From contig JAOUGE010000005.1 of the NCBI GenBank assembly GCA_029865605.1, positions 338 through 64,337 on the forward strand: DNA of 64,000 nucleotides, written 5' to 3'. This DNA is from Candidatus Berkelbacteria bacterium (GTDB taxonomy: Bacteria; Patescibacteriota; UBA1384; DTJR01). This document shows positions 1 to 64,000 of this stretch, in pieces; positions within the stretch are counted from its first letter, which is position 1; every line of letters starts with the position of its first letter. The notes under the pieces were generated by a model that was not told where the DNA came from, did no database searches, and worked only from the letters and a program-made list of their open reading frames with translations. The position numbers and the translations under genes are program-made.

Positions 1-1
1 C

Positions 2-1060
2 AAGCTAAATCTATCTTTTTTAAACAGGATTACAGTTAAAGACAAGGCCCTTTTCACTCGGTCTTTGTCGGCAATGATTGGTGCTGGTTTGCCGCTGGTT
101 AAAGCCTTAGGATTGCTAGCGGCACAGACGACCAATAAGCGCTTCGCGGCAGTAATTAAAAATGTAGTAACTAGGCTGGAGGAGGGAGAAAGCATTGCCG
201 ACGCTTTTTCTCACCAAGGCGGGGTTTTTGATCCGGTTTATATTGCTTCAATCCGTGCCGCCGAATCATCGGGCAAATTTGAGCAGATTCTTCAAGACCT
301 GTCAGAACAGCAGGAAAGGGAATATAAGCTTGCCTCCGGCATAAGAGCGGCAATTTCCTATCCTATTTTTATCGTTGCGGTAATGATAGTTGCCGCGGGG
401 GTTCTTCTGGTAACAGTTGTTCCAAAGCTCGAAGGTTTGTTTGTTGAAATGGAGATGCAACTGCCCCTCTCGACTCGAATGCTTATAGCGGTTTCCAATT
501 TTTTGATTAACTATTGGTATATTATAGTGCTTATTCTGGGTGGCGGCGCTTATGCTATAAGATACTACTTAAAAACCGAACAAGGAAAGTTTTTTTATTC
601 TAAGACAATAATTCGCACCCCGATCGTCAAAGAACTTTTTATTAGCGCCTATATGGCTAGATTTGCGAGGACTTTTGGTATTTTAGGGGGAGCGGGAGTT
701 CCTATAGTCCAGTCGGTGAGATTATTGGCAGGTGTGATGAATAACGTAATTTTTGAGAGAGCGCTTTTAGGGGCTGTTGAAAAAATTCAAAAGGGGGTTC
801 CGCTGTCGACTTCCTTAGTCGAAGAAAATTGTTTTCATCCTCTTGTTATTCAAATGATAGAAGTTGGGGAGCATACAGGCAAAATGGATGAGACAATGTT
901 TTCCTTGGCTCGATTTTTTGATGATGAGACCTCTAAAAAAATTACCAGTGCGATGAGCCTGCTTGAGCCCATTCTACTTATAATCATCGGCGCCGGAGTG
1001 GCTACTATCGTATTCTCGGTTATAATCCCAATTTATCAGTTGACTGGAGGGGTAGAGTAA
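2..1060 (+). CDS. pilC: Type IV pilus platform protein PilC/GspF family, 5' end cut by window edge
   Basis: Frame is open from nt 2, with no stop upstream of the listed M at 65. GspF-like motif ...KALFTRSLSAMIGAGLPLVKAL... and multiple TM segments. Pilin and prepilin peptidase genes follow. Confidence 0.85.
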   Translation, partial: KLNLSFLNRITVKDKALFTRSLSAMIGAGLPLVKALGLLAAQTTNKRFAAVIKNVVTRLEEGESIADAFSHQGGVFDPVYIASIRAAESSGKFEQILQDLSEQQEREYKLASGIRAAISYPIFIVAVMIVAAGVLLVTVVPKLEGLFVEMEMQLPLSTRMLIAVSNFLINYWYIIVLILGGGAYAIRYYLKTEQGKFFYSKTIIRTPIVKELFISAYMARFARTFGILGGAGVPIVQSVRLLAGVMNNVIFERALLGAVEKIQKGVPLSTSLVEENCFHPLVIQMIEVGEHTGKMDETMFSLARFFDDETSKKITSAMSLLEPILLIIIGAGVATIVFSVIIPIYQLTGGVE

Positions 1061-1140
1061 TTGTTAAGGAGGTGACAAGATATTGCATAACATTAAATTA
1101 GTGTTAAGATAAGTTATATAAGAGATAAAAGGAGGGAAAT

Positions 1141-1671
1141 ATGAAGAAGTTAAGGGCGTTTACGTTAGTTGAACTCTTAATTGTGGTGGTCATAATCGGT
1201 ATTTTGGCGACCTTTGTTGCTATCTCGCTTCTTTCGGCCCGAAGCAAGGCAGCTGATGCAAAGGCGAAAGATTCGGTATCTAAGGTAAGAGACGCGGTTG
1301 AACTTGTTGTCTCAGGCAGTGACAACGGGATAGCGGCACTGGTCAATGCAAATTGCGACATCACCAATGGCGTTGTGCCAAAGGGCGCTGCTATAACGGG
1401 CGGGGAGTCATCGGGGAGCTGTAACGCTAGGTTCTATGATGCCGGGGCGGCAGTCTTCAAGTCGGCTGCGCAGGATGCAAAGGGGGAAAACGCCAGAGTA
1501 TATTCTTCAGATACTGCTGCCGGGGTTTGGGTCATCGTGGGAAAGGCATCAAATTATGTTAATGGAACTGCTGTCGACGCTGAAAAGAGATGTTTCTACT
1601 ATAATTCTAACGGTGGTAATAATATGGGTGCCAGTAAAGCGGGGGATAATACCTGCCAAGGCGTCTATTAG
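1141..1671 (+). CDS. Type IV pilin-like protein (major-pilin candidate)
   Basis: N-terminus MKKLRAFTLVELLIVVVIIGILA is a prepilin class III signal with E+5, followed by a hydrophobic helix. AGGAGGG lies upstream of the ATG. Confidence 0.85.
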   Translation: MKKLRAFTLVELLIVVVIIGILATFVAISLLSARSKAADAKAKDSVSKVRDAVELVVSGSDNGIAALVNANCDITNGVVPKGAAITGGESSGSCNARFYDAGAAVFKSAAQDAKGENARVYSSDTAAGVWVIVGKASNYVNGTAVDAEKRCFYYNSNGGNNMGASKAGDNTCQGVY

Positions 1672-1687
1672 TAACTAACCAAGTGCT

Positions 1688-2452
1688 TTGTCCAGTTGGA
1701 TTATAGTTGTTATATTCGGTCTTGCTTGGGGCTCGTTTCTATCGGTTGTAAAGAACCGTCTCGATAATCTCGGGACGGTTCTTTATACCAGAAGCCATTG
1801 CCCAAAGTGTAAAAGACAGCTAGGAGCGGTTGATCTCATCCCGATTTTGAGTTTTATTCTCCTTCGCGGTCGCTGCCGCTATTGTAAAAAGAGGATAAGC
1901 TGGGAGTATCCGCTGTTTGAAATCTTAAGCCTCATCCTGGCTGTTTTTGTCTATTATAAGTTCGGCTTTAGTCTTGCTTCTGTTGTTTTATTTCTTTCCC
2001 TCTCGGCTTTGCTTGTTTGCTCATTCGTTGATATCCAGAGTCAGGAAGTTGATCTACCTCTCTTTATTTTTGGAATTTTAACAGCGCTTTTTTGGGCTCT
2101 TTTAAGAAACGGAGCTAGTCCTGATGCTTTTAAGGAGCTTTTTTGGGCTGTTGCCGTGGCGGTTGTTGTTCCCCTTGGGCTATATCTTATAAGTCGCGAA
2201 AAGTGGATGGGGTTAGGGGACAGTTTTTTTGCTCTTTGGGTAGGACTTTTATCGGGCTTCCCCCAGGCCGCCTTGGCTATCTTTTTAGCGTTCTTTTTGG
2301 GAGCTATTTTTGGTATAATTGCCTTGGTAATTAAAGGCAAGAGAAAAACATCGAGGGTCGCTTTTGGCCCGTTTATCGGGTTAGGGGGGATAATCGCCCT
2401 CGGTTGGGGCCAACAAATTATTGATTTTTATTTGAGTTTTATTGGTCTTTAA
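1688..2452 (+). CDS. pilD: Prepilin peptidase (A24 family, PilD-like)
   Basis: Polytopic membrane protein with CPKC...CRYC zinc-binding pairs typical of PilD. TTG start. Lies inside the pilin cluster. Confidence 0.8.
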   Translation: MSSWIIVVIFGLAWGSFLSVVKNRLDNLGTVLYTRSHCPKCKRQLGAVDLIPILSFILLRGRCRYCKKRISWEYPLFEILSLILAVFVYYKFGFSLASVVLFLSLSALLVCSFVDIQSQEVDLPLFIFGILTALFWALLRNGASPDAFKELFWAVAVAVVVPLGLYLISREKWMGLGDSFFALWVGLLSGFPQAALAIFLAFFLGAIFGIIALVIKGKRKTSRVAFGPFIGLGGIIALGWGQQIIDFYLSFIGL

Positions 2453-2644
2453 ATCTACCCCGTTAAATTAGTTCCAATTCACGGGCATTTAACGGGGCAA
2501 GAGGAGGCCAGGTAGTAGAAATTTGATAAATGCCAAACGCAGCATTTCGGTTCAAAATAAGAAATTTTATAGTCAATTTAATATGGATATGTGAAAGCAT
2601 TTTGCGAAGCAAAATAATCAAATTTTCACTACCCGGGAGGGAAT

Positions 2645-3217
2645 ATGGGAATCAAAAAAAGAAAAGTTAAATCGTTTACTCTAATTGAGCTGCTGATTGT
2701 AATAATTATCGTCGGTATTTTGGCAACTTTTGTCGCAATCAGCCTTGTTAGTTCGAGGGCAAAAGCTAGAGACGACAAAAGATTAGCTGATATTAACTCC
2801 ATTGCTAATGCGATCGATCAGTACTCGACCGAGCATTCAAGGAAATATCCGATCGTAACCGGTGGCGGGCAGGCTGATGAGGACGCCTATTATGTAGTCA
2901 GGGTTTCAAGAAGTACCTTTGTAGACCAGATCGATGACTATCTCAGGCCGGTTCCCGAAGACCCATCGGATAAGGCGGGCTCGGAGGAGTATAGATATAT
3001 TTATGTTGTGAAAGGCGATCGGCTGAAGGCGGCGCTGATAGTTGATAAGATGGAGAAAGGCAGGAGCAAGTGCAATATCCCCTCAAATAACACTTCTGGA
3101 GTGCCCGACACTGTTACGGCCTATATCGATAAAATTGGCGGAACCGTAAACGTTGTTTATGTCGGCTCTATAACACCACCGACAAATCCCAATCCTTGTT
3201 ATTACGTTGAAAGATGA
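2645..3217 (+). CDS. Type IV pilin-like protein
   Basis: N-terminus ...KSFTLIELLIVIIIVGILATFVAISL is a prepilin motif. GGGAGGG lies upstream. Confidence 0.8.
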   Translation: MGIKKRKVKSFTLIELLIVIIIVGILATFVAISLVSSRAKARDDKRLADINSIANAIDQYSTEHSRKYPIVTGGGQADEDAYYVVRVSRSTFVDQIDDYLRPVPEDPSDKAGSEEYRYIYVVKGDRLKAALIVDKMEKGRSKCNIPSNNTSGVPDTVTAYIDKIGGTVNVVYVGSITPPTNPNPCYYVER

Positions 3218-3693
3218 AGCCAAAATTAAAAGGCCTTACTTTAATTGAACTTTTGATTGCGATTACTGTTTCTTTGATTTTAGTCGTTGCCAGTATCCCG
3301 ATCATTGTTCGCTCAACAGGGAGAGAAGCGCTCCAGGACCAGGCGCGGATCGTAGCTTCTTTTGTCGAAAGGGCAAGAAATTATGCTCTTCATCCCGAAA
3401 ATGAGAATGCCCTAAATTACCGGGTTTATAGGATGAGTGACAATCAGCGGCTAGAAATTGAAAGATGGACTCCGGATGGAACGGGTTATGAGGGCTTTGG
3501 CGAGGAGCTTAAGCTGCCGGACGGTTTTGAGTTTAATGATACTTTCACGTCAATTGTTTTTTACGTGCCCCGTGGCAATTATAATGGGACAAGTGCTACT
3601 CAAGTTGAGATCGAAAAAACTGGCATTAACGGGGGCAAAATCCCGGTTATTATTGAGAGTCCAGGCACAATAAGTATTGGAGAGATCGAATAA
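3214..3693 (+). CDS. Minor pilin / pseudopilin (GspH/FimT-like)
   Basis: N-terminus MKPKLKGLTLIELLIAITVSL. Start overlaps the stop of the upstream pilin gene. Confidence 0.7.
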   Translation: MKPKLKGLTLIELLIAITVSLILVVASIPIIVRSTGREALQDQARIVASFVERARNYALHPENENALNYRVYRMSDNQRLEIERWTPDGTGYEGFGEELKLPDGFEFNDTFTSIVFYVPRGNYNGTSATQVEIEKTGINGGKIPVIIESPGTISIGEIE

Positions 3694-3703
3694 CAAGTTT
3701 TTT

Positions 3704-4300
3704 ATGAAAAAGTTGAGATCATTCGGCTTAATCGAGGCGGTAATTGCCTCTACGGTAATGGCCCTGATTTTAATTGGGTCAGCCGTTTTGTCTTCCTCAA
3801 CATTAAAGACATCCGTCGTTGAACAAAATTACCATGAGGCGGAGCATATTGCCGACGCGCTTTTGGAGAAAGTTAGATCAGCCAAGGAGAGTGGGCTTGT
3901 TGTTTTTACTAAAAATCAGGACGCGGACCTCGGTAGCAGCGAGCTTTTGTCGGTTGACTGTTTTGCTACCCCAAAGAGGGACGGTGCCAATTGCAAGACG
4001 GCTGGGGCTGGGGGGACCTATAAGGAACCGTTGCCCTATTATAATGGCATGGTGGAAGACGGCGACGGTTATATATTAGTTAAAAACAATTTAAAAATTC
4101 CTTTCAATAGTTCAAATTTTGCCAACGGTTTTTTTAGATGGAAGATGACCGTTACAAGGTCAACTTCTTGCCAAAGCATTGGTGGTGTATCAATTGATAG
4201 CTGGAAGTGCCGTCTTATCCAGGCTGAAATAAGATGGAATCAGCCAACGGGGGAAAAATCTTATCTTATCCGGCAATATTTTACCGATTGGAGCAGATGA
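3704..4300 (+). CDS. Minor pilin-like protein
   Basis: Start moved to ATG 3704 (MKKLRSFGLIEAVIASTVMALIL); the track start at 3677 is TTG inside the upstream gene. Has a prepilin-like hydrophobic N-terminus. Confidence 0.65.
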   Translation: MKKLRSFGLIEAVIASTVMALILIGSAVLSSSTLKTSVVEQNYHEAEHIADALLEKVRSAKESGLVVFTKNQDADLGSSELLSVDCFATPKRDGANCKTAGAGGTYKEPLPYYNGMVEDGDGYILVKNNLKIPFNSSNFANGFFRWKMTVTRSTSCQSIGGVSIDSWKCRLIQAEIRWNQPTGEKSYLIRQYFTDWSR

Positions 4301-5016
4301 TGAAACTTAGGAGTTTTACCCTAGTCGAAATATTAATCGCCTCGACAATATTTACGATTGTGATTATGACGGCTGTCTCCACCTTCGCCTTAATCAGACG
4401 TTCAAATTACAAATCAGCCGACAGCAAGGTGGCTGCCAGCTGCGCCAGGCAAATTGAGGATTTTATCAAAGCCGAAGTTACATCTTCCAATACCTCGCCG
4501 AGGATTGAGCTGATTAAGCAATCCCAGACTAACCGTAACCGTTATAGTATTTCTTCTGTGCCGGGTTTTGACCCGAGCAATTATCCTGTTTTAGGGCTGG
4601 CTCTCTTCCAGGGAGGGCGGGTTAAATTGATTTTCAAAGACCCTTCTCGCTCAGCTAACGGGGGTACTTATAGATATAAAAATGTGGTCTTAGCCTCCTA
4701 CACAAGCGACATTAAGCCAGGGGGAAATATTAATAATCTTTTGATTGCCGATTCATCTCCTCTTTTCTCTGATGAATGCCGAACTAGGGATGAAAATGAG
4801 ACTTTCCGCCTTAAATTTAGAGAAAAATACCCCGTGCAGACCACCACTCCGAGTACTGACGTTTCGGACGATATATACGAGGTGCAGATGGAAGATTCCG
4901 TTTTTCGCTATATTAAAGATGCAGGCAATTTAGATGACCAGTGGGCCCGGGCAGAAGATCAGGGAACGGTATCAAGGATAAATCTTGATGTAACAAATAG
5001 CGTAAGTCAAATATGA
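4297..5016 (+). CDS. Minor pilin-like protein (PilW-like position)
   Basis: ATGA start/stop overlap with the upstream gene. N-terminus MMKLRSFTLVEILIASTIFTIV. Confidence 0.65.
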   Translation: MMKLRSFTLVEILIASTIFTIVIMTAVSTFALIRRSNYKSADSKVAASCARQIEDFIKAEVTSSNTSPRIELIKQSQTNRNRYSISSVPGFDPSNYPVLGLALFQGGRVKLIFKDPSRSANGGTYRYKNVVLASYTSDIKPGGNINNLLIADSSPLFSDECRTRDENETFRLKFREKYPVQTTTPSTDVSDDIYEVQMEDSVFRYIKDAGNLDDQWARAEDQGTVSRINLDVTNSVSQI

Positions 5017-6002
5017 AAATAAAATCATCAGCTCTTCTTATAACTTTAGCCCTGGGAATAGTTTTGTCAGGGATTATTATCGGGGTGGCGGCAACCTATT
5101 CTCAATTTGTGAAATCCTCGGCCCAAGCCAGAGAGGGCAAGAAGTCTTATCGGGCCGCTTTGAGTGGAATAGAAGACGGCCTTTTGAGATATAAATATTA
5201 CCTTGCTGGCACTCAAAACCCCGCCGACCTTTATGATCTTCCTGACGATCCGATTAGTTTGAACGCTGACGTTTCTTATAGGCTTTCCTTTAAGATGGAT
5301 TCTATTACCTACGGTAACGCCGAGTTTCCTGCTGGTTTTAAAATCGGAACGACAAGTAGCACTGCTGATATAGCTTCACGCCAAGCGGCTATAAGGCAAA
5401 ATGTTGATGATGTAATTGATATTGATCTGTCCTATTTTACTTATTTGCCAGAAGAGGAACAGCCCGAGTCTCTAACGATTCATTTTACCCCCCCTTGCGA
5501 TCCGGCATACTGCACCGCAGCGACCTATAGGCCCTTAAGTGGATATTTTACGGCGATGAACTATCGCCTTGTCGATGTTAAGGCGACAAACGAAGACCAA
5601 ATGATTTATGAGGAGACCGTTAATAGCTCCTCGCTAACCAGTATAGCCGTTCATGTTAATAGTCTTGTCGTCGAGTGCCGAAAAACTTCTAGAAATTGTC
5701 ATTTGAGGATTACGCCCCGGGTGGCTAAAAATTCCTTGGTGGGAGCCGGGAGACTCGAGGGTATGGGCGTGGCCTCTCAGGGCAAACGGGTTTTTCTGGC
5801 AATAGAAGCTAGAACATCTGGCGACCAGAATCCTCTTATTCCATCTACCGGCAAAAGGCCGGGGACAATTACCATTACTTCTGTCGGGGTGGCCAGAGGC
5901 GCTGAGCGGAAACTTGAGGCAAGGGTAGACTCTTCTTCGGGAAGATATATCGGTCTTTTTGACTACGGAATTTATTGCGGAGCTGAATGTATAGGGATTT
6001 GA
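5013..6002 (+). CDS. Pilus-associated hypothetical protein (PilX-like position)
   Basis: Single N-terminal TM segment (LLITLALGIVLSGIIIGVAA). Translationally coupled as the last gene of the pilin operon. No recognisable catalytic motif. Confidence 0.5.
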   Translation: MKIKSSALLITLALGIVLSGIIIGVAATYSQFVKSSAQAREGKKSYRAALSGIEDGLLRYKYYLAGTQNPADLYDLPDDPISLNADVSYRLSFKMDSITYGNAEFPAGFKIGTTSSTADIASRQAAIRQNVDDVIDIDLSYFTYLPEEEQPESLTIHFTPPCDPAYCTAATYRPLSGYFTAMNYRLVDVKATNEDQMIYEETVNSSSLTSIAVHVNSLVVECRKTSRNCHLRITPRVAKNSLVGAGRLEGMGVASQGKRVFLAIEARTSGDQNPLIPSTGKRPGTITITSVGVARGAERKLEARVDSSSGRYIGLFDYGIYCGAECIGI

Positions 6003-6005
6003 TAA

Positions 6006-6413
6006 ATGGATAAAGTTCTCATCTTTTGCGATGGGGGGGCAAGAGGGAATCCGGGTCCGGCGGCAATTGGTGTTGTAATTAAATCACCCGATGGAAAGAC
6101 GGTCAAAGAAATCAGCCGCAAGATCGGCAGGGCTACTAATAATGTTGCCGAATACAAAGCGGTTTTAGCCGCTTTGGGATGGATTTTAGAGAATCAACCG
6201 GCTAATATAATTGAATTTTATTTGGATTCTGAACTTGTAACGCGGCAGCTAAACGGCCAGTACAAGGTCAAAGATACCGATTTGAAGCCGCTTTATTATA
6301 AAATTAGAGAATTGGTTTTTAGCTCGGGCAGGGCAGTGATCTTTAAGCATGTAAGGAGAGAAGAAAATTTGGAAGCAGATAGATTAGTAAATGAGGAACT
6401 CGATCGAGCTTAA
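6006..6413 (+). CDS. RNase H family protein
   Basis: VLIFCDGGARGNPGPAAIGVVI...NNVAEYKAVLAAL...EENLEADRL matches the RNase HI D-E-D-D core pattern. Confidence 0.75.
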   Translation: MDKVLIFCDGGARGNPGPAAIGVVIKSPDGKTVKEISRKIGRATNNVAEYKAVLAALGWILENQPANIIEFYLDSELVTRQLNGQYKVKDTDLKPLYYKIRELVFSSGRAVIFKHVRREENLEADRLVNEELDRA

Positions 6414-6416
6414 ATT

Positions 6417-6443
6417 AAAAAAGCAGCCTTCGAATCTGCTGCT
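6417..6443 (-). terminator. Intrinsic terminator downstream of element A (minus strand)
   Basis: Minus strand reads AGCAGC-AGATTCGAAG-GCTGCT followed by TTTTTT. Confidence 0.6.
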
Positions 6444-6466
6444 CTCAAACCCTAGTCTTGTTATCT

Positions 6467-6609
6467 TGGTAGCGGGGGTGGGATTTGGTCACAAGTCGGC
6501 GCGCATATTTTTCTTAAAGAGTGTGCCGCTCGCGACCCCGCCTCATCCCGCCGTGGCGGGACTCCGGCCTTCAAATCCCATCGCTCCCAATTCTCGGCTT
6601 ACGCCGATC
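6467..6609 (-). repeat. tRNA-3'-flank structured element, copy A (variant without the AGCA loop)
   Basis: Minus strand reads: after the tRNA-fMet CCA, hairpin TCGGC-GTAA-GCCGA; antisense TGGGAGCGA-TGGGATTTGAA; GGCCGGAG; hairpin TCCCGC-CACG-GCGGGA; GAGGCGGGGTCG; long imperfect hairpin; GTGAC. It ends in an exact 21-nt repeat of tRNA C56-CCA (6467-6487 = 6610-6630). Confidence 0.8.
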
Positions 6610-6686
<77 letters not shown>

Positions 6687-6812
6687 TTCTAGATGCTAGT
6701 ATAGCTTAATACTTAGTAACTTAAAAGTCAATCTCATAATCCTTTTATTTTAATTTGTGGCAAAGCCTTCATTCTGGTAATCTGGAATAAATTTGAGGTT
6801 AAAAGCCGATTA

Positions 6813-7412
6813 ATGTTTTTTATCCGCAATATTCAAAAAATAAGAAAATTCAGGCTAAATTCTAGGCTTAGTTTACTGCTTGGGTTCTTTTTGCTAGTAG
6901 TTTTAGCGAGCATCTTTTTTACCAAGGGCAAAACAGCTCCGGGCAGCTCTATGGCTTCTCCTACCCCAAGCGCTGAAGAATCAGTCCTCGACAAAAATTT
7001 TGCCCTAGAGGTTGAAAAGCTCTCAATCTCGGTACCAATAATTAAGGATGTCGACGGAAGCGATAAAGATAAGTACAACGAGGCTCTCAAAAAAGGATTG
7101 GCTCACTATAAAGGCACTGCCTTACCGGGCGAAAAAGGCAATATTTTCATTTTCGGTCACTCAAGCTCGGATGAGGTCGGGGATTACGGCAAGGTTTTTT
7201 CCCACCTTGATGATCTGGAAAAGGGCGACCTTATCAGGGTTTATTACAAGCTTGAACAGCACGATTATGAGGTTTTTGAAGAGAAGGTTGTTGAAGCAAC
7301 CGATTTGTACGTCCTTGACAGAGGAAATAAAGAAAAGCTGACTCTTATGACCTGTTGGCCGGTGGGAACGAAAGACAAAAGACTTGTCGTCATCGGCTAC
7401 CCTAAGAAATAA
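6813..7412 (+). CDS. Sortase family transpeptidase
   Basis: N-terminal TM anchor, conserved His (IFIFGHSS) and TLMTCWP catalytic Cys motif. Confidence 0.8.
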   Translation: MFFIRNIQKIRKFRLNSRLSLLLGFFLLVVLASIFFTKGKTAPGSSMASPTPSAEESVLDKNFALEVEKLSISVPIIKDVDGSDKDKYNEALKKGLAHYKGTALPGEKGNIFIFGHSSSDEVGDYGKVFSHLDDLEKGDLIRVYYKLEQHDYEVFEEKVVEATDLYVLDRGNKEKLTLMTCWPVGTKDKRLVVIGYPKK

Positions 7413-7464
7413 TTGGCTCATAGGATTGAAAAGATTTAAAAAAAGTGTAGAATATTTAGATGCT

Positions 7465-7541
7465 GGCAACGTAGCTCAGTTGGTTAGAGCGAGGGAATCA
7501 TAACCCCTAGGTCACAGGTTCGAATCCTGTCGTTGCCACCA
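7465..7541 (+). tRNA. tRNA with anticodon CAU (elongator Met or Ile2)
   Basis: GGCAACG/CGTTGCC acceptor stem, anticodon loop ATCATAA, T-arm ACAGG-TTCGAAT-CCTGT, encoded CCA. Confidence 0.85.
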
Positions 7542-7663
7542 GGTTGTTTTTTGGTGAAACGGCGGATTCGAAGGCCGCAGCGAGCGAAGGCGAGCGAGGC
7601 GGGGTCGATTGCCGCGCCAGCAGGTGCGGACAAGTGACCGAATCCTGTCGTTGCCACCAGGTT
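7542..7663 (+). repeat. tRNA-3'-flank structured element, copy B
   Basis: TGGTG-AAACGGC-GGATTCGAA is antisense of the CCA end and T-loop. This is followed by GGCCGCA, hairpin GCGAGC-GAAG-GCGAGC, GAGGCGGGGTCG, hairpin CCGCGCC-AGCA-GGTGCGG and GTGAC. It ends in a 25-nt exact repeat (7639-7663 = 7521-7545). Confidence 0.85.
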
Positions 7664-7727
7664 TTAAGTTAGGCCATGCCACCCCTTGCTTCGCAAGCCT
7701 ACTAGTTTTACGTTTTAAATTTTAAAT

Positions 7728-9515
7728 ATGCGTTCAGATCAAATCAAAGCCATAACCACAATTGTAATAGTCCTTCTTATTGCAGGGGCTTTATTTAACG
7801 TTTTCGGACCGCTTTATCAAAAATCAGCTGAAGAGGTTTCGTTGAGCGATATCTCACGCGAATTCACGTCCGGAACTATTGAAAAAATCACGGTTGATAA
7901 AAATGAGGTTACGGCCCAGCTCAAAGATGGTCGCAACTTTAAAACTTATAAGGAGCAGGATGTATCGCTGGTTGACTATGGGATAACACCGGATAAGGTT
8001 AAAATCGAGGTCAAAAACCCCGACAGCGGCTCATTTTGGCTCACATTCTTGTCGGTCATTTTACCCTTCTTGCTTTTGGGCGGTTTTATCTACTTTATGA
8101 TGCGCCAGGCTCAAGGGGCAAATATTAAGGCGATGAGCTTTGGCCGGTCATCGGCCCGGTTGGCAAATTTTAAAAACAGGATTACCTTTGATGATGTTGC
8201 CGGTCTTGAAGAGTCAAAAGACGAGCTTAAGGAGGTGGTTGAGTTTTTACGCACCCCCGGCAAGTTTAAAAATCTCGGTGCGGAGATCCCCAAGGGGGTC
8301 CTTCTGGTTGGGGCTCCGGGAGTGGGCAAGACTCTTCTGGCAAAAGCTGTAGCGGGTGAGGCCGGCGTGCCGTTTTTCTCGATTTCGGCATCGGAATTTG
8401 TTGAAATGTTTGTCGGGGTTGGCGCCTCCCGCGTACGCGATCTGTTTACCAAGGCTAAGCGCAATGCTCCCTGTGTTATATTCGTTGATGAGCTTGATGC
8501 GATTGGGCGCCAAAGGGGGGCGGGGCTGGGCGGTTCTCATGATGAGCGTGAGCAGACTCTAAATCAGATTTTGGTTGAGATGGACGGTTTTGACACTGAT
8601 GCCAGGGTGATTGTTCTGGCGGCAACTAACCGGCCAGACGTTTTGGATCCGGCCCTTCTGCGTCCGGGGCGCTTTGACCGCCGGGTGATGCTTAATCTGC
8701 CGGATAAGAGAGAACGTGAAGCAATTCTTAAAATCCACATTAAAAACAAACCGATCGAAAAAACTGTTGATTTATCAAGGATTGCCGCCAACACGGTCGG
8801 GATGAGTGGAGCTGACTTGCGCAATATAATGAACGAAGCAGCAATAATCGCCGCTCGGCTCAACCAAAAAACAATCACCGAAAGGGATATTTTCAGAGCA
8901 ATAGAAAAAGTTACTCTTGGGCCGGAGAAGAAATCAAAAGTGATGACCGAAAATGAAAGAGAGATTTCCGCCTATCATGAGGCAGGTCACGCGATCATCG
9001 GCAAGGCGTTGAAGCCGCACGAAGAGTTGCAAAAAATTTCGATTGTCTCTCGAGGGATGGCTCTGGGTTACACTTGGAGTGTGCCTAAAGAAGACTATTA
9101 TCTTAAGTCAAGAACTTCTTTTATGTCTGATATTTCGCAACTCTTGGCCGGCCGAGTGGCGGAAAAAATGATTTTTGATGAGCTGACAACCGGTGCGTCA
9201 AATGACTTAGAGCAGGCAACTAAAATCGCTCGTGATATGGTTCAAGTTTACGGGATGTCTGATGTGATTGGTCCGGTTGCCTTAGGCCAACGCGATGAAC
9301 TTGTCTTTTTAGGGCGGGAATTAGCCGAGCACAAAAATTATTCGGAAAAAATCGCTTCTCAAATTGACAGCGAGATCGAGCGCATAATCAGTGAAGGAGA
9401 GAAAAAAGCCAGAGAAGTTTTAACTAAGAACAAATCGAAGCTCAAAAAACTCGCTACGATTCTTCTCAAGAAGGAAACTCTCGAGAGGGAAGAGCTGGGA
9501 AAGGTTTTGACCTAG
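7728..9515 (+). CDS. ftsH: ATP-dependent zinc metalloprotease FtsH
   Basis: Walker [17 protein letters not shown]+ SRH region and HEAGHA zinc motif. Confidence 0.95.
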
Positions 9516-10777
9516 TAAGTGCTTCTGGCCTGATCCCAACAAGCGCGCCACAGCCTCGTAACTTCCGCCGTCTTATTGGGTGAATCTTGTTTGCCATCCC
9601 AAAAAGGACCGAGTGTCTTTAGAACCGGAGCATATTCGCAGTTGATTGCATTTTCTCCTAGCCTACATGTATTAGCACCGTCTGAGCCTGATTCTAAAAC
9701 ATAGTCGTATTGATCTCTAAGCCTTCCATTGTTCATCCAGGCAGCCATTTGGATTTTGATTTCTCTTCCACCTATGATTTCAGATTTAGTTATATCGATA
9801 TTAATGTCCTCGTACTTACCGCTTGACAATGTCTTTGTTTCTCCGGCAATTATATTATCGTTTTGAATAACCACAGCACAGACCCAGGCCCCGTGGTCTC
9901 TTTGGGTGTCAACTGTCTTGCCTCTATCTTTCGAATAAACAAGTCCACTTCTTCCTCTAGTCACGATTATTGAGCTGAGGAGGTTGGCAGGCAAGACTGT
10001 CACCGGCTCCGAAGAGTATCGAGGCTTGCCCTCTTCACCGGTAGCCGGTTCAGCTTCGGTGCTAGTTTGGCTTTTTGAGCCTGAAGTAACGGGTGCGCCA
10101 AGCTGACTGGAGCTTGGTGGACCGATTGCCGGTTGGGCGGCCGGAGCTGCTTGTTGGGCGGCGGCTTTGGCCTTTGCTTCTTCTTGCTCCTTTTTCCAGG
10201 TTTCGTAAGTCGTGTTTTTCTGGACTGGATTAATTGGTATGTCGTTAATGGCCAATACGTCATAATCAACGCTGTTGGGGCCAACGCAGGCCGGTTTCAG
10301 CGAAGATTGAATGACAGCGTATTTTTTTTGGTTGTCAGGCAAGGCATCAAAAGCCGCCTTGTCCTGAACGATTTGAATTTTCTGCCCGCCGGAGGTTGCT
10401 CTGGAAATGTAAGCATCTACTACCGTAGCGTTAGCAGCGCTGTTGCAGGGTTCATCTTCATTAATCTCCGGAACTTTGATTTGGGTGCATCTCCAATATT
10501 CTTCTCCCATCTTGTCATAATAAGCTTGATGGGCTCCTTTTTCGGTAATTCCTCCAGGGTAGTTATTGATTGCCACCTTGCCGCCGATGCATTTATCCAT
10601 ACTTAAACGGGTGGTTGAAGTGGCATTTTGCGAAGTGCTTGCCAGCAGGGGGTTTTGAGCATTCTGATAGGCCAAAAATCCCACCGTAAAAGCAAAGACC
10701 GTCGCACCGATCCCTGCCATTGCCCAGCTTGCCACACTAAAAAACCTTGGAGCTTCGCGTTTTTCGCCTTCCGCCAT
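9512..10777 (-). CDS. Hypothetical membrane-anchored protein with a low-complexity A/Q/P/S linker
   Basis: 421-aa ORF with an N-terminal TM segment (WAMAGIGATVFAFTVGFLAY). Its stop codon overlaps the ftsH stop (CTAG). Confidence 0.5.
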   Translation of the reverse strand: MAEGEKREAPRFFSVASWAMAGIGATVFAFTVGFLAYQNAQNPLLASTSQNATSTTRLSMDKCIGGKVAINNYPGGITEKGAHQAYYDKMGEEYWRCTQIKVPEINEDEPCNSAANATVVDAYISRATSGGQKIQIVQDKAAFDALPDNQKKYAVIQSSLKPACVGPNSVDYDVLAINDIPINPVQKNTTYETWKKEQEEAKAKAAAQQAAPAAQPAIGPPSSSQLGAPVTSGSKSQTSTEAEPATGEEGKPRYSSEPVTVLPANLLSSIIVTRGRSGLVYSKDRGKTVDTQRDHGAWVCAVVIQNDNIIAGETKTLSSGKYEDINIDITKSEIIGGREIKIQMAAWMNNGRLRDQYDYVLESGSDGANTCRLGENAINCEYAPVLKTLGPFWDGKQDSPNKTAEVTRLWRACWDQARSTY

Positions 10778-10933
10778 TTTTCCTCCTTTAAAGTCCTTGT
10801 TTCTTGCCTTAATGATAACAGACCAGACTAAGGTTTGTCAAAGTGGAATCTGCCAGCCACTATCGTGTATTATATGGTATGTTATGAGTTTTTCTATTCT
10901 ATATTCTTAATTCATGACCCTTAATTCACTCAC

Positions 10934-12802
10934 ATGGATATTCTAAAGGACTTAAACGACCGGCAAAAAAAAGCGGTTATTCAAACCGAGGGCCCTGTTT
11001 TGATATTAGCCGGAGCGGGATCGGGCAAAACCCGAGCTTTGACCCATCGGATCGCTTATTTAATTAAGGAAAAACATATACGAGCTGATAACATTTTAGC
11101 CGTTACCTTCACCAACAAAGCCGCCGGGGTGATGAAAGAACGTGTTGCCGCACTACTGGGGGCTAGAGACTGGAGGCTAAAGGCTGCTCTGCCCTGGCTT
11201 GGAACTTTCCACTCGATTTGTGTCAGGATTTTAAGGAGGGAAGGGAAGGCCCTTGGGATTTCAAATAAATTTATTATTTATGACGAGGATGACTCGATGC
11301 GGGCGATCAAGAGGGCGATGAGAGAACTTGAAATTGCGGAAAAAAAACACAATCCACGCGCAATTAAGGCCTATATTTCGGGTGCGAAAGGGGAGTTGAT
11401 CAAAGCCGAGGCCTACAGTGGCTATGCCAACGATTATTTTCAAAAAATCGTCGCCCGTGTTTATCTTAAATATGAAAAGATGTTGGAGGGCTCTGATGCG
11501 CTTGATTTTGACGATCTTATCTTAAAAACAGTTGAACTTTTTCAAAAATTCCCCGAAATTCTAGATAAATATCAAGACAGGTTTCGCTATATTTTGGTTG
11601 ACGAATATCAGGATACCAATCACGCTCAATATATTTTTCTCAAACTTCTTTCTCAAAAGTATCGCAATGTCTTTGTGATAGGGGACGACTGGCAGTCAAT
11701 TTACTCGTTTCGGGGCGCAAAATTCCAAAATATCCTTGATTTTAAGAAGGATTATCCGGAGGCCAAGGTCATTTTACTTGAAGAAAATTATCGCTCAACA
11801 GCGCCGATTTTGGGGGCAGCTCAAGAGGTGATAAGGCAAAACGAAATGCGTTCCGATAAAAACCTATTTACAAAAAAGGGTGGGGGAGCGCCGGTAGTGC
11901 TCGTTGTCTCTCGCGACAAATTTTTGGAAATTAGTTTTATTTTGGACGAAATTCTTTCTCTGACGGTAGGGGAGAGCAAAAAATTATCGGATTTTGTTAT
12001 TTTATTTCGGACTAATGCCCAGACGAGAACTTTTGAGGAGAAACTAATCGAGAGACGACTCCCCTATCGGATCGTCGGCGGAGTCCGCTTTTATGAAAGG
12101 CGCGAGGTGAAAGATATCCTCGCCTATCTTAAATTAATCCAAAATGAAAAAGATATAGTCTCCCTCTCTCGAGTTATTAATACCCCACCCCGCGGCATAG
12201 GAGCGAAGACACTTGAAAAGATAATTTCTCTTGGAGATGAAGCTGGGGAGCAGGTGCCAAAATTCTCCGAATTTAATAATTTAATTCAGGATTTAAGGAA
12301 AGATTCAGAGCGTCTTCCCCTTCCCGACCTGATTGACAAAATTATGACAAAAACCCGTTATCGAGAATATCTTTCTGATGGGACGGTCGAGTCGCAAGGT
12401 CGGCTGGAAAATATCGAAGAGCTTAAAGCAGCCGCTTCCTCACACGCTGACTTAGCGGCTTTCTTAGAGTCGGTCTCGCTGGTTGCCGATATAGATCTGT
12501 ATAATGAAAAGGAGGAGGCGCTGACTTTAATGACTGTTCATTCGGCCAAGGGGTTGGAGTTTCCGGTTGTTTTTATTTCTGGTCTTGAAGAAGGTCTTTT
12601 TCCCCACTCGCAGTCTCTTGATAATCAGTTTGATCTTGAAGAAGAAAGACGTTTATTCTATGTTGGAATGACAAGGGCAATGGAAAGATTGTATTTAAGC
12701 TATTCAAAAGCAAAATTTACTTATGGCTCGTTTCAGGTTTGCTTGCCATCGAGGTTTTTAGATGAGCTCTCTCAGGACAAAATGGATCTAGTTGAGATAT
12801 AA
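10934..12802 (+). CDS. pcrA: UvrD/PcrA-type superfamily 1 DNA helicase
   Basis: GAGSGKTRALTHRIAYLI (Walker A), DEYQDTN, and VHSAKGLEFPVVF motifs. Confidence 0.9.
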   Translation: MDILKDLNDRQKKAVIQTEGPVLILAGAGSGKTRALTHRIAYLIKEKHIRADNILAVTFTNKAAGVMKERVAALLGARDWRLKAALPWLGTFHSICVRILRREGKALGISNKFIIYDEDDSMRAIKRAMRELEIAEKKHNPRAIKAYISGAKGELIKAEAYSGYANDYFQKIVARVYLKYEKMLEGSDALDFDDLILKTVELFQKFPEILDKYQDRFRYILVDEYQDTNHAQYIFLKLLSQKYRNVFVIGDDWQSIYSFRGAKFQNILDFKKDYPEAKVILLEENYRSTAPILGAAQEVIRQNEMRSDKNLFTKKGGGAPVVLVVSRDKFLEISFILDEILSLTVGESKKLSDFVILFRTNAQTRTFEEKLIERRLPYRIVGGVRFYERREVKDILAYLKLIQNEKDIVSLSRVINTPPRGIGAKTLEKIISLGDEAGEQVPKFSEFNNLIQDLRKDSERLPLPDLIDKIMTKTRYREYLSDGTVESQGRLENIEELKAAASSHADLAAFLESVSLVADIDLYNEKEEALTLMTVHSAKGLEFPVVFISGLEEGLFPHSQSLDNQFDLEEERRLFYVGMTRAMERLYLSYSKAKFTYGSFQVCLPSRFLDELSQDKMDLVEI

Positions 12803-12804
12803 AG

Positions 12805-13782
12805 ATGGATAATCCCCTTTTTATTTTTAGGTTGACTTATATTACCCTCTTTTCTCTTCTTATAGTTTTCGCCGTCGTTTTTTGGCCGCAGCAGCACCGC
12901 CGCGCCCAAGTTTTAGGGGCATACGATGAGAATTATTTAGTTGGACGCGCGATTAGTTTAGCTGGCTTTGGGGCGGAGGATAGAGCGGTTGAGCCGGAGA
13001 TAAATTATCTTTTCCCAGGCGAAAAAATCGAATTAGATATTCTCGATCCATCTTTGAGGGTTGTTAATATTTTTGATTTAAACCTTGGTGTGGGTGCCAT
13101 TCAGGTCATTTTTCACGCCCCTGAATATAAAGTTACCGATGCTGGAAGGGCGACTTATGTCCGTAGTTTTAAGGCGAAAGTAGGGGGTGTAATCGCTGAC
13201 GGAGGAATTGTTTTGGCCAAAGAAGATATGGTCAAGCCGTCTCTTGACTCTCTTGCGCAGCGCGACATAGAGATAACGCGGGTCAGCATTGCAGAGATCG
13301 AGGAATTTGAAACTATCTCCTATCAGACGAAGGAGATTGAGGATTCAAATCTTGAGCGAGGCCTTAAAAGGGTTGAGAAAGCGGGTCGGACCGGAAAGAA
13401 AAAACATGTTTTTAAAGTTCGGCGCGAGAACGGCCTTGAAGTTGCTCGAGACTTGATTCGCTCGGAAGTGGTTGAAAAGCCAGAAGACAGGGTAATAAGA
13501 ATTGGCACTAAGGTTGTTGTTTTAAGTTCGGTTAGAGGTTACGCGACAGCAACAAATCTTTCTAATGCCGTTGTGAGCGCCAATTATCGGCGAGGGACTT
13601 TGATCAGAATAACTAATCTGGCAAATGGGGTATCAATTTTCAAGACCGTCAACTATACTTGGGGCATCGCCTCGCCGCCGGATGGCGTCGTTCTGGATTT
13701 ATCCTGGAACATTCTGGACGAACTGAAGTTTAGTGGTCAAGGTAAGGGCCCGATGGTTTTAGTTGAGGAAATTAAACAGTAA
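12805..13782 (+). CDS. G5 domain protein with C-terminal RlpA/3D-like domain (YabE/RpfB-like)
   Basis: N-terminal TM segment. G5-like stretch (ISYQTKEIEDSNLERGLKRVEKAGRTGKK...VIRIGTK). C-terminal double-psi beta-barrel-like region. Confidence 0.55.
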   Translation: MDNPLFIFRLTYITLFSLLIVFAVVFWPQQHRRAQVLGAYDENYLVGRAISLAGFGAEDRAVEPEINYLFPGEKIELDILDPSLRVVNIFDLNLGVGAIQVIFHAPEYKVTDAGRATYVRSFKAKVGGVIADGGIVLAKEDMVKPSLDSLAQRDIEITRVSIAEIEEFETISYQTKEIEDSNLERGLKRVEKAGRTGKKKHVFKVRRENGLEVARDLIRSEVVEKPEDRVIRIGTKVVVLSSVRGYATATNLSNAVVSANYRRGTLIRITNLANGVSIFKTVNYTWGIASPPDGVVLDLSWNILDELKFSGQGKGPMVLVEEIKQ

Positions 13783-13784
13783 AG

Positions 13785-14585
13785 ATGAAAGAAAAGGTTT
13801 TTGCTAAAAAGTCGCTTGGACAACACTTTCTTAAATCTGAAAGGGTCTTAGACGGTATTGTTAAGGCGGCGGAGATTAAAAAAGAGGACACGGTTTTTGA
13901 AATCGGGCCGGGAACGGGAAATCTCACTCAGAAATTGCTCGCCTCCCCCGCTAAAATGATTATTGCCTGTGAAAAGGATGATGAATTATACCGAAGTTTA
14001 TTGGAAAAGTTTAAAAGCAAAAGATTGAAATTAATTCATCAAGATGCACTTTTGCTGATACCTGGTTTACAAGCCGAGTCCCCCCTTAAAGTCGTGGCAA
14101 ATCTTCCTTATAATATTGCATCTCCGGCAATTATTTCTCTTTTGAGTGTTTGCCCGACTCTGCCGGAGCGCCTCGTCGTAATGGTTCAAAAAGAAGTCGC
14201 CGAGCGCTTAACTGCTAAGCCCGATGATTCAAATAGGGGACTTTTAACCGTTTTTCTTGAGCTTTTTGGAACGGTAAAAATTATCGAGAAGGTGTCGCGA
14301 AGCCAGTTCTATCCCCCGCCCCAGGTAGAGTCGGCGGTGATTTTGATCGGCGGTATAAAGAGGCCCGAATTTAAACCAAAAGATACCTTAAAAATCTTAA
14401 AGCTTGCCTTTGCCGGAAAACGCAAAAAAATAAAAAATTCGCTTTTTTCGAGTTTGCAGATCTCCTCTAGCAAATCAGAAGTGATAGCAACAGAATGTGG
14501 CATCTCCCTCGACCAAAGGCCGGAGGAGCTCGATAGAAATCAGTGGGCCAAATTAATAAATTCTCTAGTCAATAGTTTGGAATAA
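13785..14585 (+). CDS. rsmA: 16S rRNA (adenine1518/1519-N6)-dimethyltransferase RsmA/KsgA
   Basis: KSLGQHFL, EIGPGTGNLT SAM motif and NLPYNI. Confidence 0.9.
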   Translation: MKEKVFAKKSLGQHFLKSERVLDGIVKAAEIKKEDTVFEIGPGTGNLTQKLLASPAKMIIACEKDDELYRSLLEKFKSKRLKLIHQDALLLIPGLQAESPLKVVANLPYNIASPAIISLLSVCPTLPERLVVMVQKEVAERLTAKPDDSNRGLLTVFLELFGTVKIIEKVSRSQFYPPPQVESAVILIGGIKRPEFKPKDTLKILKLAFAGKRKKIKNSLFSSLQISSSKSEVIATECGISLDQRPEELDRNQWAKLINSLVNSLE

Positions 14586-14611
14586 GTTAGCACCTTCTTC
14601 TCGGGCTCTAC

Positions 14612-14815
14612 CTACTCATCTGCGGAGAGTGCCGGTTCGTCGGGAAGCGTTGAGCTGCAGCTGGCTTCGTTTTCAGCTTGGAGATTTCTCTGACTGGCGA
14701 TCCAGTATCCACCCATACCGAAAACAATTGCTGCGATTGCCACCAGACAGATTACCGACGTCAGGCTAAAGTTCGTTGCTTTTGGCTGTTCTTCCGCCAT
14801 CGCCCCCCTGCCCAT
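14612..14815 (-). CDS. Small hypothetical membrane protein
   Basis: 67-aa ORF with one TM helix. No homology is recognisable by eye. Confidence 0.35.
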   Translation of the reverse strand: MGRGAMAEEQPKATNFSLTSVICLVAIAAIVFGMGGYWIASQRNLQAENEASCSSTLPDEPALSADE

Positions 14816-14848
14816 AATTCTTAATTCTAAGTTCTTAATTCTGAGTTG

Positions 14849-15439
14849 CTAGTTGACCGCCATATTAATCGCCCAACCTAGTAGAAAATACTGCAAGCCT
14901 GAACTAACCCTGTCTTTGAGAGGAATTTCAACTGATAGATTAGCATTGTCCCCGATTCTGGTTTGAAAATAAAGGCTCTGGCCGAACATATTGCTCCATG
15001 GTACATTGTAGGGAAGCATACTGCCATATCTTGGAAAGGCTTGGCACTCGGGGCGGGGTAAAATCGAGCGCATTAGAACACAGTTAGTAAGCCAGTCCTG
15101 ATTGTTGTCGTATCCGCCAGGATAATTATCTCCCCATGGGTATTGGGACATTCTGTCCCAGTAAGGCATATTTTGTTCAAATCCGGCTCTATACCAAGGG
15201 TCATAATAGGGGTTGCCAATCCAGCTATTTGGGACTCCTAGCGCGCAGGTATTAAGCGGATCACCGGGCGGCGCCCAAGTGCCGTCTGGTAGCTGCTGCC
15301 ATTGACCCCCCTCGTGTTCGATACAAGTCCCCGGCGCGTATTTTGTCAGTGAACCCAAAGGATTTGCCTCTTGAGCAAAAGCAAAAATCGGCACTATTAT
15401 AACTGCTAAAAGAGATAAACAAAGCAGAAATTTTCTCAT
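14849..15439 (-). CDS. Secreted hypothetical protein rich in W/Y/P/N
   Basis: Start moved to MRKFLLCLSLLAVIIVPIFAFAQEA (signal peptide). This removes the overlap with miaA. Confidence 0.5.
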   Translation of the reverse strand: MRKFLLCLSLLAVIIVPIFAFAQEANPLGSLTKYAPGTCIEHEGGQWQQLPDGTWAPPGDPLNTCALGVPNSWIGNPYYDPWYRAGFEQNMPYWDRMSQYPWGDNYPGGYDNNQDWLTNCVLMRSILPRPECQAFPRYGSMLPYNVPWSNMFGQSLYFQTRIGDNANLSVEIPLKDRVSSGLQYFLLGWAINMAVN

Positions 15440-15473
15440 CAAGAACATTATATCACTTTTGTGAGAATATATA

Positions 15474-16364
15474 TCAAGTTGCATTCAAGAAGTGCTTTGC
15501 GATTTTTTCGGCTTCTTTATAGCTTGGTACCCACTTGACATTGCCATGATGGCGAAACCAGGTCAACTGGCGTCTTGCGTAAGCATGAATTTTGTATTTT
15601 AGCTCTTGCGACATCTGTTCAAAAGTTTGTTTATCTGGATTTAAAATGTGGTTTCCAATGATTTTATATTCTAGGCCGAGGTTCAATAGCCACTTTGGGT
15701 CAACGCCGCAGTTTAAAAGATCTCGCACTTCCTCTAACATGCCAAGTTTGAAACGCTCATTAACGCGCCGGTCAATCTTTTCGTAGAGTTTTTCTCGCGG
15801 TAAATTGATTCCAATCTGTAATGTTTGAAAATCAGGTTTTGTTTTGGTGGCACTTATTCCCTCTCCTGCCTTTTCAATTGCCCGAATCAGCCGGCGAGGG
15901 TTATTAATATCTAGCTTTTCTGTGTTGACTCGCAGTTTTTCGCATATTTTTATTAACTCTTTTGCTGTTTTCTTCTCCAACTCTTTTCTTTTATAATTTT
16001 TGCTCTTTGCTTTTGATTTTTTATTTAAATCGTAGCCCTCGCAGAGGGCTTCTACATACAGTCCTGTTCCTCCAACTACAATCGGTGATTTTCCTCGGCT
16101 AAAAATATTATCAATCGCAACCTTCGTGTTTTTAAGCCAATCAAAAACTGTGAATTTCTTCCCGGGATTACATATGTCAATCAAATGATATTTGATTTTT
16201 TCGTACTCGCCGAGATCTTTGCCGGTGCCGATATCTAATTTCTTGAAAACTTGTCTTGAGTCCGCTGAAATAATCTCACCGTTAAATTTTTCAGCGAGTT
16301 TAATCCCGACCGCTGTTTTCCCCGACGCTGTCGGCCCGACAATACAGGTTATTTTTTTGTTCAT
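15474..16364 (-). CDS. miaA: tRNA dimethylallyltransferase MiaA
   Basis: IVGPTASGKT P-loop and DSRQVFKKLDIGTGK motif. Confidence 0.9.
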   Translation of the reverse strand: MNKKITCIVGPTASGKTAVGIKLAEKFNGEIISADSRQVFKKLDIGTGKDLGEYEKIKYHLIDICNPGKKFTVFDWLKNTKVAIDNIFSRGKSPIVVGGTGLYVEALCEGYDLNKKSKAKSKNYKRKELEKKTAKELIKICEKLRVNTEKLDINNPRRLIRAIEKAGEGISATKTKPDFQTLQIGINLPREKLYEKIDRRVNERFKLGMLEEVRDLLNCGVDPKWLLNLGLEYKIIGNHILNPDKQTFEQMSQELKYKIHAYARRQLTWFRHHGNVKWVPSYKEAEKIAKHFLNAT

Positions 16365-16441
16365 AAATTTGTTTATAAGAAGGTCGAAGGCGGTCGGGGC
16401 TTGGGGCCGCCGACCGCCTGGTAGCTAGGGGGGAGCAGTTG

Positions 16442-16786
16442 TCAGAGGAGAGGGGATGGCATCCCGGCTGGAGCGGCTGAAGCGATTGCCCGGCTGATGG
16501 TCGCGGGAGTCCAGAGGGTTCCCTTGTCGAACCGTACTCTGCGGTCTCCGTGAACTGACCTGGTTGCGCGCAGCCAGGCGGATTCGACCTCGTTGGGTGG
16601 CGGCTCGTAGTGGAACAGTACTCTCACCACCCAAGCTGTCGCTGTCTGTGACCAGACATCAACGTCCGCTTCCAGTCTTCTCTCTTCTCGCCTCAGTGCA
16701 GCGATGAACTCAGCGAATACCTGTGTTACCGGCTCGGTTTGCACTTCCTCACTCCCCTTCCGTGAGTAGTACTCGCAATCTATCAA
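16442..16786 (-). CDS. GC-rich hypothetical protein (islet 1)
   Basis: 114-aa ORF whose composition is visibly much more GC-rich than its neighbours. The listed start is TTG and is uncertain. A GC hairpin AGGCGGTCGG...CCGACCGCCT lies just downstream (16388-16418). Confidence 0.45.
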   Translation of the reverse strand: MIDCEYYSRKGSEEVQTEPVTQVFAEFIAALRREERRLEADVDVWSQTATAWVVRVLFHYEPPPNEVESAWLRATRSVHGDRRVRFDKGTLWTPATISRAIASAAPAGMPSPLL

Positions 16787-16823
16787 AAATCAGGTTATAC
16801 TTCAAGCGGAAAGGGCTGGTTTT

Positions 16824-18335
16824 ATGGAGAAACTCTCAATTATTAAGTCGGTTGTTGCAGTCGGGCTCGAGCCACAGGTAGTTGATGTTGAAGTTGATGT
16901 TGGAGCGGGACTACCGGGGTTGACGATTGTCGGCCTTCCCGACAAAGCAGTTGAGGAATCGAAGGAACGAGTCCGCCTCGCTTTGAAAAATTCCGGTTTT
17001 GACTTCCCGCAAAAGAAAATTGTCGTCAACCTTGCTCCGGCTGATGTCAAAAAGGAAGGCCCGGCTTATGATTTGCCGATTGCCGTTGGAACTTTAATTG
17101 CCTCAGGCATCATCAAACCAAAAGAAATTAATAAAACCATCTTTATCGGCGAGCTCTCATTAAGCGGGAAACTGCGGGCAACGAAAGGGATAATTCAGGC
17201 CTCAATTCTAGCGAAAAAAAAGAACCTTTCCCTTGTCTGCCCGATTCAGAACCAAGCCGAAGCCAATTTGATCTCGGGTATAGAAATCCTAGCTGCCGAA
17301 GATCTTAAATCAATGGTTGCGGCATTGCTTGCTGATGATACCAGGATTTTTTCAAAAACCACCGGCGTTAAAGATGTCCCAGAGCCCGACTACGGCGATT
17401 ATGATTTTCAAAATGTTGTTGGCCAGTCTCAAGCCAAGAGAGCGCTTGAGATCGCCGCCGCCGGCGGCCACAACGTGCTTTTGTCCGGCCCGCCCGGCGG
17501 CGGCAAAACACTCTTGTCTCGCAGTATTATCTCGATCCTGCCCCCGCTTGAGGAAGAGGAGCTTTTAGAGGCAACTAAAATTTATTCCGTGGCTGGCCTT
17601 TTAACCGAAGACGAGCCGATTATTATTCGTCGTCCCTTCCGCTCCCCCCATCACACAACCTCCGCCGTGGCAATAATCGGCGGCGGGACATATCCCAAGC
17701 CCGGTGAAATATCATTGGCCAACAAAGGTGTTTTATTTTTAGATGAATTCCCCGAATTTCCCCGCTCGGTTTTGGAAGCCTTGCGCCAGCCGCTTGAAGA
17801 TAAAGTGGTTACTGTTAGCCGGGCCCAAGCCACCTATCGTTTTCCGGCTGACTTTATTTTGGTCGCGGCTAAAAATCCCTGCCCCTGCGGTTTTCTGGGA
17901 GACGAGCATCACGAGTGTAAGTGTCCGGCGACCCAAATTCTAAGCTACGATCGTCGCGTTTCCGGCCCGCTTCTAGACAGGATAGATCTTTATCTTAATG
18001 TCGGGAAAATCCCTCTCAAGAAAATCCAGTCCTCACAAAAAGAAGAAAAATCAAGTGAGGTAAAAAAGAGAGTTATCAAAGCGAGGAGACTGCAAATCTC
18101 AAGGCAGGGGAAGCTAAATAGCCAGCTTAGTAAAAAGGATCTTAATAGATTCGCCGCTCTCAACGAAGAACAGGAAGAATTTTTGGAGGGAGCGGCAGAG
18201 AAGCTTGGCCTTTCGATGCGCGGTTTTATCAAAGTTTTAAGAATTTCAAGGACTATTGCCGACCTTGCCCAAAGCAAAAATGTTTTAATGGAGCATTTGG
18301 CTGAAGCTCTCCAATATCGCCAGCGCGAGCAGTAA
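16824..18335 (+). CDS. comM: ComM/YifB Mg-chelatase-like AAA+ protein
   Basis: Lon-like N-terminal domain, GPPGGGKTLL Walker A, and the ChlI-type C-terminus. Confidence 0.85.
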   Translation: MEKLSIIKSVVAVGLEPQVVDVEVDVGAGLPGLTIVGLPDKAVEESKERVRLALKNSGFDFPQKKIVVNLAPADVKKEGPAYDLPIAVGTLIASGIIKPKEINKTIFIGELSLSGKLRATKGIIQASILAKKKNLSLVCPIQNQAEANLISGIEILAAEDLKSMVAALLADDTRIFSKTTGVKDVPEPDYGDYDFQNVVGQSQAKRALEIAAAGGHNVLLSGPPGGGKTLLSRSIISILPPLEEEELLEATKIYSVAGLLTEDEPIIIRRPFRSPHHTTSAVAIIGGGTYPKPGEISLANKGVLFLDEFPEFPRSVLEALRQPLEDKVVTVSRAQATYRFPADFILVAAKNPCPCGFLGDEHHECKCPATQILSYDRRVSGPLLDRIDLYLNVGKIPLKKIQSSQKEEKSSEVKKRVIKARRLQISRQGKLNSQLSKKDLNRFAALNEEQEEFLEGAAEKLGLSMRGFIKVLRISRTIADLAQSKNVLMEHLAEALQYRQREQ

Positions 18336-18337
18336 CT

Positions 18338-19021
18338 ATGGAATTTAAGCTACCCAAGAGTTTTGAGGGCGTGCGGATTTTTTCAAGCGAAATTACTGAC
18401 GGGCCGATGAATCGTCTTCTGGAGGAGGGCAGGAGAAACGCCCCAAAATTTCTAAGAAAAATCAGGGCAAGTAAGCCCTTCTCTTCAGCCGGCCAGCCTC
18501 ATAAGGACTTAATTAAAATTATTGAAAAAGACGGCTTTTACAAAAACGCCGATGGGCTGCTGACAAGAGGGGATTATGTCTTGGCGGTCAAGACGGCGGA
18601 CTGCATTCCCCTGCTTCTCTTTAGCCGTGAATCCTGTGTGATTGGGGCGGTTCATTTGAGCCGAAAGAACTTAATCTCGGGAATGGTTTCTAAATCCCTT
18701 AAAGAGAATCTTAAAAAATTAAAGGTCACTCCCCTATCACTCAAGATTTTTTTGGCGCCTCATATAAGATGGCCTCATTATGAAATTAAAAAGGATATTT
18801 ACGACCCCCTGCGCGGGACAAAGTGGGAGGGGTTTATTAAATCCAAAAATTCCAAAAATTATTTTGACCTAACTCAAGCGGCGGTTTGCGAGCTTGAAGG
18901 GATCGGAGTTTTAAAGGATAATATTTATGACAGCAAAGTAGACACTTATCTGTCAGATAAGTTTTATAGCGCGAGGAGGGGGCAGAACTTTGTTTTTCTA
19001 ACAGTGATTTTTAAAAAATGA
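18338..19021 (+). CDS. YfiH/PgeF (DUF152) family protein
   Basis: VKTADCIPLLLF...GAVHLSRKN pattern typical of the laccase-domain/PgeF family. Confidence 0.6.
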   Translation: MEFKLPKSFEGVRIFSSEITDGPMNRLLEEGRRNAPKFLRKIRASKPFSSAGQPHKDLIKIIEKDGFYKNADGLLTRGDYVLAVKTADCIPLLLFSRESCVIGAVHLSRKNLISGMVSKSLKENLKKLKVTPLSLKIFLAPHIRWPHYEIKKDIYDPLRGTKWEGFIKSKNSKNYFDLTQAAVCELEGIGVLKDNIYDSKVDTYLSDKFYSARRGQNFVFLTVIFKK

Positions 19022-20064
19022 GCCGACCTACAAAAAAGTTTATTTATAAGGGATTGTTTATTTTAGCTTCAATCGCTTTTATTTTTATCTTTTTTAAACA
19101 ATTCGGCTCAATCGCCAACGCGGTTGAAACTTTAGCCAAGGGCTCCTGGTATTTTATGATCGCGGTTTTTGCCCTCGTTGCCTTGGCGATTGTCAATCGG
19201 GGAGCTTTTTATCATTCACTTTACGATTTTTTCGGGGTTAATGACTCGTTAAAAAGACTGATTATCCTCTCTCTTGCTTCCAATTTTGTTAACTTAGCCG
19301 CCCCTACTGCTGGTCTTTCCGGTATGGCGATTTTTATTTCCGAGGCTGAAGATCAGGGCATGACCAAGAGCCGGGCGACTTTTGTCAATATCTTTGCCCA
19401 GTTTTTAATTTATGGAGTTTTTCTTGTCATTTTGCTTTTTGGTCTTTTTTACCTTTTGTTTAACCATCAGCTTCACAAGTATCAGGTTATAACGGCAGCG
19501 ATTTTATTTGGCATTATCTTTTTTGCCCTGGTAGTGATGTTTATTGCGCTTGAAAGCGCTGCCAGGTTAAAAAAGCTCTTTCGCTTTGTTCAAGCAATCG
19601 TTAATTTCGTGACTGGGCTATTGCAAAGAAGAGAGGTCATCAACGAAAGTCATGTCCATCTTATCAGTCAGGAAATAAGGCAGTGCCTTGGCTTGATAGA
19701 GAGAAATTGGAAGAAGCTCTGGCTTCCGGTGCTTCATGTTTTTCTAATGGAAGCGATCGAGATTTTGATTTTATATTATCTGTTTTTAGCTTTTAGATAT
19801 CCCATATACGCCGGAATTTTAATCACAGTTTACGCAATTGCCGTTCTTTTTTCTCTGATATCGATTACTCCAAGCGGCATTGGTATTGTTGAGGCAACGA
19901 TGATTTTGGTTTTAAGCAGCCTGGCTGTGCCGGTTGAAACTTCGACGATTGTCGTAGTTGGCTACAGAATTTTTACCTACTGGATTCCATTTGTTCTGGG
20001 TTATTTCGCCTTTAGGATCTTTCAAAAAACAAAGGTTGAAAGAGTGGAAAATGGCTCTCGTTGA
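19018..20064 (+). CDS. Polytopic membrane protein (UPF0104 / LPG-synthase TM-like)
   Basis: About 8 predicted TM helices. Family assignment is by general resemblance only. Confidence 0.45.
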   Translation: MSRPTKKFIYKGLFILASIAFIFIFFKQFGSIANAVETLAKGSWYFMIAVFALVALAIVNRGAFYHSLYDFFGVNDSLKRLIILSLASNFVNLAAPTAGLSGMAIFISEAEDQGMTKSRATFVNIFAQFLIYGVFLVILLFGLFYLLFNHQLHKYQVITAAILFGIIFFALVVMFIALESAARLKKLFRFVQAIVNFVTGLLQRREVINESHVHLISQEIRQCLGLIERNWKKLWLPVLHVFLMEAIEILILYYLFLAFRYPIYAGILITVYAIAVLFSLISITPSGIGIVEATMILVLSSLAVPVETSTIVVVGYRIFTYWIPFVLGYFAFRIFQKTKVERVENGSR

Positions 20065-20713
20065 TAGCGTGGGTTACGATTTGAATAAGTTAAGGGGCCC
20101 TAGAGAATATCGCCCCCCGCATTTTTTAGTTTCAACTTTTAGAAATCTCAGCCTGATCATATTTTTTTCTGCCCTCGTTTTTGTGAGCGTTAATCTGCCG
20201 GCTTACTGGATTATTGCCAAATATCGTTTTAGCCCACCCAGTGAAGAGACTATTTTGGCAAGGTCTAGTGAGCTTAAAGAAAACTTGGTCACTCAATATC
20301 CTAACAATACCCTTGTTATCCCCAAGATTAATCTTCAAGCTCCCGTCAATTGGGATACGTCAGAAGCGGAAGTGATGTCGGCTTTGGAAAGGGGCGTTGT
20401 TCACGTTAAGGGTTCGGGTCTGCCGGGGGAGAAAAAGAGCATATTTATTACTGGACACAGCTCTAATTATTGGTGGAAAAGTGGCGATTTTAACACGATT
20501 TTTGCTCTTCTGCCGGAGCTGGCGGTTGATGATGAGGCTTTCATTGTTAAGGACGGTAAAATTACTAGATATAAGGTGGTGGAAAGGGTTGAAGTTGGGA
20601 AGAAGGAGGTCGTCTCTTACGCCGAGCGAAAAGAAGAGGAACTAACTCTTATGACTTGTTATCCGGTAGGCACGAACCTGAAGCGTCTTTTGATTATTGC
20701 CCGGCCGATTTGA
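20051..20713 (+). CDS. Sortase family transpeptidase (second copy)
   Basis: Start set at ATG 20051 (MALVD...). TM anchor, FITGHSS His motif and LTLMTCYPVG Cys motif. Confidence 0.75.
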   Translation: MALVDSVGYDLNKLRGPREYRPPHFLVSTFRNLSLIIFFSALVFVSVNLPAYWIIAKYRFSPPSEETILARSSELKENLVTQYPNNTLVIPKINLQAPVNWDTSEAEVMSALERGVVHVKGSGLPGEKKSIFITGHSSNYWWKSGDFNTIFALLPELAVDDEAFIVKDGKITRYKVVERVEVGKKEVVSYAERKEEELTLMTCYPVGTNLKRLLIIARPI

Positions 20714-20746
20714 TTGTTATTGCAGAATTATTTACAATAGATATTA

Positions 20747-21055
20747 ATGAGGAAATTTTTAATTATATTTGCCGTTTTGGCTTTCAGTGCTCTTTCGGCA
20801 GTTATTGCTCGGGCTCAAACAGAGCCGCCAACCCCAAACCTCCCGATTGAGAGCGAGACGGCTACTTCAGCTTATGATGCGTATGAAGGTGACGATAGCT
20901 ATGCCTATTCCACCATAACTGTAACCTCACAAGAGGCAATAGATGATGCTGAAACAGGTTCAGAAATAGTTGTCCTTGGCGCCCTATCGCTTTTGGCAGG
21001 AATCGGACTTTTCTTAATCAAAAGATATTTTGACCTAAAGAAATACTCGATCTAG
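20747..21055 (+). CDS. Small secreted protein with a C-terminal sorting-signal-like tail
   Basis: Signal peptide MRKFLIIFAVLAFSALSAVIARA. The C-terminus is DAETG, then a hydrophobic stretch (SEIVVLGALSLLAGIGLFLI), then KRYFDLKK. Confidence 0.6.
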   Translation: MRKFLIIFAVLAFSALSAVIARAQTEPPTPNLPIESETATSAYDAYEGDDSYAYSTITVTSQEAIDDAETGSEIVVLGALSLLAGIGLFLIKRYFDLKKYSI

Positions 21056-21111
21056 GATATGGCTAACAGCTGCTAGCTGTAAGCTGATTTGATTATTGCT
21101 ATAATCAAGCT

Positions 21112-22578
21112 ATGGAAGATCCTTTTGGGTTGGCATCGCCCTCTAATTTTCGAAACCAAAAAGAAGGCAGAGCAAGCTCCCCCAAGAGATATTTTTGGGT
21201 TATGGGAGCTATGCTTGGTGTGATTACCCTTCTCTCTTTCGGGCTGTTTTTTGCGTTTAGGGGGAAGATTTCGGCTGATGTTAACGGGGCTAATTATCAA
21301 GCGAGTGTGGCTGTTTCCGGATTGCCCCAAGAGCTCACTTCGGGAGAGCAATTTCTTGCCTCTGTTTCTCTAAACAATAAGAAGGGTTCGACGATTCGCT
21401 CGGGCTTTATTTTAGTTCAGGGCTCTGGGGTGGACCTTAGCGAAACCCTATCGCTCTCGCAGAATCTGTCATCAAGCGAGGTCGGCTATGTTCGGCGCCT
21501 AAACTCCGAGGAGGAAGCTTTGTTTGAAGAAAAAGGGGAGAGCGGTTTTTATCTTTTCGTTGGGGATTTAGCCAAGGATCAAACCAAGTCAAATCAATTT
21601 AAAGGGACTGTTTCAGCGACCGGCAGCTCCCGGGTAAAGCTTGAGGTTAAATATTATGTTAAAAGCGATCTTCAGACGAACTGCGGTTTTCTAGGCCTTT
21701 CTAAGTGTTCACAGGAATCCAAATATACTCAAGTCGGTTACGCTGTCGCGACAGTTAGTCTGTCCGACCAGGGCAAAATTAAGCTAAGAGTGGGTTATAA
21801 TTTTATCACCTTGCCTTACGTTTTTACTCTGTCGGCCGCCCAGTCATTTTTGGGCAGTTTGGATAGCGGAAAATGGGCCTATTATTTTGACCCCACTTCG
21901 GGCGGTTACATCGATTTGAACTCGGGCAATAATGCCGAGAAGTTGAAGCCCGGCGTCGGCTTCTGGGTCAAAGTTGCCAAGGAGGGTGACTATGCTCTCC
22001 CCTCGCCTCGGGTGGACTCCAATATTTCCGAGAGCTATTCTGTGCCTTTAGCAATCGGCGAGAACCATATTGGCAACCCTTATCCGAAGCGGATAATCTG
22101 GTCGGGAACAGACATTTTAGTCCAAGAGCTGGATGACGCCGGCGAGGCAACCGGTATCAGCTATTCGCTCAAAACGGCAATCGATAATCAAATCATCGGC
22201 GGCGGTTATGTTATTAGCTATAAAAGTTTTACCGATTCTACTGGGACGACAAATGATCTCTCAAGCCTGATTGAGTATAAACCTTTGCCGCTCGGTTCGT
22301 ATTTGAATTCGACCATGGGACTGACTATTCAGAGTACAAAAATGGTCAACTTAGTTTTCCCCGGCCGCGCGGTTATCGCTCCGGGTGATCTTTTATCTGA
22401 CTCTGAAATGAGAAAAATTGAGGAGTGGATTATCAAGAACGGCCTTAATCAATTTGGTGATCCCTCCGGGACAGCTTATTCTTCAGGTACACCCCTGATT
22501 GACAGTGCTACCGGCTGGCCGATTGACCGCTATGATTATATTGTTTCAAAGCACTCCGATAGGCCGTGGAACCGTTGA
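21112..22578 (+). CDS. Hypothetical membrane-anchored extracellular protein
   Basis: 488-aa ORF with an N-terminal TM segment. TATAAT lies at about 21098. Confidence 0.5.
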   Translation: MEDPFGLASPSNFRNQKEGRASSPKRYFWVMGAMLGVITLLSFGLFFAFRGKISADVNGANYQASVAVSGLPQELTSGEQFLASVSLNNKKGSTIRSGFILVQGSGVDLSETLSLSQNLSSSEVGYVRRLNSEEEALFEEKGESGFYLFVGDLAKDQTKSNQFKGTVSATGSSRVKLEVKYYVKSDLQTNCGFLGLSKCSQESKYTQVGYAVATVSLSDQGKIKLRVGYNFITLPYVFTLSAAQSFLGSLDSGKWAYYFDPTSGGYIDLNSGNNAEKLKPGVGFWVKVAKEGDYALPSPRVDSNISESYSVPLAIGENHIGNPYPKRIIWSGTDILVQELDDAGEATGISYSLKTAIDNQIIGGGYVISYKSFTDSTGTTNDLSSLIEYKPLPLGSYLNSTMGLTIQSTKMVNLVFPGRAVIAPGDLLSDSEMRKIEEWIIKNGLNQFGDPSGTAYSSGTPLIDSATGWPIDRYDYIVSKHSDRPWNR

Positions 22579-22581
22579 GGC

Positions 22582-22878
22582 CTAAACATTAATGTTTAAA
22601 GCTTGCGAGATCCAAGCTCCTAACTTAAGGATGAAGTCTGTTTTGATGTTTACCAAATAAACAGCAATGATTATTATCACTAACAGACCGATCGTTAGAA
22701 GAATTTTTTTAATGTCTTTTTTGACTCGAGTCGCCTCTTCGCAGCGTTGCTCGAGTTCTCTTGGCTGCTCTTTATCTACAGCTTCGGCTCTTTCTTCAGC
22801 TCTAGCCATCTCTCTCTCTTGAGCGGCCGCTTGGGCCCTCAAGAGCTTTTTAATCTTATGCTTTTTCTTTTTACCCAT
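22582..22878 (-). CDS. Hypothetical protein with a charged N-terminus and a C-terminal TM segment
   Basis: 98-aa ORF that is K/R/E rich and then contains ILLTIGLLVIIIIAVYLV. Confidence 0.4.
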   Translation of the reverse strand: MGKKKKHKIKKLLRAQAAAQEREMARAEERAEAVDKEQPRELEQRCEEATRVKKDIKKILLTIGLLVIIIIAVYLVNIKTDFILKLGAWISQALNINV

Positions 22879-22880
22879 GA

Positions 22881-23129
22881 TTATTGAATACTATTTTTTA
22901 TTTGCTTTTTCAAATCTTCTTTTGGTTTATGTTCTTTGAGCTGTTTCTCTCTTTTGGCAGCGTCTTTTTTACTTAGGTAGCTTTCTAGGTAGACCAATTT
23001 GACAGGCAATTTAGATCTTGTTGATTTAACAAGTCCTTTTTTGTGTCTATTAATCCTGATTTTAACATCGGAGCATGAACCAATATACAGATCTCCGTTT
23101 GCGCATTTTAACGCATAAACTTGGTACAT
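22881..23129 (-). CDS. GIY-YIG nuclease domain protein
   Basis: Start moved to MYQVYALKCANGDLYIGSCSDVKIRINRH (GIY-YIG motifs). The longer track ORF would overlap tRNA-Cys. Confidence 0.7.
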   Translation of the reverse strand: MYQVYALKCANGDLYIGSCSDVKIRINRHKKGLVKSTRSKLPVKLVYLESYLSKKDAAKREKQLKEHKPKEDLKKQIKNSIQ

Positions 23130-23141
23130 AATTTTGGCTTT

Positions 23142-23215
23142 TGGAGGCATCGCCGGGATTTGCACCCGGGTAAACGGTTTTGCAGACCGTTGCCTGACTA
23201 CTCGGCCACGATGCC
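23142..23215 (-). tRNA. tRNA-Cys (GCA)
   Basis: Minus strand reads GGCATCG TG GCCGAGTAGTCAGGC A ACGGT CTGCAAA ACCGT TTAC CCGGG TGCAAAT CCCGG CGATGCC T CCA. Confidence 0.85.
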
Positions 23216-23244
23216 AAAATTATGTTTGTTATTTAAGCTATCAA

Positions 23245-23317
23245 GCGGTTTTGTCCTGCGGAGCAGGATCTAGCTTTGCTACGACAGACCGTTGTGTAAC
23301 CACTCCACCACCAGGCC
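23245..23317 (-). pseudogene. tRNA-Cys-like 5' half with a 31-nt insert in the anticodon loop; no T-arm or 3' acceptor strand
   Basis: Minus strand reads GGCCTGG TG GTGGAGTGGTTACAC A ACGGT CTG[31 nt]CAAA ACCGC. It shares CAACGGTCTG and CAAAACCG with the adjacent tRNA-Cys. Confidence 0.55.
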
Positions 23318-23391
23318 GACAGCCAAATCTTATCAGATTTAAGGCGAAAAAAAAGACCGCCTAAGCGGTATGGCGGCCCGGCTCGAGCCCC

Positions 23392-23619
23392 CTACGGGAA
23401 GTAGGGGAACTCGGCCGGGCCGTGGACGATCTTGACTTGGGCCAAGGCGCGGTTAATCACGCCGAAGGCCCAGTCGATCTGGGGCCAGATCACGAGCGTC
23501 AGGGACGCCCCGACTAAGGCCCAGACCCAGCACATGGGGCTGGGTGTTACGGGTTGGGCGGCTGCGAACGGCCACAGCGCCCACCACGCGAGAACGGCGA
23601 GAGCTGCCTTCCAGTTCAT
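23392..23619 (-). CDS. GC-rich small hydrophobic protein (islet 2)
   Basis: 75-aa ORF with AGGAG 7 nt upstream of the ATG and two TM-like segments. A GC hairpin GGCCCGGC...GCCGGGCC lies downstream. Confidence 0.5.
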   Translation of the reverse strand: MNWKAALAVLAWWALWPFAAAQPVTPSPMCWVWALVGASLTLVIWPQIDWAFGVINRALAQVKIVHGPAEFPYFP

Positions 23620-23825
23620 CAGTTGGCTCCTTCCGCTTCAGGGCGCGGCTACCCTAATGTCTTATCAAACATCGCGCCTTCGGAGTTCTACCCCCTCCAG
23701 CGTGACCATTATTTATACCATATTTCTTGATAAAAGTCAAGTCCTGACAGGTTAAAGTTATCGGATCAAAGTTTTTTACTGGGAATATTTACAAAAATGT
23801 ATTTTAAGATACAATTAGACCTGTT

Positions 23826-23900
23826 GCGGGTGTCGTATAGCGGTTATTACACGTGCTTGCCAAGCACGAGAGGGCGGTTCAATTCCGCTCACCCGCTCCA
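23826..23900 (+). tRNA. tRNA-Gly (GCC)
   Basis: GCGGGTG/CACCCGC acceptor stem, anticodon arm CGTGC-TTGCCAA-GCACG, T-arm GGCGG-TTCAATT-CCGCT, encoded CCA. Confidence 0.9.
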
Positions 23901-24039
23901 ACGAGATGGCCTTTAGGCCATTTTTCGTTGGAGCACCCTGCCGAGAATTGAAGGCCGGACCCCGCCACGGCGGGGGAGGCGGGGTCGCGAAATTTACCAG
24001 CAGGTAAATATTTGTGACCAATTCCGCTCACCCGCTCCA
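23901..24039 (+). repeat. tRNA-3'-flank structured element, copy C
   Basis: CGTTGGAGC is antisense of ...GCTCCAACG. It is followed by a linker, then GAATTGAA (antisense of the T-loop), GGCCGGA, hairpin CCCCGC-CACG-GCGGGG, GAGGCGGGGTCG, hairpin AAATTTACC-AGCA-GGTAAATATTT and GTGAC. It ends in a 21-nt exact repeat (24019-24039 = 23880-23900). Confidence 0.85.
23906..23925 (+). terminator. Terminator-like hairpin between tRNA-Gly and the antisense arm of element C
   Basis: ATGGCC-TTTA-GGCCAT followed by TTTTT. Confidence 0.6.
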
Positions 24040-24045
24040 GCCAGA

Positions 24046-24066
24046 ATCGCCGAAGGCGATTTTTTG
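24046..24066 (+). terminator. Intrinsic terminator after element C
   Basis: ATCGCC-GAA-GGCGAT followed by TTTTTT. Confidence 0.7.
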
Positions 24067-24156
24067 TTTGTTAATTCTTGACTTATTTTGAAATAAAAAG
24101 TACTATTTTCTCTTAACCCATGAAGTCCCCGAAGATGGGTTCTTTATGGGTGATAT

Positions 24157-25038
24157 TTGACATTACATTCCGCGCCGCCCGCAGGGCGGCGCACCAAGGA
24201 GGAACCGCTTTATGATTTACCCCGCCGAGGCGGACGGCCGCCGGTCAACGACGAGTGGCGAGTGGAGTACTGCGACGGCCTATGCTGCGGCGTCTCGGCG
24301 ACATACGAGTTGCACTGGGCACTGACCGGTAACTGCTTCGATATCGAAGCCGAGATCGTCCGCCACGTCGCTCTAGCAGACAAGAGCGACGAGGGGTGGG
24401 TAACCGTTCTGACTCGTACCGACGAGATCAGAGCATTGGCGGACAGCTCCGTCGCGCAGCTTGAACACATCAACCCGCTGGCGCCGGTCGGCTCGCGCGT
24501 CATCCTTCCGTGGCCGCGGGTTGACTGCGTCATCGACCGCGACGGAACGACGTCGCCTTACGCTAACCCCTTCGTCGAAGTCACGGGGGAAGCCCTGGCA
24601 GGCCGCAAGAAGGAGCACTGCTTCTTCACCCATATCCGGCCTGACGATGATGGCTGGGTGGCCGCGGCGCTTCAGGGTCCCAAGGGAACGGGGATCGGCG
24701 TGCGCTCCAAGTACGACAAGCGGTTGCCCTTCTTCTCTGTCTGGTTCTCCCGCACGGGCAAGAAGGGCGTGGCGGCAATCGGCCTTGAGCCGGGTCCACT
24801 GCCGCTCGGCGCGGCAGAGACAGATCGACTCGAGATGAGGGCTGTCCTCGAGGGGGGAGAGGAGATGACGCGCATGACTGAACTCTACTTCCTCGATACT
24901 TCCGAGAGGATGACAACCTTCCTCGAGAGCAACGGGATGAGCGCTGGCTCGCTTCCCAAGCAGTTCGAGAAGATCGGCACCGACAAGAAGGACTGGCCGA
25001 CGCTCTGCAGGGCGGCTGGTATCAACGGCAAGCGCTAG
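24157..25038 (+). CDS. GC-rich hypothetical protein (islet 3); 5' end probably frameshifted
   Basis: 293-codon ORF whose third positions are mostly G/C. No credible in-frame start: the listed TTG is itself the TTGACA box. AAGGAGG (24196-24202) plus ATG 24212 lie in another frame that stops at 24325. Confidence 0.5.
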   Translation: MTLHSAPPAGRRTKEEPLYDLPRRGGRPPVNDEWRVEYCDGLCCGVSATYELHWALTGNCFDIEAEIVRHVALADKSDEGWVTVLTRTDEIRALADSSVAQLEHINPLAPVGSRVILPWPRVDCVIDRDGTTSPYANPFVEVTGEALAGRKKEHCFFTHIRPDDDGWVAAALQGPKGTGIGVRSKYDKRLPFFSVWFSRTGKKGVAAIGLEPGPLPLGAAETDRLEMRAVLEGGEEMTRMTELYFLDTSERMTTFLESNGMSAGSLPKQFEKIGTDKKDWPTLCRAAGINGKR

Positions 25039-25090
25039 GGCGGCCGAAGGCCGCCCCGGATCTGATCACATCTGTGCGGGGGAACTCACT

Positions 25091-25246
25091 ATGCCGCGTA
25101 AGCCCCGCAAGGTTATCGAGGAAGAAAATGCGTGCGAGCGCCGCTCGCGCCCCAGGCGCTACGTCTCGGCCCGCTCTTATGTCCATCATAAGGATTGGGA
25201 AGACGGAGGCCGACGTAAGGCCAAAGGAAAGGAGCATTCCTGGTGA
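25091..25246 (+). CDS. Possible small Arg/Lys-rich protein (51 aa, GC-rich)
   Basis: ATG-to-TGA ORF MPRKPRKVIEEENACERRSRPRRY... with G/C-biased third positions. A strong terminator follows. It is below the ORF-track length cutoff. Confidence 0.35.
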   Translation: MPRKPRKVIEEENACERRSRPRRYVSARSYVHHKDWEDGGRRKAKGKEHSW

Positions 25247-25264
25247 GCACACGCTCACCCCCAC

Positions 25265-25300
25265 GGGCCCCGCCATTGGCGGGGCCCGAGTTGTTTTTGT
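25265..25300 (+). terminator. Intrinsic terminator closing islet 3
   Basis: GGGCCCCGCC-ATT-GGCGGGGCCC followed by a T-rich tract, GAGTTGTTTTTGTTT. Confidence 0.75.
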
Positions 25301-25433
25301 TTAATTTTTTGCTGGAGACTAGAGCCTAAAAGACTAGAGACTATTTTCCCCCCAAACAAACCCCGAAAATTAACCAAGAAAATGGGGTTTACCCCTTGAC
25401 AAGGTATTTTTTTTAAGTACACTAGTTGGCGTT

Positions 25434-25667
25434 ATGTTGAAAGCATTCTCCATCATAGAGTTGGTCACCGCGGTTTCGCTTATTGCAGCTGTGCTTTTGC
25501 AGCACCGCGGGACGGGACTCGGCGGGGCGTTTGCGTCGGAAGCGAACGCCTTCAGATCAAAAAGAGGGATTGAAAAATTTCTTTATAACTCGACGATCAC
25601 CATCGCCATTGTTTTGTGTGCGACCGTCCTAGCGCATCTTTTCTTGCGCCTCAAGCTTTCGGCCTAA
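25434..25667 (+). CDS. secG: Preprotein translocase subunit SecG
   Basis: 77 aa with two TM helices and LLQHRGTGLGGAFAS...FRSKRGIEKFL, typical of SecG. Confidence 0.75.
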   Translation: MLKAFSIIELVTAVSLIAAVLLQHRGTGLGGAFASEANAFRSKRGIEKFLYNSTITIAIVLCATVLAHLFLRLKLSA

Positions 25668-25675
25668 ATTTCCAA

Positions 25676-27019
25676 ATGGAAATACCACTGCGCGGCATCA
25701 GTCGCGTCAAACCTACATCGCTTATCTACATCTTAAAAAACTGGAAGAATTGCCTTAATTTTTTGGAGAAAGCGGTCATAATTCTTTTGGCTCTCTTTGT
25801 CGTTTTGACTTCCTGGCGCTGGGTTTTGGCGGCGGGAGAGTTTAAGGGGATTGTGCCGCGTCGCGGAGGTAGTTTTATTGAAGGGGTCGCAGGATTAAAT
25901 GTTGACGGTTTTGACCCAGGGCGTTTGACCAAGTCAGCCTTGGTAAAAATCGACCCAAGCGGTCAAGTAATGGCCGACGTTGCCCAGAGTTGGGAAGTAT
26001 CTGCCGATAAGCTCACTTACAAGTTTGTTATTAATCCAAAATATTCCGCTTATGAGTTAGCGGACATTTTGTCTAAAAACCCGACTTATCTTGGTGGAGC
26101 TATGCCTGAGGTTTTAGATAACAGTATTTTGGCTTTCAAACTTGATGAACCGGATAATGATTTTTTGCAGAACTTTTCAAAACCTATTTTTCCCTATGGT
26201 CCCTACAAAATTGATAAAAAAACAAAAAATGAGATTCGCTTGAAACCCAACAAGGATTATCATCTCCAGTCTCCATATATCGAAAAATTTGTTATTCGGG
26301 GCTATCAGGACCAAACCGCGCTTGAGAAGGCGGCAAAAAAGAACAAGATTACTGCCGCTATAGGCCTTGAGAGCTTGCCCAAGGATTGGCAGCAAGCAAA
26401 GACTATCTTAAGCAAAAAACACATTCTTTTTGTTAACAGTTCAAAATCATATCTCAAAAAAACTGCCATCAGAGAAAAAATTCTAAACGGTGAGAAACCG
26501 GAGACCATTCAGACTCTTGATCTTCTTGAGGTTAACGGGAACGGTCAGGATCAGGAATACGAGGCGCTTAAAGAAAAGCTCAAAGCTTCCGGCATTGATT
26601 TGAAGGTGAGACAGATAGGTCTGAAGGATGCGCTTTTGCAGGAATTGCCGAAAAGAAATTACGATCTTCTCTATATCTTGGTTGATGTGGGCGTGGCTTC
26701 TGATCCGCGTCAGCTCTGGAGTTCAACTCAGAGAAGCGGCGAGGGGCAAAATTTTGCCGAACTGGCCAATGCCGATATTGATGATTTGACTTATGAGTAC
26801 GCAAAGACCGATGATCCAACCAAAAAAGCAACGATTGCAGAAAAAATTAACGAGCTTATCGCCCGCGAAAAAGTTGCTGTTGAGTATAAGAATTTGGAAT
26901 TTAACTATGCTGTTTCTCCTAAGTTGAAAGGTTTTACTATTCCACAAGCGTCTTATTGCGAGTCTGGCCGGTTTGATTTTGCTTCTTCGTGGTATTTCTA
27001 CGAGAAGAAACAGCGATAG
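25676..27019 (+). CDS. Extracellular solute-binding protein (ABC family-5-like)
   Basis: Start set at ATG 25676. N-terminal TM/signal anchor. General resemblance to peptide/nickel-binding SBPs. Confidence 0.5.
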   Translation: MEIPLRGISRVKPTSLIYILKNWKNCLNFLEKAVIILLALFVVLTSWRWVLAAGEFKGIVPRRGGSFIEGVAGLNVDGFDPGRLTKSALVKIDPSGQVMADVAQSWEVSADKLTYKFVINPKYSAYELADILSKNPTYLGGAMPEVLDNSILAFKLDEPDNDFLQNFSKPIFPYGPYKIDKKTKNEIRLKPNKDYHLQSPYIEKFVIRGYQDQTALEKAAKKNKITAAIGLESLPKDWQQAKTILSKKHILFVNSSKSYLKKTAIREKILNGEKPETIQTLDLLEVNGNGQDQEYEALKEKLKASGIDLKVRQIGLKDALLQELPKRNYDLLYILVDVGVASDPRQLWSSTQRSGEGQNFAELANADIDDLTYEYAKTDDPTKKATIAEKINELIAREKVAVEYKNLEFNYAVSPKLKGFTIPQASYCESGRFDFASSWYFYEKKQR

Positions 27020-27072
27020 CCATAGGGCCTCGACAATCTGTTCTATATCTAGTAAAATTTTGCTAAAACAAA

Positions 27073-27319
27073 GGGCAAGTGGTGAAATGGTATACACGCT
27101 AGCTTCAGGAGCTAGTGACCGCAAGGCCGTGGCTTCGCGAGGGTGGAACTCGCGAAAATACCTTGTATTTGTGCCGAAGTGGTGGAATGGTAGACACGCA
27201 GCGTTCAGAGCGCTGTGAGCGCAAGCTCGTGAGAGTTCAAATCTCTCCTTCGGCACCATCTATAATTTCGAATCCGCAACATTAGTTTTTCGTTCCACCC
27301 GAAAAACGCTTGCCCACCA
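27073..27319 (+). pseudogene. Split outer tRNA-Leu(CAG) interrupted by a nested intact tRNA-Leu(CAG)
   Basis: The 5' part (27073-27132) has acceptor GGGCAAG, a D-arm, anticodon arm CTAGC-TTCAGGA-GCTAG and a variable arm. A T-loop remnant TTCGAATCCGCA lies at 27267-27278. A perfect 3' acceptor CTTGCCC-A-CCA lies at 27309-27319. Hairpins at 27134-27156 and 27285-27307 have complementary loops. Confidence 0.6.
27173..27258 (+). tRNA. tRNA-Leu (CAG), class II
   Basis: GCCGAAG/CTTCGGC acceptor stem, anticodon arm CAGCG-TTCAGAG-CGCTG, long variable arm, T-arm GAGAG-TTCAAAT-CTCTC, encoded CCA. Confidence 0.85.
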
Positions 27320-27341
27320 GAATTAAACTTTTAACTGATTT

Positions 27342-28178
27342 ATGGATCGAATTCCCTTTACCGTTACAATGCGCAAGGACCTTTTAAAAAGGGTCGATTC
27401 TTTAGTTGATGGCACGCAAATCAGAAATCGTTCCCACGCTCTTGAATCAATTGTTTCGAGCCATTTCAGGCCGAAGATTAAAAAAGCTCTTATCTTAGCC
27501 GGCGGCGAAGGGATTAAGATAAAGCCATTCACCTATGAGCTCCCCAAGACAATGCTGCCAGTTAAGGGACGGCCGATTTTTGAATACATCCTCGACCTGC
27601 TTCAGAAACAGGAGGTAAAAGAAATTTATGTAGCCATCGGCCATTTGGGCGGGAAAATCAAGGGGCAGTTTGGCGACGGGGCAAAGTACTCTGTGGATAT
27701 TACCTATCTTGAAGAAAAGGGTAGTCTCGGCACCGGCGGTGCCTTAAAGGCCGCTCTTCCCAAGATGGGCGACGACCCTTTCTTGATGATTTGGGGCGAT
27801 GAGTTGATTGATATTGATCTTGGGGACATGATTGATTTTCATATGACGCAAAAGCCGGTTATGACAATTGCCTTGACTTCTGTTTCTGACCCGACGGGCT
27901 ATGGGGCGGTCAAGCTAAGACGGGATATGGTTGTTGAACATATTGAGAAACCGGCAAAAACCAAGGATGTATCTCATCTTGTCAGTGCCGGCGTTCATGT
28001 TGTTGATCCGAGAATTGCCAGTTTTTTGCCTCGAAAGAAAACTTTTATGCTGGAAAGCGACATTATGTCTCAGCTGACTAAAAAAGGCCAGATCCGAGGT
28101 TATCTTTTTGAAGGACAGTGGTTTGATGTAGGAACTCCCGAAATTTACCAACGGGCAATAAGAGAGTGGAGAGGGTAA
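27342..28178 (+). CDS. Sugar-phosphate nucleotidyltransferase with an N-terminal ribbon-helix-helix-like domain
   Basis: N-terminus IPFTVTMRKDLLKRVDSLV...RSHALESIV looks CopG/NikR-like. It is followed by ALILAGGEGIKIKPFTYELPKTMLPV, an NTP-transferase G-rich loop. Confidence 0.65.
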   Translation: MDRIPFTVTMRKDLLKRVDSLVDGTQIRNRSHALESIVSSHFRPKIKKALILAGGEGIKIKPFTYELPKTMLPVKGRPIFEYILDLLQKQEVKEIYVAIGHLGGKIKGQFGDGAKYSVDITYLEEKGSLGTGGALKAALPKMGDDPFLMIWGDELIDIDLGDMIDFHMTQKPVMTIALTSVSDPTGYGAVKLRRDMVVEHIEKPAKTKDVSHLVSAGVHVVDPRIASFLPRKKTFMLESDIMSQLTKKGQIRGYLFEGQWFDVGTPEIYQRAIREWRG

Positions 28179-28282
28179 ATTCTGTATCTTGTATTTTGTA
28201 TCAGGTATCTAGTATTGAACGGTGAATACATGATACATGCTACTTGATACATGATACTTTTTCTTGTACAATCTAACCTGAT

Positions 28283-28368
28283 GCCGAGGTGGTGGAATTG
28301 GTATACACGATAGCTTGAGGAGCTATGCTCGCAAGAGCGTGCAGGTTCGAGTCCTGTCCTCGGCACCA
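28283..28368 (+). tRNA. tRNA-Leu (GAG), class II
   Basis: GCCGAGG/CCTCGGC acceptor stem, anticodon loop CTTGAGGAG, variable arm, T-arm GCAGG-TTCGAGT-CCTGT, encoded CCA. Confidence 0.9.
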
Positions 28369-28523
28369 AGCAGAACTGCCCTTGTGGCAGTTTTTTGCTT
28401 GGTGCCCCGTGGACTCGAAGGCCGGACCTCGCCACGGCGGGGGTTCGAGGGGTGGCACCTGAGAAGGGTCGCGAGGCCCGCCAGCAGGCGGGAACTTGTG
28501 ACCGAGTCCTGTCCTCGGCACCA
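28369..28523 (+). repeat. tRNA-3'-flank structured element, copy D
   Basis: TGCTTGGTGCC-CCGT-GGACTCGAA is antisense of the CCA end and T-loop. It is followed by GGCCGGA, hairpin CCTCGC-CACG-GCGGGG, an extra segment TTCGAGGGGTGGCACC, GAGAAGGGTCG, hairpin CCCGCC-AGCA-GGCGGG and GTGAC. It ends in a 21-nt exact repeat (28503-28523 = 28348-28368). Confidence 0.85.
28375..28396 (+). terminator. Terminator-like hairpin between tRNA-Leu(GAG) and the antisense arm of element D
   Basis: ACTGCC-CTTG-TGGCAGT followed by TTTTTT. Confidence 0.65.
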
Positions 28524-28530
28524 CAAAGAT

Positions 28531-28550
28531 CCCGCTTTAGCGGGGTTTTT
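28531..28550 (+). terminator. Intrinsic terminator after element D
   Basis: CCCGC-TTTA-GCGGG followed by GTTTTT. Confidence 0.7.
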
Positions 28551-28616
28551 CTATGTATTAGGGTTGAAAAATTTTGTGAAAAAAGCTAAAATTACTCCAG
28601 AAGGTCGATAACTTAA

Positions 28617-28868
28617 ATGGAGATGAATATGGCAGACACAAAAATTGGTGTGATAACACACTACTTTGACAAAATTGGGGTTGGGATCATCAAGCTTGAG
28701 GCGCCGCTAAAGAAAGGCGAAACAATTAAGATTGGCGAGGTGGAACAAGTAGTTGATTCAATGCAGGTTGACCATAAGGATATTGATGAAGGCCAACCGG
28801 GTCAGGAAGTCGGCGTCAAAGTCAGCGCCAAGGTTCGCGAAGGCGAGGAAGTTTATAAGGTAGAGTAG
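28617..28868 (+). CDS. Small beta-barrel protein resembling translation-factor domain II
   Basis: 83 aa: IGVITHYFDKIGVGIIKLEAPLKKGETIKIG...GQEVGVKV. Three in-frame ATGs at the start leave the start ambiguous. Confidence 0.5.
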   Translation: MEMNMADTKIGVITHYFDKIGVGIIKLEAPLKKGETIKIGEVEQVVDSMQVDHKDIDEGQPGQEVGVKVSAKVREGEEVYKVE

Positions 28869-28930
28869 GGGGCGGCTAGCTTGGGCTAGAAGCTCATCGG
28901 CCTTTGGCTGACAGCGGGATTTTTAGATGT

Positions 28931-29005
28931 GGGCGGTTAGCTCAACGGTAGAGCATTTGGTTTACATCCAAGGGGTTAAAGGTTCGAATCCTTTACCGCC
29001 CACCA
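28931..29005 (+). tRNA. tRNA-Val (UAC)
   Basis: GGGCGGT/ACCGCCC acceptor stem, anticodon loop TTTACAT, T-arm AAAGG-TTCGAAT-CCTTT, encoded CCA. No flank element; tRNA-Phe follows 25 nt later. Confidence 0.9.
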
Positions 29006-29030
29006 TCGGCTTGCATGAATGGTTTGAAAC

Positions 29031-29106
29031 GCCGGGGTAGCTCAGTGGTTAGAGCACTGGTCTGAAAAACCAGGTGTCGACAGTTCGATTCTGTCCCCCG
29101 GCACCA
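29031..29106 (+). tRNA. tRNA-Phe (GAA)
   Basis: GCCGGGG/CCCCGGC acceptor stem, anticodon arm CTGGT-CTGAAAA-ACCAG, T-arm GACAG-TTCGATT-CTGTC, encoded CCA. Confidence 0.9.
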
Positions 29107-29240
29107 GGCGGAATTGCGAAGCAATTATTTGACTGGTGCGGCGAACCGAGAATCGAAGGCCGGAGCGCGACGGCGCGAGGCGGGGTCGAGCGCAAAATCA
29201 GCAGATTTTGACGGGTGACCGATTCTGTCCCCCGGCACCA
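29107..29240 (+). repeat. tRNA-3'-flank structured element, copy E
   Basis: Hairpin AATTGC-GAA-GCAATT, then CTGGTGC-GGCGAACCG-AGAATCGAA (antisense), GGCCGGA, hairpin GCGC-GACG-GCGC, GAGGCGGGGTCG, hairpin CAAAATC-AGCA-GATTTTG and GTGAC. It ends in a 21-nt exact repeat (29220-29240 = 29086-29106). Confidence 0.85.
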
Positions 29241-29443
29241 TCGCGTATGTCCTCATCTGCCAGAAAAGGTAGATGTGGAGACGCGATTTGACGGGGGCGG
29301 CAGGTCGATAACCTGAGAACCTGCCGACAAGAATCGAAACGCGCAGGCTCGACGGAGCCGAGCGGGGGTCGCGAGGCCCGCCAGCAGGCGGGAACTTGTG
29401 ACCGATTTCCTGCCTGCCGGCAGGCAGGTGTCCCTCTGCACCA
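29241..29443 (+). repeat. tRNA-3'-flank structured element, copy F (tandem, diverged, with a palindrome insert)
   Basis: Second unit directly after copy E: AGAATCGAA, hairpin GGCTC-GACG-GAGCC and GAGCGGGGGTCG. Hairpin 2 is identical to that of copy D. After GTGAC comes a Phe-like 3' end, GATT[CCTGCCTGCCGGCAGGCAGG palindrome]TGTCCCTCTGCACCA. Confidence 0.75.
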
Positions 29444-29469
29444 CTTACCCCGCATGAGCGGGGTTCAAT

Positions 29470-29943
29470 GTGAAATTAAAAATGCAAAACGTCACGGCTT
29501 TTTTGGGTGAAATATTCAGCTTTTTCAAAGAAAAAGTTTTTGATTTTGAGAAGTTTTTTAGTTGGGGTTATCTTAATGCGTCAGCGTCCACAATTCTCCG
29601 GTATTGGATAGTTTACGTCGTGATTTTTGCTCTTTTAATAGTGGTCGGACTATTTATTCAGTTTTATTTTGGGCGCAAAACCCTGCCGAAATTCAGAAAA
29701 AAATTTTATAAGCGTTTGGGCGACTTTCTCGTTTACCCGCCGCTTGTTTATCTTTTTCTTATCACTGTAAGAAGGGCCGGGCTGGAAGGCTTGAATAAGA
29801 GGATTCTTCCAGTTTCTCTTGCGCTTATATGGTTGATTTGGCTGGGCTTTCTGGTATACTACAGAATAGCCGTTGTTTCAAAACTCCAAAAGATGTATTT
29901 GGAACAGCGGAGAAAGGAAAAATATATAAGAAATGGTAGTTAA
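29470..29943 (+). CDS. Hypothetical membrane protein
   Basis: 157-aa ORF with 3-4 TM helices. Confidence 0.45.
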   Translation: MKLKMQNVTAFLGEIFSFFKEKVFDFEKFFSWGYLNASASTILRYWIVYVVIFALLIVVGLFIQFYFGRKTLPKFRKKFYKRLGDFLVYPPLVYLFLITVRRAGLEGLNKRILPVSLALIWLIWLGFLVYYRIAVVSKLQKMYLEQRRKEKYIRNGS

Positions 29944-31018
29944 ATCGAAGGATGTTACGGAAGAGAAGGCAGGACCAATGGACGCTCTGATCGAGGAACA
30001 CGACGGGGATTTGGTCCCTTTTAATGCTGGAGACGTTGTTGACTGCAAGGTGATTCAAGTTTCTCGCTCCAGAGTCTTATGTGATGTGGGCGGTTTAACC
30101 TATGGCTTTGTACCGGAAAAAGAATTTTCCTTTGACACAAAGGATTTAAAGCCCGGCGATGTTATCTCGGCTAATGTGATGGCAATGGAAAACAAAGACG
30201 GCTATGTTGTTTTGAGCCTTCGGCGTGCCGATAGAAATCGTCTTTGGGGAGTCTTGACTGAGAAGAAGGACAAAGGCGTCTTGGTTGATGTCAAGGTTGT
30301 TGGTGCCAATCGCGGAGGACTGATGGTTGAAGCCGGCGGGATTCAGGGCTTTTTGCCGGTCTCCCAGCTTTCGGTTGAGCACTATCCTCGGGTTGAAGGC
30401 GGCGATCCCAACCAGATCTTACAGAGACTAAGGAAGCTGGTAGGCGAGGCTCTTCAAGTGAAGATAATCTCCGTAGATAAAAATGAGGAAAAGCTGATTT
30501 TTTCTGAAAAACAGGCGGTTAGCGAGTCGATCGGCGACCTTGGCGAGCAATTTAGCGTTGGTCAGGTGGTCGAAGGCACGATAACCGGCATCGCTCCGTT
30601 TGGCCTGTTTGTAAATCTCGGCGGCATCGAAGGTTTAATTCATATTTCGGAGGTTTCTTGGGATCATGTTGATGACTTGTCGGGGATGTACAAGGTAGGG
30701 CAGAAAGTCAAGGCGAAGGTAGCAAAGATTGAAAATGGGCGGATATCCCTCTCGCTTAAGAGACTCTTGCCTGATCCTTGGATTGAAGAGATGAAAAAGC
30801 TGAAAGTCGGTGAGAAAGTTGAGGGAGAGATAACCAGAGTTACTGCCTATGGCGCCTTCGTCAGGTTGAAGAATAATTTAGATGGTTTGGTCCATGCCTC
30901 TCAAGTTGGGGGAGATGTTGCTAAGATTAAGGCATTACAGGTTGGTGACAAGAGGCGATTTGAGGTTATCGAGTTGAAGCCGGAGTCCCGAAGAATAGGG
31001 TTGAGGCTTTTAGAATAA
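29933..31018 (+). CDS. rpsA: 30S ribosomal protein S1 (short, four S1 domains)
   Basis: Repeated S1 OB-fold motifs: GDVVDCKVIQV, GFLPVSQLS, GQVVEGTITGIAPFGLFVNL, GEKVEGEITRVTAYGAFVRL. Confidence 0.85.
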   Translation: MVVKSKDVTEEKAGPMDALIEEHDGDLVPFNAGDVVDCKVIQVSRSRVLCDVGGLTYGFVPEKEFSFDTKDLKPGDVISANVMAMENKDGYVVLSLRRADRNRLWGVLTEKKDKGVLVDVKVVGANRGGLMVEAGGIQGFLPVSQLSVEHYPRVEGGDPNQILQRLRKLVGEALQVKIISVDKNEEKLIFSEKQAVSESIGDLGEQFSVGQVVEGTITGIAPFGLFVNLGGIEGLIHISEVSWDHVDDLSGMYKVGQKVKAKVAKIENGRISLSLKRLLPDPWIEEMKKLKVGEKVEGEITRVTAYGAFVRLKNNLDGLVHASQVGGDVAKIKALQVGDKRRFEVIELKPESRRIGLRLLE

Positions 31019-31162
31019 TGCGGAGGGCTAAAATGCCCGGAAAGTTTGGAAAATAGCGCTTCTGTCCGCTTAAAGGGGTGGATAGGGCGCTGTTTTCAAA
31101 GGCAAGCAGCTTGACATTAAACCCGCTTCAGCGGGTCAAGTGCCTGTAAGGAGGCCGCTAAG

Positions 31163-33031
31163 ATGCGCCCGAAACTGGTAGTAGTTCTTACTGTCTTTGC
31201 GGCCGCGCTAGCGGCCGCCACGGTTAACGCAGACGTCGTCGTGGCCATTCATGGCCACTCGAACTTCTCGGATGGTATGAAGCCCCTGCGCGAGACGTAC
31301 GTCGAAATGTGCTCGGGCGGGGCCGAGGTGGCGATCGTAACCGACCATACCGAGGTGATCGATCTGCCGCAGATTCCCGCTTCTTTTCTCAAGATGGAGT
31401 TTGCCAGGTACAGCCATTGGGAAATGGCTTCTGGCGCACTCCTGAAGGAGGCGGGACTGGCCAACTGGAAGGCGGCCTACCGGAGTCTCCAGACCGAGAG
31501 GGTGGTAGTGATCCCGGCAATGGAGGTCGGGCTAGTAGCCCGAAAGACGGATGCGTTGTGGGATCGCCGCTGCCACTTCCTGTTCATCGGCGGGTCGGTC
31601 GAGGATAACACCTACGATCAAGTGATGCAGTGGGCATCGGCCTATACCACCGAGAAAGGGGCGGTGGAATGTCTCAAGAAACTCACCGCCCTGGCACAGG
31701 AGCGCGGTGCGTTGCTTGTTGCTGCTCATCCAACTAACTCAGGCTGGCTGATAGACTCTAGCCTTCTTGAGTTGGTGAACGGGATTGAGGCAATGAATCA
31801 CGATCTCCTCCCTGGCGCCAGCATAAGAGGAGATACTCCCGAGAACCTCCTCAAGACAATGCCGGCGGTTCCTTCTTCCCCTGTGGTAACGGCGGGGCTG
31901 GACTGGCACGGTGTCATCGGCCAGTCGGGATTCAGGGACATTTTCCGGCGCTTCACTGTCGTCCTGACAGACGAGAGGACACCAACGGGAATTGTGGGCG
32001 CTCTTCAAGCGCGGCGAAGTTATGCCGCTCTCGGCGACGCTCGGATCACCCGCGGCAAGGAGCTCATCGGCGGCGAGGTCGGCTTCGACCAGCCGTTTGA
32101 GATGGGCTTCGAGGGGGTAAGGGGCAACAAGGCCTGGCTCGTCTGCCGCTCGAGCGATAGTGCCTACCGCGAGTTCAAGCCAGTCTCGCTTAAGAGCGGC
32201 ACTCTCAACATCAAGAACCTCGGGAAGGCCCTGGGGCCAGCGATGACGTCCGGCGGCTGGATCGTCGTTGCTGCCCCTGCTGGCACGCCCCAGATCATCA
32301 CCTCCGGCATCAAGGTCAATCCGGCCGAAGCCGGCGGTGGCGAACCCTCCTTCGTCTTCTACGACAAGCCGCTCGGCCCTGGACAGCTGGCTAGGCCCAA
32401 GAAACCTGGCTTCTGGGATCAGGTCCGAGGGGGGCTGGGAGATATCGTTGCGGGAGCGCTCTCCGGTGGGATGGATCTACCTGGGATGCGCATCCGCATT
32501 ACTCCGGGCAGTAGCATGCCGGGCGAAGGCATACCGCAAGTGCCAGCCGGGGGCACAGTACCCCAGGGCGGGCAGGCCGGGCTCGGTGAGGATTTCAGCA
32601 ACTGGCCGATGGAGTATAGCGGGGTGCACCCCACCGCGCGGGGACAAACCCGCGATCAGGTTGTAGCGACCCTCTACGTGAACCCAGAGGCGCAGCAGGG
32701 GCTGCTTGCGTTCCAACTCAACGATCTGCAGCAGCAGATCCCAGTTACGCTGCCCGGCGTGTTCGGTAACGGAGGCTTCTGGCGATCCTCTTGGCAGTCG
32801 AAGCTCCCGTCTCGTCCGAGGTTTATGCATCCCCAACCCAGTTCACTCGGGGGGGGTCCGCGACCTGCCTGCCTTGAGGGTTGGCATCTCGGTCACAGTT
32901 ACAGGGATAAGAACGACCCCGCTACATACCACTTCGATCTGACTCTTAGAGCCCTTGCCGATGTACCTGAGCGTGTGCCTGTCGCGGTAGGGTACTGGGA
33001 GATGCGCATGGAGCTTCTCCGCGTCCGCTAG
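31163..33031 (+). CDS. GC-rich secreted PHP-domain protein with a G/P-rich C-terminal region (islet 4)
   Basis: AAGGAGG lies 7 nt upstream of the ATG. Signal peptide MRPKLVVVLTVFAAALAAATVNA. PHP-type metal motifs HGHSNFSDG and IVTDH. Composition is far more GC-rich than the flanks. Confidence 0.7.
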   Translation: MRPKLVVVLTVFAAALAAATVNADVVVAIHGHSNFSDGMKPLRETYVEMCSGGAEVAIVTDHTEVIDLPQIPASFLKMEFARYSHWEMASGALLKEAGLANWKAAYRSLQTERVVVIPAMEVGLVARKTDALWDRRCHFLFIGGSVEDNTYDQVMQWASAYTTEKGAVECLKKLTALAQERGALLVAAHPTNSGWLIDSSLLELVNGIEAMNHDLLPGASIRGDTPENLLKTMPAVPSSPVVTAGLDWHGVIGQSGFRDIFRRFTVVLTDERTPTGIVGALQARRSYAALGDARITRGKELIGGEVGFDQPFEMGFEGVRGNKAWLVCRSSDSAYREFKPVSLKSGTLNIKNLGKALGPAMTSGGWIVVAAPAGTPQIITSGIKVNPAEAGGGEPSFVFYDKPLGPGQLARPKKPGFWDQVRGGLGDIVAGALSGGMDLPGMRIRITPGSSMPGEGIPQVPAGGTVPQGGQAGLGEDFSNWPMEYSGVHPTARGQTRDQVVATLYVNPEAQQGLLAFQLNDLQQQIPVTLPGVFGNGGFWRSSWQSKLPSRPRFMHPQPSSLGGGPRPACLEGWHLGHSYRDKNDPATYHFDLTLRALADVPERVPVAVGYWEMRMELLRVR

Positions 33032-33058
33032 GCCAGCAGGCCGAGCGGACCTGAACTC

Positions 33059-33109
33059 AAGGGGGCCCTCACGGGCCCCCTTCGACGTTTGCGCCAAGGC
33101 GCTATTTTT
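33059..33109 (+). terminator. Tandem hairpins closing islet 4
   Basis: AAGGGGGCCC-TCAC-GGGCCCCCTT, then GCGCC-AA-GGCGC followed by TATTTTT. Confidence 0.7.
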
Positions 33110-33144
33110 GCTAGAATAAGACCTCAATCAAATTAAAAAAAGCG

Positions 33145-33624
33145 ATGCAAATTCAAAAGAACAAAGATGGGAATCTCGAGATAAAGTCTAAAAAAGCCAC
33201 CGTTGTGTTTGATGGAAAGGTTGTCGTAAATGATGTTGAGCTTGAAGGTGCGGGCGAATATGAAGTTGGAGAGATTGCAATCGAAGGGATTGACGACGAC
33301 ATTTATATTTTTCAAATCGAGGATGTTGTCTTGGGTTCGGTCAATTTCAAATCTAAGATTACTAAGGAAAATGTCGAAAGATTGGCCAACTGCGACGCGG
33401 TTTTAGTGCGGCTTGACGGCAAAGTTCATGAGGCGGTAGAGCAGGCCGGGCAAATTCAGCCGGACACCATAATTTATGCCGGGACTTCTCGATCGGCAAC
33501 AGAGCTTAAATCAAGCGGGGTTTCTTTTACAAAATCGGATTCGATTAAACTAAGCAAGGCGGATATTGGACAGGAAAAATCGTATTTCCTCGAACTAGCA
33601 GATGGTAATGGTCAAAACCTTTGA
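33145..33624 (+). CDS. Hypothetical protein
   Basis: 159-aa ORF with host-like composition. No motif recognised with confidence. Confidence 0.45.
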   Translation: MQIQKNKDGNLEIKSKKATVVFDGKVVVNDVELEGAGEYEVGEIAIEGIDDDIYIFQIEDVVLGSVNFKSKITKENVERLANCDAVLVRLDGKVHEAVEQAGQIQPDTIIYAGTSRSATELKSSGVSFTKSDSIKLSKADIGQEKSYFLELADGNGQNL

Positions 33625-34570
33625 GAAGATCCTAGCTGTTTTCGAAAAATCTGAGAGGGTTTTGATTCTGCTGCACCTTTATCCAGACGGAGATACTGTG
33701 GCGTCGTCCTTGGCTCTGGCGACTTTTCTGAAAAGGAGAGGCATACTTGCTGATTGCGCAGTTAGAGGGGAAATACCCAAGCCCTTTCATTTCTTGCCCG
33801 GCGTTGATTCTATCAGGCATGATTTTCTACTCGGCGATTATGATGTAGTCGTCGCTGTTGATTGTGGTGATGCCCAGCGCACCGGTTTTCCGGTCCGTCT
33901 TGAGCAGATTTGCAAATCAAGAACATTTATTAATATTGATCATCACAACAAAAATAACTTGCATAGAATTGCTAAGATAAATCTGGTTGACAAGGGGGCT
34001 TCTGCGGCAGCAGAAATTATCTGGGACTTTTTAAAATTTGCCGGAGCGGAAATTGACAGCAAGATGGCGACATATATTTTGTCGGGGATATATTTTGACA
34101 CGGGCGGATTTCAACACTCGAACGTTACGACAAGAACTCTTGAAGTGGCATCGGATTGCTTGCGCCTTGGGGCAAGAATTTCAGCGATAACGGCGAATAT
34201 AAATGGAACGAAAACTTCATCAGCATTGAAGCTTTGGGGAATGGCACTGAAGAGGATGAGAATAAGCAGAAGTGGTATAGCAAGTTCTATTTTAACCCAG
34301 GAGGACTTAAAGGTTTGCCGGGCGAAAGCTGAAGATGCTTCAGGAGTTGTTAATTTGATAAGCTCGGTGCCTCAAGCCAAGCTGGCAATCTTGTTCTTAG
34401 AGAATCCTGATGGTAAAATTAAAGCCAGCTTGCGGACTGATTCGGTCAAGGTTGATGTGGCTCAATTCGCTCGTCTTTTCGGCGGCGGAGGGCACAAAAA
34501 AGCAGCTGGGTTTACAATAGAAGGGAAGCTGGTTGAAAAAACCGGAAAGTGGGGGATAGCGGAGGGGTGA
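33602..34570 (+). CDS. nrnA: DHH/DHHA1 phosphoesterase (NrnA-like oligoribonuclease / pAp phosphatase)
   Basis: HLYPDGDTVASSLAL, NIDHHNKN, and GGGHKKAAGF motifs. Confidence 0.85.
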   Translation: MVMVKTFEKILAVFEKSERVLILLHLYPDGDTVASSLALATFLKRRGILADCAVRGEIPKPFHFLPGVDSIRHDFLLGDYDVVVAVDCGDAQRTGFPVRLEQICKSRTFINIDHHNKNNLHRIAKINLVDKGASAAAEIIWDFLKFAGAEIDSKMATYILSGIYFDTGGFQHSNVTTRTLEVASDCLRLGARISAITANINGTKTSSALKLWGMALKRMRISRSGIASSILTQEDLKVCRAKAEDASGVVNLISSVPQAKLAILFLENPDGKIKASLRTDSVKVDVAQFARLFGGGGHKKAAGFTIEGKLVEKTGKWGIAEG

Positions 34571-34577
34571 AGAATCT

Positions 34578-34663
34578 GGGCGAGTGGTGGAATGGTATAC
34601 ACGTTGGACTTAAAATCCAATGGTCGCAAGACCATGTGGGTTCGAATCCCACCTCGCCCACCA
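34578..34663 (+). tRNA. tRNA-Leu (UAA), class II
   Basis: GGGCGAG/CTCGCCC acceptor stem, anticodon loop CTTAAAA, variable arm, T-arm GTGGG-TTCGAAT-CCCAC, encoded CCA. Confidence 0.9.
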
Positions 34664-34790
34664 GGTTGTTTTTTGGTGAACAGGGGGGATTCGAAAGCCG
34701 GACCAGCCCAGGGCTGGGAGACGGGGTCGCACAAAAATTCAGCAGAATTTTATGAGTGACCGAATCCCACCTCGCCCACCAGGTTGTTTT
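34664..34790 (+). repeat. tRNA-3'-flank structured element, copy G
   Basis: TGGTG-AACAGGG-GGGATTCGAA (antisense), then AGCCGGA, hairpin CCAGCC-CAG-GGCTGG, GAGACGGGGTCG, hairpin AAAATTC-AGCA-GAATTTT and GTGAC. It ends in a 30-nt exact repeat (34761-34790 = 34643-34672). Confidence 0.85.
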
Positions 34791-34829
34791 CGGTAGCCTA
34801 TCGTTTAACATTAAATCTGAAGGAGGCAA

Positions 34830-35069
34830 ATGGCAGAAACTAGTGCAAGGAGTCTAACCAAGGCGATTAGCTGGCGTATTTTTGCCACCATTGCCACGGT
34901 GATTATAGTTTATGTTTTTACTGGGGAGTTAATTTTATCCTTGGGCGTTGGCTTGGCCGATATTCTTATAAAGCTGGTCCTTTATTATTTTCATGAGAGG
35001 ATTTGGAACTGCGTAAAATTTGGTAGAGTTGGCGAAAAGTCTGACGGACAAAAGAGAACACCCTACTAG
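34830..35069 (+). CDS. Small membrane protein (DUF2061-like)
   Basis: KAISWRIFATIATVIIVYVFTGE...LVLYYFHERIWN pattern. Confidence 0.55.
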   Translation: MAETSARSLTKAISWRIFATIATVIIVYVFTGELILSLGVGLADILIKLVLYYFHERIWNCVKFGRVGEKSDGQKRTPY

Positions 35070-35070
35070 T

Positions 35071-35601
35071 TTATTTAGGAATTTTCTCTAGTACTTCGTA
35101 CAAGATTATTCCTGTTGCGGTAGCGACATTTAGACTGTTTGCACGACCGTGCATTGGGAGCTCAACAGTTAGATCTGCCAGTTTAAGCACGTCATTTGTA
35201 ATTCCCCTCAATTCGTGTCCGACGACAACCGCCACCGGCGCTTCGTATTTAGCTTTTTTAAAATGAATCGAATTATCGGTCTGTTCAAGGCAGACAATCC
35301 GGACCCCCTTTTCTTTTAGTTCTCTCACTGCCTGGATGGCTTTTTTGCGATATTCCCAATCAACCCACTCAACCGCCCCAAGCGAGGTCTTAAATATTTT
35401 TTCTCTTGGCGGCTGGGCGGTGATACCGCAGAGATAAATTTTTTTTGCCCTTACCCCATCGGCCGTGCGAAACATTGCGCCCACATTGTACATTGAGCGG
35501 ATATTGTCTAATACCAAATAGATCTCGTTTCTTGGGGCGGATTTGAGTCGTCTTATTCCTCCCTTGAGCTTGATGTTTTGCTTCGCCGTTCGTTTTTTCA
35601 T
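35071..35601 (-). CDS. SpoU/TrmH family RNA 2'-O-methyltransferase
   Basis: NVGAMFRTADG and SLNVATATGIILYE SPOUT motifs. Confidence 0.8.
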   Translation of the reverse strand: MKKRTAKQNIKLKGGIRRLKSAPRNEIYLVLDNIRSMYNVGAMFRTADGVRAKKIYLCGITAQPPREKIFKTSLGAVEWVDWEYRKKAIQAVRELKEKGVRIVCLEQTDNSIHFKKAKYEAPVAVVVGHELRGITNDVLKLADLTVELPMHGRANSLNVATATGIILYEVLEKIPK

Positions 35602-35681
35602 ATTGGGTTAGAATACCATAAATTCCTATCCTGTTGAACCCCTTGTTGGTTTTTTTTCATAATTACGCTAAACTTATACTA

Positions 35682-36401
35682 ATGAGAAGAAGAGTAACCC
35701 AAATCATTATAGTGGTGCTGGTGTTGTCTGTTGTGGGATTTGGCGCCTATCGTTTTTTACCCCAGATTATTGCTGACGAGGCCTACCCACTCGAGTATAT
35801 TGGCGAAATAAACCAATGCGCTGACGCCTTCGGGCTCGATAAACCGCTTTTGGCCGCTTTAATCTTAAAAGAATCGGGCTATAACCCCAGAGCTCAATCG
35901 CACGCTGGGGCAATGGGTTTGACTCAAGTAATGCCGGCAACTTTTCGGGCCAATGTCGGCAAAATGGGCGAAATTCAAGGTATTATCGAAAATCAGGACC
36001 CCTGGGATCCCAAGACGAATATTTGTGTTGGTGCCGGAATCTTAGCCGGATTGATGGCAAAATACGGTGGCGACTGGACGGCGGCCCTGATTGCTTATAA
36101 TGGTGGTGACGGGGCGGCGAGGAGATATTTGGCAGCCAAGTCAACTGCCGTTTTGGTTACGGAAACCCGCCTTTATGCGCCGAAGATACTGGCCGCCCGA
36201 GATGTTTATGCCACGATGTACGCCGATAGGTTTACCGGCTCATATCCCCCGACTGGCGGTGGAATATTCCTCGGCGGCGGCACGGTCGGAGGGGGGGCAC
36301 CGAGCTTGATTTCTGTTCCGGTTTCAAAGCCATCGGAGAAAGCTAGAGAATTTTGGAAAGGGTTTGCTAAAGATGTCTTCGCCAGATTTTTCTCCACATA
36401 G
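35682..36401 (+). CDS. Lytic transglycosylase (SLT domain)
   Basis: Start set at ATG 35682. TM anchor. ESGYNPRAQSHAGAMGLTQVMP catalytic region. Confidence 0.75.
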   Translation: MRRRVTQIIIVVLVLSVVGFGAYRFLPQIIADEAYPLEYIGEINQCADAFGLDKPLLAALILKESGYNPRAQSHAGAMGLTQVMPATFRANVGKMGEIQGIIENQDPWDPKTNICVGAGILAGLMAKYGGDWTAALIAYNGGDGAARRYLAAKSTAVLVTETRLYAPKILAARDVYATMYADRFTGSYPPTGGGIFLGGGTVGGGAPSLISVPVSKPSEKAREFWKGFAKDVFARFFST

Positions 36402-38238
36402 TCTAAGAGAGAAGTTTTTAAAGTTCTTTGAGCAAAGGGGTCACAGGGTGATCCCGCCTTCGTCTTTAGTGCCGGAAAACGACCCAACTGTCCTATTTAC
36501 CACTGCGGGGATGCACCCTCTTATTCCCTACTTAATGGGCGAAAAGCACCCGGAAGGGAAGCGTCTGGTCAATATTCAACCCTGCTTGCGTACAGACGAC
36601 ATTGATGAGATAGGCGACACCTACCATCACACTTTTTTTGAAATGCCTGGTAATTGGTCGCTTGGTGATTATTGGAAAGAAGATGCAATCAAATGGAGCT
36701 GGGAATTTTTAACTGAAGAACTAAAAATCGATAAAAATAAAATTGCAATTAGCTGTTTTGCTGGAGATGGGAATGCGCCCCGCGATGATGAATCGGCGAA
36801 TGTATGGAAATCTCTGGGCGTTAGCAAAAAAAGAATTAAGTTTTTGGGCAAGAAGGACAACTGGTGGGGACCAGCCGGCCAGACCGGACCCTGCGGACCG
36901 GACACGGAAATGTTCGTTTGGGCTGGAGACGGCGAGCCGCCGGAAGAATTTGCCGGTCCGGAGGATATTCGGTGGGTTGAAGTCTGGAATGATGTTTTTA
37001 TGGAGCATGACAAGCAGGCAGACGGGACTTTTAAAGAACTGAATCAAAAAAATGTCGATACGGGAATGGGGTTTGAAAGGATGCTAGCTGTTCTAAACGG
37101 CGCAGACGATGATTATAAAACTGAATTATTTTGGCCAATAATCCAAAAGATAGAGGAAATTTCAGGCAAAAAATATGGGGAAAGGTCTGATCAAGAATAT
37201 ATTGATACTGGCGATCAATGCTGGGTTAACACGAGAAGGTCATTCAGGATTATTGCTGACCATATCAAAGCAGCGGTTTTTATTCTAACCGAAGGAATTA
37301 CCCCTTCAAATAAACTGCAGGGTTATGTCTTGCGCCGGCTAATAAGACGAGCGGTTGTTAAAGGACAAAACTTAGGGATGAAAGATGATTTTACCTCAAA
37401 GTTAGCTAGCGCAGTTATCGAAATATACAAGGATAGGTTTCCTCGTCTTAAAAAAGCGCAGATGGTAATTGGGGCGGGATTGGAAGAGGAAGAAGTAAAA
37501 TTTAGAAAAACGCTGGATGAGGGGCTGAAACAGTTTGAGAAGAAACTGGGCGGCTTTGGTTCAGCAGCATTTGGGCGGGCTGCATTTGGGGCTGGTGGGG
37601 TAAAGAAGACAATTGATGGGCAGAAGCTATTCGATCTTTACCAAACTTATGGCTTTCCCCTTGAGTTATCGCTAGAATTAGCAAAAGAGAAGGGTACTCC
37701 CTTGTCGGAAAAATATCAGGACGAATTTAATAAGGAATTTGAGAAACATCAAGAAATATCTCGCGCGGGAATAGGTGCTTTCAGGGGCGGACTGGCCGAC
37801 GCAAAAGAGGAAACAACTAAGCTTCATACTGCTGCCCATCTTTTGCACTCAGCGTTACGAAAAGTTCTGGGGGAGCATGTTTTGCAAAAGGGCTCAAATA
37901 TTACAGCCGAGCGATTGCGTTTTGATTTTTCGCACCCCGATAAATCGACCGAAGAACAGATTAAAAAAGTCGAGGATTTGGTCAACGAGCAAATCCAAAA
38001 AAATCTTCCGGTTGAAATGGAAGAAATGTCAGTTGACGAAGCTAAAAAATCCGGTGCGCTCGGCGTTTTCGACGAGCGCTACGGCAACAAGGTCAAAGTA
38101 TACACAATAGGCAACTTTTCAAAAGAAATCTGCGGCGGCCCGCACGCCAAATCAACCGGCGAGTTAGGAACTTTTAAGATTACCAATGAAATGTCCTCTT
38201 CGGCAGGAATTAGAAGAATTAAAGCGGTTTTAGAGTAA
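36373..38238 (+). CDS. alaS: Alanine--tRNA ligase (short form)
   Basis: LREKFLKFFEQRGH, FTTAGM, the editing-domain HTAAHLL and CGGPH. The ATG at 36373 is preferred over the TTG at 36364. Confidence 0.9.
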   Translation: MSSPDFSPHSLREKFLKFFEQRGHRVIPPSSLVPENDPTVLFTTAGMHPLIPYLMGEKHPEGKRLVNIQPCLRTDDIDEIGDTYHHTFFEMPGNWSLGDYWKEDAIKWSWEFLTEELKIDKNKIAISCFAGDGNAPRDDESANVWKSLGVSKKRIKFLGKKDNWWGPAGQTGPCGPDTEMFVWAGDGEPPEEFAGPEDIRWVEVWNDVFMEHDKQADGTFKELNQKNVDTGMGFERMLAVLNGADDDYKTELFWPIIQKIEEISGKKYGERSDQEYIDTGDQCWVNTRRSFRIIADHIKAAVFILTEGITPSNKLQGYVLRRLIRRAVVKGQNLGMKDDFTSKLASAVIEIYKDRFPRLKKAQMVIGAGLEEEEVKFRKTLDEGLKQFEKKLGGFGSAAFGRAAFGAGGVKKTIDGQKLFDLYQTYGFPLELSLELAKEKGTPLSEKYQDEFNKEFEKHQEISRAGIGAFRGGLADAKEETTKLHTAAHLLHSALRKVLGEHVLQKGSNITAERLRFDFSHPDKSTEEQIKKVEDLVNEQIQKNLPVEMEEMSVDEAKKSGALGVFDERYGNKVKVYTIGNFSKEICGGPHAKSTGELGTFKITNEMSSSAGIRRIKAVLE

Positions 38239-38245
38239 AGCGACA

Positions 38246-38268
38246 GGGCGCCAGCGGCGCTGGCGCCC
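38246..38268. terminator. GC hairpin between convergent alaS and the islet-5 ORF
   Basis: GGGCGCCAGC-GGC-GCTGGCGCCC perfect 10-bp stem with no clear T-run. Confidence 0.45.
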
Positions 38269-38293
38269 GTGGGGAGACAACGCAAGAATGGCT

Positions 38294-38503
38294 TCAGGCG
38301 GGGATAGGGCCTCGGTAGCCGGGGAAGATGCATCGAGAAGGCGGCCCGCCAAGAGCCCGAAGGGCCTCGTCATAGCGCTCAAGGTAACGCTCGTCTGCTC
38401 TTCGGAGCATTCTCTCGATCAGTGCTGGGTCATTACGGCGGCGCCTTCGGCGGCTGGTAGGCCCCTTCGTGGTCGTTGCCATTCCCATCACCTCCGAGAA
38501 CAT
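38294..38503 (-). CDS. GC-rich small Arg-rich hypothetical protein (islet 5)
   Basis: 69-aa ORF. GGAGGTGA precedes the internal ATGs, so the true start may be M6 or M8. Contains an RRRRRR tract and then a helical ALIERMLRRADERYLERYDEALRAL. Confidence 0.4.
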   Translation of the reverse strand: MFSEVMGMATTTKGPTSRRRRRRNDPALIERMLRRADERYLERYDEALRALGGPPSRCIFPGYRGPIPA

Positions 38504-38524
38504 TATATCAGATGATGAGAGTGC

Positions 38525-39304
38525 TTAGGCAAAGTATTTTTCAACAAATAAACGGGCTTTTTTGAGGTTTGAGACTACCCTCTCGTCGCTTTGACCGGCA
38601 TCAACCGATTCGGGTACCAGTTCGATCACTATATAGCCCTGATATTTGAGCTCTTTTAGCTTTTTCAAAAATTCTTTAAGCGGCAGTTTGCCCTTGCCTG
38701 GCATGAGGTGGCAATCAGCAATCAGCTTCGGGTTGTCTGGGCGGCGTCTAAAATCGCTGTCGGACAGGTGAACGTGAATTAGTTTGCCGATAATTTTATC
38801 TAGCGCCCCGAGCAAATCACCCTTTGTTGTTCCGAAATGGCTGGTGTCAAAAACGAGACTCGGGAACTGATTAAAAGACCTGACAGTGTGGTTAGGCCTC
38901 CTCGAAGTACTATTTTCAAAGGCAACTCTAAGCGGTTTGGCCATTTTTATAATCGAATTTTTATTTTTTTTAACCCAAGCGAAAAAGCTCTCGTCCAAGT
39001 AATCGTGGGGATGAAAAACAATAATTTCCGCTTTGATTTCTTTGGCAATTTTGATGCTCTCTTCAAGCCTTTTTTTGGGATCGCCTCCCCAGCAGCCGGC
39101 GAATTCCATAGCCGAGTGGACCGACGGGATTTTCAATTTAAATTCTCTCATCAGCTGTTTAATGTAGGCTGGCTGCCTTTTATCCCAGCAATCATCAATT
39201 ACCAACTCAACGCCGGAATAGCCGGCTTTTTTTGCCAGCTCAAAAGTCCGGTTTAAGCCGTAATTGTATAGTGTGCCTGTGCCTAAAAGAATTCGGTTTT
39301 TCAT
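38525..39304 (-). CDS. Xylose-isomerase-like TIM-barrel protein (sugar phosphate isomerase/epimerase family)
   Basis: 259-aa ORF with general family resemblance (…HPHD…, …HVHLSD…, …IELV…). Confidence 0.6.
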   Translation of the reverse strand: MKNRILLGTGTLYNYGLNRTFELAKKAGYSGVELVIDDCWDKRQPAYIKQLMREFKLKIPSVHSAMEFAGCWGGDPKKRLEESIKIAKEIKAEIIVFHPHDYLDESFFAWVKKNKNSIIKMAKPLRVAFENSTSRRPNHTVRSFNQFPSLVFDTSHFGTTKGDLLGALDKIIGKLIHVHLSDSDFRRRPDNPKLIADCHLMPGKGKLPLKEFLKKLKELKYQGYIVIELVPESVDAGQSDERVVSNLKKARLFVEKYFA

Positions 39305-39370
39305 TTCTTAAACATTATAATGTTTTTTCAAAATCTGGAAAGTGGTAGAATAATTAAAGGAGGATGACCT

Positions 39371-40627
39371 TTGAGTATTTTTAATCTTTTCAAAGGTAAA
39401 GTTAACTTTGATGAGTACGCAATAGCTCTTGATATTGGAACCGAGTTTGTCAAAACTCTGATTTTTAAGATTGAGAAAGATAAAGCCAGAGTGATCGGGG
39501 TTGGCCGCCAACGCGAGCGACTCGCCGACATCCAGGGCGGCGTGGTAACTGATATTTATGGCGTAATCCGAAACTGCGAAGTGGCCCTTGAGCAGGCGGC
39601 CACCCAAGCTCGGATTATGCCCGAGCAGGTTGTAATCGGTATTGCTGGTGAGCTGGTTAAGGGGATAACTTGTGAAGTTAAGTATATCCGACCGGATCAA
39701 AACGCCAAAATTACTCATAACGAACTTGAAGAGATCGTTGAAAAAATTCAAAAACAGACTTACGAAAGGGCGCGCCGGGTTTTGGCTTTTGAGACCGGTC
39801 ACAAAGAGATAAATGTAAAGCTTGTCAACGCCGCCGTAGTTGATGTTAAAATCGACGGTTATCACGTTACCAACCCACTCGGTTTTCAGGGTAAAGAACT
39901 CGAGGTAAGCATCTTCAATGCTTTCGCGCCCAATGTCCACCTTGGAGCTCTTCAGACAATCGCTGAAAGCTTGGACCTTGATCTTTTATCAATCGCTGCC
40001 GAGCCCTTTGCCGTAGCCCGCTGTCAGGGCTCGGATCAAGGCACCGACTTTTCGGCCATTTTCATTGACATTGGCGGCGGTACGACCGATATTGCCATCG
40101 TCAGCCAAGGCGGGCTGGTCGGCACAAGAATGTTCGCCTTGGGCGGCCGGGCTTTTACTAAAAGAATCGCTGCTGTGTTGGGCGAGTCCTTTCTCGAAGC
40201 CGAAGCCGATAAGCTTTCTTATTCGGCGGGTAAAGTTTCAGATGAGAAGAAAGGCAAGATTGCTAAAGCAATTCAGGACGACACTGAAGTCTGGCTTTCC
40301 GGCGTTCAGTTAACGCTTGAAGAATTTTCGGAAAAGGGCATTCTCCCCTCTAGAATCATGCTTTGCGGCGGAGGCAGCAATTTGCCGGACGTCGGTAAAA
40401 TTATGGCTGATGCCAAATGGGGCAGAAATGTCGCTTTTGCCAAGCGCCCGACGATTGGCTATTTGAAGCCAAAGAATGTAACATCAGTAATTGATGATAC
40501 CGGAGAGCTCAAAGGAGTTGAGGATGTGACGCCGATGGCCTTGGCCAATTTGGCAATTGATATGGTCGGTGAAGAAAAGCTGGTTGACGGGATTTTATCA
40601 AGAGTAATTGGAGGCTTGAGGAGTTAA
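39371..40627 (+). CDS. ftsA: Cell division protein FtsA (actin-like ATPase)
   Basis: IALDIGTEFVKTLIF and IFIDIGGGTTDIAIV phosphate-binding motifs. Confidence 0.8.
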   Translation: MSIFNLFKGKVNFDEYAIALDIGTEFVKTLIFKIEKDKARVIGVGRQRERLADIQGGVVTDIYGVIRNCEVALEQAATQARIMPEQVVIGIAGELVKGITCEVKYIRPDQNAKITHNELEEIVEKIQKQTYERARRVLAFETGHKEINVKLVNAAVVDVKIDGYHVTNPLGFQGKELEVSIFNAFAPNVHLGALQTIAESLDLDLLSIAAEPFAVARCQGSDQGTDFSAIFIDIGGGTTDIAIVSQGGLVGTRMFALGGRAFTKRIAAVLGESFLEAEADKLSYSAGKVSDEKKGKIAKAIQDDTEVWLSGVQLTLEEFSEKGILPSRIMLCGGGSNLPDVGKIMADAKWGRNVAFAKRPTIGYLKPKNVTSVIDDTGELKGVEDVTPMALANLAIDMVGEEKLVDGILSRVIGGLRS

Positions 40628-42394
40628 ATGGATGAGGTTTTATATTTAGAGGCAGATGAGGAGATAACCTCGGTAGTCGACAAGCTTAAGGGGCTTGAGG
40701 CCCAGTCAATCGGGCTGGTCGCGCCGAAAGGTTCGGCTATCGTTCAGTCTTTAGTCAGTCTTCGATTGCTGCGCAAAGAAGCCGAAAAATTAAGGAAAGA
40801 TATCTCGATTATTACTTCCGATGAGGTGGGCAGAAATCTGGCTTCTCAGGCTGGTCTGCCGATTTTTGCCGACATTAAATCCCGCGTTCCACTTTCCGTC
40901 AACGAAATTAAAGAACCTCTCAATGAGCCGATTGAAATTGATATGACTGGCCGGGCAAAACCTTCGGCTGAAAAACTCAATCAGCTTAAAAAAGCGGAGG
41001 GGCCTCAAGCTGAAGAGGCCCTTAGCGAGAACGTCGGAGATTTTAAGGTCCACCGTTATGACGAGGGTGAGTTGGGAGAACAAGCGGAGGAAAAGGCGGA
41101 AGAGCTGGCGCCAAAAGTAAAGAAGGAAGAAAAGGAAGAAGGATTTGTTTCGAGAGAAATTGACGATGCCCCTAAGGAGATGCGCTCGGTTCATGAGATC
41201 GAGGCGGAACGGCCAATTCGCGAGCCCCAGCCGTCAAAACCGGTGCCTAGGAAGCTAAAGTACAAACGTCTTTTGATTATTGGCTCTCTAGCCTTCCTCT
41301 TTCTACTAATAGTGGTTATGGCCGATCTTGTTTTTGCGAGAGTAACTGTAAAGCTTGGTATGCCGGCTGAGGAAGTTCAAAAAGATGTTGAAGTTACGGT
41401 GGAAAAAGACAGACAGGTGATTGACTTTGAGAAAAATATTATCGGTGGCGTGCAGTCGGTCAAGGAAAAATCGGTTGAGAAGGTTTTTAAATCTACTGGA
41501 GAAAAGGATGCCGGCGAGGCGGCGAAAGGGACATTAAATTTTAGAAATGAAGCCGGAGTGGATGAAGCAATCGCTGCCGGCACGACCGTAACTAGCACTA
41601 CCAATATTGGGTTTACGCTTGATTCCGCCATAACCGTGCCCAAGGCGGTTTTAGACAGCAACGGCGACAAAGTTCTTGGCCAGACGACGGGTGCGGTAAC
41701 GGCTAAAAATCCCGGCTCCGGTGGCAATATGCCTTCTTCTATGGCTTATATTGCCTCGGGCAAGCCCAAGATTTCCGCTTCCGGCGCAACTAGCGGCGGC
41801 GTGACCAGGAAGCTTAAAGTTGTTTCAAAATCGGATATTGACAAGGCAAAATCAGAGCTTAAAAGCCAGGGCGAGGTTGAATTGACCGCCCTGCTTGCAG
41901 AAAATAAAGCAGAGACTTATGTTGAAGGATCGGGCTTAGTTGAAATTGATAAATTTGAGTCAAGCAAGAATGCTGGCGATGAAGCGGAAGAATTTTCTGC
42001 TAAGGCAACAGTTAGGATGACGGTAATTACTTTTAAAGCCGATGATTTGCGCCAAGTCGTGGTCAAATCAGTTGAAAAAACGCTTGAGGGGCAGGATAAA
42101 AGTCTTCTCTCAAGCGACACCGATACTCTTGCCACAACCCTGAAAGAGGGCGGAATCAATGTTGGCAAAATGGTTTTGAATGTTAATCTCAAAAGCCATG
42201 TTGGCAGGCGCACCGACCTTGCTGCTTTAAGTCGCTCGTTGCGGTTTAAGAGAATAAAAACAGTTAGGCAAAAGGTCTCCGAAGTTGAAGGGGCAACGCT
42301 TGAGTCGGTTGATCTTGTGCCTTCATTCGCCCTGCCAGTATCACCGGTTGTCTCGCGCAATATAAAGATAAATATTGAATACAGCCAAGAATGA
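40628..42394 (+). CDS. Hypothetical membrane protein downstream of ftsA
   Basis: 588-aa ORF abutting ftsA, with an acidic/K-rich linker and one TM segment (LLIIGSLAFLFLLIVVMADLVF). Confidence 0.5.
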   Translation: MDEVLYLEADEEITSVVDKLKGLEAQSIGLVAPKGSAIVQSLVSLRLLRKEAEKLRKDISIITSDEVGRNLASQAGLPIFADIKSRVPLSVNEIKEPLNEPIEIDMTGRAKPSAEKLNQLKKAEGPQAEEALSENVGDFKVHRYDEGELGEQAEEKAEELAPKVKKEEKEEGFVSREIDDAPKEMRSVHEIEAERPIREPQPSKPVPRKLKYKRLLIIGSLAFLFLLIVVMADLVFARVTVKLGMPAEEVQKDVEVTVEKDRQVIDFEKNIIGGVQSVKEKSVEKVFKSTGEKDAGEAAKGTLNFRNEAGVDEAIAAGTTVTSTTNIGFTLDSAITVPKAVLDSNGDKVLGQTTGAVTAKNPGSGGNMPSSMAYIASGKPKISASGATSGGVTRKLKVVSKSDIDKAKSELKSQGEVELTALLAENKAETYVEGSGLVEIDKFESSKNAGDEAEEFSAKATVRMTVITFKADDLRQVVVKSVEKTLEGQDKSLLSSDTDTLATTLKEGGINVGKMVLNVNLKSHVGRRTDLAALSRSLRFKRIKTVRQKVSEVEGATLESVDLVPSFALPVSPVVSRNIKINIEYSQE

Positions 42395-42816
42395 TATTAG
42401 AGGGAAGAACAGTCCTTGCTCTTGATGTTGGAGAAAAAAGAATCGGAGTTGCGCTCTCGCACGGGGTAGTTGCCGAGGGGTTTGGCGTTTTGGATTTTAG
42501 AAAAGACAAACCCGAAGAAACGATCGCCAAAATCAAAAATATAATCTCCGAGCAGAAGGTTGATAAGATTGTCATCGGCTTGCCTCTCGGGCGCGATGGC
42601 AAAGAGACTGCCCAGAGCCAAAAAATTAGAGCTTTCACCGCTAACCTTGAAGGGGCACTGGGGCTCGAGTGTGATTTTGTTGAGGAGTCTTATTCCACCG
42701 TCGAAGTTGAAAGGGAGCAGGAGAACCTTAAAGAAAAAGGCAAGCTTAAGTCGCTCGATGTAGATGCCGAAGCGGCAAGAGTTATTTTGGAGCAATATTT
42801 ACAAGAGAATGAATGA
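42391..42816 (+). CDS. ruvX: Putative pre-16S rRNA nuclease / Holliday junction resolvase-like YqgF (RuvX)
   Basis: VLALDVGEKRIGVALS...KIVIGLPL pattern. Confidence 0.8.
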   Translation: MILEGRTVLALDVGEKRIGVALSHGVVAEGFGVLDFRKDKPEETIAKIKNIISEQKVDKIVIGLPLGRDGKETAQSQKIRAFTANLEGALGLECDFVEESYSTVEVEREQENLKEKGKLKSLDVDAEAARVILEQYLQENE

Positions 42817-43894
42817 GTTTGATATTGAAAGATACGATAAAAAGCAAGAGAGCCATAAGAGCGCTCGGGAATTGGAGATTAAGACAGGTAAAGATGGCCA
42901 CCCCAGAAAACGCAGCCGAATCAATCTTGTCATTGGTCTTTTGATCGGCCTTTTAGTGGTAGGGTTTTTAATTGTTTTTTCGGTTGTGGACTTTGCTAGA
43001 AGGCCTGTTCTTGCTGATACTTCGGTTGATTTTCAGTATTTTGAAGTTGAAAAAGGCCGTTCGATCCGCTCTGTTGGCGCCGATCTCGGAGAGTCGGGTT
43101 TGATAAGGTCTAGTTTTGCCTTTTATTGGGTGGCTAAATTGGAGGGGGTTTCAATTCAGGCCGGTCACTATAAGCTTTCCCCCTCAATGTCAACCGACGA
43201 GATATTGCAGAAAATGGCTAGCGGGGAGATTGACGCTTTCCGTATCACAATCCCAGAGGGTTATCGAGCACTTCAGATCGCTAAGCTCCTGGAGGAAAAA
43301 AGCGACATAAATCAGCTTAAATTCGTTGATGCCGCCTCCGGAACTGAAGGAACTCTCTTTCCTGATACTTATGTAATTCCGACAAACACCGAGGTGACGA
43401 AAATCGTCCGGCAGATGAAGGAAAATTTTGAGAAGCGAACTGAAAAGCTAAGGCCTTCTTATGAGCAGCTGATTTTGGCTTCGATTATTGAGAGAGAAGC
43501 TAAAGATGATGATGAGAGGACAAAAATTGCCGCAGTTTATAAAAATAGAGCCGACAATAATATGCTTCTCCAGGCCGATCCGACTGTGAGATATGCGCTC
43601 GACAGCCAAGCGTATCTGAAGAGCCACCAGCTAAACTTTGATTTTTGGCAGCCGATTACCAAACCCGATTATCAAAACCTGAGTTCTTCTTTTAATACTT
43701 ATAAGCAAAAAGGATATCCGCCGGCTCCGATTTGCAATCCCGGCCTGAAGAGTATCGAAGCGGCAGTCAATCCGGCTAAAGATTTTGGAGATTATTTTTA
43801 CTTTTTCCACGACAAAGACGGCAATATTCATTTTTCCAAAACTCTCGACGAGCACCAAAAAGCTATTCAGGAATTTGGGGTCTCGGGGCGATAA
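42809..43894 (+). CDS. mltG: Endolytic murein transglycosylase MltG (YceG-like)
   Basis: Start set at ATG 42809. TM anchor. IASIIEREA and GYPPAPICNPG motifs. Confidence 0.8.
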   Translation: MNEFDIERYDKKQESHKSARELEIKTGKDGHPRKRSRINLVIGLLIGLLVVGFLIVFSVVDFARRPVLADTSVDFQYFEVEKGRSIRSVGADLGESGLIRSSFAFYWVAKLEGVSIQAGHYKLSPSMSTDEILQKMASGEIDAFRITIPEGYRALQIAKLLEEKSDINQLKFVDAASGTEGTLFPDTYVIPTNTEVTKIVRQMKENFEKRTEKLRPSYEQLILASIIEREAKDDDERTKIAAVYKNRADNNMLLQADPTVRYALDSQAYLKSHQLNFDFWQPITKPDYQNLSSSFNTYKQKGYPPAPICNPGLKSIEAAVNPAKDFGDYFYFFHDKDGNIHFSKTLDEHQKAIQEFGVSGR

Positions 43895-44013
43895 GTGGTG
43901 GGAATTTACAATAACTTTACCCTTTACCCTTTTAACTTTTAACTGCATGCAGAGTGATTTGACAAATGAGCTCTAGTCGTTAGAATTCAATTTGCTAACC
44001 ATATTTTTAAATT

Positions 44014-45057
44014 ATGTTTGGAAGAGTTTTTAGTATTTTATCTTCTGATATTGGCATTGACCTTGGGACTGCCAATACTTTGGTTTACGTTCGCGGTCGA
44101 GGTGTTGTTTCAAACGAGCCCTCTGTTGTTGCCATTAATCAAAAGACAAAGCAGGTTCTAGCAATCGGCGACGAGGCGAAAAAAATGGTCGGCCGAACTC
44201 CCGCTCATATCGTTGCTGTTAGGCCTCTCTCCGATGGGGTAATCTCGGATTTTGAGGTTACCGAACAGATGCTCAAGTATTTTATCCAAAAGACCAATAG
44301 CGGCCGCTGGAGCCTCTCGCCGCGGCCGCGGGTAATAATCGGCGTCCCTTATGGCGTAACGGAGGTTGAAAGAAGAGCGGTCGAGGAAGCGGTCAAAAAC
44401 GCCGGTGCCCGGGAAGTTTATCTTATAGAGGAACCAATCGCCGCGGCAATTGGGGCAAGAATTCCTATTCAGGAAGCAAGCGGAAATATGATTGTCGATA
44501 TCGGCGGCGGCACTTGCGAGGTGGCGATGATTTCTTTGGGTGGGGTAGTGGCCTCGAGATCTTTGAGAATTGCCGGAGATGAAATGAACGACGATATCGT
44601 TAATTTCGCTCGCGATAAATTTAATATGGACCTGGGCCTTAAAACTGCCGAGGAAATAAAAATTGCTATCGGTTCGGCAACCGAACTTCAGGAGGTTTTG
44701 ACTTATCCGATGCGCGGCAGGGATTTGGTCAGCGGTCTGCCTAAAGAAATCGTGATTGATGATGCGGTGGTTAGGGCGGCCATTGCCAGGTCGGTCAAGT
44801 CAATCGTTGATGCGGTTAAGACAACTATCGAAGAGGCTCCTCCCGAGCTGGTAGCTGATATTTTGGAGAGAGGCATATTTTTAGCCGGCGGCGGCGCCCT
44901 TCTTCGTGGTTTAGACTTGGCCATTAATCACGCTACCCAGACTAAGGTTATCATCGCGGACGATCCTCTGACCTGTGTTGTTAGAGGCACCGGAGTCGTC
45001 ATCGAAGACATAGATAATCTCCGGGAAGTTCTTTTATCTTCAGCTTTGTCGGGATAG
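44014..45057 (+). CDS. mreB: Rod shape-determining protein MreB
   Basis: DIGIDLGTANTLVY and MIVDIGGGTCEVA motifs. Confidence 0.95.
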   Translation: MFGRVFSILSSDIGIDLGTANTLVYVRGRGVVSNEPSVVAINQKTKQVLAIGDEAKKMVGRTPAHIVAVRPLSDGVISDFEVTEQMLKYFIQKTNSGRWSLSPRPRVIIGVPYGVTEVERRAVEEAVKNAGAREVYLIEEPIAAAIGARIPIQEASGNMIVDIGGGTCEVAMISLGGVVASRSLRIAGDEMNDDIVNFARDKFNMDLGLKTAEEIKIAIGSATELQEVLTYPMRGRDLVSGLPKEIVIDDAVVRAAIARSVKSIVDAVKTTIEEAPPELVADILERGIFLAGGGALLRGLDLAINHATQTKVIIADDPLTCVVRGTGVVIEDIDNLREVLLSSALSG

Positions 45058-45066
45058 CACCAGACT

Positions 45067-45837
45067 ATGAAGTATAAATTCTTTCTTTATTTCGCTCTAG
45101 CGGCAACTTTACTGGTAATCTTATATTTTCTTTGGCCGCTTCCTTTTTGGTATCTTTCCTCCCGTATCGTTCTGCCGGCGGTTGAAAAGACGACTGATGC
45201 CGCGCAGGCCATTGCTTCTCCTGTTTCCATTTTGTTTCGCATCGATGATTTAGCTAAAGAAAATAAAAGGCTTGAGGAGGAGAACGCGGTTCTCAAGTCG
45301 GGATTGATCAAAGCAACGGAGCAAACGAGTATCTGCACTCTTTACAGCAAAGAGTTTGCCAGCGCGAATCAGAGCGAGGTAGCGGCTATTGCCCGGGTTA
45401 CTGGCAGAACTCCGAGGGGGCAAAGCCAAACCTTGGTGGTCGACAAAGGGGGTCAAGACGGGGTGAGGGAGGGGGCGGCGGTAATGACCTCGGGTTATCT
45501 TGTCGGTCGGGTCAAGAGGGTTGATTCAAGCTCGAGCGAGGTGCTTTTGATTTCAAGTTATTTAAGTATGGTTCCGGCGATCACCGGCACCGGCCGGCAA
45601 ACCGGCTTGGTCAGGGGTGGCCTTGAGGGGCTGTTTCTTATTGAGTTACCGATAAATGCCAAAATTGGCGAAAGCGAAGCGGTTCTAACCAGCGGCTTGG
45701 GCGGTGATTTTCCGCCCGGGCTATCTATCGGCGCTCTGGCTCAATCTCCCGGGATAAAGAAGGGTCCCTTTCGGTCTTTGAAGATTATCTCCCCCATTAA
45801 TTTTTCCTCAATCGAGTTTATAAGTATTTTAAAATGA
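45067..45837 (+). CDS. mreC: Rod shape-determining protein MreC
   Basis: Position after mreB, TM segment plus coiled coil (ENKRLEEENAVLK), and a beta-barrel region. Confidence 0.75.
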   Translation: MKYKFFLYFALAATLLVILYFLWPLPFWYLSSRIVLPAVEKTTDAAQAIASPVSILFRIDDLAKENKRLEEENAVLKSGLIKATEQTSICTLYSKEFASANQSEVAAIARVTGRTPRGQSQTLVVDKGGQDGVREGAAVMTSGYLVGRVKRVDSSSSEVLLISSYLSMVPAITGTGRQTGLVRGGLEGLFLIELPINAKIGESEAVLTSGLGGDFPPGLSIGALAQSPGIKKGPFRSLKIISPINFSSIEFISILK

Positions 45838-46307
45838 GAAATATTTATTTGGCTGTTGGCTTGGTCGTCGTATTTTTTCTTTTAGAGGTCGGTATTGCCG
45901 CTCGCTATCTCGGTGAGTTTAGTCCGGTTTTGGTCGTGCCGCTTTTATATCTTATCTCGCGCCAACTGAGCCTCAAGCAGATGCTGGTTTTAAGTCTGGT
46001 CTTCGGCTTACTCTTTGATTTGAGCCTGCTTGACCACGTCCCTTTTGTAACTTTATTTTTCATTGCCCAAACTCTCATTCTCAATTATTTGAGCCAGAAG
46101 ATCCTTGATTTTAGTGCCCCTTTTGTTTTGGTCAGCGCCGGAGTGGTTTTGGCGCTGGTTTTTTCTCTTTTGAAGCTTTTAGTTTTGTCGGAATTTGTCT
46201 TGGGGGTGGGGCTCGGGAAAATCCTGCTTTTTAATTTGGTTTTGTCAGCTTTGATTTGTTCAGCCTGGGTAATTATTTCAAGACGCTATGGCCAAGCCTC
46301 GATTTAG
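45834..46307 (+). CDS. mreD: Rod shape-determining protein MreD (putative)
   Basis: Small polytopic membrane protein between mreC and mrdA. Confidence 0.6.
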   Translation: MRNIYLAVGLVVVFFLLEVGIAARYLGEFSPVLVVPLLYLISRQLSLKQMLVLSLVFGLLFDLSLLDHVPFVTLFFIAQTLILNYLSQKILDFSAPFVLVSAGVVLALVFSLLKLLVLSEFVLGVGLGKILLFNLVLSALICSAWVIISRRYGQASI

Positions 46308-48147
46308 TATCAAAGATTATTTGGGCGAGCACGTCTTTTTTGATGATCATGTTGATGGCTCGGAGGTTTTTACCAGAAGCCGTGGGCGGTCCGCCGTTTG
46401 GGGCGTGCTTTTTGCCTTCGTTTTTTTTGTTGCCATCGCCGTAGCGCTGTTTCGCCTTCAGGTGCAGGAGGGCTTCGTTAATTTGAGCTTGGCCGAGGGC
46501 AACCGGCTTAAAAATGTTCCCTTGGCCGCGCCGCGGGGCGTAATTTATGATGATCAAGGCGAGCCGCTCGTAACAAATGAGCCGATTTATCAGCTGGTAG
46601 TTCAGGCCAGCCGGGTTAAGGATATTGAGAAAATAGATCCTAAGGCCTTTGAGCTTACCCAAGTAACAAAAGAAGGGGTGATTGATAAAGTCAGGGACGA
46701 CCGCCAGCGGGTGGGTTTGGTCGTGCTTCGAGATAAAATTGCAAGAGATGATGCCCTGCTTTTAAAGTCCCGCCTTGTGTCCTATAGCCAGTTTGAAGTA
46801 GTCGAGAGCTATGTCCGCCATTACACCGATCCTGCTTTAAGCCATATTTTAGGCTATATTGGCAAACTCTCTCAAGACGAGGCGACTGGCAATCCGACCG
46901 CCGTGGTCAACCGCTTTATTGGCAAGTCGGGCCTTGAAAAAAAGTATGATGAGTATTTACAGGGAATGCCGGGGACAAGAAAGGCGGAAGTTGACGCATC
47001 GGGGCGGGTGATGAGATTGCTGTCCACCACCGAGCCGCAAAAAGGCGATGATCTTTACACCTCTATTGATAGTGAACTGCAGATTTATCTGACCTCTATT
47101 TTAAAATCCAAGGCGGAAGGGCTTCAAACCAAAGCGGCGGCGGTAGTGATGGACCCACGCGACGGCTCGGTCAAGGCCCTTGCCAGTATTCCCTATTATG
47201 ATAATTCCAAAATGTCCTTTGGCTTAACGCAGGAGGAATACGATAAAATCGCCAAGGATGAAAATCTACCCCTTTTTGATCGGGCAATTGCCGGCACCTA
47301 TCCGCCCGGTTCCTCAATCAAGCCTTTTATCGCCTCAGCCGGCTTGACCGAGGGGGTAGTTAACGACTCAATTGCTTTTGACACGCCAAGCGAGATTGTC
47401 ATCGGCGATTGGCACTTTCCTGACTGGAAAGATCACGGCACAACCGACATCAAGCGGGCTATCGCTGAATCAAATAATATCTTTTTCTTTGCTGTCGGTG
47501 GGGGCTGGGGGCCGATTAAACAAGGGTTGGGAGTGGAGCGGATAAAAACCGGCCTTGAAAAGTTTTCGTATGGGTCGAAAACCGGCATTGATTTGCCCGG
47601 CGAGGCGGAGGGATTTATCCCGACGCCGGAGTGGAAAAAGAAAAAGAAGAAAGAAAGCTGGTATATCGGCGATACCTATAATCTTTCAATTGGCCAAGGC
47701 GATCTTTCGGTCACGCCGCTTCAGCTTGCCAACGCTACTGCCACCATTGCTAACGGAGGCAAGCTGTTTAAGCCCCATTTTGCTAAAAAAATTATTGAGG
47801 ATAATAAAGAAGTTAAGGAGTTTACTGATACGGATTATCTTGTGGCAAAAGATGTTTTTCCGGCCGGTCATCTTAAGACGGTCAGAGAGGGGATGAGGAT
47901 GACTATCACCCAAGGATCGGCCTATAGTGTTTTTGGTGATGGGTTTCCGATCAAAATTGCCGGAAAAACCGGAACCGCTCAGTTCGGTAATAAAGAAAAG
48001 ACCCACGCTTGGTTCACCTCGTTCGCGCCCTATGACGACCCGCAAATTGTGGTTACGATTTTGATTGAGGGGGGCGGCGAGGGCTACCAAACTGCCGCCC
48101 CCCTCGCCAAACAGGTCTACCAGTGGTGGGCAGGACACAGGACGTGA
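46288..48147 (+). CDS. mrdA: Penicillin-binding protein 2 (transpeptidase)
   Basis: PGSSIKP (SxxK), SNN, and KTGTAQ motifs. Confidence 0.9.
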   Translation: MAKPRFSIKDYLGEHVFFDDHVDGSEVFTRSRGRSAVWGVLFAFVFFVAIAVALFRLQVQEGFVNLSLAEGNRLKNVPLAAPRGVIYDDQGEPLVTNEPIYQLVVQASRVKDIEKIDPKAFELTQVTKEGVIDKVRDDRQRVGLVVLRDKIARDDALLLKSRLVSYSQFEVVESYVRHYTDPALSHILGYIGKLSQDEATGNPTAVVNRFIGKSGLEKKYDEYLQGMPGTRKAEVDASGRVMRLLSTTEPQKGDDLYTSIDSELQIYLTSILKSKAEGLQTKAAAVVMDPRDGSVKALASIPYYDNSKMSFGLTQEEYDKIAKDENLPLFDRAIAGTYPPGSSIKPFIASAGLTEGVVNDSIAFDTPSEIVIGDWHFPDWKDHGTTDIKRAIAESNNIFFFAVGGGWGPIKQGLGVERIKTGLEKFSYGSKTGIDLPGEAEGFIPTPEWKKKKKKESWYIGDTYNLSIGQGDLSVTPLQLANATATIANGGKLFKPHFAKKIIEDNKEVKEFTDTDYLVAKDVFPAGHLKTVREGMRMTITQGSAYSVFGDGFPIKIAGKTGTAQFGNKEKTHAWFTSFAPYDDPQIVVTILIEGGGEGYQTAAPLAKQVYQWWAGHRT

Positions 48148-48335
48148 GCGGGTCCTGTCGGGCACCGTTTTCTCTCGGCCCGCGTCGGAATTCCCAGCGA
48201 GAATTCCGCGCTTAGCCTCGCCCTCACTCTTCCGCCTTCGGCGTAAACCATGCCCGTTCGGCACGCCTGCCGGAGGCAGGGCTCCGGATGACCTCGATAA
48301 AAGGTGCCCGCCACCCGCTGTTCGACAGGAAGGTT
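48148..48335 (+). other. GC-rich structured intergenic region R1 (candidate ncRNA or remnant; strand unknown)
   Basis: Long-range helix CCTGTCG-GGCACC (48154-48166) pairs with GGTGCC...CGACAGG (48303-48329), enclosing several hairpins. One is CGGAATTC-CCAGCGA-GAATTCCG; another is CCTGCC-GGA-GGCAGG. Shares collinear 8-9-mers with R2. Confidence 0.4.
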
Positions 48336-48475
48336 ACAGTGAAATCTGGGAAATAAAAAATTGAATTTTCCGATAAATTTCTCTTATTTCGTGTTATCGC
48401 TTTTTATTTTTAGATAAAGAATATGTATAATTTGTCTAGCCGTCATCACCGGCGCTTGAAAGGAGGGAGCAGCTC

Positions 48476-49099
48476 GTGACAGATGAGATCGAGCGACAGT
48501 CTGCCGGCTTAAGAACGGCGCTGGCAGCACTTGTCTTCGTTGATCCGTCAGAGCTTGCGCCTGGGGGGCTGCACCCCGGGCTTGAGTTCCTCACCTGGAC
48601 CTCCGGCACGCCGGGCGAGGTTCTCCGGCAGATGATCAACGAAGGTGATGTTGACGACAAGACGGCCAAGCTTTTCCTCGACCTGATGATCTCGGTCTGG
48701 TCTGCCGGCTACAGCTCTTCCCCCGGGCTTGTTGTGAGAGGGGGGAATATTGTACCGGCAGAGTTGAGAGAGGGCGTTGCGAGTTACTGTGTGGATCACT
48801 TCAGCACTCTCCTCTCCCAGCTCATCGAGGACTTGCCGGAGCGTGTGGATGCGGCGACGAAGAGACGCGCTCGCACTCGTTCCCTCTCATTGCTTGCAGG
48901 TGAAGCGCCCCCCACGACTGACTGGCGGATGACAAAGGCTGGGAGTGCGAAGTGTCTCTTGATCTTGGGCCGGGTGGCTCGCCTCCGGCGCCATGCCGGG
49001 GTTTGGTTCGAGATCGAGTTAACAGGTCTGGGGGAACTTCTGGGTGTAGCCCAGCAGTCTCTCCCAGAGCGTTCCGTGGCCAGCCCGCCTGACGAATGA
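48476..49099 (+). CDS. GC-rich hypothetical protein (islet 6)
   Basis: 207-codon ORF with a GTG start 7 nt after AAAGGAGGGAG. It is preceded by an AT-rich, host-like region containing TATAAT (48426-48431). Confidence 0.55.
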   Translation: MTDEIERQSAGLRTALAALVFVDPSELAPGGLHPGLEFLTWTSGTPGEVLRQMINEGDVDDKTAKLFLDLMISVWSAGYSSSPGLVVRGGNIVPAELREGVASYCVDHFSTLLSQLIEDLPERVDAATKRRARTRSLSLLAGEAPPTTDWRMTKAGSAKCLLILGRVARLRRHAGVWFEIELTGLGELLGVAQQSLPERSVASPPDE

Positions 49100-49435
49100 C
49101 GGGCTGGCCACCACTTTTTAAAAGTATGGGGGCTCTTAAAAGCATCGCCAAAGTCAGCTCCTTCCCCAAGAGTCAACCTTGCGCTTCGAAAGAAGCTGGA
49201 TTGAATATCTGCTTTATTTATAAACAGGATGAATGTTCAGAGTGTCTTTCAGAAAGCAAGGTTGAACTTTTGAGCGAGCTAGGGGGTTGGTTGTTAGGAT
49301 AGGGGGAACGCTTCGCAAGTAGGTCCCCTTATCCTAACGTGGGTCGGCAGGCTTTAGCCTGCCCTAATTTATGGATTTTTTAAAAATCGGTCCCGTGCGT
49401 TTGCTCGGATTAGGGAAACGGGTTAAGCTATAAGT

Positions 49436-50338
49436 ATGAGTCCTAATATTTCGTCAAAGAAAGTAATCTCTACTTCTTTGCTGGTTGATATTCTTGATGT
49501 TTTACTAAACGGCATTGTCGCCCTTATTACGGGAAGCTCGGTTATGCTGGCTGAAGCCCTGCAGGGGGTGGCAGACTTGCTGACAGTGATTTTTTTGTAT
49601 ATCGGAGTCAAGCGATCGGCCAGAAGGCCGAATAAATATTATAATTTTGGATATGGCCGGGAGCTATATTTTTGGGTAATGTGCGCGGCTGTAGCGATGT
49701 TTTCAATAACGGCGACTCTATCTGTCTATTCGGGCATTCATAAAATCCTCAATCCCGCAGCTTTGGAGAACACTTTTTGGGCGTACCTTGTGCTTACTAT
49801 CGGCGTCGCGTCAAATGCCTATGCTCTCTCCTTGAGTGTGCGGAAAATTCGTCAGACGCCGATTAAAGCGAGCGTCTTAAAAAGTTTTATCAGTTCAAAC
49901 TTAATTGAAGTAAAGACGGCTTCGCTGACGGATATGATGGGTACGACCGCGGCGGTTTTCGGAATCATATCGCTTATAGTTTACGCGATAACAGGCGATC
50001 CTTTTTTTGATGGGCTCGGCGCTGTCATTATCGGCATAACCATCGCAACCTTTGCTATCTTTTTGATAATTGATGTGAAGGATTTAATCATTGGCAAGAG
50101 CGCTTCGCCAGATAAGATTGAATTGATTAGAAAAACCGCCCACGAAAACCCCTCCGTCGAGCGGGTTTCAAAAATTATGAGCATGCATTTTGGCTCGGAG
50201 GACATTTACGTTAATTTAAACCTTGAGCTTGATGACAAGCTTAAAACCCCGGAAATCGAAAAACTTAACGAAAAAATAGAAAGAGATATCAAGCAAGCCG
50301 TTCCCGAGGTTGACCTAGTCCACATCGAGCTTGGGTGA
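49436..50338 (+). CDS. Cation diffusion facilitator family transporter
   Basis: Six TM helices plus a C-terminal cytoplasmic domain, the typical CDF layout. Confidence 0.7.
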   Translation: MSPNISSKKVISTSLLVDILDVLLNGIVALITGSSVMLAEALQGVADLLTVIFLYIGVKRSARRPNKYYNFGYGRELYFWVMCAAVAMFSITATLSVYSGIHKILNPAALENTFWAYLVLTIGVASNAYALSLSVRKIRQTPIKASVLKSFISSNLIEVKTASLTDMMGTTAAVFGIISLIVYAITGDPFFDGLGAVIIGITIATFAIFLIIDVKDLIIGKSASPDKIELIRKTAHENPSVERVSKIMSMHFGSEDIYVNLNLELDDKLKTPEIEKLNEKIERDIKQAVPEVDLVHIELG

Positions 50339-50466
50339 TTTTATGCTCTTAGGAAAACGAGCTAAGCGGGCCAAACTATTGATCTTTCCTCCCCTTTTTG
50401 CTACTCTTGACATTACCCCCAAAAGACGATTAGATATCTAAAGTAAAAAATAAGGGGGGATTTATT

Positions 50467-50931
50467 ATGGCCGTAAAATCGATCAATTTAACCAAGGCAG
50501 GTAAGGAGAAACTCGAATCAGAACTTGAAGAGCTAAAGAAAATCAAACGTCCCCAAGTGATTGAAAGAATCAAACGGGCTAAGGATTTCGGCGATTTGAG
50601 TGAAAATGCCGAGTACGAAGACGCTCGCAACGAGCAGTCTTTTATTGAAGGAAGAATTCAAGAAATTGAATATATTTTGAAGTATGCCCAAATTGTTGAA
50701 AACGGCAAGAGTAGGGGTGTGGTTGCTCTCGGTTCAAAGGTTACGGTGAGCTTGGGTGGTGACAAAGTGGGATATGAGCTTGTTGGCTCAACCGAAGCCG
50801 ACCCCTCCTCGGGTAAAATTTCAAGCGAATCGCCTATTGGCTCGGCGATTTTGGGGAAGAAGGTAGGGGAAATGGTTGTCGCCAAAACCCCCAGCGGCTC
50901 CCTTAAAGTCAAAGTCCTGAAGATTCAGTAA
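50467..50931 (+). CDS. greA: Transcription elongation factor GreA
   Basis: LTKAGKEKLESELEELK...RAKDFGDLSENAEYEDAR is the canonical GreA N-terminus. Confidence 0.9.
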   Translation: MAVKSINLTKAGKEKLESELEELKKIKRPQVIERIKRAKDFGDLSENAEYEDARNEQSFIEGRIQEIEYILKYAQIVENGKSRGVVALGSKVTVSLGGDKVGYELVGSTEADPSSGKISSESPIGSAILGKKVGEMVVAKTPSGSLKVKVLKIQ

Positions 50932-51150
50932 TTAGTTCTCGCCGAGAGCTAGCCTCTTCTCTCGGGAACGGCTTGCCCGCTCCAGCGGCGGTCTACGCCT
51001 CTGGGGAGAATTCTCGCGTTCCACCCGCTCGAAGCACTGAAATTTTCCCCAAATATGGGGAAACCGAGCAATTTCAGCTCCGGATGTTCCTCAAGAAGGA
51101 CTATCTCTCGGCTAAGACAGCCCGGCAGAAGGTGCCAGCTACCCGCCCTT
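50932..51150 (+). other. GC-elevated structured intergenic region R2 between greA and serS (candidate ncRNA or leader; strand unknown)
   Basis: GCCGAGAG (50941) can pair with either CTCTCGG (50960) or CTCTCGGC (51105). Nested hairpin CTGAAATT[TTCCCC-AAATAT-GGGGAA]...AATTTCAG. A hairpin loop TTCCACC lies at 51019-51025. Confidence 0.4.
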
Positions 51151-51238
51151 ACCCTTTACCCCCTTCACTTTTAACTGAATTCCTTGTAATCGAGGAATTT
51201 TAAGGGTATATTTGAGCTGAAATCAAGGAAGGAGATAA

Positions 51239-52540
51239 ATGTTGGATTTGGAGTTTATTAGAACGAACATTAAGCAGGTAAAAGGCGCGATTGAGAAAAA
51301 GGATCTCAAGGTTGATTTGGATGAATTTTTGGCTTTGGACGACAAAAGGCGGGGGTTGATTCAGGAAATCGACAGCCTGCGCGAAAGGCAGAATGCTTTC
51401 AACAAGAAGGTAGTCGGCTTGTCCAAAGAAGAAAAAGATAAGTCGATGGCGGATATGAAAGTGCTCTCGAATGATTTGAGTAGCTTGGAAACAGAACTTT
51501 CTAAAATTGAGCAAAAGTGGAACGATCTCTATCTTCTAATTCCCAATATTCCCTCTGACGACACGCCGGTTGGGGGCGAAAACGCCAATCTTGAAATTGA
51601 AAAATGGGAAACGCCGAAAAGGTTTGGTTTTTCCCCCAAGAGCCATATTGAGCTTGGGCGCGATTTGGATCTGATTGATATCGAAAAGGGCGTACGAACT
51701 TCGGGCTTTCGGGGGTATTATTTGAAGAACGAGGCAGCCCAGCTTCATTTGGCTGTTTTGCAGTATGCTTTTAGCAAGATTATCTCCAAGGGTTTTAAAC
51801 CGATGATAACGCCGGCGATTGTCCGAGAATTTGTTTTGATTGGCAGCGGCCATTTTCCTTTCGGCAAAGATGACGTCTATGAGCTAGCTAATACCGGCAA
51901 GAATGAAAGGGGGGAGAAGATCGGCGAGTCGCTTTATCTTGCTGGCACCTCTGAGCCGGCACTTTTGGCTTATTTTGCCGACTCGGTTTTGGAGGAAAGT
52001 GAATTGCCGGTTAAAGTCTGCGCCCTCTCGCCTTGCTATCGTAATGAAGTCGGCTCTTATGGCAAGGATACCAAGGGCCTTTACCGTATCCATGAGTTTA
52101 TGAAAGTAGAGCAGGCGGTTTTGTGCAAGGATGATGTGGGTGAATCTGACCGGTGGCTTAATGAGATGAGGCATTACTCGCAGGAGATCCTCAGAGATCT
52201 AGAGCTGCCCCATCGGGTTGTTCAGATTGCAACTGAGGATATGGGCGCCGGTAAGCGGAAGATGTATGATATTGAAACCTGGATGCCTTCGCGCGAAGCC
52301 TACGGCGAGACCCACTCTGACTCCGACTTGACTGACTGGCAGCCAAGGCGCTTGAACATTAAATACAAAACCAAGGGCGGCGAGAAAAACTATGTGTACG
52401 CTCTTAACAACACGGTTATCGCCAGCCCGAGAATTTTAATTGCCATTTTGGAGAATTATCAGAACGAAGATGGCTCTGTCAGCGTGCCTAAGGTCCTAGT
52501 GCCACTTTGCGGTTTTGACAAGATTGAGGCTAAAAGATGA
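51239..52540 (+). CDS. serS: Serine--tRNA ligase
   Basis: N-terminal coiled-coil arm and class II motifs (FRGYYLKNE..., GTSE, YRIHEF). Confidence 0.95.
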   Translation: MLDLEFIRTNIKQVKGAIEKKDLKVDLDEFLALDDKRRGLIQEIDSLRERQNAFNKKVVGLSKEEKDKSMADMKVLSNDLSSLETELSKIEQKWNDLYLLIPNIPSDDTPVGGENANLEIEKWETPKRFGFSPKSHIELGRDLDLIDIEKGVRTSGFRGYYLKNEAAQLHLAVLQYAFSKIISKGFKPMITPAIVREFVLIGSGHFPFGKDDVYELANTGKNERGEKIGESLYLAGTSEPALLAYFADSVLEESELPVKVCALSPCYRNEVGSYGKDTKGLYRIHEFMKVEQAVLCKDDVGESDRWLNEMRHYSQEILRDLELPHRVVQIATEDMGAGKRKMYDIETWMPSREAYGETHSDSDLTDWQPRRLNIKYKTKGGEKNYVYALNNTVIASPRILIAILENYQNEDGSVSVPKVLVPLCGFDKIEAKR

Positions 52541-52905
52541 ACCTGCAGATTAAATCCCTCTCCGGTGAGCTGACCGAAGAAGAAAAAAGGTTATTGAGGA
52601 AAAAGCTCCTCCGACTTGAAGAATATATTCCCAATAGTTCCGTTTTAACCGTTGGGTTGAAACAGCATATCACCAAGAAATCAAACCAAGCTTATGAGAT
52701 AATTATTCATCTTATTATTCCTTCAGTTAAGAGAAGTGTTTATGTCAAGGTTTTTAAAAATAGTTTTACCGAGGCGGTAGATGTGGCAAAAGATAAAGTC
52801 GAGGATATCGTCATAAAAAGAAAGAACAAAAAACTCTCATTGAGGTTTAAAGTTCCCAAATTCAGCCTCGGTTTTTTGAGGAAGAAGAATGAGGAATCTG
52901 CTTAG
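52537..52905 (+). CDS. hpf: Ribosome hibernation factor family protein (HPF/RaiA-like)
   Basis: Size, position and the [19 protein letters not shown]...[13 protein letters not shown] pattern. Confidence 0.6.
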
Positions 52906-55588
52906 AACTATCTTTGGCGGTGGTAACCAGCGCGAACTTAATCGACTTGACCCGCAGGTCAAAAAGATTAATGAACTTGAAAGTGAATTTGAGGCTTTGA
53001 CCGATGCGCAACTCAAGGCAAAAACCGGTGAATTTAGGGAACGGGTAGAAGGGGGAGAAGCGCTGGATGATCTTATACCCGAAGCTTTTGCTACTGTCCG
53101 GGAAGCGGCCAAAAGGGAAATTAAACAGCGTCATTTTGATGTTCAGCTTATCGGCGGACTTGTTCTTCATCATGGTAAGATTGCTGAAATGAAAACGGGT
53201 GAAGGAAAAACTTTGGTTGCCACCCTACCTCTTTACCTTAACGCTTTGGCGGGCAAGGGAGCTCATTTGGTAACAGTCAATGACTATCTAGCCAAGTTTC
53301 AGGGGGAGTGGATGGGCAGAATTTATGATCGCCTCGGAATGACCACCGGAATTATTCAGAACCAAGGTATAAGCTTTGTTTTTGACGAGGATTGGGGGAA
53401 GAAGAGCAAAAAGGAAACCGAAGGTGAGAATATCACCGATGTCCAATATGATAATTTACGACCGTGCATGAGGGGGGAAGCATATGAAGCAGACATTACT
53501 TATGGGACAAATAATGAGTTTGGGTTTGACTATCTTAGGGACAATATGGCTCAGCATAAAGACCAGTCGGTCCAAAGAGGGCTTTTTTATGCCATAGTCG
53601 ACGAAGTTGATTCAATCTTAATTGACGAAGCTAGAACGCCTCTTATTATTTCTGCACCAGCCGAGGAATCGGCCGATCTTTACGCTCGTTTTGCCATGAT
53701 CGTCCCGCGCCTTACCGAGAAAAAGCATTATGAGGTTGACGAAAAAGCTAGGGCGGTCTCTCTTACTGACGAAGGGATTCAATACGTGGAGAAAGAACTT
53801 GGCGTGACTAATATTTATGACCCGGATATGATTGCTCAGGTTCATCACCTTGAGGAAGCGCTAAAAGCCCAGATTCTTTTCAAAAAAGATCGGGACTATG
53901 TAGTTAGAGACGGCGAAGTAATAATCGTTGATGAGTTTACCGGCCGAATGATGCCCGGCCGGCGTTTTTCTGAGGGTTTGCATCAGGCGATTGAAGCCAA
54001 AGAGGGTGTTGAGATTAAAAGAGAATCGGAGACGCTAGCGACGATTTCTTTTCAGAATTTGTTTCGCCTTTATGATAAGTTGGCTGGTATGACCGGCACG
54101 GCAGCGACCGAGGCCGAGGAATTTCACAAGATTTATAAGCTAGATGTGGTTGAGGTTCCGACCAATAAACCGATGATTAGAGCTGATTGCCAAGACCAAA
54201 TTTATAAAACCGAAGAAAGTAAATTCCGGGCGATCGTTGAGAAAATAAAGTCATTAAACGAGAACGGCCAGCCGGTTTTGGTTGGCACTATCTCGATTGA
54301 GAAATCGGAGCGACTCTCAAAGATGCTGAAGCGCTCCGGTATTCCCCATGAGGTATTAAACGCCAAGCACCACGAAAAAGAAGCAAAGATTATTGCTCAG
54401 GCCGGCAGATTTAAGGCGGTCACCGTGGCTACTAATATGGCTGGTCGGGGAGTCGATATTATCTTGGGTGGCAACCCACCGGTTTCTGGCGAGGCCCAAA
54501 AAGTGATTGACGCCGGTGGTCTGTTTGTTTTGGGCACAGAAAGACACGAGTCAAGAAGGATTGACAATCAGTTGCGAGGCCGCTCCGGTCGCCAGGGAGA
54601 TCCGGGCGATAGTCAGTTTTATATTTCGATGGAAGATGATTTGATGAGAATTTTCGGTGGCGAGAGATTGAGAAGTCTTATGGATCGCTTAGGGCTGCCT
54701 GACGATCAGCCGATTGAACATTCTGTTGTTTCAAAATCAATTGAGAATGCTCAGCGCCGTGTTGAGGGTCATAATTTTGATATCAGAAAGCATCTCGTTG
54801 AATATGACGATGTGATGAACAGACAGAGAGAAATCTTGTATAAGCGCCGCCACTCTATTCTTCTTTTAGACCCGAATAAAGATAGCTTCTTGCACGATCA
54901 GGTATTGGTTAAGATGTCTGAAGAAGAGAGGTCGCAATACAAAGCCAGTTCAGCTAAAGTCCCCCTTCCTATAGTTTTTGATTTAGAGAGAAGGATTTAT
55001 CTCTCAGTCATAGATCAGCTTTGGGTCGAACATTTAAATACGATGGACTCGCTGAGAGACTCAATCGGGCTTCGCGGCTATGGCCAAGTTGATCCCCTCG
55101 TCGTTTACAAGCAGGAATCATACACTCTTTTTGAAGGCTTGATTAAAACAATTGACGATGAAGCAATCGGGATAATTTTAAAAATTGATTTTTCGCAGAT
55201 TCAGGCTTTGCCCGCGAGAAAGGAAGAAGCCCAGCCTCTTGAGTATCACGGGGCGGATACCGCCGCCGGAGAAGAGGTGATTGAAAAGGCCGCTGCCGAA
55301 GAAGAGACCGATGTTATTGCCCAAGAACCGAGCCTGCCTGCTCGCCTCGATTCGGCGAAGCGGGCCAAAAGCCACGGTCTGCCCGAAAAGCCCGCCCAAG
55401 AGATTGTACCAAAGGAAGAGGCTCGGACCAAAGGTGATGTGGTAACCCTTGTCCGCTCTGTTGGAGATAAAATGAATCAAACAGTTGAGTCAAGCCGGGG
55501 CGCATCGCAAGCAGTGCCGAAAGTCGGCCGCAATGAGCCCTGTCCGTGCAGGTCGGGAAAGAAATATAAAAAATGCCATGGCAGATAA
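52889..55588 (+). CDS. secA: Preprotein translocase ATPase SecA
   Basis: [32 protein letters not shown], and the C-terminal zinc finger [14 protein letters not shown]. Confidence 0.95.
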
Positions 55589-56885
55589 GACCACCCTAGT
55601 CATTTTAGCGGCGGGATTCGCAGCACGACTTGAACCCCGGACTCTTAATTTTCCCAAACACCTCCTTTCTCTGGGTAAGGAAGTCCTAATGGACCTTCTG
55701 CTTGATTCTCTCAAAGGGGTTAGAAAAGAATTTGGCCGGACGGTTTTGATAACTAACGAAAAGTATTATCCTCATTTTAGAAAATGGGCTGCGACCTCCC
55801 CTTGGGATATCGAAGTTTATTCTGACGGTGTTCGCCGAAAAGAGGACAAGCTCGGTGCGGTTGGCGATTTAATTTACGTTTTGGATCGAGCCAAAATTAA
55901 GACCGACTTTTTTGCTTGCACCCCAGATTATGTTATGGAAAATTTTGATTTTAAAAACTTTATTCGGTTTGCCAAGGTATCTTCTTGTTCGGCTACGATT
56001 GCCAAAGTCGAGCCGGACAAAGGGCTCATTAAGGCTGGTTCTTGTCTTAAATTCGATAAATGTTCGAAAGTGACCCATTTTGAGGAAAAGCCGAAACAGC
56101 CGTTTTCTCAATATTACGGTATACCTTACTATTTTATTAAAAGGAAAGATTTAGAAACAATCAGAGAGCTACCCGAAAAGCTTAGAGATAATTCTGGTCA
56201 GTTGGTGAAGATTCTTGTTGAGAAATCGCAGGTAGCCTGCCGGGTTTATGAAGGATTAAGCATCCACTTAACAACGGAAAGGGATTATCAGGTTTTAGTC
56301 AGAAGATTTTCCGCGCCGCTTATCGTGCTTGATTTTGACGGGACGATTTATGATGTTGAGAAGCTTAAGCATGATTTCCGTGCGGTTTCTGCCAAATATG
56401 ATCTTGAGTTTGATTCGGTTTATCGCCGACTTTCAAAACATAAGCCATTTAGTCTTGATCTTGTTGAGAAATACCTGAAAATTCCCCAAAAAGATAAAAT
56501 AAGTCTTATAAAAAAATATAGAGGATTGATTTCGCAAGGCAAAAAATATCTTTATCCTGATGTGGTAGGGCTAATTAATAAATTTCCCGGCCGGGTGGCA
56601 ATTTTGACTTACGGTGATACCAGTTTCCAGGTTGAAAAATTAATCGGCACGGGTATTTCTCATCTTTTTGATAAGGTTTGTATTACTCAAAAAGAAAAGC
56701 ACCTGTGTTCTGATTTTCTTGCGAAGGCAAAAATTATTGTTGACGACAGTCCGGTCAACCTGTTCAACATTAAAAAGCGGCGTTGCAAGGCAAAGCTTTA
56801 TTTTCTAGCGAGAAACAAGCAAAAACTTGTTCCAAGCGGTATAAAAGTAATTCACACATTAAAGGAGATTAAAAATGTCTCTTGA
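55578..56885 (+). CDS. Nucleotidyltransferase-like N-domain fused to a HAD-like C-domain
   Basis: Start set at ATG 55578 ([20 protein letters not shown]), overlapping the secA stop. The C-terminal half has [11 protein letters not shown], a HAD motif I. Confidence 0.55.
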
Positions 56886-57192
56886 AGAAATAAAAAAGAG
56901 GAGCAGAAGTCTGTTTGAAAGGTTTGAGAAAATAGAGCCTAGGCGCTGGACAGTGGAGGGCTCGGTGATGGAACTTGCTACCGAAGTCGGGGATTTGACA
57001 GAAGTGGTTTTACGTAAAGAATACTACAAGCAGAATATTTACGAAGATCTTGACTATCAAATCCGCGATGAGGTTGCTGACGTTTTATTTGTTTTGATGA
57101 GGATTGCTGACTATTATGGAATAAATCTGGATGAAGCTTACGAAGAAATGGAAAAACTGGTAAGTGACAGGCTGAAAAGCAGAGGGGTTTAA
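56875..57192 (+). CDS. MazG-like nucleotide pyrophosphohydrolase
   Basis: ELATEVGDLTE...EVADVLFVLMRIADYYGINLDEA matches the EExxE/D pattern. Confidence 0.7.
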   Translation: MSLEEIKKRSRSLFERFEKIEPRRWTVEGSVMELATEVGDLTEVVLRKEYYKQNIYEDLDYQIRDEVADVLFVLMRIADYYGINLDEAYEEMEKLVSDRLKSRGV

Positions 57193-58908
57193 ATGGTTTC
57201 GAATTCGGAGTTCGCTAAAATTTTTGAGGAGTTTTCCGAAATTTTGGAGCTGAAGGACGCAAATCGTTTTAGAATTGCCGCTTACCAGAAGGCCTCGCAG
57301 ACAGCTAAATCATTAGGAGAGCCGATTGAGCAAATTTACGAACGCGGAGGAGCTAAAGAACTTGATAATATTCCCGGGATTGGCAAAGGGATAGCTCAAA
57401 AGATTGAGGAGTATATTAAAACCGGGCGGGTAAAGGAGCTCGAAGGTCTCAGAAAATCTCTACCCAGACAAGAGGTTGAATATATGAGGGTACCCGGGAT
57501 CGGGCCAAAGACAGCAACGAAACTACACAAGGAATTTAGGGCGAAAGATTTAGCTGATCTCAAATCTAGGCTGGAAAAAAGCGGCTCGAAATATTTTAAA
57601 GAAAAAACATTGGCTAATATCCTGCGCGGGATTGAGGTGTACAAAGGAATGGGCGGAAGGATGCTTTTGGTTGAAGCCCGGGAAATAGCCCGCGAGGCAG
57701 TTGAATATCTTGAAAAGTCTCGGCTGGCCTCTAAAGTAACGCCCGTGGGGAGCCTCCGACGTTTTAAGGAAACGGTTGGCGACATAGATATTGTAGCTAT
57801 TGCTCCGGATCCTAAAAAAGCGATCGAGTATTTCTCAAAATTTCCGGGTGCGAAGGAAGTAATTTCGAAAGGCGAGGCGAAGGGAACGATTATTCATCGG
57901 CTTGGAGCCCAGGTGGATTTTGAGATAATGCCCGAGGAGTCGTTTGGCTCGCTTTTGCAGCATTTTACGGGGTCAAAAGAGCACAATATTCACCTGCGTA
58001 CATATGCCCAGGAGCACGGCATGAGCGTTTCTGAACATGGCATTAAAAAAGGCAAAAAGCTTATTAGATGTAGGACAGAGGAGGAGGTTTATGGAACCCT
58101 GGGGATGAAATATATCGAGCCGGAGCTTAGGGAAGACAGGGGAGAGATTGAAGCCGCCTTAAACGATAAGCTTCCGGAACTTATTGAGATGAAGGACATC
58201 AAGGGCGACTTTCATGTTCACTCAAACTGGTCTGACGGCAATGCTAAAATTGAGGATTTAGCCAGAAAAGCAGTTGAACTCGGCCATAAGTTTCTTGCGA
58301 TTTCAGACCATACCGTAACGCTTGGCATTGCCCGCGGACTCGATTCGAAAAGGTTTAACCAGCGAAGGCGAGAAATAGAATCTGTCCGTAAAAAATACCG
58401 CGGCCTCAATCTTTTTGACTCATGCGAAGTGAATATTGGCTCAGACGGTAGTCTTGATCTGCCTGATGAGGCAATGAAATATTTTGATGTTGTAACAGCC
58501 TCGATTCACTCTGGTTTCAATCAGTCCAAAGAGCAGATAACAAAGAGAATGATCCGGGCAATGGAGAACGCTTATGTTGATGTAATTGGCCACCCGACCG
58601 GGCGGCTTATTAACCGCCGTGAGGGATATTCGGCCGATTGGGAGCAGGTTTTTAAAACGGCAGCTCAAGAAAATGTGGCTTTAGAGATTAATGCTTCGCC
58701 AGATCGGCTTGATCTGCCGGACGGACTGGTTTTAAAAGCTAAAAAAATGGGGGTCAGGTTTGCGATATCAACCGACTCTCACTCACTTGAGCAGCTTAGT
58801 TTTCTTCCCTTTGGTATTTCTGTTGCCCGGCGCGGATGGTGCGAGAAAAAAGACATTGTTAATGCCTTGGAATTAGAGGAACTAATTAAGTGGCTAAGGG
58901 GCGGCTAG
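57193..58908 (+). CDS. polX: Family X DNA polymerase with C-terminal PHP domain
   Basis: HhH motifs (IPGIGKGIAQKI, VPGIGPKTA), the GSLRRFKETVGDIDIV nucleotidyltransferase motif, and the HVHSNWSDG PHP motif. Confidence 0.9.
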   Translation: MVSNSEFAKIFEEFSEILELKDANRFRIAAYQKASQTAKSLGEPIEQIYERGGAKELDNIPGIGKGIAQKIEEYIKTGRVKELEGLRKSLPRQEVEYMRVPGIGPKTATKLHKEFRAKDLADLKSRLEKSGSKYFKEKTLANILRGIEVYKGMGGRMLLVEAREIAREAVEYLEKSRLASKVTPVGSLRRFKETVGDIDIVAIAPDPKKAIEYFSKFPGAKEVISKGEAKGTIIHRLGAQVDFEIMPEESFGSLLQHFTGSKEHNIHLRTYAQEHGMSVSEHGIKKGKKLIRCRTEEEVYGTLGMKYIEPELREDRGEIEAALNDKLPELIEMKDIKGDFHVHSNWSDGNAKIEDLARKAVELGHKFLAISDHTVTLGIARGLDSKRFNQRRREIESVRKKYRGLNLFDSCEVNIGSDGSLDLPDEAMKYFDVVTASIHSGFNQSKEQITKRMIRAMENAYVDVIGHPTGRLINRREGYSADWEQVFKTAAQENVALEINASPDRLDLPDGLVLKAKKMGVRFAISTDSHSLEQLSFLPFGISVARRGWCEKKDIVNALELEELIKWLRGG

Positions 58909-59819
58909 ATTTTCACGTTCTTTCTGATTGAGAGCCAGCTTGAGCCGATGCCGATCACAGTACCGACGACGGCCTGAAGCAGGGTGATAAACCAAAAATC
59001 CTGATAATAAATCGGTACCATTCTGGCGACAAAGCGGGCAAAAATCGTGCTAGATGAAAGAGAAGCAGCGACATTTATCACCACGAAGATAACCAGGGTG
59101 GAGATAACCAGCCCAAACAAACCGTATAAGAACCCCTCAATTAAAAAGGGGATTCGGACAAATGAGTCGGAGGCGCCGACTAAGCGCATAATCTCGATTT
59201 CTTTTGATTTATAGGTAACGGCCATCTTAACGGTGTTAAAGACGACTAAAATCGCCACTGCCGTAAAGAAAATTGATAGGACAATACCGAAGCGCTCGAT
59301 AAACTTGGTCGCATTGTCAATATTCTCGATAATCAGCTTGTTGTCCTCGTAGCTAGAGGAATCAATATAGGGCGAGTAGACAGGGTCTTTGGTGAGAGCC
59401 GAAACATATTCGTACTCGTTGAAATCAACCGACTGGACTTGCAGCCCTCTCGGTAGCGGGTTGTCTTGAGGAGAAACTAGTTCTCTTACCTCGCGCTTGA
59501 CTGTCGTCCTGGCCTTGAATTCGCGCAAAGCATCTTCCTTGGAAATATAACGAACGGATTGGATATTGGGTTTAGCCAGAAGTTCGCTTTTAAATTCCCC
59601 GATCAGAGCATCGGTGGCCTCGTCCTTGAAGTTCACAACGATATCAACCTTTCCCTTTAGCTCGGCAACAATTTTGTTGGTCGATAAGGTTATGATAAAA
59701 AATGAGCCAATGGCGAGAAGAGCCAATGTCATAATCAGGGTGGCCGATACGCTTAACCAGCCGTTTCTAAAAAAGTTGATGAAGGCGGTCTTTAATATCC
59801 TCTCGATTCGAATTAGCAT
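58905..59819 (-). CDS. ftsX: Cell division ABC transporter permease FtsX
   Basis: Four-TM FtsX topology immediately downstream of ftsE. Confidence 0.8.
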   Translation of the reverse strand: MLIRIERILKTAFINFFRNGWLSVSATLIMTLALLAIGSFFIITLSTNKIVAELKGKVDIVVNFKDEATDALIGEFKSELLAKPNIQSVRYISKEDALREFKARTTVKREVRELVSPQDNPLPRGLQVQSVDFNEYEYVSALTKDPVYSPYIDSSSYEDNKLIIENIDNATKFIERFGIVLSIFFTAVAILVVFNTVKMAVTYKSKEIEIMRLVGASDSFVRIPFLIEGFLYGLFGLVISTLVIFVVINVAASLSSSTIFARFVARMVPIYYQDFWFITLLQAVVGTVIGIGSSWLSIRKNVKI

Positions 59820-59862
59820 TTTCTCCTAGCTTTTAACTTTTCACTTTCATCTTTTAACTTAC

Positions 59863-60558
59863 CTAGCACGTATACCTCCCTTGATTTTGATCGGAAACAA
59901 TCCTGCCCTGCTTCATCACCACGACCCTTTTTCTCATTCGGTCAACCAAGTCCTTATTGTGGGTAGCCAAAAGCACTGTCGTGCCTTGGCAGTTTATCTT
60001 CTCTAGTATGTCGGCAACCTCGCGGCTGGCCTGCGGATCGAGATTGCCAGTTGGCTCATCGGCAATTAAAATCTTAGGCAAATTAACTAAAGCCCGGGCA
60101 ATCGAGACCCTCTGGGCTTCTCCCCCCGAAAGCTGGTCGGGATAGGCCTTTTCTTTGCCGGACAAGTTGACTGCCGACAGGACTCTCGGGATTCTCCGCT
60201 GGATATCTTCGTCGCTTACATCCGAGACCTCGAGGGCATAGGCTATGTTTTCCCAAACCGAGCGGGTCGGGAGGAGCTTATAATCTTGAAAGACTATGCC
60301 GATATTTCTTCTATAATAAGGTAACTCCCGCGGGGCAAGGCGAGTGATGTCCCGTCCGGCAACTCTAATCTTGCCCGAATCGGGTTTTTCTTCTCTGATT
60401 ATTAGGCGCACTAAAGTTGATTTACCAGCGCCGGACGGTCCAACTAAAATTACAAACTCTCCCGGATAGATATCGAGCTTTACTCCATCCAAGGCCTTGT
60501 TCTTTCCATAAACCTTGGCAACATCGCGAACCTCAATTATAGGTTTTTTTTCTTCCAA
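59863..60558 (-). CDS. ftsE: Cell division ATP-binding protein FtsE
   Basis: GPSGAGKST, LSGGEAQRV, and ILIADEPTGNLD motifs. Confidence 0.9.
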   Translation of the reverse strand: MEEKKPIIEVRDVAKVYGKNKALDGVKLDIYPGEFVILVGPSGAGKSTLVRLIIREEKPDSGKIRVAGRDITRLAPRELPYYRRNIGIVFQDYKLLPTRSVWENIAYALEVSDVSDEDIQRRIPRVLSAVNLSGKEKAYPDQLSGGEAQRVSIARALVNLPKILIADEPTGNLDPQASREVADILEKINCQGTTVLLATHNKDLVDRMRKRVVVMKQGRIVSDQNQGRYTC

Positions 60559-60665
60559 AACTTGCCTCCTTAAAACCTTTCCTTCCTTATTTTAACAAAA
60601 AGACTGCGAATACCAAATTTGGCCGAGGGATTTGCAAATTCTAGAATTGTTGCTATAGTTAAGAC

Positions 60666-61844
60666 ATGAAAAAAATGAGGGGAATAAAGGGTCTCATGCT
60701 TTTGTCTTCCGCAATGCTTCTGGCGGGACTGACTTTTTATCCTGCTTTAGCCTCTACTTTGGATGATCTTTATAAACAAAAAGAGGAGCTTCAGCAGGAG
60801 CAACAGAAATATCAAAGTGCAGCGGGGAATAAGGAAAAAGAAGCTAAAACAATTGCTGCCCAAATTGCCCAGATTGAATCAGATATTAAAAAGACTGAAG
60901 CGGAGATCCAAAATACCTCTAGTCAAATTACTGATGTGACAGCTCGGCTTGATCAGCTTAATAAGGATATTGAGGTCAAAAACGCTGAACTTGTTGTTTT
61001 AAAACAAAAGCTGAATAGTGCCATAGTTGAGATTTACCGTTCCTCGTCAAGATCCGACTGGGAGCTTTTGTTCGGCTTTAATTCCCTTTCCGATGCGGTT
61101 AATCAAACGAAATACGTTGAGTCAGTCGAGTCTCAAGCTAAGTCCTACCATGATCAAACCCAGAAAGTTAAAAGCGAGCTTGATGCCCAGAAATCCGAAG
61201 CCGAGAAGAAGAAAGCAGAACTGGATTCTCTTAAAAGCCAGCAAGAGGCTTATAAGAGAAGCAGTGAATCCCAAGTTGCTTATAAAGATCGCCTGCTTGG
61301 TTTGACTAAGGATCAGGAACAAGATTATCTTGATAAGGCTGATGCCGCAAGAAAAGAAGCCGCCTCGGTTGAGAACCAGATCAGAAGAATTCTTTCTTCC
61401 CGAAGCAGAAGGGCGGATGGCACTTTCGGTGATGGGCCCGGTGTTGGCAGCCGCGTTAGCCGAGGGGAGTATGTTGGAACGCAGGGCTCGACCGGGGCTT
61501 CAAGCGGTGATCACGTTCATTTTGAGGTAGATTTGACTGCTCCGGCGCGGGGGTGGACTAGCCCTTGGCCGTATATCAATAGTGGAATGTTAAGCTGGCC
61601 GCTTAGAAATTTTGTTATTACACAAGACTATGGTTGTACTGAATTTGCTGATTGCGGTAATCCCAGAGGACCATATGGCGGTGGTCCCCATATGGGAATT
61701 GATATCGCCGGCCCGATCGGCTCTCCCGTTCTCGCTCCGGCTGATGGCCTCGTTGTTTTAAATGAATACTTCGGTGGTTATGGTAATGCCTGGGCAATGA
61801 AAGTTGACAACGGTCCTTATGTCCTCCTCGGCCACTTGCGGTAA
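60666..61844 (+). CDS. M23 peptidase with N-terminal coiled coil (EnvC-like)
   Basis: Signal peptide, long coiled coil, and HVHFEV / HMGIDIAGPIGSPV LytM motifs. Divergent from ftsEX. Confidence 0.8.
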   Translation: MKKMRGIKGLMLLSSAMLLAGLTFYPALASTLDDLYKQKEELQQEQQKYQSAAGNKEKEAKTIAAQIAQIESDIKKTEAEIQNTSSQITDVTARLDQLNKDIEVKNAELVVLKQKLNSAIVEIYRSSSRSDWELLFGFNSLSDAVNQTKYVESVESQAKSYHDQTQKVKSELDAQKSEAEKKKAELDSLKSQQEAYKRSSESQVAYKDRLLGLTKDQEQDYLDKADAARKEAASVENQIRRILSSRSRRADGTFGDGPGVGSRVSRGEYVGTQGSTGASSGDHVHFEVDLTAPARGWTSPWPYINSGMLSWPLRNFVITQDYGCTEFADCGNPRGPYGGGPHMGIDIAGPIGSPVLAPADGLVVLNEYFGGYGNAWAMKVDNGPYVLLGHLR

Positions 61845-61871
61845 TCTTTATCTATCCTGTATTATTGAGAT

Positions 61872-64000
61872 ATGAAGCGAAAGCTCACCATAATTTTTTC
61901 GGTGCTGGCTCTTGTTCTAGTTGCTTCTGTCGCTTTTGGCGTAAGGGGAGGGGGGTTCTCCAGGATTTTAGCTGATGTTTTGAACGATGTCCCCGGCAAG
62001 GTTGACATTTTCGCCAAAGATAATCAAAACCACCCCCTGGGTGGCGTTAGTGTTAACACGAGCCTAGATAACGACAGCTACTTTTATGTCGGGATGACCG
62101 ATGACACCGGCCATTTGATTTTTAATGAGCCGGATTTTACTAGCCGCACCCGCTATTTCAAGGTGGATTTTCCAATGTATTCCTCGTCGCCGGAGGTTGT
62201 CCAAGTTAACACAGCTAAAAATACGACGAGGAATGCGAATTTTGTTCTAACTCCAATTTCGGGCACGGGGTCAGTCAGCGGTAAAATCACGATCTATAAT
62301 CCGGGTGGGGCTGACAACGGCAACCCTCTCTCTTCGGCAACGGTAAGAATTATAAATAGCACTGGCTCGGAAAAGGGGAGAACAACCTCGGCGGCCGACG
62401 GGCGCTACCAAATTAACAATATTCCCGAGGGGACGGGTTATGCTGTTTATGCTTCCAAATCAGGTTATGAGCAAAATTCTCGTCAGGGTATTAATATTGT
62501 CGCGAATCAAACGCTTCAAGATCAAAACCTTGGCCTTGTTCCTTCTGCTCGGCCCTCGCCGAGCCCCAGGGCTTCGCCGTCCGCCTCGGCCTCGGCTTCT
62601 TCAATCCCGCAGACCGCTCGAGTGGACTTGAATGTGAGAGTGTTTGATGCGTCTACTAATAAAAATATTTCTGGTCTTCCGGTTATTTTAGATAGTGCTC
62701 TTACAAGTAGCGTCGAGAAAATCACTAATTTGAATCAATACAATGCTGTCTTTGCCGATGTGCAGGCAGGACGTCACACCTTATCTGTTAACCCTCCTTC
62801 TCATCCAAATTATAATTCTAAATATGAGTACAAGTTTGTTGCCGCCCTCGAGGTTAAAAATGAAGTAGCTGGTATTCCGGCTGGTCAGGACGGTAGGCAA
62901 TATCTCGAGGTTGGCTTGAGCCAGAGAAGCGCTTACGAGATTCTGACGGTGATTGGGAAGATTACAGACGAAAGCAGCAATCCGATTTCTGGGGCTAGGG
63001 TTAAGGTTTTCTGCAGCGGTGACGATCTTTGCGGCCTCGTTCCGCAGGAGGGGATCTCGTCTAGCAGTTTCAACCGCATTGATAGAAAACCCGAGTATGA
63101 ATATAATTACCTGATTCGTAACGTCTATAACGCCCCGCGGATGATTAATCGTTCCCTTAGAGTTGTTGTGGAAAAGGACGGTTATATTTTGGATACTAAC
63201 AATAATAACCGCGACGATTTTGAAGAAGGGTTCCAGTTTAACATTAATCCCGGGGAAAGCTCGGTTTATGTCGCTAGTCTTAACTCCTGCATTGCGGTTG
63301 AATCTTTTACGATGAAGGAAATACCGGGTTATAAATTCTCTATTGCTGGAAAGGTTACGAATGTAAAAAATGGTCAGCTAGTGGGCGGCATTACAGTCGC
63401 GGTGAGGTTTGGCTCCGATGTTTCAAAGGATAATCTTCTATCTATGAAGATCGGTGGCAATAAATTCGCTAATTACTTCATCAAAGACGTTAAAAACGAG
63501 AGTGGTACTTCAAGCGTTTGGATCTCTGCTGTCAGCCCTGAAGGATGCAAGCTTAATTATAAGCCCGGGGATGAACTCCGGGGTGAATTGGAAATTGGGA
63601 AAGATATTGTCTTTAATCAGGAGCTTGAGATATGGCTCGGGATTGTAGATATCGAGATGGATTGCGGCGACAAATATATCTGGAGTGTCAAAGAAAATAA
63701 TTCCGGCAAATCTATTCCCGGAGCGAAGATAGAGCTAGGCGACCCAGGAGTAAGTTTTAGCCTCACGGCAACAACAGGTGCGGACGGGCTTGCGGTAATT
63801 GATCCGGGACGCATTGTCTCGTATTGCTCAAAGAGAGCCGGCGATTCTCTGTATCGGCTTATAGTCAAAATCAGCGCAAGCGGCCATATATCGAAAGTTG
63901 TTGTAGCCGATTTATCTTTCTGCGGTTCGGCGAAGGAGCCAAAAACTTTCTTTCTTGATAAAGCTGTCTCCTCAGTTGCCGAAGCCGTTCTTCTCGGTAG
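61872..64000 (+). CDS. Large surface protein with carboxypeptidase-regulatory-like (Ig/beta-sandwich) repeats, 3' end cut by window edge
   Basis: The frame from ATG 61872 is open to the end of the window; it is not in the ORF track because no stop is reached. N-terminal TM/signal segment. Repeated motif ...G.V......A.V......G.....T.ADG.Y.I..IP.G.Y... A P/S/A linker lies at about 62540-62600. Confidence 0.7.
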   Translation, partial: MKRKLTIIFSVLALVLVASVAFGVRGGGFSRILADVLNDVPGKVDIFAKDNQNHPLGGVSVNTSLDNDSYFYVGMTDDTGHLIFNEPDFTSRTRYFKVDFPMYSSSPEVVQVNTAKNTTRNANFVLTPISGTGSVSGKITIYNPGGADNGNPLSSATVRIINSTGSEKGRTTSAADGRYQINNIPEGTGYAVYASKSGYEQNSRQGINIVANQTLQDQNLGLVPSARPSPSPRASPSASASASSIPQTARVDLNVRVFDASTNKNISGLPVILDSALTSSVEKITNLNQYNAVFADVQAGRHTLSVNPPSHPNYNSKYEYKFVAALEVKNEVAGIPAGQDGRQYLEVGLSQRSAYEILTVIGKITDESSNPISGARVKVFCSGDDLCGLVPQEGISSSSFNRIDRKPEYEYNYLIRNVYNAPRMINRSLRVVVEKDGYILDTNNNNRDDFEEGFQFNINPGESSVYVASLNSCIAVESFTMKEIPGYKFSIAGKVTNVKNGQLVGGITVAVRFGSDVSKDNLLSMKIGGNKFANYFIKDVKNESGTSSVWISAVSPEGCKLNYKPGDELRGELEIGKDIVFNQELEIWLGIVDIEMDCGDKYIWSVKENNSGKSIPGAKIELGDPGVSFSLTATTGADGLAVIDPGRIVSYCSKRAGDSLYRLIVKISASGHISKVVVADLSFCGSAKEPKTFFLDKAVSSVAEAVLLG

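Follow-up and report, generated by a model that had tools for sequence, protein, structure and literature searches.

A structured element behind tRNA genes of Patescibacteria, possibly a protein-less mobile element that restores its target

The tRNA-Leu(GAG) locus and related copies in the 64-kb window

The tRNA-Leu(GAG) gene of the Candidatus Berkelbacteria contig lies at 28283..28368 on the + strand with its CCA encoded (ARAGORN). It is preceded by a promoter-like site, TTGATA-17-TACAAT, at 28244..28272 (+, promoter scan), the sole promoter-like match upstream of the element that follows the gene, here called copy D. Within the tRNA, T54-C62 occupies 28346-28354 (+), and C56-A76, the first copy of a direct repeat (DR1), occupies 28348-28368 (+). 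The sequence then continues at 28369..28396 (+) with the trailer AGCA, a hairpin and a T-run. The hairpin, GAACTGCC-CTTGT-GGCAGTT at 28373-28392, was left unlisted by the terminator scan; judged from its sequence it resembles an intrinsic terminator of tRNA-Leu(GAG), and it is the apical part of a long hairpin that we term H0. Next come a distal antisense arm, TGCTTGGTGCC (28396..28406, +), which is the reverse complement of 28362-28372 (GGCACCA plus the trailer AGCA), the tetranucleotide CCGT, and a proximal antisense arm, GGACTCGAA (28411..28419, +), which is the reverse complement of T54-C62. The proximal arm is the 5′ strand of a basal helix, formed either with the downstream repeat (P1) or with the real T-loop (H0). 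The 5′ half of the core (28420..28467, +) begins with a 3-bp helix of the GCC/GGC type and an internal loop of tandem G.A pairs, continues with P2 and a linker rich in G, and in copy D bears an extra insertion at about 28440-28465. Hairpin P3 (28468..28502, +; 14 bp, CAGCAG loop, bulged A) ends in a GTGAC placed exactly at the junction with DR2, an exact copy of tRNA C56-A76 (28503..28523, +) whose first 7 nt supply the 3′ strand of P1. An intrinsic terminator follows at 28525..28550 (+, terminator scan). This layout of copy D, from the tRNA 3′ end and AGCA through the hairpin, both arms and CCGT to the repeat, had been described in a sequence-only reading of the DNA, and each part was confirmed at its coordinates.

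ARAGORN identified nine tRNA genes in the window (the whole 64-kb stretch analysed), and six of the nine carry a 3′ element of 118-155 nt that contains no ORF, has antisense arms directed against T54-C62 and the CCA end of its own tRNA, and ends with GTGAC plus a 21-nt repeat. At all six loci this terminal repeat is an exact copy of C56-A76 of the element's own tRNA, starting 97-134 nt past the CCA with GTGAC always directly 5′ of it. Copy A lies on the minus strand at 6467..6609 (core 6487-6580, DR2 6467-6487) behind tRNA-Met (6610-6686, −) and has an enlarged P3 loop. The others are on the plus strand: copy B at 7542..7659 (core 7562-7639, DR2 7639-7659) behind tRNA-Met (7465-7541, +), where the terminator hairpin between tRNA and element is absent; copy C at 23901..24039 (core 23942-24019, DR2 24019-24039) behind tRNA-Gly(GCC) (23826-23900, +); copy E at 29107..29240 (core 29147-29220, DR2 29220-29240) behind tRNA-Phe (29031-29106, +); and copy G at 34664..34781 (core 34685-34761, DR2 34761-34781) behind tRNA-Leu(TAA) (34578-34663, +), with a duplication that runs 9 nt beyond the CCA to a total of 30 nt. 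A seventh and older window copy, F, lies distal to E at the tRNA-Phe locus (29241..29443, +; core 29328-29403) and is followed by a degenerate, hairpin-interrupted tRNA-Phe 3′ copy (CGATT..TGTCCCTCTGCACCA). When a covariance model of the core was run against the 64 kb, it returned exactly these seven copies (A-G, E 6e-19 to 4e-10), and the next match had E=0.05. The arms that the earlier reading had listed for copies A, B, C, E and G were all found at their loci, and the sense, antisense, sense order that it described, in which each element tracks its own tRNA, proved correct and general across the family. Its invariant GTGAC holds in this window, but elsewhere the base of P3 covaries (GTAGC, GTGAA, CTGGC).

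Patescibacteria have genomes of about 1 Mb, and the family comprises at least about 100 copies in at least 98 of their loci; among the matches listed, its lineages are Paceibacteria, Saccharibacteria, Woesebacteria, WWE3 and Berkelbacteria. Literature searches did not find the element described. Rfam gathering scores were reached across the whole window by tRNAs only, and at E<=10 over 28250-29500 all non-tRNA matches fell far below them: Plastid-ycf2 and YrlA matched the tRNA genes themselves, miRNA models matched the palindrome after copy F, and the others were weak and low-scoring. No self-cleaving ribozyme, group II domains V-VI, T-box or Y RNA came near the Rfam gathering threshold, and the IS605-orfB and HEARO models gave no match. 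A scan of IMG/VR with the core pattern gave four high-GC chance matches only; at the stringency applied, therefore, phages do not carry the element.

Fold and covariation of the conserved core

The conserved core spans 75 nt and consists of the 9-nt arm, the 3-bp helix, the tandem G.A loop, P2, a GGG linker and the 14-bp P3, which carries a bulged A 8 nt from its end and stops exactly at the junction, with 0 nt between P3 and P1. Across the alignment the 21 core base pairs are 93% paired, and the covariation score of 0.60 compares with 0.16 in shuffles (0/500 shuffles reach 0.60) and with at most 0.14 when partners are slid. Tandem G.A variants are present both in the arm and in P2. Core helices contain 36 G.T against 6 A.C combinations, and because such G.U pairs are strand-specific in this way, the alignment shows the core to fold on the tRNA-sense strand. 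That loops and linkers are conserved between deeply separated Patescibacteria lineages would suit a functional RNA better than a selfish repeat, although the conservation is partly an ascertainment effect, because the seed search pattern fixed GGGTCG, CAGCAG and GTGACC.

As the fold lies on the tRNA-sense strand, the element is most likely transcribed within the pre-tRNA 3′ trailer, and would certainly be co-transcribed with it where no terminator intervenes. Spacers of 2-20 nt without a terminator separate tRNA and element at copies B and G and at many loci elsewhere; a terminator-like hairpin often stands between the two. An RNA made in the trailer could then be released by tRNA 3′ processing. 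Trailer RNAs have precedents in 3′ETS-leuZ of E. coli, an ncRNA expressed from a tRNA precursor, and in HDV-like theta ribozymes, which occur downstream of phage tRNAs. Plant dicistronic tRNA-snoRNA genes are processed by RNase Z, as cited in PMC12045711. All three share with the element a structured RNA in the trailer that tRNA 3′ processing would release, but they have no sense and antisense tRNA copies, are not repeated behind most tRNAs and display no insertion behaviour.

Comparison of the copies also shows that the arm has to be part of a helix directly adjoining the core, and that in T-loop copies its partner is a T-loop sequence, either that of the real tRNA or that of the downstream repeat. 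In H0 the arm pairs with the real T54-C62, leaving the tRNA 3′ end and the terminator in the loop; in P1 it pairs with the first 7 nt of the repeat and closes a three-way junction stacked on P3. Co-folding, suggested with the sequence-only reading, was computed and predicts H0-like and P1-like conformers alike: the element alone folds into the three-way junction with a bipartite P1, whereas in the MFE structure of the tRNA together with its element the 3′ half of the real tRNA is the partner of the arms, and the repeat is bound by the 5′ acceptor strand of the tRNA.

Antisense arms and sense repeat across genomes

Arms in other genomes also track their own tRNA. Among the matches listed, the T-loop arms of 36 tRNA-adjacent copies match their own tRNA at 7.0 of 9 positions, as opposed to 6.0 for permuted tRNAs (permutation maximum 6.47), and in the same 36 listed copies the longest anti-acceptor complement averages 5.2 nt against 3.7 nt when permuted (maximum 4.3). 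For the most part the distal arm lengthens the hairpin of the terminator, and the middle is free. The earlier reading had called the arms bipartite, with a scrambled middle. The T-loop-proximal 9 nt are indeed constrained, because they form the core's basal helix, but one copy (L020) has a nearly perfect 21-nt antisense, so that bipartite arms seem to be what is left at either end of a continuous series.

The sense repeat is less uniform. Among the matches listed it is perfect in 33 and decayed in 23 of 58 tRNA-adjacent copies, a set that also takes in 3′-end-type copies and mini-hairpin insertions after GTGACC. Decayed repeats of the T-loop type retain the 7-8 nt at their start that are paired to the arm, and in the copies with decayed repeats the arm still matches the adjacent T-loop at 9/9 positions. 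In a self-contained (H0) subfamily and in L114, the arm's only pairing partner lies upstream; in L114 that pairing has been maintained with a drifted pseudo-T-loop. Given such decay and upstream-only pairing, the decoy logic that had been proposed for the repeat is not required by the data. The six window repeats are perfect over all 21 nt, the unpaired middle included, which could reflect selection rather than youth.

These pairings could make up a cis-acting switch or quality-control device, in which the arm of a read-through transcript either invades the T-arm and the acceptor end of the tRNA (H0) or is sequestered by the repeat (P1); a ligand, a protein or transcription kinetics would make the choice and thereby control tRNA folding, 3′ processing or decay. 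Both such a device and a small RNA that acts in trans on its cognate tRNA had been offered with the sequence-only reading, and both are hypothetical functions. The two predicted conformers, a three-way junction whose conserved linkers and loops resemble riboswitch aptamers, the deep conservation across Patescibacteria and the many perfect repeats all fit such a device. We nevertheless consider it unlikely, although deserving some weight: in many copies one partner or the other is missing, orthologous tRNAs of sister species lack the element, a terminator-like hairpin often separates tRNA and element, copies occur inside uvrC and in pseudo-tRNAs, and no ligand or partner is known. A riboswitch or T-box type of cis regulator is further at odds with a position 3′ of tRNAs rather than in a 5′ leader; the element is followed by its own terminator, and the genes downstream are unrelated. 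The complementarity to the tRNA 3′ end, CCA included, is shared with retroviral and LTR primer-binding sites and with the T-box antiterminator bulge. Here, however, the complement runs on into the unprocessed trailer (TGCT against AGCA in copy D, TCGT against ACGA in copy C) and into the T-loop, and the element adjoins the tRNA gene itself, with neither an RT gene, in the window or near the listed copies, nor a regulated downstream aaRS gene.

The arrangement of the helices raises the possibility of a new self-cleaving or self-ligating ribozyme, or of an RT-copied retro-element, with P1 as substrate helix and the boundary between P3 and C56 as reactive site. H0-type and P1-type copies would then be circular permutations of one fold: they contain the same three helices, the arm finds its partner 5′ (H0) or 3′ (P1), and the break falls exactly between GTGAC and the following C. 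The direct abutment of P3 on P1, the bulged A of P3 and the absence of an associated protein agree with this idea, as does the observation that in five of 28 listed loci the repeat ends in CCA and the gene copy has none. We regard it as improbable all the same. No known Rfam ribozyme is similar at E<=10, the arms of copies D and C complement unprocessed trailer, so that at least this part is DNA- or pre-tRNA-templated, and duplications that include flanking DNA and terminators point to DNA-level events. In a comparison by hand, the hammerhead and HDV ribozymes, the k-turn or box C/D motif, integron attC and the IS91 target (GTTC) each failed on a defining feature.

Insertion sites and probable mobility

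Occupancy by the element varies between relatives. Of 155 syntenic tRNA pairs with the same anticodon, 70 differ in whether the element is present, and two loci, L020 and L109, show opposite occupancy at tRNA-Trp and tRNA-Leu(CAA), each being filled where the other is empty. Loss alone could account for such differences. Tandem or relic copies are found in the window (E/F) and at L053, L005, L101 and L114. A metagenome scan for empty sites of copy D, using a 25-mer from the tRNA-Leu T-arm and acceptor, returned 12 unrelated loci and no close relative, and looking up one window protein by exact sequence gave no record.

Insertion sites share G-K-T|C, read as GTT|C in T-loops, GGT|C in D-loops and TGT|C in uvrC; hairpins lie at both ends of the element, and most copies have duplications. 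The two junctions that the earlier reading had called invariant in tRNA numbering are so in T-loop copies, but the family also occupies D-loops or the stretch between D and anticodon arms (L083, L084, L099, L104, L031), tRNA 3′ ends (L045, L063, L119), pseudo-tRNAs and, at L003, the inside of uvrC, where the insertion is in frame and stop-free. Duplications vary in length from 18 to more than 45 nt or are absent, with repeats of 18-30 nt in copies of other genomes and simple insertions without duplication at L084 and L003. Some repeats run past the tRNA end (30 nt in copy G, 29 nt in L005, more than 45 nt including the terminator in L033), which argues for duplication at the DNA level. An intron is unlikely: excision would restore uvrC and a tRNA-Ser, yet the uvrC insert is in frame and free of stops, and terminators precede many copies.

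Considering these observations together, we favour the view, at a probability of roughly 0.5, that the element is a non-autonomous, structure-defined and protein-less mobile element, homing to tRNA genes and rebuilding the tRNA through duplication of the target, and that it belongs to a Patescibacteria-wide family. Of the explanations offered with the sequence-only reading, a mobile T-loop-targeting element that takes up local sequence is thus the best supported, through occupancy, tandem and decayed copies, the copies at D-loop, 3′-end and uvrC sites and the lack of a linked protein. The element would sit at T-loop position 55/56, and its insertion would duplicate the target from C56 on, so that on the upstream side the tRNA keeps its 3′ end whole and the displaced copy comes to lie downstream, while the arm would be kept complementary to the local tRNA sequence; the element would look templated on its own tRNA because of this duplication and this upkeep. 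The distal anti-acceptor arm may represent the outer portion of an inverted duplication by which the terminator hairpin of the tRNA is lengthened and whose middle is free to decay, and the downstream repeat may serve as an alternative partner for the arm and otherwise be dispensable and decay. Against mobility, neither an enzyme that could mobilise the element nor terminal inverted repeats nor a target duplication of fixed length was found in the window or at the listed loci, and we know of no transposition chemistry that explains an insertion which regenerates the tRNA and also makes an inverted copy.

The search for linked proteins took in the neighbourhoods of at least 98 loci, including the regions upstream of orphan cores, and revealed no recurrent protein beyond housekeeping genes. 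No recombinase, reverse transcriptase or transposase is encoded by the 30 large ORFs of the window, and neither the IMG/VR scan nor the neighbourhoods of the listed loci produced a parent element with the same ends. A serine recombinase at L090 was rejected as mobiliser, since it is part of an independent element that is nested at the CCA end of the tRNA and whose left end is found again at another tRNA (L126/L127).

MITEs, REP/BIME elements and Rickettsia palindromic elements (RPEs) are bacterial non-autonomous repeats that, like the present element, are short, multi-copy, protein-less and structured and differ in presence between relatives; RPEs share with it the occasional in-frame insertion in a gene, as in uvrC. 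The element differs from all of them in having no terminal inverted repeats (its ends, arm/H0 and P3/GTGAC, are not inverted repeats of each other) and no short fixed target-site duplication, in its strong tRNA-gene specificity, in duplicating its target in both orientations and in a core conserved phylum-wide. With IS200/IS605 minis and the TnpB omega RNA it has in common hairpins at both ends (H0 and P3), oriented insertion after a T-rich motif, simple insertions without duplication and, for the omega RNA, a scaffold that abuts flanking target sequence. Unlike them, it has no TnpA or TnpB genes near the listed copies and no Rfam IS605-orfB match, has target duplications in most copies, and ends at hairpin feet with terminal nucleotides that covary rather than being fixed.

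The resemblance to omega RNA bears on a further explanation, that the core is the scaffold of a guide RNA for a trans-encoded effector, comparable to the TnpB omega RNA, the homing crRNA of type V-K CAST or a bridge RNA, with the ~18-21 nt of sense sequence after the core, the antisense arm or both specifying a tRNA or its gene as the target for homing or regulation. Target-identical sequence does follow the structured scaffold directly, the T-rich motif lies 5′ of the matching tRNA segment, a single RNA represents both target strands, and at L083 exactly 21 nt of tRNA identity follow the core although the tRNA itself defines no such end. In other 5′-type copies, however, only 7-10 nt match the tRNA. 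Identity elsewhere stops at the tRNA end and not at a fixed length, the guide part is decayed in many copies, a guided nuclease would cut the neighbouring intact tRNA gene, no effector gene was found near the listed copies or in the window, and Rfam gave neither an IS605-orfB nor a HEARO match; we judge a guide function decidedly improbable. A duplication or guide of fixed length (~20 nt) was rejected as a general rule, since the identity runs no further than the tRNA end and the generic C74/A75.

Direct repeats of a tRNA 3′ end that start in the T-loop are a hallmark of tDNA-integrating islands and prophages, for which att duplication, the Williams 2002 sublocation classes and the Islander database (PMC4383910) provide the reference. 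As in those islands, the insertion divides the tRNA in its T-loop or at its 3′ end, an intact gene is restored, the far end is marked by a 3′ fragment out of place, and, as with copies E and F, the newest insertion is the one closest to the body of the tRNA; at L033, L028 and L090, 1-3 kb separate tRNA and core. The copies might on this account be scars of classical integrase islands, attL/attR duplications left after deletion of the cargo, an origin already named with the sequence-only reading as an alternative that would count against it. It is unlikely, and we accord it hardly any weight. Islands span kilobases and carry an integrase, whereas the element is ~100 nt with no integrase in or near it (the L090 recombinase being part of a separate nested element), and integrase att sites are double-stranded and recognised by sequence, whereas the element has a strand-specific fold with compensatory covariation. 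A conserved, covarying 75-nt structure on one strand would be unexpected in a scar, as would an antisense arm, copies in D-loops and in an ORF, six different tRNAs occupied within 64 kb and the use of most tRNA species within one genome.

A bolder form of the mobile or functional reading, which we put forward tentatively and think rather unlikely, makes the core an RNA-level mobile or catalytic module, a small three-helix RNA that would recognise tRNA genes or their transcripts by pairing with the T-loop and would catalyse or template its own insertion at 55/56, or else a domesticated RNA that gates tRNAs. Self-insertion might rely on strand transfer by a ribozyme or on target-primed copying of the pre-tRNA trailer RNA by an RT, with regeneration of the tRNA. 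Domestication might have produced a phylum-wide, tRNA-linked RNA that gates tRNA folding or processing in hosts with minimal RNA-processing machinery.

Two thirds of the tRNA genes in the window bear a ~100-nt structured passenger whose core recurs across several major Patescibacteria lineages. Were it a mobile element, it would be the first bacterial tRNA-targeting miniature element that rebuilds an essential target, and movement without a linked enzyme, leaving direct and inverted target copies, would imply an undescribed insertion chemistry. Were it a functional RNA, it would rank among the most abundant unannotated RNA classes of a major bacterial radiation. In either case it confounds the annotation of tRNA ends, terminators and genomic islands, island finders will take its copies for att scars, and its compact, covariation-supported fold is suited to structural and biochemical study.

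The P3 sequences bear on the history of the family. Copies at the same locus are, if anything, more divergent in P3 than random pairs (only six pairs), which argues against a recent burst. In the window, copy D has a P3 sequence identical to that of copy F. A scheme with one element lineage per tRNA species was rejected, as one and the same P3 variant can be found at one tRNA in one genome and at another tRNA in a second.

Antisense arms and repeats in the window

Nine tRNA genes were identified in the window (ARAGORN, Rfam), and six of them have their own last 21 nt (C56-A76) exactly repeated 97-134 nt past the CCA, with GTGAC directly 5′ of the repeat at all six loci. At copy D, tRNA-Leu(GAG) (28283-28368) is followed directly by the trailer AGCA and by a terminator-like hairpin (28373-28392) with a T-run after it. 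Beyond these lie a distal arm, TGCTTGGTGCC (28396-28406), which complements the CCA end and the trailer, then CCGT, and then a proximal arm, GGACTCGAA (28411-28419), which complements T54-C62. A G+C-rich segment of 83 nt separates the proximal arm from the repeat (28503-28523), 3′ of which is a second terminator (28525-28550). The sequence-only reading had described antisense arms at the other loci as well, and all of them are present in the window sequence. The tRNA-Phe locus has, distal to copy E, a seventh copy, F (core 29328-29403), with a degenerate Phe 3′ end after it.

Copy D carries an additional insertion between hairpins P2 and P3 (28440-28465). Within it, GGTTCGAG and GGCACC reproduce the tRNA T-loop and acceptor end in abridged sense form and could pair with copy D's own bipartite antisense arm; GGTTCGAG occurs a second time at 28344. 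Just 5′ of tRNA-Leu(GAG), a 14-nt tandem repeat (TACATGATACATGC / TACTTGATACATGA, 28227-28254) overlaps the promoter-like site of that gene. Behind copy F, the displaced 3′ copy of tRNA-Phe (29403-29443) has diverged (TGTCCCTCTGCACCA), and a perfect palindrome, CCTGCCTGCCGGCAGGCAGG, breaks it up. One of the three window tRNAs that lack an element, tRNA-Cys (23142-23215, minus strand), has an odd T-loop, GGTGCAAATCC, with G in place of the expected U55.

A structured core across Patescibacteria

A common core aligns across all seven window copies. In five of the seven, GGGGTCG, 10 nt, CAGCAG, 10 nt and GTGAC follow one another at fixed spacing; copy D has AGGGTCG in place of GGGGTCG, and in copy A the P3 loop is enlarged and lacks CAGCAG. 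Scanning one genome per species with the core pattern returned at least 120 loci. About 98 of the matches listed are real, nearly all of them from Patescibacteria (Paceibacteria/Parcubacteria groups, Saccharibacteria, Woesebacteria, WWE3 and Berkelbacteria); the other matches listed are high-GC chance matches in which the remainder of the core is absent. The seed pattern fixed GGGTCG, CAGCAG and GTGACC, so that the apparent invariance of these motifs is partly an ascertainment effect.

The structure derived from 65 distinct copies begins with the 9-nt arm and one purine, followed by a 3-bp helix (GCC/GGC, GAC/GTC, GGC/GCC, GTC/GAC, AGC/GCT or ACC/GGT) and an internal loop in which G-GA lies opposite GA (tandem G.A). 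Hairpin P2 and a GGG linker come next, and then hairpin P3, with 14 bp, a CAGCAG loop, a bulged A and a 3′ strand that terminates at the junction. The 21 core pairs are 93% paired. Their covariation score is 0.60, whereas shuffles give 0.16 (0 of 500 reach 0.60) and sliding the partners gives no more than 0.14. G.T outnumbers A.C in the core pairs (36 versus 6), so the fold is that of the tRNA-sense strand. The elements form a phylum-wide family with a covarying, sense-strand three-helix core.

Within the window, R1, the covariance model of the core, recovered the seven copies and no others; across the 98 loci among the matches listed it recovered 127, with two to four at several loci. GTGAC is not invariant, as P3 base pairs covary in some lower-scoring copies. 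Others of these copies have an optional mini-hairpin inserted after GTGACC, and a second core subfamily among them has the P2 and P3 loops swapped. The mini-hairpin module (GAAA-GYGG-UAAU/UACU-CCRC, with a covarying stem) sits between C56 and R57, where it separates GTGACC from the remainder of the tRNA-derived repeat (L002, L005, L021, L026, L028, L048, L064 and L065). In the swapped-loop subfamily, found as second R1 matches at L020, L021, L045, L051, L076, L084, L101, L111 and L112, P2 and P3 are longer, P2 carrying CAGCAG/CAGAAG and P3 a GACGG-type loop. The swap hints at loop-loop or dimeric recognition. In Rfam 15 no family matches the element, and literature searches yielded no description of it.

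Pairing with the adjacent tRNA

Among the matches listed, 67 of 98 copies lie within 250 nt downstream of the end of a tRNA on the same strand, and nearly all tRNA species are represented. In T-loop copies the repeat begins at C56, immediately past GTT, and identity extends to the tRNA end and then ceases, giving 21-22 nt where CCA is encoded and 18-20 nt where it is not; the one or two additional matches in the latter are C74/A75, which most such genes have anyway. CCA is not encoded in about two thirds of the tRNA genes at the Patescibacteria loci (125/188), most of which nonetheless retain C74, usually with A next to it (CAA, CAT, CAG, CAC), and this holds with or without an element downstream. 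At 5 of 28 loci the downstream copy carries CCA and the gene copy does not. At about eight loci among the matches listed the duplication runs on into flanking DNA (30 nt in copy G, 29 nt in L005, more than 45 nt including the terminator in L033), which argues for a DNA-level event and not a copy of mature tRNA.

The arm pairs with local T-loop sequence and tracks its own tRNA more closely than the conserved T-loop alone would give, with 9/9 pairs to T54-C62 in 32 of 58 tRNA-adjacent copies. The downstream repeat is perfect in 33 of the 58 and has at least six mismatches in 23, a group that includes 3′-end-type copies and copies with a mini-hairpin after GTGACC. Where the repeat of a T-loop-type copy has decayed, its first 7-8 nt, the arm's partner, are retained and the arm still fits the adjacent tRNA. 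At L020 the antisense is nearly perfect over 21 nt and the repeat has decayed; at L114, where the tRNA is dead, the T-loop has drifted in step with the arm and the repeat no longer fits. The constrained feature is thus the arm-containing helix, whichever of the two partners forms it; the repeat beyond the arm's partner and the antisense middle are free to decay.

Two further loci depart from this arrangement. At L029 the arm fits the immediately adjacent tRNA and the repeat after the core fits a more distant gene, tRNA-Arg, 1.08 kb upstream and separated from it by further tRNA genes, which points to rearrangement or to tRNA genes as cargo. At L136 (about 330-560), the T-arm and 3′ end of tRNA-Val recur about 100 nt past the gene as a 33-nt repeat (GGGTCCAGGGTTCGAATCCTTGTGCGCCCACAA), but the structured core is absent; this could be another kind of small tDNA insertion or an att scar.

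The element alone is predicted to form a three-way junction with a bipartite P1, the helix of arm and downstream repeat (−66.7 kcal/mol), although with a z-score of only −1.8 because the sequence is G+C-rich. In the predicted minimum-energy fold of tRNA plus element, both arms pair with the real tRNA 3′ half as a long hairpin, H0, tipped by the first terminator, and the tRNA 5′ acceptor strand pairs with the repeat. Both conformers would thus be available to a read-through transcript. At copy D the sole promoter-like site lies 5′ of the tRNA, and there is a terminator 3′ of the repeat. Copies B and G and many foreign copies have no terminator between tRNA and element, so that here the element must belong to the pre-tRNA.

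Gain, loss and insertion

The family shows target duplication, gain and loss, and has no linked protein. Among 155 syntenic same-anticodon tRNA locus pairs from different species, occupancy differs in 70, with 31 both filled and 54 both empty, counts that are approximate given loose occupancy and synteny criteria. L020 and L109, with near-identical tRNA-Leu(CAA) and tRNA-Trp and homologous flanks, are reciprocally filled and empty at these two genes. Tandem or relic copies are common (E/F in the window; L005, L053, L101, L116). D and F are identical over a 37-nt P3 segment, but their arms fit Leu and Phe, respectively, and identical P3 variants recur at different tRNAs across different genomes.

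Other insertion contexts exist. A 3′-end subfamily (L045, L063, L119) sits at the extreme 3′ end of tRNAs, where the last tRNA bases and the trailer form a short hairpin whose sequence recurs after the core. In a self-contained subfamily the basal hairpin is the element's own, TTGAAATGC-GAATACGTGGA-GCATTTCAA; one copy lies within a tRNA-Ser D-loop with both tRNA halves present (L084), and others lie 5′ of intact tRNAs (L083, L099, L104, L031). The latter have as flanks a fragment of the tRNA 5′ part and 7-21 nt of the tRNA segment that comes next, after which the tRNA 5′ end recurs in inverted orientation. The only copy within an ORF (1/108) is a 93-nt, in-frame, stop-free one in uvrC, between DKCTPC and QQRYCRPCFNRQIGMCPGVC (L003). 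The insertion points have G-K-T|C in common. The uvrC insertion (L003 3433-3506) falls in a cysteine-rich region, and its excision restores the canonical C-x9-PC spacing.

We rate the element as a small non-autonomous element targeting tRNA genes, with a real chance of something more unusual at the RNA level. Such a mobile unit would insert at G-K-T|C, chiefly at T-loop position 55/56, and only insertions leaving the tRNA intact would survive, which would explain why the duplication never stops short of the tRNA end. An inverted duplication would surround the terminator hairpin, its outer part being the distal antisense arm, and the element would be expressed as a trailer RNA. Insertion might proceed by a template switch at the palindrome of the terminator, by target-primed copying of trailer RNA, or by HUH- or ribozyme-type strand transfer. 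The duplicated 3′ end resembles that of tDNA islands, but there is no integrase. MITE/RPE repeats are likewise small, structured and polymorphic, but the element has no TIR or fixed TSD. Terminal hairpins and what may be motif-directed insertion recall IS200/IS605-type ends, but most copies carry duplications, and the element has neither TnpA/TnpB nor omega-RNA similarity. The one paper found on tRNA introns in Patescibacteria (PMC13011429) deals with group I introns, located at position 35/36.

No recombinase, reverse transcriptase or transposase was found among the 30 large window ORFs, which are ordinary Patescibacteria-type genes (including type IV pilus components, FtsH, UvrD, KsgA, MiaA, AlaRS, SerRS, SecA, MreB and PBP2). 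ORFs upstream of orphan cores have no family in common, clustering over all 98 loci gave housekeeping families only, none in more than 10 loci, and the core pattern matched no real copy of the element in IMG/VR. In L090 a 531-aa serine recombinase is encoded between tRNA-Arg and the core, but it is part of a separate element, nested at the CCA end, whose left end also adjoins tRNA-Leu in L126/L127. That element, of about 2.7 kb with a large serine recombinase, is integrated directly after the tRNA CCA, has an identical left end at tRNA-Arg and tRNA-Leu (GGAAATGTCAAATTTTGGGAGTT.GCGCCGCCTGCGGCGGCGAC...), and in L090 is nested within a structured element.

Follow-up and report, generated by a model that had tools for sequence, protein, structure and literature searches.

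A tRNA-Phe gene of a Candidatus Berkelbacteria genome is followed by two diverged members of a structured RNA family that may be recombination-driven insertion modules at tRNA 3' ends

The DNA analysed here (the window) is a 64,000 nt stretch of a Candidatus Berkelbacteria contig. At 29031 to 29106 on the + strand it carries a tRNA-Phe(GAA) gene with an encoded CCA (ARAGORN; Rfam tRNA model, 74.7 bits). This gene is the host of two complete units, E (29107 to 29240) and, directly behind it, F (29241 to 29443). The original prediction described two whole units in tandem at this position and a covariance model recovers both, with 90 and 66 bits respectively. Assemblers can be misled by repeats and the tandem was judged from the assembled sequence, and an artefact of assembly was what the prediction had named as its refutation. 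However, E and F are only 51 % identical (51–60 % for the pairs E–F, D–F and D–E overall) and the longest exact string common to them is 10 nt, and tandem or heterotypic arrays are found in independent assemblies (loci L005, L010, L013, L029, L036, L072, L096, L119 and L125). Because the exact string is so short, the artefact explanation is not upheld and we consider it close to impossible. Behind F there is a GC hairpin in the sequence (CCCCGC-atga-GCGGGG, 29448 to 29463, + strand) that the terminator scan did not call; it is probably the end of the transcription unit, with a weak T tail. A promoter scan found no promoter-like sites within D, E or F, and there are such sites upstream of tRNA-Leu(GAG) and upstream of the ORF-Val-Phe unit.

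In each unit a spacer hairpin is followed by X', a segment antisense to the 3' end of the tRNA, then by a conserved three-way-junction core and finally by X, a direct copy of the tRNA that extends from its T-loop to the CCA. All parts of E and F are on the + strand. The spacer of E (29107 to 29133) holds a small hairpin (AATTGC-gaa-GCAATT) and an ATTTGAC stretch in common with F. Its X' (29134 to 29157) reads TGGTGC-GGCGAACCG-AGAATCGAA; the outer 6 nt pair with GCACCA and the inner AGAATCG with CGATTCT, the middle is unpaired, and the minimum-free-energy fold reproduces both the outer and the inner helix of P1. The core (29155 to 29220), as given by the covariance model match at 29143 to 29232 (90.1 bits) and the consensus structure, has J1/2 (GAAG), P2 (GCC:GGC), a GGA/GA internal loop and hairpin 1 on one side, and J2/3 (GG), P3 (GGUCG:UGACC) and hairpin 2, with the loop CAGCAG and a bulged A, on the other. 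The X of E (29221 to 29240) is a direct copy of tRNA-Phe from G57 of the T-loop to the CCA; with C29220 counted, 29220 to 29240 and 29086 to 29106 are identical over 21 nt.

F starts with a spacer hairpin (TCGCGT...ACGCGA, 29241 to 29285) that is unrelated to the spacer of E by sequence and alignment. Sequence, fold and pattern match divide its antisense region (29286 to 29338) into ATTTGAC, GGGGGC, a junction hairpin (CGGCAGGU...ACCUGCCG, 29298 to 29326), GACA and AGAATCGAA. The last of these (29330 to 29338) is the Phe-specific antisense, which had been predicted to be kept in F, and the ATTTGAC..G.GCGGC pattern that had been assigned to both units is present at 29127 to 29142 in E and at 29286 to 29301 in F. 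The core of F (29336 to 29403) gives a covariance model match at 29324 to 29415 (66.1 bits) and has its hairpin 1 at 29346 to 29359. P2 is CGC (29340 to 29342) paired with GCG (29362 to 29364), which replaces the otherwise invariant GCC:GGC by two compensatory flips, and the GGGGGC of the antisense region pairs with CCCUC of F's own X. This X (29404 to 29443) reads GATTT, a palindrome and TGTCCCTCTGCACCA, in place of GATTCTGTCCCCCGGCACCA in E; it departs from the tRNA by two substitutions and by the interruption. The terminal repeat of F is, as claimed, diverged and split by a palindrome, but the description of F as merely a diverged copy does not stand. The 66-bit score, the compensatory changes and the fold z-score of -5.0 show that F is a structurally intact variant and is not decaying.

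The palindrome nested in the X of F is perfect and 20 nt long (CCTGCCTGCCGGCAGGCAGG, 29409 to 29428). It is unique in the window, where 0.00 copies are expected even with three mismatches. The same palindrome is present in at least 120 metagenome contigs and in 35 viral stretches, mostly not near units, on contigs of 29–71 % GC, where it lies in RNA genes, in intergenic DNA and in frame within protein genes. There were no matches to the units in 564 kb of palindrome-bearing contigs, and when it was asked if tRNA genes reappear once the palindrome is taken out, only one of 169 copies sat in a complete tRNA. No target duplication was seen at the palindrome and there was no enrichment for it at the tips of longer hairpins (1.6 % compared with 1.3 %). 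The palindrome is not a module specific to the units; it is an independent, widespread element. The GGCAGG/CCTGCC hairpins that were said to be related to it do exist, at 29299 to 29325, 48266 to 48280 and 49346 to 49363, but have only the 6 nt arms in common with it; the kinship is not supported. The first is the junction hairpin of F itself, the second lies within a GC-rich non-coding stretch and the third adjoins another hairpin 5' of an ORF with no T run behind it. Enrichment of such hairpins is modest (2 compared with 0.16 expected; 1 of 100 shuffles reached 2). The palindrome resembles Rickettsia palindromic elements and the GC clusters of yeast mitochondria, which are likewise GC-rich and found in RNA genes, in intergenic DNA and in frame in protein genes. 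In contrast with these, it is only 20 nt long and perfectly conserved, it spans contigs of widely differing GC content as well as viral contigs, and it lacks a target duplication. It may rank among the smallest recurrent insertion elements known, and it reaches phage contigs and protein-coding genes.

E and F belong to a family. There are seven units after six tRNA genes in the window, and the covariance model recovers all seven. The others are A behind tRNA-fMet (6467 to 6609, - strand) and, on the + strand, B behind tRNA-Met (7542 to 7659), C behind tRNA-Gly(GCC) (23901 to 24039), D behind tRNA-Leu(GAG) (28369 to 28523) and G behind tRNA-Leu(TAA) (34664 to 34781). A further, weak match at 16949 to 17013 was rejected as a chance match because it is inside coding sequence. 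The core pattern occurs five times in the window compared with none expected, and a genome scan with it found at least 120 loci, mostly in Patescibacteria. The covariance model gave a further 96 matches in 100 genome loci, again mostly Patescibacteria: 64 are directly 3' of a tRNA, three are directly 3' of a tmRNA (Rfam places a tmRNA upstream of the unit in L029 and L082) and six are in tandem. The host genes cover more than 30 tRNA anticodon types in addition to tmRNA. In the sampled loci, units follow about half of all tRNA and tmRNA genes, a share that is biased because the loci were picked for carrying one. Orphan units without a tRNA are found in L009 and L111, and in L010, L048 and L096 a second, unrelated (type-2) core sits on the same X'/X scaffold. 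Three viral stretches with the core pattern have no tRNAs and two of them are at 63–64 % G+C; these were treated as chance.

At gathering thresholds in Rfam 15, whose families include T-box, tRNA-like, hammerhead, twister, pistol, hatchet, HDV and group I/II intron models, only tRNA and tmRNA reach scores, and neither these nor permissive thresholds give a family for the type-1 or the type-2 core. With E values up to 10 over 28250 to 29500, the unit cores are without a match and there are only chance microRNA and leader matches on the palindrome and the terminator. A BLAST search with unit E against phage and plasmid collections gave no match, no recurring protein gene is linked to the units, no duplicate of the tRNA-Cys 3' end was found behind the GIY-YIG ORF, and an exact-protein look-up of the window's own gene returned no record. 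Literature searches, including searches by sequence words, found no description of the units or of the palindrome. RNA elements borne by tRNA genes are abundant in the Patescibacteria lineage (PMC13011429). The Patescibacteria tRNA-intron paper leaves the units unmentioned; it states that group II introns are absent from the phylum, which argues against retro-mobility. The non-coding elements of about 95–200 nt behind tRNA and tmRNA genes across Patescibacteria (CPR) appear to be an undescribed family.

The aligned units show a predicted fold on the tRNA strand: a three-way junction whose junction bases are invariant and whose closing helix (P1) forms between X, the duplicate of the last ~20 nt of the host gene, and the antisense X' 5' of the core. 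The strand is fixed by an invariant G.U in P3. There is no unpaired base between P3 and P1, which places the junction between non-tRNA and tRNA-derived sequence (GACC|R57) at the centre of the fold. In a MAFFT alignment 88 % of cells pair, compared with 69 % in shuffled controls and 35–45 % when partners are slid; the covariation score is 0.51 compared with 0.16 in shuffles and was reached by 0 of 500 shuffles. In the model-fitted alignment of 96 sequences 91.8 % pair compared with 69.5 %. The compensatory changes thus exceed both the shuffled and the slid controls, as for a structured non-coding RNA in general. Additionally, the closing helix is matched to the host: cognate X':X duplexes have a mean of -18.3 kcal/mol compared with -13.0 for non-cognate pairs (p = 6e-14). 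The repeat X is 20–30 nt long and runs from C56/R57 to the discriminator or CCA, sometimes with trailer. It lacks the CCA wherever the tRNA gene does, and a retro-copy of the mature tRNA was rejected on this ground.

The pairing of the antisense bears on another reading, in which the units serve the host. Where X differs from the tRNA copy there is no clear preference: X' fits the tRNA better in seven cases, its own X in three and both equally in five. With flanking sequence included, pairing is better with the tRNA end and its trailer in 13 of 27 units and with the unit's own X end and flank in two (p = 0.004). Often the complementarity reaches beyond the tRNA into its trailer, so the relevant state may be the one in which the antisense pairs with the end of the upstream tRNA. 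By analogy with riboswitches, X' (with GAA, which adds 3 bp with T54–C56) could have two alternative partners, the upstream tRNA (or pre-tRNA) at its 3' end and X as a decoy, and a ligand or protein at the conserved junction would stabilize P1 and release the tRNA, so that the unit would control or assist tRNA maturation. The aptamer-like, P1-closed junction with its invariant bases fits such a switch, as do the exact competition of X with the tRNA end, the share of host genes that bear a unit in loci selected for units, and the type-2 core, which recalls different aptamers on one expression platform. Against it stand the patchy occurrence at the same tRNA in close relatives, the heterotypic and homotypic tandem arrays, the orphan units and the difficulty of invading a folded tRNA; nor was a ligand or regulated output found. 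We regard a host switch as possible but rather doubtful.

X' together with GAA is complementary to tRNA nt 54–76, unbroken across 56|57. This is consistent with a model in which X'-GAA, comparable to P1/P10 of group I introns, serves as an internal guide and lines up the two sides of the T-loop 56|57 junction. The core, acting as a small ribozyme or as the RNA component that works with an enzyme, would then cleave or join RNA precisely at GACC|R57 and thereby release or exchange tRNA 3' ends. The central position of GACC|R57 with no P3–P1 linker would suit this, introns are known to occur in the T-loop of tmRNA (10.1101/2020.01.27.920355), and in one subclass the U-C:G-A pairs beside the junction are replaced by tandem G.A (GGAYGA-GAA). 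However, known ribozyme families gave no match with E up to 10 (up to 0.1 for the related loci), a core of ~70 nt is small for splicing chemistry and, the upstream tRNA being intact, no reaction is required to produce it. We therefore think a ribozyme improbable. Among known motifs, a hammerhead was rejected because the CUGAUGA/GAAA layout is unfit, a K-turn because there are 3 and 2 nt rather than 5 and 2, and mimicry of a tRNA minihelix (for RNase P, RNase Z or the CCA enzyme) because the helix is too long and leaves neither the discriminator nor the CCA unpaired.

A broader and still speculative idea, to which we give only a small chance, is that the units are programmable RNA devices on tRNA 3' ends. 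X'-GAA would be an internal guide and would dock the matching tRNA (or pre-tRNA), through the segment between its T-loop and 3' end, at a conserved three-way junction that is catalytic or binds a ligand. Such a device would either cleave or ligate at 56|57, with tRNA 3' ends exchanged or repaired from the spare copy X, or gate tRNA maturation by a cellular signal. The two unrelated cores on one scaffold would in that case represent two classes of effector or aptamer.

At the DNA level the units vary between close relatives and between loci. tRNA-Leu(CAG) has no unit in the window and does have one in L124 and L126, where the insert is 113 nt, bounded by a 20 nt repeat and set in orthologous flanks. 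L125 holds the Leu(CAG) unit doubled, a one-versus-two copy polymorphism among close relatives. Conversely, units occupy the sites behind tRNA-Leu(GAG) and tRNA-Phe in the window, and these sites are empty in L125 or L128. Since a unit can easily be lost precisely through its X repeats, the direction of change, gain or loss, is uncertain. The repeat unit is X, spacer, antisense and core, as predicted from the tandem; a relative has two identical copies with a 113 nt period where sister contigs have one. The predicted exchange of modules between loci is also borne out. Hairpin 2 of F (29366 to 29403) is identical to that of D (28466 to 28503) at 38 of 38 positions, and the exact match extends over 40 nt including P3 (28466 to 28505 on the D side); D would thus be a candidate donor or recipient of this module. 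Furthermore, other modules are shared in a mosaic fashion: hairpin 1 is common to A, C and D, hairpin 2 links B with the Leu(CAG) unit of a relative, and B, G and this same Leu(CAG) unit have a spacer in common.

Taken together, the data lead us to favour, at somewhat better than even chances, the reading that tRNA-Phe is followed by two diverged members of a structured RNA family that are recombination-driven insertion modules at tRNA 3' ends. Recombination or slippage at the X direct repeats would expand or remove copies, and gene conversion over short tracts, with the invariant core segments as anchors, would transfer modules. Colonization of new loci may rely on the near-universal T-loop and microhomology at the 3' end, with the outer antisense re-matched afterwards by hairpin-templated (quasi-palindrome) copying. 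E and F would have a common X' ancestry (ATTTGAC-NGGNGCGGC), their spacers and both hairpins having been replaced later, and F would in addition have gained its junction hairpin and the nested 20 nt palindromic element. With low certainty, the unit may be co-transcribed with the tRNA and fold into a self-contained RNA domain that holds X' off the tRNA, and its invariant junction may be recognized by a conserved factor or ligand. A terminator-like hairpin between tRNA and unit in about half of the units would limit read-through. About 30 core positions are invariant across the superphylum, beyond the needs of passive insertion, which points to a specific activity. A closing helix written in the sequence of the neighbouring tRNA would be a new route to target specificity without a protein, be it for an element or for a regulator. 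The units also bear on how RNA-based parasites are tolerated or exploited in streamlined genomes and on tRNA 3'-end processing where RNase sets are reduced.

For annotation it matters that duplicated tRNA 3' ends resemble the att sites of islands. The att duplications of tyrosine integrases (T-loop class) likewise use tRNA and tmRNA hosts, keep the tRNA intact, accumulate in tandem at one gene and duplicate the same block, the stretch between T-loop and 3' end plus, in some cases, the trailer. This direct repeat is what would make the units attL/attR scars of classical integrase-borne islands. However, the units are 95–200 nt long and gene-free, with neither integrase nor cargo (there is no ORF in the units and 58 ORFs were scanned in the window). 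An integrase is specific for a single site, whereas one covarying core serves more than 30 targets here, each with a matched antisense that is foreign to att sites. The distal repeat is preceded by an invariant RNA helix (GUGACC 5' of X, with no T-stem half) and not by a recombinase core site. The att-scar reading is already contradicted and we give it hardly any weight.

The omega-RNAs of transposons (TnpB/IscB) likewise have a conserved scaffold and then a ~20 nt 3' segment that matches the flank or target. By this analogy the unit could be a guide RNA for a protein encoded elsewhere, with the core as scaffold and the 20 nt 3'-terminal X as guide to the 3' end of the tRNA gene, where the target is preceded by TTC. 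X indeed comes from the flank; the bases before it are ACC in units and TTC in tRNA genes. In contrast with omega-RNAs, the guide is already paired with X' in the same RNA, the intact neighbouring tRNA would itself be a target, no linked nuclease gene was found (no TnpB, IscB, Cas, IS110, integrase or transposase among the 58 ORFs scanned in the window) and no recurring protein gene is tied to the units. We consider a guide RNA very unlikely.

The group I introns of Patescibacteria tRNA genes and the T-loop introns of tmRNA likewise have a guide segment that pairs across a point in a tRNA loop, with complementarity on either side. The units differ in that they have no catalytic core (no RF00028 match and no P3–P9), only three helices and about 70 nt plus the guide, and in that they follow a complete, uninterrupted tRNA in every case. 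Riboswitch aptamers with a P1 switching helix also combine a three-way junction, invariant junction nucleotides and variable, covarying hairpins with a P1 strand that has an alternative partner, and occur in tandem. The units, in contrast, are at tRNA 3' ends and not in mRNA leaders, their P1 sequence is set by the neighbouring gene, they match no Rfam class and a regulated gene is not evident. They are not T-boxes either: there is no T-box match, they lie 3' of tRNA genes and their antisense covers 20 nt or more, not NCCA only. Finally, MITE and REP repeats are, like the units, short, non-coding, multi-copy, structured, mosaic and polymorphic for presence and absence. In contrast with these repeats, the inverted segments X' and X of the units are copied from the target and vary with the host tRNA at each locus, the duplication is 20–30 nt, and the units are strictly tied to tRNA and tmRNA 3' ends and show covariation of the RNA type, including G.U pairs.

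There are nine tRNA genes in the window and six of them are followed, on the same strand, by tRNA-tailing structured RNA elements, here called units: A lies behind tRNA-fMet, B behind tRNA-Met, C behind tRNA-Gly, D behind tRNA-Leu-GAG, E and F behind tRNA-Phe, and G behind tRNA-Leu-TAA. There is no unit in the window behind tRNA-Cys, tRNA-Leu-CAG or tRNA-Val, which lies directly 5' of tRNA-Phe. A degenerate core pattern matched five times in the window (0.00 expected) and a covariance model recovered all seven units with 52-90 bits. The only other model match in the window (16949-17013, 13 bits, E = 0.037) lies inside a coding sequence and was put down to chance. The G+C content of the units is 61-67% in comparison with 46.6% for the window.

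At tRNA-Cys, the place where other tRNAs have a unit is occupied by a small ORF of 94 aa with a GIY-YIG nuclease domain (22884-23165, minus strand), which begins within the tRNA-Cys 3' end and is followed by no duplicate of that end. There is also a tRNA-like fragment (GGTGGAGTGGTTACACAACGGTCTG..., 23250-23330, minus strand) with no ARAGORN call, adjoined by an unusually G+C-rich stretch with a 75-aa ORF (23370-23620) between tRNA-Cys and tRNA-Gly.

Read 5' to 3', a unit starts with a spacer, which in many cases forms a terminator-like hairpin. Next is X', which matches the reverse complement of tRNA nt 54-76 imperfectly and always has GAA at its end. After it come R-GCCG(G/C)A, the variable hairpin 1, GAGGCGGGGUCG, the variable hairpin 2 (in which a bulged A is invariant and the loop is frequently CAGCAG) and GUGACC. 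The last part is X, which repeats the tRNA sequence directly from R57 as far as the discriminator and, if the gene encodes it, CCA. X' pairs with X as helix P1. For 42 units from more than 30 tRNA types in a plain MAFFT alignment, RNAalifold predicts four helices, P2 (GCC:GGC), hairpin 1, P3 (GGUCG:UGACC, including an invariant G.U) and hairpin 2, with double changes in 14 of the 22 predicted pairs. When P1 is included, 88% of cells pair, against 69% in column shuffles and 35-45% with slid partners, and the covariation score is 0.51 against 0.16, a level reached by none of 500 shuffles. Pairing is 91.8% in comparison with 69.5% in a model-fitted alignment of 96 hits, which is biased to the model. 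P3 adjoins P1 with no linker, and the junction segments J1/2 and J2/3 are GAAR and GG. These data establish the fold, and the presence of G.U pairs identifies the tRNA strand as the one on which the RNA is read.

Two variations of P1 were also seen. Next to the junction, many loci (e.g. L013, L050, L051, L086, L093, L098 and L120) have GGAYGA-GAA in place of GGAYUC-GAA, giving tandem G.A mismatches instead of two Watson-Crick pairs with G57-A58 of X. In L012, L036, L047, L064, L082, L091, L095 and L116, X has an optional small hairpin (for example AGUGUACUCAC or GGUGUAAUCACC, loop UAAU/UACU) directly after GACC-GA, close to the position of the palindrome in unit F.

The tRNA-Phe(GAA) gene (29031-29106, ARAGORN and Rfam) is followed directly by unit E (29107-29240) and this in turn by unit F (29241-29443). 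The last 21 nt of unit E are those of tRNA-Phe, from C56 of the T-loop to CCA, and ATTTGAC-NGGNGCGGC is common to both units. Unit F contains AGAATCGAA (29330-29338) and its terminal repeat reads GATTT[CCTGCCTGCCGGCAGGCAGG]TGTCCCTCTGCACCA. The original prediction had described this tRNA, the tandem units, the shared stretches and the interrupted repeat correctly. It had also allowed for an assembly artefact, but the longest exact string common to E and F is 10 nt, so the tandem cannot have arisen by collapse or expansion of a repeat. The X' regions of E and F are homologous (ATTTGAC, then TGGTGC or GGGGGC, then GGC), which suggests that both descend from one duplication. Comparison of the two indicates that the spacer, hairpin 1 and hairpin 2 were subsequently replaced, and that F probably acquired a junction hairpin and its X two substitutions and the palindrome.

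The junction hairpin of unit F (29298-29326) is exactly at the X' junction position of the fullest units. Unit E has no such hairpin and the middle 9 nt of its X' are unpaired; its minimum-free-energy state is exactly the consensus structure. P2 of unit F is CGC:GCG, two compensatory flips of an otherwise invariant helix, with parallels in only a few further units of the 96-hit model-fitted alignment. The GGGGG of unit F pairs with its own diverged CCCUC via G.U, and its fold has a z of -5.0. Taken together, the fold, the compensatory P2 and this pairing suggest that F is a maintained variant and not a decaying copy. A promoter and terminator scan gave no promoter-like site inside D, E or F; there are such sites upstream of tRNA-Leu(GAG) and of the ORF-tRNA-Val-tRNA-Phe group, and a terminator 3' of unit D. 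The simplest reading is that the units are co-transcribed with their tRNAs.

P1 is matched to its host. The X':X duplex has a mean of -18.3 kcal/mol with the cognate X in comparison with -13.0 kcal/mol with X of other tRNA types (p = 6e-14), and the segment beyond the conserved T-loop is likewise specific (p = 6e-5). In the fullest X', the outer part is the complement of the discriminator and trailer plus an equivalent of the acceptor 5'-strand, the middle is the junction hairpin with loop CAACUGCUUG, and the inner part is an equivalent of the T-stem 5'-strand plus the complement of T-loop 57-60. Among units whose X is not identical to the tRNA, X' matches the tRNA version in seven, its own X in three and neither in five; L050 and L104 are clean X'/X compensations. 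The antisense pairs better with the tRNA end and trailer in 13 of 27 units and with the X end and flank in two (p = 0.004), so that the stem of the spacer hairpin often extends into a long hairpin of tRNA 3' end and X'. These hairpins are perfect palindromes of ~50 nt in L063 and L091, and window units C and D are alike. X is without CCA in genomes whose tRNA genes lack it, which means that the source of X is the gene or primary transcript and not mature tRNA.

P3 and hairpin 2 of unit F (29366-29403) have the same sequence as their equivalents in unit D (28466-28503) at tRNA-Leu(GAG); the exact match extends over 40 nt, in units that are only 51-60% identical as a whole. Similarly, a unit in the relative L124 has almost the same hairpin 2 as B and a hairpin 1 similar to that of E (alignment A3), CCGCCACGGCGGG is common to hairpin 1 of A, C and D, and B, G and the L124 unit have the spacer GGTWGTTTTTTGGT in common. 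The exchange of modules between loci, originally proposed from D and F, fits this wider mosaic in alignment A3, which would be explained if short tracts were exchanged with the invariant core segments as anchors.

Relatives were found via the NDP-sugar synthase of the window (85% identity in L124, L125 and L126, 74% in L127 and 67% in L128). The tRNA-Leu(CAG) site is empty in the window, L127 and L128, and holds one unit in L124 (3828-3918) and L126 (824-914) and two identical units with a 113-nt period in L125 (29-232), in near-identical organisms. The tRNA-Leu(CAG) gene is identical in the window and L124/L126, the downstream flank is orthologous, and the insert is 113 nt bounded by a 20-nt repeat. 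At tRNA-Leu(GAG), a gene that lies at the contig end in L124, the window has unit D, L127 has a different unit with another spacer and other hairpins, and L125, L126 and L128 are empty; L128 keeps the native terminator, which in the window sits between the tRNA and D. The tRNA-Phe site, compared in the window and L128, has E and F in the former and is empty in the latter. Units thus show presence/absence polymorphism among relatives and copy-number polymorphism within one population. Units at the same tRNA across relatives are more different than units at different tRNAs within one genome.

A scan of one genome per species gave at least 120 loci with the core pattern, and the great majority of the matches listed are in Patescibacteria (Saccharibacteria, Paceibacterota/Parcubacteria, Kaiserbacteria, Berkelbacteria and many others); G+C-rich genomes yield chance matches. 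Among the matches listed, 82 of 130 are within 400 nt 3' of a same-strand tRNA, with 31 anticodon types. The covariance model gave 96 hits in 100 of the listed loci: 64 directly behind a tRNA, three behind an ARAGORN-called tmRNA, six behind another unit, five behind a different tRNA-following element, six at contig edges and 12 without a call. The tmRNA is Rfam-confirmed directly 5' of the units in L029 (two in tandem, 1372-1492 and 1203-1318, minus strand) and L082 (4245-4358, minus strand), where X is the tmRNA 3' end. There are further units behind tmRNA in L034, L073 and L121. Orphan units with a tRNA-type X and no tRNA gene upstream occur in L009 (2627-2716, minus strand) and L111 (core at oriented 2342-2432), the latter with a TGnTAGAAT extended -10-like motif immediately 5'. 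In L112 only 8 nt separate the X of a tRNA-Arg unit from the next tRNA gene, so units can sit within tRNA operons.

A second, unrelated core (GAAAG, hairpin, GGTRTACTG, a CCCGTAGGG-like hairpin, X) with the same antisense/duplicate scaffold lies behind tRNAs in L010 (2733-2900), L048 (150-340), L096 and L030, and has no Rfam match. It is often in tandem with a unit of the main, type-1 core, and in L096 it lies between tRNA-Trp and a type-1 unit. Its occurrence in L010, L048 and L096 indicates that the scaffold is a general principle on which cores are exchangeable.

The palindrome CCTGCCTGCCGGCAGGCAGG (29409-29428) is unique in the window, and the other GGCAGG/CCTGCC hairpins there were not borne out as its relatives. 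(A G+C-rich non-coding stretch with several hairpins at 48150-48330, between a PBP gene and the next ORF, may represent a further structured RNA; it has no Rfam match at E up to 1.) In 936 kb of unit-bearing genome loci there are five such palindromes of 19-20 nt, four of them in the X of a unit (window F, L054, L060 and L079) at the T-loop/T-stem or T-stem/acceptor boundary; L060 and L079 carry substitutions and L054 is one base shorter. At least 120 metagenome contigs contain the exact 20-mer (at least 127 copies; median 43% G+C and many laboratories among those listed), as do 35 stretches of viral contigs, of which several have 2-6 copies. There are no type-1 units in 100 palindrome-bearing metagenome loci (564 kb), and the palindrome is not unit-specific. 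It interrupts tRNA fragments in their D-loops and, in L273, a complete phage tRNA-Met in its variable loop, by precise insertion with no duplication of the target. It also occurs in a T-arm duplicate behind tRNA-Ala (L163), AT-rich repeats and open reading frames. Of the 127 listed copies, 17 are flanked on either side by at least 60 codons of open frame; examples are those in SecA (L210) and a P-type ATPase (L221), where the palindrome is read in frame as 21 nt. It shows no preference for the tips of longer hairpins. As the insertions are in register, variants exist and the sources are many, the palindrome is unlikely to be an adapter artefact. In our reading it is an independent insertion element, very small and recurrent, which probably landed in the X of F by chance.

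The original prediction of an iterated unit was real, and its main interpretation right in outline. Recombination or slippage between X repeats would probably account for expansion and precise loss, and gene conversion for module exchange. The conserved T-loop and 3' end would probably allow spread to other tRNAs; B and G, at different tRNAs with the same T-loop, have spacer and X' ends in common. Hairpin-templated copying is a likely source of the matching of outer X', because the complementarity extends into the tRNA's own trailer. The reduced genome encodes a family X DNA polymerase (57193-58905, Pol beta-like with a PHP domain), possibly involved in gap filling during template-switch insertions. 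More tentatively, the RNA might be co-transcribed and its invariant junction might be catalytic or bind a factor or ligand. That the units are a programmable device acting on tRNA 3' ends seems improbable.

Finally, the units were compared with known systems. No Rfam family matches them, there is no match in phage and plasmid collections, and no paper in the searched literature describes them; a recent survey of Patescibacteria tRNA introns, which reports that the phylum has no group II introns, does not mention them. The 58 larger ORFs of the window are housekeeping genes, with no integrase, transposase, TnpB/IscB, Cas or reverse transcriptase among them. The units are unlikely to mimic a tRNA for RNase P, RNase Z or the CCA enzyme, since the discriminator and CCA are paired in a helix of 17 or more bp. 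Group I introns can be rejected because the tRNA is intact and the catalytic core is absent, and classical att scars because of the antisense and the presence of one conserved core behind more than 30 targets. The units form a class of RNA element that is widespread and strongly supported, and that has apparently not been described before.

What the first reader, a model, noticed from the sequence alone, without database searches (positions are those of the whole stretch)
48148..51150. Two related GC-rich structured intergenic regions, directly after mrdA (R1) and greA (R2)
R1 (48148-48335) and R2 (50932-51150) share collinear 8-9-mers separated by variable spacers:
- TTCTCTCGG (48170 / 50957)
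- GAGAATTC (48199 / 51006)
- CTCCGGATG (48282 / 51078)
- AAGGTGCC followed by ACCCGC (48301 / 51129)

Both fold into multi-hairpin domains closed by long-range helices. In R1, CCTGTCG-GGCACC pairs with GGTGCC...CGACAGG. In R2, GCCGAGAGCTAG pairs with CTATCTCTCGGC, with an alternative local partner at 50960.

R1 contains an 11-bp hairpin with loop CCAGCGA, reminiscent of the C-AGCA-G loop of the tRNA-flank elements. It also contains a CCTGCC-GGA-GGCAGG hairpin like the palindrome in copy F.

Conserved short motifs separated by variable helices is the usual signature of an ncRNA family. With only two copies, however, chance or shared remnant origin cannot be excluded.
Basis: seen in the sequence. 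Interest (0 to 1): 0.5.

Follow-up and report, generated by a model that had tools for sequence, protein, structure and literature searches.

The report
Dispersed four-way-junction RNA-like repeat family
The two GC-rich stretches after mrdA and greA are real, distantly related copies of a previously undescribed, about 155-175-base non-coding element that folds into a conserved four-armed structure and is scattered, gained and lost among close relatives of this Berkelbacteria-like (candidate phyla radiation) bacterium.

Summary
All motifs sit at the stated coordinates, and R1 and R2 are more alike than shuffled controls, although BLAST and nhmmer do not link them.

Related metagenome contigs settle the question. 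R1 (48148-48318) is an intact member of a family with at least 8 further loci in Berkelbacteria-like contigs.

- **Structure:** a long closing helix P1, hairpin P2 with an almost invariant C[CAGC]G loop, a variable hairpin P3 followed by AACCAGGC, and a small hairpin P4.
- **Covariation:** 93% of pair cells are paired, and 31 of 50 pairs carry compensatory changes. No shuffle reached this, and slid controls gave 36-46% paired.
- **R2:** R2 (50941-51114) belongs to a divergent subfamily with the same architecture. Its AAGGTGCC..ACCCGC motif (51118-51146) is a separate fragment of an R1-type 3' end.
- **Window content:** a filter-free covariance-model scan finds exactly these two copies in 64 kb.
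- **Known families:** no Rfam match, even at E<=10.
- **Turnover:** copies are present or absent between relatives with 83-92% identical greA. They occur in both orientations and sit at contig ends.

Best reading: a dispersed, evolutionarily mobile structured element, usually sense-oriented just behind a stop codon. Whether the RNA has a function is untested.

The parts
48148..48318 (+). R1: an intact R1-type element with a four-way junction. It starts at the base after the mrdA stop codon (TGA 48145-48147).
   Evidence: Covariance-model hits of 65.5, 105.8 and 100.5 bits (E 1e-16 to 6e-24). Fold.
48148..48178 (+). 5' strand of closing helix P1: GCGGGU, internal loop CCUGUC, GGGCACC, then GUUUUCUCUCGG. 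It pairs with 48290-48318 (..AAAAGGUGCCCGCCACCCGC).
   Evidence: Compensatory swap GGGCACC/GGUGCCC (R1) versus AGAUAAC/GUUAUCU (L105, L095, L103, L089). In L132 the sequence is entirely different (GGAUAUCUUUGCUUU/AAAGCAAAACAUCC)..
48182..48211 (+). Hairpin P2: GCG-U-CGGAAUUC / C[CAGC]G A / GAAUUCCG-CGC. The loop is nearly invariant across the family (CUGC in L087); the stem is hypervariable.
   Evidence: 9 of 11 pairs show changes on both sides across 7 to 8 copies, and 96% of cells are paired (helix 3).
48232..48263 (+). Variable hairpin P3 (CGCC-UUC-GGCG), followed by the conserved AAACCAUGCCCGUUCGGCA block (AACCAGGCCCGCUCGCC in other copies).
   Evidence: Manual alignment with L105, L095, L089 and L087A. 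The model misaligns this stretch of R1 because of the following insertion.
48265..48282 (+). R1-specific extra hairpin GCCUGCC-GGA-GGCAGGC, inserted before the conserved UCCGGAUG block (48282-48290).
   Evidence: Absent from every other copy.
50941..51114 (+). R2: a divergent (R2-type) member with the same architecture. It starts 10 nt after the greA stop codon (TAA 50929-50931).
   Evidence: 6.7 bits with the R1-type-only model (E 0.025 for this intergenic region alone). 42.2 bits (E 4.5e-9) once its ortholog is in the model. The ortholog L086 scores 18.2 bits with the R1-type-only model. Smith-Waterman local alignment versus L087A gives z = 6.1.
50941..50952 (+). 5' arm of the R2 closing helix (GCCGAGAGCUAG). 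It pairs with 51101-51112 (CUAUCUCUCGGC).
   Evidence: One compensatory U-A to C-G change versus L086. The 5' arm persists in relative L129, which has lost the element.
50975..50993 (+). R2 hairpin P2: GCCCGC / UCCAGCG / GCGGUC, with the same loop as R1.
   Evidence: L086 has GCCUGC/GCAGGC, a compensatory change.
51003..51036 (+). Module GGGAGAAUUCUCGCGUUCCACCCGCUCGAAGCA. It is present in R2, in L087A and, inverted, in the L089 'S' insert. It is absent from L086.
   Evidence: alignments R2-L087A and R2-S.
51037..51086 (+). R2 P3: outer helix CUGAAAUU/AAUUUCAG enclosing hairpin CCCC-AAAUAU-GGGG and AAACCGAGC, followed by the conserved CUCCGGAUG.
   Evidence: L086 has CUCCGC..GGUGGAG in place of CCCC..GGGG.
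51118..51146 (+). Orphan fragment CAGCCCGGCAGAAGGUGCCAGCUACCCGC. It matches the 3' strand of an R1-type closing helix and has no 5' partner.
   Evidence: Lies outside the model alignment of R2. Absent as a 28-nt block from orthologs L086, L088 and L131.
48137..48142 (.). ACAGGA, repeated at 48325-48330. This may be a target duplication around R1. Removing the element would restore an mrdA C-terminus ..HRK.., as in relatives (..NRK*).
   Evidence: Seen in the sequence. Not significant on its own (p about 0.09).

Best explanation
R1 and R2 are two diverged copies of a dispersed, non-coding, evolutionarily mobile element family of a Berkelbacteria-like CPR (candidate phyla radiation) lineage.

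**Architecture.** Each copy is about 155-175 nt, richer in G+C than its surroundings in most copies, and folds into a four-way junction:
- a long closing helix (P1) made from its two ends;
- hairpin P2 with a constant C[CAGC]G loop on a freely varying stem;
- a variable hairpin P3 flanked by conserved CUCGGCUCGC.. and ..AACCAGGC;
- a short hairpin P4, followed by a conserved UGCGRAUG-like block (R = A or G).

**Location.** Copies land in intergenic DNA, most often a few bases behind a stop codon and in the sense orientation. There they would be transcribed by read-through as a structured 3' UTR.

**Proposed function (inferred).** I propose that the fold is what selection preserves, because it is needed for the element's propagation, because it acts as a 3'-end structure (an exonuclease barrier or terminator surrogate) for the upstream mRNA, or both. 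R1 is intact. The R2 locus holds a divergent subfamily member plus a fragment of an R1-type copy.

**Shown:** homology, fold and covariation, absence from Rfam, dispersal, gain and loss between relatives, both orientations.

**Inferred:** transcription, the RNA-level role, and the way new copies arise.
For: **Family membership**
- Covariance models find full or contig-truncated copies:
  - window 48148-48320;
  - L105 3042-3198;
  - L095 429-582 (minus strand);
  - L103 2687-2843 (minus strand);
  - L089 10512-10617 (minus strand);
  - L087 1-104 and 5825-5908;
  - L132/L133/L134/L136 (one locus, L132 9651-9812);
  - the R2 orthologs L086/L088/L131/L085/L130.
- The model gave no significant hit in 1.29 Mb of other bacterial loci (best unrelated hit E 0.69).

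**Structure**
- 93.3% of pair cells are paired, and 31 of 50 pairs have changes on both sides. No shuffle in 500 reached this. Slid controls gave 36-46% paired (7-sequence version).
- The L105 and L095 copies fold with z = -6.4.
- G.U cells outnumber A.C cells 22 to 9 on the element's own strand.

**Not coding**
- No frame is conserved.
- Translations have no protein homologs.

**Dispersal and turnover**
- L087 has copies at both contig ends.
- L087 has a copy after greA, while L090 (92% greA nucleotide identity) has none.
- L089 has an inverted copy after greA and an inverted R2-like insert before it. L092 (88% identity) has neither.
- L129 (85% identical to the window) lacks R2.
- R1 is absent after mrdA in L087, L092, L005 and L006, but a copy sits there in L132.

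**Orientation**
- Six of the nine loci examined lie 0-47 nt behind a stop codon in the sense orientation.
- In the window, greA and mrdA have no canonical terminator other than the elements. Relatives without the element have one.
Against: **No expression data**
- No transcription data were available.
- No promoter or terminator consensus is tied to the elements.

**Against a uniform 3'-UTR role**
- The L103 copy lies between divergent genes, upstream of the downstream gene's likely promoter.
- The L089 copies are antisense to the neighbouring genes.

**Against a classical transposon**
- Flanking direct repeats are offset from the ends and individually not significant (p 0.09-0.7).
- The terminal sequences are not the conserved part. 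L132 and L086 have entirely different P1 sequences, while the internal core is conserved.
- Copies within one genome (R1 versus R2; L087A versus L087B) are very divergent.
- No transposase lies nearby.

**Other limits**
- Fold z-scores are equal on both strands, so a single-stranded DNA structure is not excluded.
- The covariation counts come from model-fitted alignments, which lean towards the model's structure.
- Only about 11 loci are known.
Confidence: 0.5

Rival explanations
1. A family of independently functional structured RNAs whose paralogs have been duplicated around the genome. Candidates are a protein-binding or RNP RNA, a self-cleaving or processing ribozyme, or a trans-acting sRNA. 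On this view mobility is incidental and the RNA's own activity is the selected function.
For: - Junction and loop nucleotides stay conserved between lineages whose neutral intergenic DNA can no longer be aligned (GreA about 71-73% identical). These are the C[CAGC]G loop, CUCGGCUCGC, AACCAGGC..GCUCGC.UGCG and the CCUGUC loop.
- Meanwhile stems change by full compensation, including a complete replacement of P1 in L132.
- Among the four near-identical copies L105, L095, L103 and L089, the differences concentrate in the P2 stem and P3 apex and are compensated.
- G.U cells outnumber A.C cells 22 to 9.
- Unpaired columns are slightly more conserved than paired ones.
Against: - No promoter or terminator of its own.
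- The element is dispensable. It is lost in L129, L090 and L092 with no sign of a replacement within the 1.6 to 18 kb sampled.
- R2-type copies lose whole modules: P2 in the L089 'S' insert, and the 27-nt module in L086.
- No associated protein gene or conserved neighbourhood.
- No match to any ribozyme or RNA family in Rfam at E<=10.
Confidence: 0.3
2. A purely selfish MITE-type DNA transposon remnant. On this view P1 is a pair of terminal inverted repeats bound by a transposase encoded elsewhere, the internal hairpins are DNA-level features, and the RNA fold has no role.
For: - Size, lack of coding capacity, and ends that pair over about 25-30 bp.
- Presence or absence between close relatives, both orientations, and contig breaks inside the element.
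- Other small TIR-bounded inserts exist in the same genomes, for example L087 5133-5299, whose ends (GGTCTGTCAGCGGATAC) resemble the R1-type 5' end (GGGTCCTGTCAGATAAC).
- These are the features listed for bacterial MITEs in PMC3184786.
Against: - Target-site duplications are not demonstrable.
- The termini are not conserved across subfamilies, whereas the internal unpaired core is.
- Local internal hairpins covary with constant loops, which a DNA-level TIR model does not predict.
- Strand-asymmetric G.U excess.
- No transposase in 64 kb of window or in the fetched flanks.
Confidence: 0.15
3. Chance resemblance between two unrelated GC-rich 3' regions, or decayed fragments of protein-coding genes.
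For: - blastn and nhmmer do not connect R1 and R2.
- The Smith-Waterman local-alignment score of R1 against R2 tiles is only marginally above other GC-rich tiles of the window.
Against:
- R2's ortholog scores 18.2 bits against a model without any R2-type sequence.
- R2 versus L087A gives z = 6.1 over 90 collinear bases.
- No open frame is conserved, and there are no protein homologs.
Confidence: 0.03

Closest known systems
Bacterial MITE-like structured intergenic repeats: ERIC/IRU (127 bp, Enterobacteriaceae), Correia elements (Neisseria, about 104-157 bp), RUP and BOX (Streptococcus pneumoniae), bcr1 (Bacillus cereus group). As reviewed in PMC3184786.
   Same: - 100-200 nt and non-coding.
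- The ends pair into a long stem.
- Located in intergenic DNA, often at 3' ends of genes where they are co-transcribed.
- Both orientations, and differences in presence between close strains.
- BOX is modular, like the R2-type copies. bcr1 folds into a branched, cruciform-like shape.
   Different: - No sequence similarity to any of them, and no Rfam family match.
- Target duplications are not demonstrable.
- The terminal sequences are not the conserved part. Instead an internal four-way-junction core and one hairpin loop are conserved.
- Copies inside one genome are highly divergent.
- The host is a reduced CPR genome with no transposase in view.
REP/BIME and REPIN elements (mobilised by RAYT transposases)
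   Same: - GC-rich, palindromic and extragenic.
- Found behind stop codons.
- Proposed roles in mRNA 3'-end protection and termination.
   Different: - REPs are 20-40 nt single hairpins, or doublets in REPINs.
- This element is 155-175 nt with four helices.
- No RAYT gene was seen.
Orphan structured ncRNA classes found by comparative genomics and catalogued in Rfam (my own recollection: for example raiA, OLE, HEARO, ROOL)
   Same: - Multi-helix fold supported by covariation.
- Conserved junction and loop nucleotides.
- Unknown function and narrow phylogenetic range.
   Different: - None matches.
- Those classes are mostly single-copy with conserved gene neighbourhoods, or are tied to a mobile-element protein.
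- This one is multi-copy, variably placed, and gained or lost between close relatives.

Membership tests
Any Rfam 15 RNA family | Score at or above the family's gathering threshold, or at least a suggestive E-value | tested here: not met
   - Window at gathering thresholds: only tRNAs.
- 47900-51400 at E<=10: only noise at 13-18 bits.
- L105 and L095 at gathering thresholds: nothing.
- The best-folding copy, L105 3000-3240, at E<=10: no match at all.
MITE (criteria as in PMC3184786) | Small (under 200-400 bp), with no transposase or other conserved ORF | tested here: met
   155-175 nt. Six-frame translations show no conserved open frame. An alignment of minus-frame translations found no protein among 5.8 billion.
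MITE (criteria as in PMC3184786) | Terminal inverted repeats conserved within the family | tested here: inconclusive
   The ends pair (P1, about 25-30 bp, imperfect). They are identical among R1, L105, L095 and L103 (GCGGGTCCTGTC.. / ..CCACCCGC). L132 and the R2-type copies have unrelated P1 sequences while keeping the internal core.
MITE (criteria as in PMC3184786) | Flanking target-site duplication (direct repeat) | tested here: inconclusive
   - 5-6 bp direct repeats lie 3-9 nt away from the ends in R1 (ACAGGA), L105 (AAAGTT) and L095 (AGAGG), with p = 0.09-0.15 each.
- None in L103, L132 or R2.
- The L089 'S' insert is flanked by GTCGG.
MITE (criteria as in PMC3184786) | Multiple copies per genome; evidence of past mobility (site polymorphism between close relatives) | tested here: met
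   - Two copies in the 64-kb window.
- Two on the 5.9-kb contig L087.
- Two in one metagenome that are 94% identical, in different contexts.
- Filled versus empty sites: L087/L090, L089/L092 and window/L129.
- Copy number per complete genome could not be measured.
Structured non-coding RNA (generic criteria) | Base pairs maintained by compensatory substitutions across independent copies | tested here: met
   31 of 50 pairs have changes on both sides and 93% of cells are paired. No shuffle in 500 reached this, and slid controls gave 36-46%. Caveat: the alignment was fitted to the model.
Structured non-coding RNA (generic criteria) | Transcribed as a discrete RNA from a defined strand | not testable with these tools
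   No expression data. Indirect evidence only: G.U to A.C ratio of 22:9 on the element strand, and a sense position behind stop codons in 6 of 9 loci.
Cis-regulatory leader or riboswitch | Consistent position upstream of a functionally coherent set of genes | tested here: not met
   The downstream genes are unrelated: an orphan ORF, serS, mreB, a nucleotide kinase, and an unknown membrane protein. In L095 and L089 the next gene is convergent.
Intrinsic (Rho-independent) terminator | GC-rich hairpin directly followed by a U-run | tested here: not met
   The only terminator-like site at either element is the 50932-50952 hairpin at the 5' edge of R2, and the scan found no more such sites than in shuffles. 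No U-run follows P1 in R1, R2, L105 or L095.

The most novel reading that the evidence does not exclude
The element is a new class of catalytic or protein-binding RNA specific to a CPR lineage. Possibilities are a self-processing module that cuts or caps polycistronic transcripts, or the RNA partner of an unidentified mobility or defence protein. Its four-way-junction core would be the active part, P1 and the P2 stem would be free to vary, and it would copy itself to new intergenic sites.
Probability: 0.25. Interest if true: 0.8.

Novelty: new variant of a known kind. Interest (0 to 1): 0.6.

Why it matters
CPR/Patescibacteria genomes are small and poor in known mobile DNA and regulatory RNA. 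Group II introns, for instance, are reported absent from the phylum (PMC13011429).

A covarying, multi-helix, multi-copy element that comes and goes between close relatives would be one of the few dispersed structured repeats described in this radiation. It would matter in three ways:

- It offers a marker for strain-level genome dynamics.
- It explains assembly breaks. Several contigs end inside it.
- It is a candidate for a new functional RNA fold.

It also shows that GC-rich islands in these moderately AT-rich genomes can flag structured elements that sequence-similarity searches miss.

Tried and rejected
- **Rfam:** four searches, at gathering and E<=10 thresholds, found nothing (also L005/L006).
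- **blastn and nhmmer with R1 or R2:** within the window and 80 loci, they found only themselves.
- **Metagenome pattern scan:** GCTTANNCTCGN{0,3}CTCRCTCTYCC gave 16 loci, about the chance expectation. nhmmer recovered 2 of them and the covariance model a third, L103. The pattern was too strict to find divergent copies such as L132.
- **Viral contig scans:** one gave 0 hits and the other 19. None of the 19 was confirmed by the model.
- **GenBank phages and PLSDB plasmids:** no match.
- **Protein route to more copies:** an alignment of minus-frame translations searched against 5.8 billion proteins gave no hit.
- **Coding hypotheses:**
  - The AAGGTGCCnGCnACCCGC differences fall on third codon positions, but a stop codon directly precedes the motif on the plus strand.
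  - The minus-strand frame diverges immediately between R1 and R2.
  - A short AUG-led frame (M..K..HP) simply mirrors conserved nucleotides, and its residues change wherever P1 covaries.
- **C-terminal extension of MrdA or GreA:** rejected, because the protein ends match relatives.
- **Housekeeping RNAs (tmRNA, SRP, 6S, RNase P, Y RNA):** considered because of the closing helix and the smpB neighbour in L103. Rejected on copy number, dispensability and lack of the diagnostic motifs. This rests on my own knowledge plus the negative Rfam scans.
- **Retroelement spread:** considered less likely. No reverse transcriptase is nearby, and group II introns are reported absent in the phylum (PMC13011429).
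- **RNAalifold on the raw MAFFT alignment with truncated copies:** gave a poor structure, so I set the structure by hand from the L105 fold.
- **GC-rich neighbour ORF207:** it has no Pfam or PHROG hit and is not linked to the element. Its homolog in L087 has no adjacent copy.


Full report
**Source and setting**

The window is part of a 68-kb metagenome contig (ENA ERZ27296335 k141_1346744). It comes from a CPR bacterium. NCBI names its GreA 'Candidatus Berkelbacteria bacterium', and the nearest GTDB species representatives are Berkelbacteria at 62-65% SerS identity.

The window has 46.5% G+C, with many islands of about 60%.

In relatives the gene order is mreB-mreC-mreD-mrdA-greA-serS-..-secA, with short spacers. 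In the window an extra block sits between mrdA and greA. It consists of R1, an orphan GC-rich ORF (48476-49099) and a cation-efflux gene. R2 lies between greA and the serS promoter (TTGTAA-17-TATATT, 51184-51212).

**Checking the observation**

| Test | Result |
|---|---|
| Chain of four collinear 8-mers | 3 of 5000 dinucleotide shuffles |
| Local alignment score | 29 versus 15.1 +/- 2.8 in shuffles |
| blastn | E about 2 |
| nhmmer | No link between R1 and R2 |
| R1 against real 200-nt tiles of the window | R2 only marginally the best partner |
| Rfam | Nothing |
| Fold z-scores | Modest, similar on both strands |

From the window alone, the finding was real but undecidable.

**Relatives decide it**

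Contigs carrying GreA homologs gave the key data.

- **L087** (GreA 73% identical). Right after greA is a clear R1 homolog (..CCTGTCTGGCAACATTTTCTCTCGGCCCGCGTCGAAATTCTCTGCGAGAATTTCGCGCTTAACCTCGG..). Its GGAATTC/GAATTCC hairpin carries a compensatory G-C to A-U change.
- **L089** has an R1-type copy after greA in the opposite orientation.
- **Metagenome scan.** A scan with a block conserved in these three copies returned 16 loci. nhmmer showed two to be real, L095 and L105, and the covariance model later recovered a third, L103. L095 and L105 are full-length 155-nt copies that fold with z = -6.4.

From those two copies I built a covariance model with a hand-set structure and iterated it.

| Locus | Score, first model |
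|---|---|
| L105 | 194 bits |
| L095 | 181 bits |
| L103 | 164 bits |
| L089 (truncated by contig end) | 97 bits |
| Window R1 | 65.5 bits (E 1e-16) |
| L087, two copies, one at each contig end | 43 and 30 bits |

The second model added L132/L133/L134, and the third L136 (one locus, 56 bits with the second model), directly after the mrdA stop. That is the same position as R1, in a lineage with GreA 71% identical to the window's.

The model gave no significant hit in 1.29 Mb of other bacterial loci (best unrelated hit E 0.69) and none in viral contigs.

**Structure**

The fold is a four-way junction.

- **P1:** a long closing helix formed by the two ends. It begins with GCGGGU/ACCCGC, holds a conserved internal loop CCUGUC, and continues with AGAUAAC/GUUAUCU. 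In R1 this part is GGGCACC/GGUGCCC, and in L132 the sequence is wholly different.
- **P2:** a hairpin with a nearly constant C[CAGC]G loop (CUGC in L087) on a stem that differs in almost every copy (CGGAAUUC, CGAAAUUC, CGAUUU, CAAUUUU, CCCCGA, CGUUUUGU, GCCCGC, GCCUGC, each with its complement).
- **P3:** a conserved single-stranded CUCGGCUCGC-type block, then a short outer helix enclosing a variable hairpin, followed by AACCAGGC.
- **P4:** a small hairpin, followed by a UGCGRAUG-like block.

| Measure (nine sequences) | Value |
|---|---|
| Pair cells that are paired | 93.3% |
| Pairs with changes on both sides | 31 of 50 |
| Covariation score | 0.363, versus 0.129 +/- 0.015 in shuffles (0 of 500 reached it) |
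| Paired after sliding partners 1-3 columns | 36-46% |

The alignments were fitted to the model, which favours the structure. Even so, the complete helix replacements in P1 and P2 are visible by eye in the raw sequences.

G.U cells outnumber A.C cells 22 to 9 on the element's own strand. This hints at an RNA read in that direction.

No reading frame is conserved.

**What R2 is**

With models containing only R1-type copies, R2 scores 6.7 bits. That is E 0.025 if only its own intergenic region is searched. Its ortholog in the 83%-identical lineage (L086/L088/L131) scores 18.2 bits (E 0.026 in 338 kb, 2e-5 locally).

The model aligns the ortholog end to end:

- the helix GCAGAGAGCC/GGCUCUUGGC (GCCGAGAGCUAG/CUAUCUCUCGGC in R2) takes the place of P1;
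- CCCUUCUCUCGG/..AAGAAGGG continues it;
- P2 has the same UCCAGCG loop;
- P3 and the CGGAUG block follow.

R2 also aligns over 90 collinear bases with L087A, a strong R1-type hit (z = 6.1). It shares a 27-nt module (GGGAGAAUUCUCGCGUUCCACCCGCUCGAAGCA) with L087A and with a third, P2-less insert in L089.

With the ortholog in the model, a filter-free scan of the whole window returns exactly two significant hits: R1 at 100.5 bits and R2 at 42.2 bits.

- TTCTCTCGG and CTCCGGATG are homologous positions;
- GAGAATTC is not, being in the P2 stem in R1 and in the extra module in R2;
- AAGGTGCC..ACCCGC in R2 lies 3' of the element and has no 5' partner, and it is missing as a 28-nt block from the orthologs, so it looks like the left-over 3' end of an R1-type copy, in a spacer where L087 and L089 carry such copies.

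**Behaviour in genomes**

The element comes and goes. greA nucleotide identities are.

| Pair of relatives | greA identity | Difference |
|---|---|---|
| L087 / L090 | 92% | L087 has a copy after greA; L090 has a 78-nt spacer without it |
| L089 / L092 | 88% | L089 has an inverted R1-type copy after greA and an inverted R2-like insert (flanked by GTCGG) before it; L092 has neither |
| Window / L129 | 85% | L129 lacks R2, keeping only the 5' arm of its outer helix |

R1's site is empty in L087, L092, L005 and L006, but filled in L132.

Several contigs end inside the element (L002, L085, L087 at both ends, L089, L130). This is expected for a repeat or a polymorphic site.

Of the nine loci examined, six lie 0-47 nt behind a stop codon in the sense orientation. 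One (L087A) sits upstream of mreB, and its own upstream neighbour is cut off by the contig end. One (L103) lies between divergent genes. One R1-type copy (L089) is antisense, as is the separate R2-like 'S' insert in the same contig.

R1 may have inserted into the last codons of mrdA. An ACAGGA repeat brackets it, and removing the element restores a ..HRK.. end like the ..NRK* of L087. The repeat is not significant on its own.

**Interpretation**

The family is real, structured and undescribed.

*Mobile-repeat features.* It shares most of the descriptive features of bacterial MITE-like repeats such as ERIC, Correia, BOX and bcr1 (PMC3184786):

- small size, with no coding capacity;
- paired ends;
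- intergenic location at gene 3' ends;
- both orientations;
- strain-level polymorphism.

*Departures from a classical MITE.*

- Target duplications cannot be shown.
- The terminal sequences are not what is conserved across subfamilies.
- Copies within a genome are old and divergent.
- What is conserved is an internal junction core and one loop, while the stems covary freely.

That last pattern is the signature of selection on a folded single strand, most simply an RNA.

*Reading adopted.* I therefore favour a dispersed, evolutionarily mobile structured element that is co-transcribed as a 3' UTR. I hold that its fold is the selected feature (confidence about 0.5).

*Rivals.*

- A functional RNA family in its own right (0.3).
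- A purely DNA-level MITE (0.15).
- Chance or coding remnants, which I consider excluded for R1 and very unlikely for R2.

*Main gap.* Transcription, strand, ends and any activity remain untested.

Noticed in passing
window 7465-7660, 28283-28525, 29031-29425, 34578-34790: Several tRNA genes are followed, about 118 nt after their own 3' end, by a second copy of that 3' end (T-arm half, acceptor strand and CCA). The roughly 90-nt GC-rich insert between them begins with a degenerate inverted copy of the tRNA end. It contains a hairpin with a CAGCAG loop, reminiscent of the C[CAGC]G loop of P2. The R-family model touches one of them only weakly (11.6 bits, E 0.28).
   Followed up: partly
L087 5133-5299: A 165-nt insert upstream of greA that is absent from L090 (92% identical greA). 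It is bounded by inverted repeats TCTGTCGGCGGATGC / GTATCCGCTGACAGA, whose sequence resembles the 5' end of R1-type elements (GGGTCCTGTCAGATAAC).
   Followed up: partly
L089 about 9756-9922: A 170-nt GC-rich insert between mrdA and greA that is absent from L092 and flanked by the direct repeat GTCGG. Read on the minus strand it is R2-like but lacks hairpin P2, and the covariance models do not detect it.
   Followed up: partly
L006 9620-9880: A different GC-rich element of about 250 nt lies between greA's terminator and the serS promoter in a GTDB Berkelbacteria genome. It contains the palindrome CCTGCCTGCCGGCAGGCAGG and ends in a terminator-like hairpin. It has no Rfam match and no hit with the R-family models.
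   Followed up: partly
window 48476-49099; also 31163-33031 and 24157-25038: GC-rich (61-63%) orphan ORFs. ORF207 has a good Shine-Dalgarno sequence and a -10 box, but only one homolog (58% identity, in L087) among 5.8 billion proteins, and no Pfam or PHROG hit. The 622-aa ORF also has no Pfam or PHROG hit; the 293-aa ORF has only a sub-threshold Pfam match to DUF4432 and no PHROG hit.
   Followed up: partly
window 43912-43938, 51144-51170, 59834-59860; L006 8960-9000 and 9880-9930: A periodic ACCCTTTAC / AACTTTA-type repeat lies just upstream of sigma-70-like promoters of several genes (mreB, serS and others). It may be an upstream promoter element of this lineage (family D17).
   Followed up: no
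window 38239-38524: A 286-nt intergenic region with 63% G+C lies between alaS and an AP-endonuclease gene. It was not examined, and it is not hit by the R-family models.
   Followed up: no
L095 583-625 and 405-428; L103 2844-2860 and 2660-2686: The sequences flanking two R1-type copies are complementary to each other. They extend P1 by a further 8-9 bp with unrelated sequences (ACCUCUCUC/GAGAGAGGGU, p about 0.006; AAUCAAAC/GUUUGAUU followed by a U-run, p about 0.02). This may reflect insertion into pre-existing hairpins or selection for a longer closing helix.
   Followed up: partly
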